A stretch of 64,000 nt of DNA, taken from the NCBI RefSeq assembly GCF_033153115.1, contig NW_026889854.1, positions 62,001-126,000 on the forward strand, written 5' to 3'. The position numbers and the translations under genes are program-made. This document shows, one piece after another, positions 1-64,000 of the stretch (the first letter of the stretch is position 1; each line of letters opens with the position of its first letter). The DNA comes from Saccostrea echinata (Eukaryota). The notes under the pieces are model-generated. The model saw only the letters and a program-made list of their open reading frames with translations. It did not search any database and was not told where the DNA came from.

Positions 1-13837: not shown

Positions 13838-14215
13838 ACATATTGACAAACAAGTTGATGAAACAGAGATATTAACAGTCTCGTTTAAAGTCGTCATTTC
13901 TCAAGTACTATGGTCGATACAATGACCTTGTTAGCAAATACAATCTATCATTAAGTCGAATGCTGACTGACGTTTTTCATACTAATTGTTAGGCCATTCT
14001 TTAAACACTGGATTGTCTACGGATTTTTCCCTTTGCCCGATCATGACAATGAGCACACTGTGGTTGTGACCGGTTGACAGGGGATGCTTACTCCTCCATG
14101 GCACCTGATCCCACCTTTGATGATTTTAGAGGCCCGTTTTTGCTCTTCTCACGATTTTTATTGTTTCAATGGTCTTTTGAACTTGAATACTGTTCCTTAT
14201 CTCCATATTTCACAT
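13838..14215 (+). mobile_element. Naiad 3' fragment
   Basis: RT C-terminus and 3' motif ending atatttca. Confidence 0.8.
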
Positions 14216-14245
14216 TAATGTTCTCATTTCACACAATGTTCAGTT

Positions 14246-14541
14246 GGCCGCGTGGCGCAGTGGTTAGAGCGTCTGCTTTAGAGTCGCGAGGTAAGGACTT
14301 GATCCTTACGTTGCGGGTTCGAATACCACTGTGGGACGTGGAGACCGGTTTTTCGGATGAGACCGTATAAACCGAGGTCCCGTGTCGCAGTAGGTGCTGG
14401 CACGAAAAAGATCCCTCACTGCTCATTGGCCCTGAGTGCCGGGCATAAGACACATTTGCAGCTCTCCACCGGCAAGTGGTGGCGTCTCCATATGAGTGAA
14501 AAATTCTCGAGAGGGACGTTAAACAACATACAAACAAACAA
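14246..14541 (+). mobile_element. tRNA-derived SINE with Deu/Nin-like core
   Basis: A box TGGCGCAGTGG, B box GGTTCGAATAC, core tcggatgagacc...aaccgaggtccc...aaagatccc, (CAAA)n tail. Confidence 0.85.
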
Positions 14542-15711
14542 TTACATAATATTCGCCCTTCTTAAAAGTTTTTACACTTCTTCCCTATTTTTGGTCAGAA
14601 ATTAATTTATGCGTTGTAGACAAGTATATTTAAATGAATGTGATTTACGCAAAACATTTTGTTCAAAATTCATTTCTAATATCACTCAATAAAAAAAAAC
14701 TTTCAATGCATGAAATTACCTATATTTTCTTATTTAATTCAAATCATTTAGCAAGACCATAAAATAACGTCATATTTACCATACATTTCTTTAACATTGC
14801 CCAACTTTCATGTAAATTATTTTGGCAATGGTAAATGAAAACTTGATTAAATGATTATGATTTATAAATTGCCTTTACACAATGAACAATGCCCATGCAT
14901 TCTACTTTCTGTGTACAAATTTTGTTCGATTAACGAAATCACACGATTCTCCATTAGCTGAAGGGAGCGGAAATTTGCACGACTCTTTATCGGCGAGTTT
15001 TACAAGAAATGACGTGTTATCTGTCCTCCTTTCGCCAATCATTTACTGCTTTTACTCACTGAAGTGTCTGATTTGACATAGTTTTACTTGTAGTCTAATC
15101 TGAAGAGACCTTGCCTAAAGTTTTGACTGCGGTTCATTTTCCCTTAACATTGTCGAGAGTTATTGACGCATTATCATCAGTATGTCATTTTTTCCCATGT
15201 GCGTATAAATTTTTGATTTAAAAACAGCTAGGGCAGATCAATTTTATTTTCCCATTTAAATTTATCCGAGAACGCCAATGATATAATCCGCCGTTAGGAG
15301 ACACCTCGCAGTCTATGTAAAGCGTGCTGTATACGACATAGCAAAAAGCTAATGAACATGTTAATAGATTTACGTCTAAATTAAAGTAAAGATACAAAAA
15401 TGTTTTCTAAAACAAAAAAAAAAATGATTTTCGAATGAAATTTAGATTTCAAGGATACATTTTTTTTATTTTTATTGCAATTGTATCGAAATGCTTGAGG
15501 GATTACAAGATACGCGTTCCTTTTCCCTAAGCTGGTGTAAAGAAATTCGAAAAAATCAATTCCCGATTGCAAACTTCTTGTCTCTGCTCACTGAGAATCT
15601 CAGATATTAGCTTCCTCGTTTAATAACTTTTACTGTCATTGGGCCAAATAAAAAAGGATTGATTTTCCCGTTCATTCAGTCGTTACTTTACTACAAGTTG
15701 TGTAACGAAAA

Positions 15712-16370
15712 AGGTGAAAATAACAAACATTGATCAAAAAATCTACAAACAATACAAAACTGTGAACAGGGCAAAAAATATGGGAAAAGGTGCCTACGGA
15801 GGAGGATTTCGGATTTTTCGTAGTCAAATTAAGTATAAAACAAAGGCCTAACATGGCAGCCAAAATACGACCCAATGATAGGTTATTTTTGCTAACGAAG
15901 TCATTATAACGATCATAGAATTTACGAAATGCTGACTTTAACTTATCTGTCAGTAGTCTGCCTCGGTTTAAAAATTGATCTTACTCAGAGAGCATGCTCT
16001 TGAGTATCGAATAAGTTGGGAGACGTAAACACCATATACATGTGATAACGAAATATTACTTCATATATAGGAAAATTGACGATGGAAAATTCGTAGTCAT
16101 CCCGTTTGTCATACTATTTATTATTGGTAGCCCTTATCGTCTATAGTCTGCAAAACATTAAAAAATGAAACAAATGTGGCAGACTGCGTAGTATCTTCTA
16201 TTTCGAGTTCACTGGGGATATATCGAGTCGACATATGAATGGAATATAGAGATAACGAATAATATTCAATCAAGCTCATAAGTCCATTCAAACAATACAA
16301 ATCAGGAGCAGAGCAAATATGAACTCTAAAACAGCCAAGGTGGGATCAGGCGCCATGGAAGAGTGCAGCA
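15712..16370 (-). mobile_element. Rearranged Naiad fragments (3' region plus a second 3' end)
   Basis: Similarity to 17240-17880; second 3' terminus at ~16235-16370. Confidence 0.65.
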
Positions 16371-16599
16371 AAGTGTTTTGAAGAGAACCTTGACAGATTG
16401 AATTAAAAATTTTAAAGTGAGTACAAGCATTTACCTTCAAAGACTTATAATGTACTATTATATCATAGTACACAGAACTGGTCTATTGTCCCTTTTCTGT
16501 CTGAGGGTGAAGTGCCAGTATGAAATCCCATCTACATTGTATTCTCGTAACTATTCTTATATTGAACAATATATATATTTTTTACTTATTCTCAGAACA

Positions 16600-17000
16600 T
16601 ATGGCATGTGAAACGTTGCATTATTATACTTTTTGTTATTCCTATTCAATTTTGTTATTTTTATTCTAAAACATATTATTCCAGTTCGATAAAATGTGAT
16701 TCCTCTTCGATAAGTTGTTATTCTTATGCGAAAAATGTAATTTCTATTTGATAATTAATCATTCCTATTCGATAAGTTATTATTCCTATTCGAAAACATG
16801 TAATTCCTTTTCGATAATTTTTTATTCCTATTCGAAAACATGTGATTCCTATTCGATAATTCTGTCATTCTTATTTGATAAGTAAATGATTCATATTCGA
16901 TAAACATGTTATTCCTGATGAAACACATTTGATTCATATTCAAAAATATACAATTTCTATTCGATAATCTTGTTATTCCTATTCGATATATTGATCAGTT
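16600..17000. repeat. ~21-bp tandem repeat (ttattcctattcga...) preceded by a tatggcatg terminus like that of the 48630 foldback
   Basis: Visible periodic attcctattcgataa / attcctattcgaaaacatg. Confidence 0.7.
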
Positions 17001-17234
17001 GAATTATGATTTAAAAATAAATAATAATGTATGTTTTCCTTTTCATCATATGGGATATGACGGTTGTCATCCTATTTAGAATTTTTAAAAAAATGTATAA
17101 TATATTTGAATGGGACATGATGCTGATATATTGTGCTTATACTATGCTGATAGACAACGTGACATGAAAGAGCACATTATGCCAATGATATAAAAAGAAT
17201 GCACATTGTCCGAAAGCTATAAAGTAGTTTGCTG

Positions 17235-19760
17235 ATGAAATATATGGAGATAACGAACAGTATATTCAAGCTCAAAAGTCCATTAATCAATACAAAATAG
17301 GAGCAGAGCAAACGGACCTCCAAACATCAGAGGTGGGATCAGGTGCCATGGAGGAGTGAGCATCCCCTGCCGGCCGGTCACACCCGCCGTGTGCTCCTTG
17401 TCATGATCGGTAAATAACGGAAAAATCCGTCGACAATAATGGCCTAACAATTAGTATGAAAAACGTCAGTCAGCATTTGACTCAATGATAAATTGTATTT
17501 GCTGACAAGGTCATTGTATCGACCATAGAACTTACGAAATGATGACTTTAAACGAAACAGCTGATATTCTTGTTTCATCAACTTATTTGTCAAGAATTTA
17601 CCTCGTTTTAGAAATTGTACATACGTAGAGCATGCTCTTGCGTATCGAATCAACTGAGAGATATATACCCCGTATGCAGGTGATGAAGGTATATTGCTGC
17701 ATAAGTAAGGGAAGTTGACGATTGAAAAGTTAAAGTCATCACGTTTATCATAAAGCTTGGTTGTTAGATTACCATTAACGTCTTTTTCAAGTAAAATATC
17801 CAAATATGAAACAGATGTGTCAGACTCTGTGGTATCTTTTATCTCAAGTTCACAAGGATATATCGTATCGACATAAGAATGGAAATAGCCATTGTTAATT
17901 GACAATACGTCGTCGATATATCTAAGTGTCGAGTTGAAGGCCACAGCAAGTGTTTTCTTCTTTTCACGTACAAGATTTTGGACAAATTCTGCTTCATATG
18001 AATACAAAAAAAGGTCTGCTAATAACGGAGCGCAATTGGTACCCATGGGAATTCCAATAGATTGTTGGAAGACCTGGTCTCCAAAAACCACATAGATATT
18101 GTCAATCAGAAACTCAAGCATCTTTTTAATGTCAACTTCAGAGTACTTGTGTGAACAATCAGAATGTTTTTTAACAAAATAATTTTGCAAATGACCAATG
18201 ACAAGGTAAGTATATTTACGAGTTCCATTTTTATTGAAAAAGCAACTGTCAATGATATCAAAAAGACTGGACTTTAATTTATCGTGGGGAATGGTTGTGT
18301 ACAAAGTTGAAAAGTCGTAAGTTTTTAAGCTGTTGATTTTGGTAAAATCTTGTGATTTCAAATTTTCCAAAAGTTCCTTGGAATTTTTAAGTATCCACAT
18401 CTGATTTACACCACTTCTCGAATATATTGTTGCACAGTACTCTTGAAGTTTCTCCTTCATCACTGTTAATATCTTAGTGAGGAGTAAAGATAGAGGCTTG
18501 GTTGAACATTTACTGGAACCCGCTATGTATCTTTGTTTGTAAGGATTTTTATGAAGTTTCGAAATACAATATAAATATGGTAATTCAATTTCATTTTGGT
18601 TGTTTGGAATATTAAAAATATTCAAAACTGACATATGATTTTGAAGAATTTCTTCCTTAGAAAGGGAACTATGAGTATAAGTGGATTACCACTTGTAGAA
18701 TTAAATCCAAGTTCCTCTAAAATACATTTAATATAATGAGCCTTACAAACAAAGACAATATTGTTACCTGCTATGTCAGCAGGGACCAGTACGTACTGAT
18801 CATGTAATCTATCTAATTCTTTTTTCACTTCTGGATTATTGAATACAGAAGGATAGATGGTTTTCATATTGCCTCTCAATCTTTTAATGCGCGATTTTAA
18901 CATACATCTGATACATTTAATCCATTCTGACAAAGTGTCAAGGTCTTCTTTTTCATGTCTGGTCCATCGCCTGGCGTAGTCCTCTACAGAATCCATAATA
19001 TTTATGAAATTCCGACGCCAGTTGAAGGATCTGGGTTCCCTAAATTTAGGACCTTTTAAAATTAGTGATCTAAGGTCCTCATTATTAACTATAATTACGT
19101 CACCAGTAATAACGTGTCCAGCAGGACTATAGTTATAGGGCGAAGAAGAACATGAACACGATGGAGGATTATGCTTCAGATTTTCGATATCCAGGTCCTG
19201 TAAAGTTTTCTTGTAATTAAAAAGTTTGGAAGCAATAGTCGATGTATATTTGTAGGAAATACAAGGTGGAGTCTTTAACATGAAATATGATGGAATACAA
19301 GACTGGACCCTTTTGTGATTAAGAATATTACTTATATTAACCGCGTCAATTCCTTTGTTGGCATATTGAAGTTTAAAAGGAAAAAACGGATTGTTTTAGC
19401 TGCATTTTCTTCAGTAAAACGCGGGGGTTTAAAAAGCCTATGATTGGCAATATCCATAATTACAGATCCGAGCCTATATTCTGGTGTCGAGGAATCACAA
19501 AATGGACTTTCCTTGACCTTTTCAAGAAGACTATTTAAAAGTTTCAAAGGGACAGAGTAAAGTTTGGTGCGAATATGATGTAGACCTAACTGTTGATTTA
19601 CGTAAGGTAGTAATGAATCAAAAGAGACATCGTGTATTAAAGGTTAATTGTAAGACCGATGCCCATGACTACGCTTACGTCTCTGTGTATGGTTAAAAAG
19701 TCCCATCACATTTACATTGTTACACTGTGGACTGGAAAGATTTCCAACACTATCGACGTA
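17235..19760 (-). mobile_element. Penelope-like retroelement, Naiad-type (N-terminal endonuclease clade), 5'-truncated, three inactivating lesions
   Basis: RT motifs YDFSTLYT, GIPMGTNCAP, YIDD. The ORF ends at DVFHTNC with no C-terminal GIY-YIG. The linker has the CxC motif (PSCSCS...GHVITGD) and RRKRSHGHR. Lesions: TAA at ~19645 and frameshifts at ~19385 and ~18682. Confidence 0.85.
17444..18634 (-). pseudogene. Reverse transcriptase domain of the Naiad-like PLE (open 396 aa, frameshifted from upstream linker)
   Basis: ORF track; RT palm and thumb motifs. Confidence 0.85.
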
Positions 19761-20565
19761 ACACAACCAAATATTTCACAAAATTACTTTAATTGATACG
19801 TCGATCACTTGTATTGTTTTATACTCAAAACAACATAAATTTTATCTATCTCAGGAGGTCTGGCAGCTTTATCAGAAAGGGATTAGGATATTAACTGACA
19901 ATGGGCTTAGTTATCTTGTGCTTCCTGAATTCCTCTTTTTTGTCATTTGTTTATTAAGAGGTCAATGAAAAAGAGTATATGACTAATATAAACTTGGAAA
20001 ACGTTGAATCTCTCTCTGTCTCTCTCTCTCTCTCCTATTAAAAGAACAGACTAAAATAGATGTTATTTTGGCAATTCAAATATTGCTAAATTTGCATATA
20101 AGAAAACAATTACAGGCTATGTAGAGGTTAATTAAAACACCATGTCGTTACTGATATAAATGCGTTCATGCCAAAGGAAACATTGAATTGATTCTCTCCA
20201 ACACAGAAAGTCTTCTGTACATTCTTTCATGTAAATTAACCATTGAAAATAAAATTGAGGAATAATTTCTGAATCTCTTGGAAAATGAAATCTGTTTTGG
20301 GCAAATTGTTATGACCAATCTTAGAAATTTGAACTTATCAGTTACCAATCCTCTTGTCTATTGGTTAATTTGACAGAGCAGAATAGGAATTAATTGCAAT
20401 AAAAATTCCATCTCTTTTTTAAGGGAAATTTACCTTGATCATTATAGGAGAAATGCCTGTTTGTTAGTGTGATAATGTATCTCCACTTACTTGTCTTTTA
20501 CCTTGTCTGTGTACATGTATTGGAGAGGGGGTGTAACAAAAACACCTCAGATAATTACCAAAACA

Positions 20566-21072
20566 ATAAATAGAGGATATTCAATGTTTTGTAGTTGGAT
20601 ATGGAATTTATTTCACGAGTGGGACGGGAATTTTTTTTTATTTTCAGGAGTGCGAAGCACGAGTGAAAATATAAAAGAAATCCTTCCTCACGATTGAAAT
20701 AAATTCCATATCCAACTACAAAACATTGAATTTTCTGTTTTTTACATTTTCTTTGATTTTTCCTTTGCCTCTGTCTTTTTTAAACACAGTGCCATAGGCC
20801 GTGACGTCATAGCTTAGCAATAGTTAAATTGAAAACATTGGTAACATGGATTTTAGCAACATATTTGGGAAGAAATTGGCAGTTTTAGTCTCTATCAAGA
20901 CGGTTTAGTTACAATCTCTATCTTATGACTGGCCAGAAATTATTTTAACTTACTTTGATATCCTTTCACACTGTGAGGAAATATCACTTTGGTATCCTTT
21001 CACACTGTGAGAGAATATCACTTTTATTCAATTAATAAATCACACAATTTCGCTATTGAATATGTAATTAAA
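20566..21072. mobile_element. Palindromic non-autonomous element (Crypton-like by architecture)
   Basis: Perfect 37-bp IR 20579-20615 / 20695-20731 centred on GCGAAGC; 34-bp duplication at ~20960-21022. Confidence 0.5.
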
Positions 21073-23599
21073 ACAAATTTCAATAATTATGGGACATAGC
21101 ATAGCAAAGTTTGGAAAAGAATTTAATATTTTTTGTGAATTTTAATGTATTTTTGATATCTTTTTTAATAACACAGAAATTCTAGGAAAAACCTTTACAA
21201 ATCAATTCAATTAATGACTTAAGTGACACGGATCTGCATTAGTAAGTATAAAGCATCATTTATTTGTCTAATTAAAAAGCACTCGTGATTTCTCCAGGGT
21301 ATCACGAGACCAATCAATCAATGGAATGGGAAAAAAGAAGAGAAACATTACCCTAGTTTTAGTTCTGGACATACACCCACTATTCCTTGTGGGACTGCGG
21401 GTGATAACACACCAGCTGCTTGTCTGCCGGTTACAGATTGTGAGTGATACGGTGCAGTATATAGAACACTGTTGAGATTGTACCAGCAAATCACCAATAT
21501 AACTGTCACAATAAAATATAGCGAAATTCTAATCTTGGATTGCGAACAACAATTAAAAAGTGTTCACATCATGTGTTGATGTATGTATGTTTTAGATTTC
21601 AGAAAGCTATTTCTGCAGGGCTTCTTTTCTGCACAAGTGGCACAAGGTGTAAAACTATCAACCAGGAATATATTTTCGGATGAAACTGCCATCTACTCTT
21701 AAAGCAATCGACCTTGTAAATTTAAAAAAGGGGGTGTCATTCATGAAATGTCACTTCCTTGAATTGTTGTTTAATTCTTGTTCGTAATGGTCATATTTTC
21801 TTTTTTCAAAAGACATGGAAACGCACCTTTTTTTCAACTTTCTATATAGTTGATCAGCTTAAGTAAAAGTATTATATATATTCATGATATACAAATTATT
21901 TAAAAAGATTTTTATATACTCAATATCAGACAAATACAAAATATTTGTGAATATTGTAGCTGATACAGAGGAAAAGATTACCAAATGGATACCTTGTAAA
22001 GCTTATCATAAAACATTAATAGAAAAAAGTTTGTCGATTCCATATTTTAAAAGAAATGGAGAAATGGCGGTCCATGCCCCAGGTGTTTTGATGGTAACTA
22101 CTTTTTTAAAAACTTTATATATCTACCTGTAGATGGAAAGCTTGAATAGTAGTAGTTTTATATAAAATATATCATGAAACATAACCTATCACTGTTTTAT
22201 TTTAAATTTAAATTTAAGTTTTAAAACTAATATCCCCAAATAGCAATACATGCAACACCCTATTATTTAATTTTTTTTTTCGCCTAATATTATTTCTTTG
22301 ATTACGATTCAACATAAGAAACACTTGGCAAATCCCTAGCACCTTTCCGATATTTGCATATTATTTTAGAACAGATATAGAAAATGAAAGTAAAATGATA
22401 CATTTGGACGAACACCACCAAATGTTTTCCCATGGACTTCCAAACAAAGTTGAGCCCCTGTAACTGATTCATATATGAAATTTTGGGCAAATGACTTTCT
22501 TGCCGTGAAACTTCGAGATTTTGCAAAACAAAACATGCCAGAAAAAATATACCGTGCTGCAGCACTTTTACTTTCAAATTCCATTTGTTAACAACTAGGT
22601 GCGTTCAGCACCAAATGAAACTCTCTAACCGAAGTGCATCCTCCCCTCAAATTTTTACCTGTAACTCCTATATATCTCAAAGTAGCCTAAGTCTTGATAC
22701 GAGATTTTTATCACCTTTATTTCACTTGTCAAAAATATAACAAGTCTTTTCTTTTAATGACCAATCATGTGCGCTGTAGCATTTTCTTCTCCGTACAACT
22801 GTGAGTGTCAAAAGTACCTGCGCCCATGTCTAGGTGTTTTTTTTTCCTCTATTTTACAAAGTTTTCTTTCAAAAATCAAACCTGGGAAAAAATTTATTGG
22901 TGTCGTATAAAGATTTCCATATTCTTCTTGAAAAAATGAATAACTTTTGCTATGCAAACATTTTAGAAGCTGTTACTTGTGTCAAAATGTCGTTCACAGA
23001 CAAACAGCTTGTAATCAAGTAAATATTCTCATGAAGAACAGCTAAAAATCCCCTGTATTCATTAGGCGACACTGGTCTCATCCCGTCACATCCATTGATT
23101 GTTCATGCAAGGTGCCCGGGTCTGAGTTAATTGTTGTTAAAATCCTCAGGGACCATAAAGGGTGTGCATAAACCATTAAGTGAATCATTGAATGTCACAA
23201 GTCCCCAGGGAAGGATTATATATGATGCCAGTCATGTTTTACATTTTTGAAAGCGAATGTGCTGTGGGAATCTACGCTTCTGTCGACCTACATGGCATCT
23301 CGTCTACCATCCAATGGTTTACAAAGAGTAAGACTATTGGTTTTAGTTCAGATGTGCTGTATTAATTATATGATACATTTTAGACTATATTAATTAGACA
23401 TAGATAGATGTTACAGATTTACTTCAATAGATTCTATCTCTTGTCTCAGCGTATGCGAATTAAAATGATAATAGAAAATAGAATTCAACAATTTCATTAG
23501 AAATATAAAGTGGAATCATTTGATATGACACCACAAAAACAAAATAAAACAACAAAATAAAAAAAGCCCACTTAATTAAGTAGAGTTTCACCATTAAAC

Positions 23600-24755
23600 A
23601 GAGTATTACAGAGGCGCAAAAATTGAAACATTGATAATGTCTCTATATAGGATTCTATATACTTGAAAGATAAATAGATGTTTGCAGATGATATCCTTTG
23701 GACAACTAGTTTTACTTCCTGATTCTCTTCATGGATTACAAAAAAATGCCTACTGTACTTTACTCATATAGTAACGATTAGAGAATTATCTGTAAATGTA
23801 AGTAAAACTAGTTCTAGGAAATCTGGACGGCTGAACCAAAATGATGACAAGGAAGTTGAAGTTGTCAATCAATTTACTTATCTTGGTCTTACACTCTCCT
23901 ATACAGGTTATTTTTTCTAGATATAAGATGTCATAGGCTTCTGAAAGAAGGAAATGTATGTTTTAGGCTTCTGAAATCACTGAAAAATGTCCATTTTAAT
24001 TACCTTGCTCGTTTATCTTTACTCGATACTTACATGTATGTAGGTAGTGTATCGAGTTACAAAAATACATTTAGAATATCTTAAAATTATGTTGAAAGTA
24101 AGAAAATATACCTCGTCATTGATGATCTATTATGATCTTCGTATTTTATCACTTTTTATTCAAAAGAAAATTCGCATTATCAAATTTTGGTTAAAGTTAT
24201 TCGAATCAGTGAATTGTGTAGCAAAGGATATCTGCCAAGATATGCTTGAGCAAACTGAAACATGTCTTAATGCAGAATATATAATGAAAAATAAACTACT
24301 GCTTTCATTAAGGTTTGGAGAAATTTGGTATTGTCAAAATCTTACAAACTTATTTTAACAGAATGTGAAATGATATAATTTTTGTCATTTGGAGGTTGAA
24401 GATGAGTACCATTTTATAATGAAATGCTCACTTTATCTTGAGTAGAGGAATTGCTTATAAAAAGTAACGTATGGGTATACGCGGAGTACGTATAAACTTT
24501 TACAACAGTTATCAACTGAAAATGTTAATGAATTAAGGGATATATTGAAATTTCTTCAGAAAGAGATTAACTTACTGTTAACTAAATATTTTATTTAAAT
24601 ATCAAATAGAAACAATGTTATGTAAAACCAATAGTATGTTAAAATATTTCATGTATGTATAATGCATTACTTCTGCATTAAGGGTTCTTTATTCTGCAAT
24701 TGTCTATTGATAATGTGATTTGTTAAGCCATATGGCTTAAGAAATAAATAAACAA
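23600..24755 (+). mobile_element. Decayed LINE (CR1/L2-group-like) RT 3' part
   Basis: MFADD (23678), EVVNQFTYLG (~23860), VEDEYHFIMKCSLY (~24395), AATA tail. Confidence 0.65.
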
Positions 24756-24762
24756 CAATAAA

Positions 24763-25560
24763 AACAAGATGTTTTTGTGAAACACTGATACCCCCGTATG
24801 ACAGCTCATGGCACAGCCTAAAGTTTCCCAAATGCAAGTGAAACTCCAAGATCAAGATATCAAAAACGTTGTTACCCAAAGAAAGGTCCTGTCACAAGGA
24901 ATACACCTGTGAAACATAAAGCCCTAGCAGCAACCATTCAGATATTATGGTCAAGGTTAACGCTCTTCGAAAATAGGCAAAACTCGGTACTAAAGAAAAG
25001 GCCTTGTCACAAGGAATGCACCTGTGAAATATAACAGCCCTTGCAGCAACAATTCAGAAATTATGGTGAAGGTTAACGTTATTAACTCGAAGGTTAACGT
25101 CATGACTGAAAAATATTTGCAATTAAGAAAATGCCTTGTCACAAGGAATGCATTTGAGAAATATGACAGCCATAGCACTAACCGTTCAAAAGTTATGGCC
25201 AAAGTTAGATTTTCAAAAGTAGGTCAAACTACAACGTTAAGATAAAAAATATATTAATTCTCAAGGAAGGTCTTGTCACAAGGAATACACATCTGAAGTA
25301 TGAGAGCCCTAGCACCAAGCATTCAAAAGCTGTGGCAAAGGTTAAAGTTTTTTTAAAGTGGGTATAACTCCATGGTCAATGTAAGAGGTCAAATTTGGTA
25401 CCCCCAAGAAAGTCTTATCACAAGAAATACACATGTGAAATATGAAAGAACTAGTTCTTACCAATGAAAAGTTTTTGCGGACAGATAGAGAAACAGACAG
25501 ACGGACGGACAAGGCAAAAATTAAATGCCCCCTAAAATTCGATTACGGGAGCATAAAAAC
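24763..25560 (+). mobile_element. HINE with internal repeats (cttgtcacaaggaatacac... x5)
   Basis: aacaagatg...gtgaaacac start, (GACG/GACA)n, terminal hairpin; relatives at 43898-44220 and 59340-59620. Confidence 0.7.
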
Positions 25561-26189
25561 AACAAATTTTCCATCTTTGTCTACTTGTACTACTATTCCA
25601 CCAGATTATTAAGAAACATGTTTAATAGGAAAAGCTTAACATTTAAATAATGACAGCATTTACACAAAATAGAGTGTAAATTCTTAGTATTGAATGATTA
25701 CCGAAATCACACAGATTTGCATATTTATTGAATTATGAAAATCTGTGTGATATTTCTCAGGTAAAGGGTACTTATTATAGTTACTCCGATTTCCTCTATA
25801 AAACTTTTCATCACATTCGTAGAGTTCCTTGTTTATCAACATAATGACATCTTCCTTAAAAAAATGTAACGAATCGTTGAAAAAATGTATACATGTATGA
25901 AAGAACGTGTACTAATGATAAAAGTACAATGCTCTGCGGAATTAAATTCGCTCTAGAGTGGAAATTATACCTCGCGTTCACTAAAAGCAATATACTGATG
26001 AATACCTGTTACATATATATTGCAAAGGATATTGCACATGACAATAAGCATCGGGATAAAAAAAATATTAGCTGGTCTTTGAAGGTTTATTACTTAATTT
26101 GAAAGTCGACATAGTTTTTTTTTTATAATAAAGAAACTTTAAACTTGATAAATGTATCGCCTAGAGAGATTTCACAATTTCTGAAAATT

Positions 26190-26500
26190 GTAAAGTAAGC
26201 TAGAAATAAGCTTGATTTACTGCGATAGTTGTAATTGTATAGAAAGTTTGAAATAGCTTGATTTCCTGCGGTAGTTGAAGACGTAGTAAGCTTGATTTAC
26301 TGCGATAGTTGAATACATAGTAAGCTTGAAATAACCTTGATTTAGTTGATTACATAGTAAACTTTAAATAAACTTGATTTACTGCGATAGTTGAATACAT
26401 TGTACGCTTGGTTTAATTCGATAGTTTAATACATAGTAAGCTTGAAATATGCGAAAGTTGGATACACAGCAAGCTTGAAATAAGCTTGATTTACTACGAT
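26190..26500. repeat. Minisatellite (aagcttgaaataagcttgatttactgcgatagttgaatacatagt variants)
   Basis: Direct tandem copies. Confidence 0.75.
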
Positions 26501-26751
26501 CACCATGAGGCTTTTATCTTGAACTTTTTTGAGTTTCCAATACATTCATCAATGATGCTAGATTGGAAGAGACTATATGTAGTTACAAGCAATATTACCT
26601 TTACTTTCAATAAATTCAATTGAAATATAGGAAACATAACACTCTGAATAAAAAAGCTTGGCAAAGCATTAAAATACTTAAAATATGGCAAAACACTTGG
26701 ACAATTTTATTTACTATAGCAGACATTTTGAATCTTTGATTTACATGTAGT

Positions 26752-27420
26752 ATGGAAAAGGTGAAAATAACGAACAGTGATTGATCTAAAAAAAAAAAAC
26801 TACCTATAAACAATACAATTCTGTGAACAGGATAAAAACACGCACCCCTCGAAATTTCATAGTGGAGCAAGTGCCCAGGAGGAGTAAGCATCCTCTGTCG
26901 ACAGGTCACACTCGCCGTGAGCCCTATGTATTGATCAGGTAGACGGAATATTCCGTAGTCAAAGTTTAGTATGAAACAAAGGCCTAACAATGTACGGAAT
27001 ATGTCAGTCAAAAAATTCCACCCAATAAAAAGGTATATTGCAAACAAGGTCATTAAAACGTCCATAGAATTTACGAAATACTGACTATAAATCAGGTTGT
27101 AGAAATCCCGTGACTCAACTTTTCTGTCAGTAGCCTACTTTGGTTTAAAAATTGATCGTACTTATAGCATGCTCTTTCGTGCTGAATCAGTTGGGAGACA
27201 TTAAACACCTCATGCAGGTAATATTCGAATATTACTAGATAGATAAGGAAAATGGACGATGGAAAAGCTGAATCATCTTGTTTGTCATGCACTCTGTGGT
27301 GTCTTTTATTTCGAGTTGACTTTAATATATATAGAGTCGACATATGAATGAAAGTTACCATTGCTTATAGATGAAACGTGATTTTGAAGAATTTCATTCT
27401 TAGAAAGTGAACTGTGAATT
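26752..27420 (-). mobile_element. Degenerate Naiad fragment
   Basis: 3' motif plus decayed RT C-terminus. Confidence 0.7.
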
Positions 27421-28114
27421 TTACCATATACATGTACACTGTAGTAAACTGCATTTACTATAATAAACTTTATATGTCTGTATTATTTTTTTGTCAGGAA
27501 AACCCATGTGGGTCAATTTATTTATGTTTCCTTCAGAAACAATTTTACAAGCTACTAGCAAGTTCAATAAATAGGATGTAATCGATTTTTTTTTATAATT
27601 TGTGCACTTGGGAAATTGGACAATACAAGTAAACTGCGAGGAAAAAGTCTCTGACTGCATTTAGTAGTCTTTTTGTATAATGTTGTGAGGGTACACTCAC
27701 ATTGGAATAAACTGTACACTAGAACTATTGTTTGATGGAAGAAACCTTGTAATAGGCATTGTTCTCCAAAGTATAAACGTTTAAAGAACTCTAATCTAAA
27801 TCACGGTATAGACAAGGCAAGGACATGGAATCTTAGGAATAAGGGATATTATTTGATACCATCGCAAACTACGATAAAAAATACAGAATTTTGCTTTTTA
27901 TGAAACCTGTAATGGTTTAAGAATGAAAATGCATGCTTCACTGTCATATGCATTCTCTTTTAACTTACTTAATGCCTTAATACGATACTATCTTTTTTGA
28001 AACAGTGAAGCACCCAGCTTCATTTTACAAATCTATGTTGAAAAGAAAATGGTTATCGATCGTGATAAGAGTCTTTAATTTCCAAGATAAATACCTATAT
28101 AATATAAAGATTTA

Positions 28115-28640
28115 TGATGTAAAAGGTAAAGATAACGAACAGTGATCAATATCATAAATCCAGTACAGAATATAAATCATGAACAGGGCAAAATCACGGA
28201 CCTCTGAACAAACAGAGGTGGAATTAGGTGCCAAGTACCGTAAGCCTTGTCGATCGGTCACACTAGCCATGAGTTCTCTGTACTGATCAGGTAAACAGAG
28301 TAATCCGAAATAAGAATGGTAAAAAACAATGGCCTAACAATTGGTGGAAAACATGTCAGTCAAAATACAATCAAACACAATCAAATGATAGGTAAGATTT
28401 GCAAATATAGTCATTGCATCGACCATAGAATTTGTAAAATGCTGACTAAACACGAGAACCCTGCAAGATCAACTTATTTGTCAATAGCAAGCCTCTGTTT
28501 AAAACGTTATCGTACTCGGTACAATTAGCATCGAGTCAGTTGGGAGACATGAACACCATAGGCAGGTGATTGTGGAATATTGCTACGTAAATATGGAAAG
28601 TTGACGATGGAAAAAGCTGGTCATTCCGTTTTCATAGCAA
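28115..28640 (-). mobile_element. Degenerate Naiad fragment
   Basis: gataacgaacagtgatc terminus, cagaggtgg...ggtcacac motif, RT tail. Confidence 0.7.
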
Positions 28641-29164
28641 CTACGCTACTTGTATGAATACTGGTACAGACTGCTTATACTATTTACCAAGTTTTTTTTA
28701 AGCGCTTCAATACTGTACAAAGAAAAACACTAAGGGGAAATTTTTGGCAGAGAGACATTCATAAACCTAATCAAATGCATTATCTCGTCTTGAAAAAAAA
28801 CAACAACAGTAAAGTAGGTCCATAATCAATAAGATATATTCACAAAGAAGAATCAGTTTTATTTCTTTGAAGTAAATCATACATACTTGAGTTAGCAATC
28901 ATATTTAAGTTTTTTCCTCTGAGTTTTTCTTTTTGAGAAGAGGGTTTTTTTGTTCAAGATCTTATGGGTACATTCAACCAAAATATTTTGCTCTCTCTCT
29001 CTCTCTCTCAAAGAACACTAGTTTCGATCTAGTACTTAATTGTCCTTGGTACTGTAATATTGTCAACACCGGAAATGCTGTCCCGAGGCTCATTAAACAT
29101 ATCTCTATATTCGTTCCATTATGTTAATAGATCTTTAGATCTGTTCCATTATGTTCAAATGATG

Positions 29165-29500
29165 GCACGACGTAGCTCATTCGCTAGAGCGCTCGCTCCG
29201 TGATCGGGAGGTCGTGGGTTCCAGCCCCAGCCGCGACTGACCTGAGTCGATAAAAAAGGTAGCAACTGTTCCTTCGCCAGGCTCTCGGCTCTTTGAAGTG
29301 AAAGTTGCGGGTCCTTCGGATGAGATCTTAAAAACCGAGGCCTCGTCTAACGGCAGGCGTTGGCACGATAAAGATCCCTCACTGCTCATGGCCGTGAGTG
29401 CCGAGTTAAGGTCTAAATTTGAAGCCCTTCATCGGTATATGGTGAAGTCTCTATATGAGTGAAAAGTTCTCGAACGGGATGTAAAAAAAAAATCAATCAA
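29165..29500 (+). mobile_element. tRNA-derived SINE with an extra Meta-like segment before the Deu core (MD-SINE-like), 10-bp TSD
   Basis: Degenerate A/B boxes, ggtagcaactgttccttcgcc segment, shared core and tail, TSD TCAAATGATG at 29155-29164 and 29501-29510. Confidence 0.8.
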
Positions 29501-30324
29501 TCAAATGATGTTATCTTATGTATGACCATTTTTTTCACGGAGCTATAAAATTCAGTTCTTTACTTTCTCTTTAACTAGGCAAATACATGTACTAATTGTT
29601 TTCAATATGAAAATATGCAATGAAAATGCATCCGTGTTGCCCATGAAATTACTTTGTAAGTGCAAAAGACAGGTCCTAGATTTTATTGAAATTCTAAATA
29701 CAAAAATGCTAGCAGTTTCTGATCAAGAAAAATGTGATGAGTTGAAACGAAGGCAAGCCATTTGTTAAGGAGCTCCTATTTTTTTTCTCTCTCTCTCAAT
29801 GCTAATTTGTTGAAAAATCAAGACCCCCCCACTCACAAATAAATAAAGAAATAAATGAAAAAGCAGCATAATATTTTGAAAACATAGGTGATATAAAAAG
29901 ACTGTTTATCTAATATTATAATCGATGCACTGTTGAAGAGCTGACACTTTTTTTCTCTGTAACCGTTATGTTTCTCAGACACCACAGACCTCTAAGTAGA
30001 TTGTTGCACTTTCATTCCCTGAAATCTCAGAAACCACCATATCATATAATGGGACACTGGCATGTCATCAGCGCGATTAGGCTTGAGTTTTCACAAACAA
30101 AGAATCACAAGCCCATTTACTTCTCCAGTTTATTGGCAATAGTAAAGGAACGTCTAGCACGCGAGTTTTTCCCTTACCTTTGGTGGTTAAAGTGCATCTT
30201 TTTCTGAGGGTATAAATAAACCTATATTGAACTTTTCTGATATCAACACTTGAAAAACTTAATCCAGACAAGCATAATGACATGTAAATTAAAGGGAGGG
30301 TAGAAGAACAATGTTGTCTATATA

Positions 30325-31510
30325 AAATGTTCTACCAAGCCTCTTTCTTTACTCCTCACTAAAATATTAACAGCAATGAAGAAGAAACTTCAGGAGTACT
30401 GTGCAATATCTTCGAGAAGTGATTTTAATCGGATGTGGATATCAAAAAAGTCCAAGAAACGTTTAGAAAATATGAATTTTACCAAATTCAATAGCATCAA
30501 AAAGTTTGACTTTTCGACACTTTATTCAAACATTCCCTACGATAAATTAAAGTTCAGGCTTTTTGACATCATAGACGGCTGCTTTTTCAATAAAAATGGA
30601 AGTCGTAAATCTGCAAAATTATTTTGTTTAAATTTTGGTTGTGCACACAATTACTCCGAAGTTGATATTAAAAGATGCTTGAGTTTCTGATTGACAATAT
30701 TCATGTAGTATTTCGAGATCAAGTCTTTGTTGTAATTCCCATGGCTATTAATTGTGAACTGTTGTTAGCAGGCGTATTTTTGTATTCATATGAAGCAGAA
30801 TTTATTAAAAACTTCTACATATGGATATGTCGACGACGTTGTATCAATTATCAATTAACAATATTCATTTTCATTCCTACTTCGATTCGATATATCCATT
30901 TGAACTCGAAATAAAAGAGCACAGAGTCTGACATATTTGTTCCATATTTGGATATTTAAAAGACATAAATGGCAAATTTACAACAAAACTTTATGATAAA
31001 CGTGATGACTTCAAATTTTCTATCGTCAACTTCCCTTATTTAAGTAGCAATGTGCCATTATCTCCTGCATATGGAGTTTATGTCTCTCAGTTGCTTTGAT
31101 ACGCAAGAGCATGTTCTACATACGGACAATTTATAAACTAGGCAAGCTATTTACAAATAAGTTGACGATAAAAGGATATCAATAGTCTTGTTTAAAGTCA
31201 ACATTTCGCAAATTCTATGGTCGATACAATGACCTTGTAATCAAAGTACATTCTATCATTAAATCGAACGTTGACTGACATTCTTCATACAACTTGTTAG
31301 GCCATTATTTTTACGATGAATTGTCTACAATTTTTTTCGCTTGCCGTTCGGCGGGTGTGACAGATCGACAAAGGGTGCTCACTTCTCCATGGCACCTGAT
31401 CCCACCTCTGATGTTTTTACAGGTCCGTGTTTGCTTTGTTCCCATTTTGTATTGTTTCAACTTTTCACTTTTAACTTGATTACTGTTCGTTATCTTCATA
31501 TTGCATATAA
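30325..31510 (+). mobile_element. Degenerate Naiad RT + 3'UTR
   Basis: ORFs 30376-30690 and 30675-30914 are homologous to the 17.4-18.6 kb RT. Confidence 0.85.
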
Positions 31511-33319
31511 AAATTGCACTTATACAATGTAGGTCACACAGTAGAACAGTACAACTGTGTGCAGACTGGAAGTGACGTGATCCGAAAATTTCAATTTTTT
31601 TTTTTGACGTTGTAATTAAAAAATAACGTAAAGTTTACTTTTAAAAGAAAATTATCAATATTTTCGAAGCTTAAAGCGAGATACATGCTGTACACGAACT
31701 TGTTTTAATGAATATTTATTCCCGAAAGACATAAATGCAGTACAAAGGGTTTTGTCTTTTATGGTGTTATTTATGAAACACTACAATAAGAGCGTTCTGT
31801 TTGTGTGCTGTTTTTATCTGAAAAAAGACAATTCAATGTAATTTTCTGTAATCATACTTAAAAGTTACGAATTAACGTAATTTAAAAGTTTATAAATCTG
31901 TAGTAAAGGAGGAGTTTCAATAAAGCTGTTTTTCAGCCCATCAAGAAATATTATGAAATTGTGATATGTTGTGGATAAACATCTTATCTTCCAAAAAATA
32001 TGAAAATAATTTATACTGCACATTTTCCAGTCACGTGATAATTGAAAATTTAAATATACCTTCTTCCCTATTTTTCTGGAGTACACAAATTTAAAAGGGG
32101 ATAATTGCGTTTTTGCAACGTCAAATCATAAATGAAATAGCATAAATGTTAATAAAGGCATCAAATAACCAATTGCAACATTTTTTGGGAGAACATTTAT
32201 GACATTTATTTTATGTGAAAGATTTTTTTTGTGTTTTTAAATTGTAAATTTTTTTTTTTAAAAAGAAAAGTCGGAAAATGTAAGTAGTAAGATCCCTTTC
32301 TGCTATTGCGCAACCCTAGAAGCATCATCGGTGCAGGTTTTCTCCAAAATCTTTAACCTGATCACTCTTCAAGAAAATGTAGGTCAGATCCAGCATCTGA
32401 AGCAAGTCTGATAGTGTGCATCCGAAGATGCTTCATGAAGCATGGCTGGTCAACAAGTGCTCATAGCTGCCGGAGCACTGCTCCAAAACTTTAACCTGCT
32501 TTGAAAACATTAACCTGGACATTCTTTAGCTGAAAATGCAACATCTGAAACCTGACTGGTGAGAAGGAAACACAATAGATCAGGCGACTCTGATTAATAT
32601 AGGGCATGAATATACTTGAAAAGAAAAAAAAACTTGGAACATCGATACCGACGGTATTAAAAAAGCTCCAACTTCGTGCAGGTGAGCTAAAAATGTGGCA
32701 TTAACGTTATACACTGGTGACGAAATAAGTATCGAAATGAAGATAGGAAATGATAATAATAATTTCATACTTTTTAATGATTAGAACTTTGCTCTATATG
32801 GTTTTTTTTCTTGTTTTTTTTTTTTTTTTTTTTTTGCAAATTGAATTTGATTTTCATTCATTTGAAGCTATAGAAATGTTCGCCCATCTTCTTTGCAATG
32901 GATATTGGTATGATAAGTTATCCCGGCGGAAACAAACGCTTTATCAACATGTTTAATTCTAAACTAATCACTCTCTCCAATTTGAATTTTGTGATAATAA
33001 CTCTCGAAAGAGCTGATTTATTAAGAATAGATGAGATGCAGAAATGGATCAGATTACGGAGTAATGATTAATATAGCACGATTTGAACTCAAGGACAAGC
33101 ACCTACAGAGGGGAAAAATTCATTATAAAAGCAAACCCGATGTTGAAACAGCGGAAGTCAAAAGAGATTAGGGCCAACATGAAGAATTATACAAGTAGAA
33201 TACACGAAGAAAGAATGTCATCGCGGACAAGTCATACAGTTCATAATATCCATCACATTTTTACAGTTGTACTTTTGCCTGTTAAATTTTTGCAATTTGT
33301 AACATAAATTTGTAACATA

Positions 33320-33612
33320 AATTTGGGGATTATTTCCTATCATCCTTAACAACCTGATTAATCCTACTATATATGTGTATGGTAAAATACATGTATAAAT
33401 TCTGGGATTATTGTCAACCATCCCTGATAGTGTGGGTAAATCTACTACTAGTAAAGTAATATATAAATTCCGGAGGATTATTATCTAACATCCCTCATAG
33501 ACTCGGTAAATCAGCTATAGTAATAAATGTATATAGATTCTGGAGGATTATTTTCTAACATCCCTGATGGCCTGCGTAATTCTGTTATAGTAATATATAA
33601 ATTCTGGGATTT
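33320..33612. repeat. ~60-bp tandem repeat (taaattctgggattatt...catccct)
   Basis: About five diverged copies. Confidence 0.65.
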
Positions 33613-33742
33613 CTTACTCCTCCAACGCACGTGATCCCATGTCTTTAGAGGAGAGGTCCCTGTTTGCTCTGCTTTTGATTTGTATTTTTTCTATGGCTTT
33701 TTTGAGTTTGATTACCGTTCGTTATCTCCATATTTGATTTCA
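33610..33742 (+). mobile_element. Naiad terminal fragment within a minisatellite
   Basis: ttactcctcc...tgatccca...gttcgttatctccatatt. Confidence 0.6.
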
Positions 33743-36234
33743 AACATCTTTGATAGTCTTGGTCTGCTTAATGATATACAAACAACCCAGATATAACCTG
33801 TGTAAATCTGCTATGAACATATACGAACACAGCTATTTGTAGAATACAGCTCCTTATTTTCTATCTTTAATGAGTAATCTAGAATCGCCAATAGTAATTT
33901 TTTACATGAACATCTTTTCATTTTACATGAATTAGATACATGTCTTTGCTATAGATTCCTAATTTTTCTACTATTACTATAGTACAAGTACATTGTATGT
34001 ATTATATATAATTGGTTTTTCACCACTCAACAGTAAAATTGAACCCTACTGGTCAGGTGCTCCGCTGCTCCTTTAATAGATATGACAGAGAGAATGCTAT
34101 TCCTTATAGACTGTATCATACTCATTATTTTGTAGGCGTAGAACTTGACAAACACATGAGGAAAACCGTATTATGTAATTTGATCAGTACTGAAGTCATA
34201 GCTTATTAGATTTGATTTCTGTGAGCGGGGGAGTATCATTAATACTATTATTATCTATTTATGTCATCTGATAAGTGCTAATATTTATCACTGCTGCCAT
34301 TCCTAGTGATGTTATAAGAATAACCGACTAGTGCAATGAAATAATTCAAGTGATTGGCTTGAAAACTATTTCAACTTTGTTGACACGTGTGCGAATAAAT
34401 TCTGTCGATTCGAACACTCCCTGTACATGTATTTGATAGAATAATGACGGTTAAAAACCTGTTTATGTTCTCCATCTAATCAAACTTAGCAATGTATCAA
34501 ATTCAATCCCCTTAATATATATATGGATATCACTTCAGAGTTGATAGGCTTAAGTCGACAGTACCAAGTTCATTAAACTAGATCAATATCTCATCCTTAA
34601 TATTAAAGATTATTGTATTCATTGCGATTCAAGCTTCACAAATTTATGATTGAGGAGGACCTTCGTCAAGGCAATTTTTAACCTAATCACACGTACAAAC
34701 GCGTGTAACGAAGACGACGTTCTTTCAAGATGGGGGGGGGGGTGCAAAATTGAAAACTTTGCCACTTCAGTGCAATTCCCAACTGAAATTGCTTTCCATG
34801 GGGCTGAATGGTTATCGAAAAAGGGGGAAAAAAAGAAACCACAGTCTGATAATTCTATTTTTGGATGTGATAATTCAAGAAGAATGAATCATGGTAGCTC
34901 ACATCAGGGTCAAGTTTTGCCGAGATCATTAGGTTGATAAGTACATGCTAAATCACCTATATTTCAATAAAAAGGAAATGAATTCTTTGGAAACAGAAAA
35001 AAACCATTACTGTTTTTGTTCGTTTCGATTGATTAAATCTATGCTCTAAATATGAGACTGTTTATTTGTAGGGGTGGAAGTTAATTTGAAGTTAACAAGA
35101 GAACCTTATCTTTTTTTAAAAAGATTTTTTTCTCTCTCAACATCTAATGCTTACAAGGTATGGAATAATACATTGAGTTTAGAGGTTGAAACAATAACAA
35201 GTAATCAAGGTAATCAAGGTATATTAGAATATATAGCGTATTGGAACCAAGAAATGGGCCTACATTGGACATAAATGGGTACAACTGACTTTTTATATGT
35301 AGAAATTCGAGAAAAGACCTTGAAAAGTTTAAAAAATTGGCACAAGGGCCTTAACGGTCACCTCAGTATAATACAACACTGTAAAAGATCCATAGAAATA
35401 TAAAATAATACAAACTGAAAGATGAACTATGTTTCCCAAAGCAAGAAATATAATGATAAGGGAGCAACAACATAATTAGTCTAGTGCTCCTTAATAAATT
35501 TTAAACTTGATCTAGGGATCTTTTTAGTTGCCTGTACCTGGCCCCATTTGTAACTATTAATTGTAAACTAAACAGAACAATAGTGTTTGAACACTATTGT
35601 TAAACCCATCTCATTTCCTCTCACATTGGCCTCTCTTGGTCTATGAAGAACATTTAATGTACAAAGATAAGGTAAGATAAGATTTGTCTCATTTTTATTT
35701 ATCTATAAATAACAAGTTTTTACCTGACTATTAAGAACTATGAGAGTTCTTTTTTGTATAATATATTATAAAAATTCTTGTACAAATCTCTTGACCAAGT
35801 GGTCGACTTCGATCACCCCAGACCCTGGGCAAATTTCAAAATTATTGAAGATGCACCCTTGCTCATCATACTATGCACTTAATAAATCTACCTAATACTT
35901 AGGAGCAGAGGAGAAAATGTTCAAAAACTTAATGCATATTCATTATTTCAGAAATAAATAACAAGTTTAAAAACTTCTCTGGGAAATGAAGTTGGTCGGT
36001 CACGTGATCAAATCCTGTGAAGGCGGAAGGTCTCCTTGCTCATTAAAACTATGCATTTAATTTGTTTGCTAATTACCCATGAGCAGAAAAGAAGATTTTT
36101 CAAAGAATTTAAGTATTTTCGTTATATAATCAAGTACAGCTCCTCCCCCAACACCAGTACCCCTGGCCCTGGGGCCGTAAATTTCACAATTTTTGAAGAG
36201 GCACCCTTGCTCATCATAACTACAATATACAGTT

Positions 36235-36660
36235 CGTGGTCGGCGAAGGGACACACTGAGTCGCTTCTAGCATAGGATCTCTCACCTGAGAGTCGTTGCC
36301 AGAGTGCATATGTGACTGGGTGGTGTCGGCCTGGAAGACTAGGCCGCAGACGTGTAAGGGACTTAGTCTTAAGGGTACTGAGGGGGGAGAGGTTTCTCTT
36401 AACGGCAGGGAGCTGGACTCCCGACCTTCATCGTCGGTCCGCCGGCGATGGAGGTGTCGCACGCTTTAGCGTGTGCTACCTAAAGGAGTTAGTCTATTTT
36501 TTTTAATTTAGTGCATGCTACCTAAGGGACTATTTTAACGATGTTTGCGCCTCTGCAACCGGTCACCGGTGGCGGAGACTTTCCGAGGTTCTTTTCTCTC
36601 TGTTATAACTAATCGCCTCTGGCACCGATCCGCCGGTGTCTTGGTCTTTCTTTTTTTTTA
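36235..36660 (+). ncRNA. Putative structured RNA segment of unknown identity
   Basis: GC-rich island with at least 7 hairpins; G-U pairs fall on the + strand; T-runs at ~36497 and ~36651. Confidence 0.4.
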
Positions 36661-36665
36661 AATCT

Positions 36666-37072
36666 TAACCCTAGCCCTAAAGACTACCCCTAACCTAAGC
36701 CCTAACCCTAGCGCTAAGTGTAACCCTAACCACCTTAAACCTAACCCTAACTCTAGTATTAAGCCTAACCCTAGTTTTAACCCTAACCCGTTCATCCCCA
36801 GCTCTAACCCTCACCCTATTAATCTAACCCTAACCCTTGCACTGTAACCCTAACAGCGTAAGCCCTCACCCTAGCCGTAAGTCAAACCTTAAGAGCTTAA
36901 CCCTACCCCTAACTCTAGTTCTTACCCCTTTCAGCTTAACCCTAACCCTACTTTTAACGATAACCCTAACTCAACACAAATCCGACAGCGTACCCCAACC
37001 CTAAGGCTAGCCCTAGCCCTAAACCTAACATCGTAATCCCAACCCTAACTCCAGCCCTAACCCTAGCCTTAA
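36666..37072 (-). repeat. Degenerate interstitial telomere-like array, (TTAGGG)n on the minus strand
   Basis: Many CCCTAA/CCCTAG/CCCTCA/CCTTAA units on the + strand. Confidence 0.85.
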
Positions 37073-37849
37073 CATCCCATCTCAAAGTCATAGATGTTTT
37101 ATGCCAAAATTATTTGAAATTGGATCAGTGGTTTCAGAGAAGAAGCTGAAAATGTTCAAATGTTAACTGGCGACAAACAACGCAAGACGACGGACGAAAC
37201 AGATCGCAATGGGTCACCTTTGTGACTGAGGTGACTTAAAAAGGGGAAAGTGACACTCAACGACAATGATTAGAAGAAGACCGTCCTTAGCGACAACTAT
37301 AAGACCATATGAGCTCCCTATATAATTCAGTAAAATTTAAAAAAAAAAAGAAATGCTGTACCCCTTTATCATACAATCAGCAAGTCCTGAAACTTGCCTC
37401 CATTTTCGTCCCTTGAAGTGCCTAAAGTTAAAAACTGTGCTAGTTTCGAACTATGATACGTATTTTTAAAGAGTTTACAGTTTCAGATGATCAGTAATTT
37501 TGTCTAGAAATATTTTTAACATGCACAAGTCAAAATCTGAGTACTTGGACTGGACTAAAATGATGAAAGTTGCGGGTCTTGTAGAAGTACATTTATTTTA
37601 ATTCACTAATTTAAATAGAGAGAGCCTATGTGTAAAACAAGCTAAATAATACTCAGTGGTCAAGGTCCAATGCAGCTGAATCGTAAAATGAGAACATAGC
37701 TAAATCCGCAACACTTATAAAATCATTTCCCAAAACTACTTGAATGAAATATGACCATGAAAAATGCTTTGGGAGGTACTGCCCAGTCGCACAACTAAAA
37801 CTACTTTAAAGTTTCAGTGATGTCCTATTTTATTTATTTCGTCAAGGAT

Positions 37850-38460
37850 GAGGGTGAAGATAGTGAATCATGATTAATTACAATGAATCCTACATGTATA
37901 ACAACACAAACTGTGTGAACAGGGAAAAAACCCCAAAACCCCCGGACCCCTGGAGAAAGCCTCCCCTGTCACCTGTAAGCCATCATTACTGATCAGGTAA
38001 ACGGAATTATCCGTAGTAAAAATAAGTATTAAACACAATGGCCTAACAATTGGTATGAAAAATGCCAGTCAAAATACGACCCGAAAATATGCTGTGTTTG
38101 CAAAAGGAATCAATATAACGATCCTACAATTTGCGGAATGCTGACTTAAACGAAATTGGCCCTGTTACATCAACTTATTTGTTAATAGCCTGACTTGGTT
38201 TAAAAATTGAGCATGCTCTTGCGTATCGAATCAGCTGGGAGAGGTAAAAAGCAGATATAGGTGATAATTGAATGTTACTATTTAAATGAGGAAGGTGGCG
38301 ATAAAAAGCTGAATTCGTCTCTATTGTCCTATACTCTAGTTGTTAGTTGGCATTAACGTTTAAAATCAGCAAAACATTCAAGTATGAAACAGATGAGGTT
38401 AACTCTGTGATGTCTTTATTTCAAATGATTTTTTTTTTTGCTTTTGAGTCAACAAATGAT
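37850..38460 (-). mobile_element. Degenerate Naiad fragment
   Basis: gcatgctcttgcgtatcgaatcagctggga and ggcctaacaattggtatgaaa matches. Confidence 0.7.
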
Positions 38461-41400
38461 TTCTATAGATCCGTTAAATTTTGTAAGAGGTAATGATTTA
38501 TAAATTCCTAAACAGTAAACATGTACTTATGCAGTGATACTTTAATGTTTCAATGACGGTGAAAAATATTTTGACGTACATTAAAGTCTGTGTATTTTTC
38601 GTAAGTAGCGAATATTATGGTCATCCTGAAAATTGCAAAATTTCAAACCTCGGGGTCTCATGGAGAGAATTAAGAAAATTAAAATGTATTCTAACGACAT
38701 TCCTACACTAACGAAATGTGGAAGCAAAACAGTAAGTGAGCACGAGGATAAAACTGAGTGTAGAATACATTCAGTTATAAAATGATTAAAAATAGGTACG
38801 CAAAACAAAAACATGGCCGTTCAACAAGTTTGATATATTCGTCGAACACATGAAACAGTATGAACTTGTTCTATCCAACTTCTCGACTTTTTCTCTCTCT
38901 CCTTCTCTCTCTCTCTCTCTCTGCAATCAAGTTCAAAGACCGAGAAAAAAATTGAATATAATTGTAAACAAGTTGTACAGTTTTTATATTTTGTTTGCTT
39001 CTTTACACCTTTTCACTTTCTTAAAACACTTTCGTGTAAAACCCGGTATGTACAGGGGTTTTCCTCCAAGCTTGAGTTGTCTTGCAATATATATATATAT
39101 CGATGATAATTCAGTTTTGAGCAGGGTGTCCTGAAAATTCAAGTCGATATGAATGGACTGACTTTGGGTGATCATATGGAAATAAGCTTCAATTTTGAAT
39201 CACGATTCCTACATTGAAAAAAGCTCGATTTCATGGAACAATACACCAACTTCAGAATTTTAACTCAAAATGATGTAAGGTTGAACATAAGTCGAATGTT
39301 TGTGTACATTGCCAGGCTTCGTCAATGTCATTTTCTACAAAGATCATTATACTATACAAATCGGCATTACGTCTGGGAATAGCTCGGCAGAAGATGACGT
39401 AATAATAGTCAGATATATTAGTTGTTTACTTCTGGTGATCACTTTCCCTAGAGTTGCCCACTGAGGCTGTTAAAAGAGGTATCGTAGCGTATTGGCACCC
39501 TTCCCAGCACACTGTCACCTGTTCTAACAAATTACTATACTCTCTTCTCTTCATTATTTAATATAAAATGAATTATGGTCAAGTTTGCTTTGGAAGGAAA
39601 GCAAAATTCATTTCGCATTATGTATAAAAGGACTGTCCCTGGCTCTGTATGAAGATTCCGTCAACTCTAAAAGTTAGGTTTTAAAGAATTGTGAAAAAAA
39701 TGTTGATAGAACAATCTGTGGTTGAAAATTTGGAGCAGTAGAAATCAGTGTAAAAATTTCAATAGTTCTATACAAGGAAAATCTAATTATGCATCAGTTT
39801 AACAGAAAACATTGGAGTTTTGTCATGACTTGGAAAAGTAGTGATATTCTTGCATCATTAAAATAGGTAATGACTACGATATAGTTTTTGAGGTGAAAGC
39901 TTTTAAAGTGAAGAAAATACTAGTATCTTACGATGTTAAAGAATTAAGGCACCTCGGGGCATGAGTGTGTTTTATTCTGTTTTTAATATCTAGTAGCATT
40001 GTGATTTTTGCAAAAAGTAATCTGTCTGGAATGAAACAAACCTGCCAATGTCAAAAAGAGAAAAATAATGAATGAAGAATGCCAGACTTTAATGTTTTAA
40101 GATCGAATATGTCATTGAAACACTATTCAACGGAGACACATAGACTTCATTTCTTCTGGAACATAATATTAGGTGACACTTTTTCTTTGACTCCAAGGAC
40201 TTGTCTAGTGTGCAAAATCCACAAATACAGGCGGAGTGAGGAATCAATATTTAGACGATTTAATGGAAAAACATTCTGCCACTTTAGTACAGGAGTCATT
40301 CATAAGTTTTCTTATGTCAAAATGTAAATGTCAGCAGATCTGAAACATCGCACATTAATCTGGAACTAACTTCTTTAAAAAGGGGTAAGATAGAATTTAT
40401 TTTAAATTATTCTAAGAAGAGTTTTTAAAATCTTTATGACGTAGTCTTTGGGTAAATAATATTTTTAAATAAAGATTAATAAATTCAAATTTTACTGATT
40501 CTGCTGATGGTTTCAAACCATTTTCCGTCGGTCATTATTTTGAGATACATGTAATGTGTTACGACAGTATATCGACTGTCTCTGGAAATGCATTCTGATT
40601 TTTTATTTTTTCCATTGGAGATGGTGTTTCAAAGATGAAATCAATCAGAAATAAGTTACCACTATCCGTTACAATTCTGCATCTTGGTAGCGTTCTTCAA
40701 ATTCTAACAATTTATCACAACACCAGCGAGAACCCATTTTATACATGCATGTATATGTATGTATATGTATCTTTTATACAAAAACTTACAAAAACGAATA
40801 TACAAAACTAGCAAGTAAAAATTCAAATTAGAACATAATCTCCTCTGAAATTGAAGGCAGAGGAGAATAAATGCAAATTTTATTTTCAAAAAAATATCCC
40901 GTATGTGAACTGTACCTCAGTGGTGTAAATGAAAAAGTTTGCGGGAAGGAGTTGATATTTTGTAGTATAAAATGAATGTCCGTAGGATGCCTATATCGAT
41001 CTCTCTTTAGGCCGTTGGAATATTTACCTGCATGACTTTCTAGATGTTGAATCAAGTCAAGGGATATGTTGTATGTTTCGTTTTCTATGTTACACAATGT
41101 ATACATGTATGTATATGAATCAATAATTGAGAAACGTTTTCACAGAGATAAAAGAATGGCAACTCTAACGAAAGCTTAATCATTCTTTCAGGTGACATAG
41201 AGTGGAAACAAAAAAAGTACGTATATTCTCTCTCTCTCTCCGTGTGTGTGTATGTGTGATCAAAGATTGTCTTACCAAATGCATTAGTCATACTTTTTGT
41301 ACTATCAAGTGCTTCCACATTACAAATCCAGACTAAATATTATCTGTCATCGACCTTGGACTCTGTCAAGGTTAATTGAATTTTACCTATTTTATTTTTA

Positions 41401-64000: not shown

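What the first reader, a model, noticed from the sequence alone, without database searches (positions are those of the whole stretch)
36235..37075. Structured GC-rich RNA-like module fused to a reverse-telomeric (CCCTAA)n tail and captured inside a HINE
Seen: in AT-rich DNA, a ~430 nt GC-rich island contains successive hairpins: CGGCCTGG/CTAGGCCG (36327-36346), GGGAG/CTCCC (36408-36422), ACCTTCATCGTCGG/CCGGCGATGGAGGT (36424-36455), GCACGCT/AGCGTGT (36459-36474), CTCTGCAACCGG/CCGGTGGCGGAG (36551-36577) and GGCACCG/CGGTGTC (36621-36640). These stems hold six G-U pairs and no C-A pairs on the + strand. After a T-run come ~400 bp of degenerate CCCTAA. The block replaces part of a host HINE repeat unit with no visible TSD. 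Established: endonuclease-less Penelope-like elements (Athena/Terminon type) carry structured 3' ends followed by reverse-complement telomeric repeats that anneal to the G-overhang, and TRAS-type LINEs lie on the C-rich strand. Inference: the G-U bias points to selection on a + strand RNA; this may be the 3' end of an undescribed telomere-targeted retroelement or telomere-associated ncRNA, copied here by double-strand-break repair.
Basis: partly seen in the sequence, partly recalled or inferred. Interest (0 to 1): 0.8.

Follow-up and report, generated by a model that had tools for sequence, protein, structure and literature searches.

The report
Stray ribosomal-DNA spacer piece in transposon
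The hairpin-rich GC island with its reversed telomere-like tail is an old, decaying copy of the spacer that follows the 28S ribosomal RNA gene in this genome, pasted into a common transposon; it is ordinary genomic debris, not a new telomere-seeking element.

Summary
In detail: all six hairpins, the T-run, about 400 bp of degenerate CCCTAA, and the replaced piece of the host repeat are at the stated places.

The block (window 36235-37073) is colinear, tail included, with the stretch about +45 to +930 after the 28S 3' end of this genome's own rDNA unit. All 26 array copies I examined carry the same order: 28S end, boxes and hairpins with T-runs, then a CCCTAA-like tract. So the module-to-tail fusion was inherited from the rDNA spacer. 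It was not made at a telomere.

The stems are conserved, with compensatory changes, because they belong to the pre-rRNA 3' external transcribed spacer (3'ETS) and terminator region. That explains the + strand G-U bias.

The window copy is the most diverged copy (75-77% identity). It has lost boxes and T-runs. It replaces about 116-131 bp of a HINE-like repeat, with no target-site duplication (TSD) and no poly(A). It exists at one locus only; contig C9 is a near-identical haplotig or recent duplicate.

There is no RT ORF, no hammerhead or other Rfam match, and no telomeric location. No public reads could be listed, so expression and read support are untested.

Verdict: an rDNA spacer orphon, probably filler DNA from break repair. 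Low interest.

The parts
35330..35792 (+). 5' arm of the host HINE-like repeat
   Evidence: Matches the stretch that precedes the satellite array in other copies (L035, L043, L047; 67-74% identity).
35815..36222 (+). Central 168-bp satellite-like units of the host repeat, about 2.4 units
   Evidence: Matches tandem copies at 168-bp steps in all 10 of 10 compared loci. The first look found 5354 candidates genome-wide, of which 40 were scored.
36223..36235 (.). Left junction zone between host repeat and rDNA-derived block
   Evidence: BLAST homology to the host ends at 36222. By alignment, the host motif ACAGTT runs to 36234. rDNA homology starts at 36235-36236. No duplication.
36235..36660 (+). 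rDNA 3'ETS/terminator-region fragment, starting about +45 nt after the 28S 3' end of the source
   Evidence: Colinear with L031:2480-2960, C54 and C7 copies. 75-77% identity to every other copy.
36424..36455 (+). Hairpin H3, 14 bp with a TCCG loop
   Evidence: 14/14 pairs in the window and in canonical rDNA. The first pair is A-U in the window and C-G in rDNA, a compensatory change.
36475..36504 (+). Box 1 (a variant of the repeated 21-nt rDNA box) plus a T8 run
   Evidence: Aligns to the first of 4 boxes in canonical rDNA.
36517..36531 (+). Box 2, truncated
   Evidence: Exact 15-nt box core, found once in the window copy against 4 times in each of 26 array copies.
36551..36577 (+). Hairpin H5, the degraded copy of the first rDNA hairpin+T-run
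   Evidence: 11/12 pairs with an A.G mismatch, and the T-run is lost. Canonical rDNA has a 14-bp stem followed by T10+.
36621..36659 (+). Hairpin H6 plus an interrupted T-run, the copy of the second rDNA hairpin+T-run
   Evidence: 7/7 pairs. G-C changes to A-U in the two C7 copies, a compensatory change. Canonical rDNA has a 14-bp stem followed by T10.
36661..37073 (+). Degenerate C-strand telomere-like tract inherited from the rDNA intergenic spacer
   Evidence: Single colinear HSPs run from the module through the tail: window 36474-37068 to L031:2750-3362 (68%), and 36516-37015 to the C54 copy (72.5%). Shared non-telomeric islands are visible.
37074..37088 (.). Right junction zone
   Evidence: rDNA homology ends at 37068-37073. 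Host 3' arm homology starts at 37088-37089. The 15 nt in between may be diverged host sequence.
37089..37242 (+). 3' arm of the host HINE-like repeat
   Evidence: 79-86% identical to 9 of the 10 compared copies, where it lies 161-169 bp after the last satellite unit. The first look found 939 candidates.

Best explanation
The block 36235-37073 is an orphon, a stray and decaying DNA copy of this genome's own ribosomal spacer. It covers most of the 3' external transcribed spacer and terminator region that follows 28S, from about +45 nt. It also covers the ~400-bp C-strand telomere-like tract that lies next in the intergenic spacer.

The hairpins, the + strand G-U pairs and the T-runs are features of the Pol I transcript and its termination region in the source. 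The tail was already joined to them in the rDNA.

Shown: the fragment sits inside a HINE-like (Helentron-type) repeat and replaces about 116-131 bp of it.

Inferred: it was copied in as filler DNA when a double-strand break in that repeat was repaired by end joining or short template copying.

Inferred: it has no function at this locus.
For: 1. Copies in the genome. Of 75 matches, 5 are dispersed full-length or near full-length copies. The rest lie in tandem arrays with a ~14 kb period. In one array Rfam places the 28S end at L031:2434 and the next 18S at 9827. The homologous stretch starts about 45 nt after the 28S end.

2. Array copies. 26 of 26 (L007-L032) have the 28S end 242-244 nt before the first of 4 boxes, and 25-32 CCCTAA/CCCTAG hexamers in the 900 nt after the last box.

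3. The tail is homologous. Single HSPs run from the module through the tail to both canonical rDNA and the C54 copy.

4. The stems are conserved. 91.3% of cells are paired, against 32-48% in the slid controls. 5 pairs change on both sides. Canonical rDNA folds better (z -4.17). It carries two 14-bp hairpins, each followed by T10+.

5. Decay in the window copy. It is the most diverged copy, at 74.7-76.8% identity to all others. It has 2 boxes instead of 4, one T-run lost and one mismatch in H5.

6. The host repeat. In 9 of 10 compared copies the 3' arm follows the last satellite unit by 161-169 bp. In the window the gap is 887 bp. There is no TSD and no poly(A).

7. One locus only. C9 is colinear with the window at ~100% identity over at least 31 kb.

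8. Known kind. rDNA fragments inside TEs and pseudogenised rDNA pieces are described in passages of PMC10946416. The filler-DNA model for internal acquisitions in Helitron-type elements is in a Discussion passage of PMC7492417.
Against: - No reads could be examined. No run was listed, so junction support rests on two near-identical contigs, which may not be independent.
- Expression is untested.
- Identity to today's rDNA is only 68-83% locally. The source was therefore an older or edge-of-array variant, not the present consensus. The window, C7 and C54 copies share a ~23-nt segment that the canonical unit lacks.
- The right end of the fragment falls within a few bases of the distal end of the telomere-like tract. 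A random break model does not predict that.
- The insertion mechanism is inferred from junction anatomy only.
Confidence: 0.93

Rival explanations
1. The module is the structured 3' end of an endonuclease-less Penelope-like (Athena/Coprina/Terminon-type) or other telomere-targeted retroelement, or a telomere-associated ncRNA. Its CCCTAA tail pairs with the G-overhang.
For: - The geometry fits: sense module followed by C-strand repeats.
- The stems are conserved with G-U pairs on the + strand.
- TTAGGG is the genome's long perfect repeat: 3688 matches to an 8-unit pattern against 0 for the control.
Against: - All array copies follow 28S (26 of 26).
- No ORF longer than 95 aa lies in 33000-40000. 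The two short ORFs were not scanned against Pfam.
- No hammerhead or any other Rfam hit on the module at E<=10.
- The window copy is interstitial. The C9 twin lies at 12.0 Mb of its contig.
- The tail is colinear with the rDNA tract rather than a fresh telomere addition.
Confidence: 0.02
2. Same identity (rDNA spacer), different route. The HINE/Helentron machinery itself acquired the fragment, and the composite element could transpose.
For: - The fragment lies between the central repeats and the 3' arm of an otherwise complete-looking element.
- Helitron-type elements are known to take up internal segments (PMC7492417 Discussion passage).
Against: - Only one locus carries the composite. The second copy has identical flanks over at least 31 kb.
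- Part of the element was deleted at the same place.
Confidence: 0.15
3. Same identity, RNA route. A read-through pre-rRNA 3' fragment, cut about 45 nt after 28S and ending in CCCUAA repeats, was reverse-transcribed into the break.
For: - The fragment starts close to the 28S end and stops at the distal edge of the telomere-like tract.
- That such boundaries could be RNA processing or termination points is my own inference.
Against: - No poly(A) and no TSD, and a target deletion of ~116-131 bp.
- The C7 copies have different boundaries, starting at or near the 28S end and stopping ~55 bp into the tract.
- In the source, several hairpin+T-run and box+T-run elements lie upstream of the tract. If they terminate Pol I, little RNA would reach it.
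Confidence: 0.05
4. Assembly artefact: a chimeric join of rDNA reads into a repeat.
For: rDNA and HINE repeats are both hard to assemble. No reads were available.
Against: - The same junctions occur in two contigs (C105 and C9) that differ at a few positions (99.6% over 3164 columns).
- The block is 17-32% diverged from array rDNA, so array reads could not have produced it.
Confidence: 0.02

Closest known systems
Dispersed rDNA pseudogene fragments ('orphons') outside the arrays
   Same: A piece of the rDNA unit sits outside the array, escapes homogenisation and decays. PMC10946416 (passages seen) cites pseudogenised rDNA copies and fragments as contributors to junk DNA.
   Different: This piece carries no rRNA-coding part. 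It is purely 3'ETS plus intergenic spacer, and it includes a telomere-like tract that makes it look like something else.
rDNA-derived modules inside transposable elements (Pokey IGS-derived repeats, SINE28, 5S-derived SINEs)
   Same: An rDNA spacer fragment embedded in the internal region of a non-autonomous element (Table 2 and text of PMC10946416, passages seen).
   Different: Those modules are part of propagating families. Here the composite is at one locus only, and part of the host element was deleted.
HINE / non-autonomous Helentrons of bivalves (Cg_HINE)
   Same: The host repeat has a left arm, central 140-180-bp-class tandem repeats (168 bp here) and a right arm, at very high copy number. 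The paper reports no TSD and discusses filler-DNA acquisition (PMC7492417, abstract and passages).
   Different: I could not compare with the published consensus sequences, which are in figures and supplements I did not see. The family name and the terminal motifs are therefore untested.
Endonuclease-less Penelope-like elements (Athena, Coprina)
   Same: A sense-strand module followed by reverse-complement telomeric repeats (Introduction passage of PMC8557442).
   Different: No RT, no adjacent hammerhead ribozyme, not at chromosome ends. The repeats are a fixed 400-bp degenerate tract shared with the rDNA spacer.
Interstitial telomeric sequences associated with nucleolus organisers
   Same: Telomere-type repeats physically linked to rDNA. 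My paper searches listed cytogenetic reports, of which I saw titles and abstracts only.
   Different: Here the tract is resolved at sequence level, inside every spacer examined, in C-strand orientation directly after the terminator-like hairpins. I found no paper describing this for a mollusc in searches. The one bivalve rDNA paper I checked (PMC6730533) has no occurrence of 'telomer', 'TTAGGG' or 'CCCTAA'.

Membership tests
rDNA spacer-derived orphon | Colinear sequence homology with the genome's own rDNA unit | tested here: met
   Window 36235-37073 aligns colinearly with L031:~2480-3362 and with the C54 and C7 copies. Identity is 74.7-76.8% over 396-448 compared columns.
rDNA spacer-derived orphon | The homologous stretch in the source lies inside a bona fide rDNA unit | tested here: met
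   Rfam LSU ends at L031:2434 and SSU starts at 9827. The unit is 14,050 bp by the spacing of hits. 26 of 26 array loci show the same order.
rDNA spacer-derived orphon | Located outside an array, flanked by non-rDNA sequence | tested here: met
   Both flanks are arms of a dispersed repeat. Rfam finds no rRNA anywhere in the 64-kb window.
rDNA spacer-derived orphon | Decay relative to homogenised array copies | tested here: met
   It is the most diverged copy. It has 2 of 4 boxes, a lost T-run and a stem mismatch.
EN-less Penelope-like element 3' end (Athena/Coprina type) | Reverse transcriptase ORF upstream in the same element | tested here: not met
   Only 2 ORFs of 90 aa or more lie in 33000-40000, of 95 and 94 aa. 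They were not scanned against Pfam. Upstream of array copies is 28S.
EN-less Penelope-like element 3' end (Athena/Coprina type) | Hammerhead ribozyme motif adjacent to the reverse-complement telomeric repeats (feature as stated in PMC8557442) | tested here: not met
   The Rfam scan of 35000-38500 at E<=10 gave 5 weak hits. None was on 36235-37075 and none was a hammerhead.
EN-less Penelope-like element 3' end (Athena/Coprina type) | Copies at chromosome termini, attached to G-strand overhangs | tested here: not met
   Copies lie after 28S in arrays, or are interstitial: the window, C9 at 12.0 Mb, C7 at 5.78 and 6.10 Mb, C10 at 10.1 Mb.
EN-less Penelope-like element 3' end (Athena/Coprina type) | Stretch of reverse-complement telomeric repeats at the 3' end | tested here: met
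   Present, but inherited from the rDNA spacer.
HINE / non-autonomous Helentron (host repeat) | Left arm, central satellite-like tandem repeats, right arm, in fixed orientation | tested here: met
   9 of 10 compared loci show satellite then 3' arm in the same order and orientation. 4 of 10 (L035, L040, L043, L047) also show the 5' arm within the locus fetched.
HINE / non-autonomous Helentron (host repeat) | Terminal motifs (subterminal inverted repeats, 3' palindrome), insertion at TT without TSD | tested here: inconclusive
   I only saw, by eye, a 6-of-7-bp inverted repeat at 37212-37218 / 37230-37236, just before the homology ends at 37242. Termini and insertion site were not analysed, and the published consensus was not available to me.

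The most novel reading that the evidence does not exclude
The interesting object may be the source, not the orphon. Every rDNA spacer examined carries a ~390-bp C-strand telomere-like tract directly after two terminator-like hairpin+T-run elements.

That tract could act as a homology patch and fragile site through which rDNA and chromosome ends exchange sequence. A G-strand 3' end invading it and copying toward 28S would produce exactly the arrangement seen at the edge of the C54 array: 28S, 3'ETS, then a cleaner CCCTAA run, then unique DNA. Breaks at the tract's distal edge would explain why the window fragment also ends there.

Against this: only 1 of the 3 array edges I looked at ends at the tract. 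C59 ends inside 28S and C61 ends in the spacer subrepeats.
Probability: 0.08. Interest if true: 0.55.

Novelty: new member of a known kind. Interest (0 to 1): 0.14.

Why it matters
For the finding itself, it matters little. It removes a false lead (a new telomere-targeted retroelement or ncRNA). It also gives a rule for the rest of this genome: a GC-rich hairpin island followed by T-runs and degenerate CCCTAA is the signature of the rDNA 3' spacer, and stray pieces of it will recur.

It also documents the anatomy of the rDNA termination region, which could be tested experimentally as Pol I terminators:
- four repeated boxes with T-runs;
- two 14-bp hairpins with T10+;
- a telomere-like tract.

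The link between that tract and array edges is a small, checkable lead on how nucleolus organisers relate to chromosome ends.

Tried and rejected
- Rfam. A permissive scan of 35000-38500 and a gathering scan of the whole window found nothing on the module.
- Folding z-scores. They do not separate the strands for the window copy, so I did not use energy as evidence of strand.
- Public reads. None was listed, so junction support by reads and expression could not be tested.
- Array edges. I tested the idea that the telomere-like tract marks the edges of rDNA arrays in general. Only 1 of 3 edges fits (C54 yes; C59 and C61 no). I keep it only as the low-probability novel case.
- C7 copies. I considered that they mark a regulatory reuse, because they lie ~300 bp upstream of a 394+ aa ORF with a signal-peptide-like start. 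The ORF has no Pfam match and the pair is a 97.6% segmental duplication. Not pursued.
- Literature. Searches found no sequence-level description of a telomere-like tract in a mollusc rDNA spacer. That is a statement about those three searches only.
- Organism. It was not identified.
- Supplements. The Cg_HINE consensus tables of PMC7492417 were not requested or seen. They would be needed to name the host repeat family.
- Earlier findings. Look-ups by words gave nothing relevant.

Full report
**1. Observation**

Reading 35600-37700 and the composition profile confirm a GC-rich island. GC is 0.52-0.53 at 36200-36599, against 0.27-0.39 around it. The island ends in a T9 run at 36651-36659. About 400 bp of degenerate CCCTAA follows, up to 37073.

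In the window copy they hold 6 G-U pairs and no C-A pair.

Tandem Repeats Finder sees the tail only as a weak period-6 array (59% matches).

**2. Where else it occurs**

I searched the window's own genome (923 Mb, 425 contigs) with 36235-36660. This gave 75 matches, from 88 candidates of which 40 were scored. Five are full-length or nearly so:

| Place | Identity | Locus |
|---|---|---|
| The window itself (C105) | 100% | L001 |
| C9 at 12.0 Mb | 99% | L002 |
| C7, first place | 77% | L003 |
| C7, second place | 76% | L004 |
| C54 at 52 kb | 72% | L005 |

One 109-bp piece lies on C10. All the other matches fall in tandem arrays with a period of about 14 kb, on many small contigs and at the ends of C59 and C61.

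In one array (L031 = C205:40000-49999), Rfam places the end of the large-subunit rRNA at 2434 and the start of the next small-subunit rRNA at 9827. The arrays are therefore the rDNA, with a unit of 14,050 bp.

**3. The tail belongs to the rDNA spacer**

The sequence after 28S in L031 reads, in order:
- about 165 nt of spacer;
- a 14-bp hairpin with a TCCG loop;
- four copies of a 21-nt box, each followed by a T-run;
- two 14-bp GC-rich hairpins with TCCG loops, each followed by T10 or more;
- about 390 bp of degenerate CCCTAA (2975-3365);
- GC-rich subrepeats.

All 26 array loci examined (L007-L032) have this layout. The 28S end lies 242-244 nt before the first of four boxes. There are 25-32 CCCTAA/CCCTAG hexamers in the 900 nt after the last box.

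BLAST gives single colinear alignments that run from the module through the tail:
- window 36474-37068 to L031:2750-3362 (68%);
- window 36516-37015 to the C54 copy (72.5%).

Non-telomeric islands inside the tail are shared between the window and the C54 copy. The 'fusion' of a structured module to a reverse-telomeric tail is therefore an inherited feature of the rDNA spacer. The window block corresponds to about +45 to +930 after the 28S 3' end.

**4. The stems**

I aligned the window, the two C7 copies, the C54 copy and canonical rDNA. With the 3' partners slid by 1-3 columns, only 32-48% pair. Five pairs change on both sides, including:
- A-U to C-G at the base of H3;
- G-C to A-U in H6.

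Caveats:
- Only five sequences were available, and two are 99.4% identical.
- The structure was derived from one of them.

Canonical rDNA keeps H3, H5 and H6 perfectly paired and folds with z = -4.17. The window copy folds with z = -2.56 on + and -3.33 on -.

The + strand of the window block is the rRNA-sense strand. This explains the G-U bias: the selected RNA is the Pol I pre-rRNA 3' external transcribed spacer. That the boxes and the hairpin+T-run elements act in Pol I termination is my inference from position and form, not a result.

**5. Decay of the window copy**

The window copy is the most diverged of all copies, at 74.7-76.8% identity over 396-448 compared columns. By comparison, C54 is 83.2% identical to canonical rDNA. 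The window copy keeps 2 of the 4 boxes, has lost the T-run after H5, and has a weakened H6 tail.

The window, C7 and C54 copies share a ~23-nt segment that the canonical unit lacks. The source was therefore an older or edge-of-array variant.

**6. Host repeat and junctions**

The left flank (35815-36222) is about 2.4 units of a 168-bp satellite-like repeat, with 5354 first-look candidates. The right flank (37089-37242) belongs to a 155-bp segment with 939 candidates.

In 9 of 10 compared loci the two occur together in the same order. The 3' arm starts 161-169 bp after the last satellite unit. In the window that distance is 887 bp.

I aligned three intact copies against the window. They show 131 nt between the host motifs that flank the insertion. 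In the window, 854 nt (36235-37088) stand there instead. So about 116-131 bp of host were lost and about 839 bp of rDNA spacer were gained. There is no target duplication and no poly(A).

The architecture matches that described for Cg_HINE non-autonomous Helentrons: left arm, central repeats, right arm, very high copy number. That paper also discusses filler-DNA acquisition of internal segments (PMC7492417, abstract and passages). I did not test terminal motifs.

**7. One locus**

C9 is colinear with the window, in inverted orientation and at about 100% identity, at window positions 22000-25000, 35000-38163 and 50000-53000. C105 and C9 are therefore haplotigs or a very recent large duplicate. 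The composite exists at one locus.

This gives some support to the junctions, since two contigs carry them at 99.6% identity over 3164 columns. It is no substitute for reads. None could be listed.

**8. Other stray copies and array edges**

- **C7.** The two copies are a 97.6% segmental duplication. They start at or near the 28S end and stop about 55 bp into the tract.
- **C54.** This copy is the last, rearranged unit of an rDNA array that begins at the contig start. The rDNA ends there exactly after a cleaner CCCTAA run, at about C54:53,749.
- **C59 and C61.** The array edge on C59 lies inside 28S (C59:2,144,996). The edge on C61 lies in the spacer subrepeats (C61:1,907,387).

The tract is therefore not a general array boundary (1 of 3 edges).

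**9. Test of the retroelement reading**

A passage of PMC8557442 states the features of endonuclease-less Penelope-like elements. They attach to G-rich overhangs, helped by reverse-complement telomeric repeats with adjacent hammerhead ribozymes.

Here:
- No ORF longer than 95 aa lies in 33000-40000.
- There is no hammerhead or any other Rfam hit on the module.
- No copy sits at a chromosome end.
- The repeats are shared with the rDNA.

TTAGGG is indeed the genome's long perfect repeat: 3688 matches to an 8-unit pattern, against 0 for the reversed control. The tail is thus rightly called telomere-like.

**10. Verdict**

This is an rDNA spacer orphon inside a HINE-like repeat, most likely filler DNA from break repair. 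rDNA fragments in transposable elements and pseudogenised rDNA pieces are a known kind (PMC10946416, passages).

The finding is real as a sequence feature and ordinary in meaning. The only mildly novel point is the anatomy of the source spacer, with its telomere-like tract directly after the terminator-like elements. My three paper searches did not find this described for a mollusc.

Noticed in passing
L031:2435-3365 (G000:C205:42434-43364), and all 26 array loci L007-L032: Anatomy of the rDNA 3' spacer: a 14-bp hairpin, four 21-nt boxes each with a T-run, two 14-bp GC hairpins with TCCG loops each followed by T10+, then ~390 bp of degenerate C-strand telomere repeat. These look like candidate Pol I termination elements.
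   Followed up: partly
L005:2740-2879 (G000:C54:~53,610-53,749); L049-L051: An rDNA array starts at the beginning of the 69.7-Mb contig C54. It has rearranged units: an 18S joined to several short 28S fragments. It ends exactly after a cleaner CCCTAA run, followed by TE-rich unique DNA. The orientation is what copying from a chromosome end primed in the spacer tract would give.
   Followed up: partly
G000:C59:2,144,996 and G000:C61:1,907,387 (L058, L054): Two further array-to-unique-DNA edges. One lies inside 28S and one in the spacer subrepeats, so array edges are heterogeneous.
   Followed up: partly
L003:1-1182 (-) and the twin L004 (G000:C7 at 5.78 and 6.10 Mb): An rDNA 3'ETS fragment lies ~300 bp upstream of an open frame of at least 394 codons. 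The frame has a signal-peptide-like start and no Pfam match. The whole 3.4 kb is duplicated at 97.6% identity.
   Followed up: partly
window 22405-22833: A 429-bp stretch is 92% identical to a segment repeated in tandem arrays of ~2.44-kb period on C315, C291 and C47. There is no Rfam family and no convincing ORF.
   Followed up: no
I did not examine it. Naiads are endonuclease-bearing, and the paper I read says they lack canonical hammerhead motifs.
   Followed up: no
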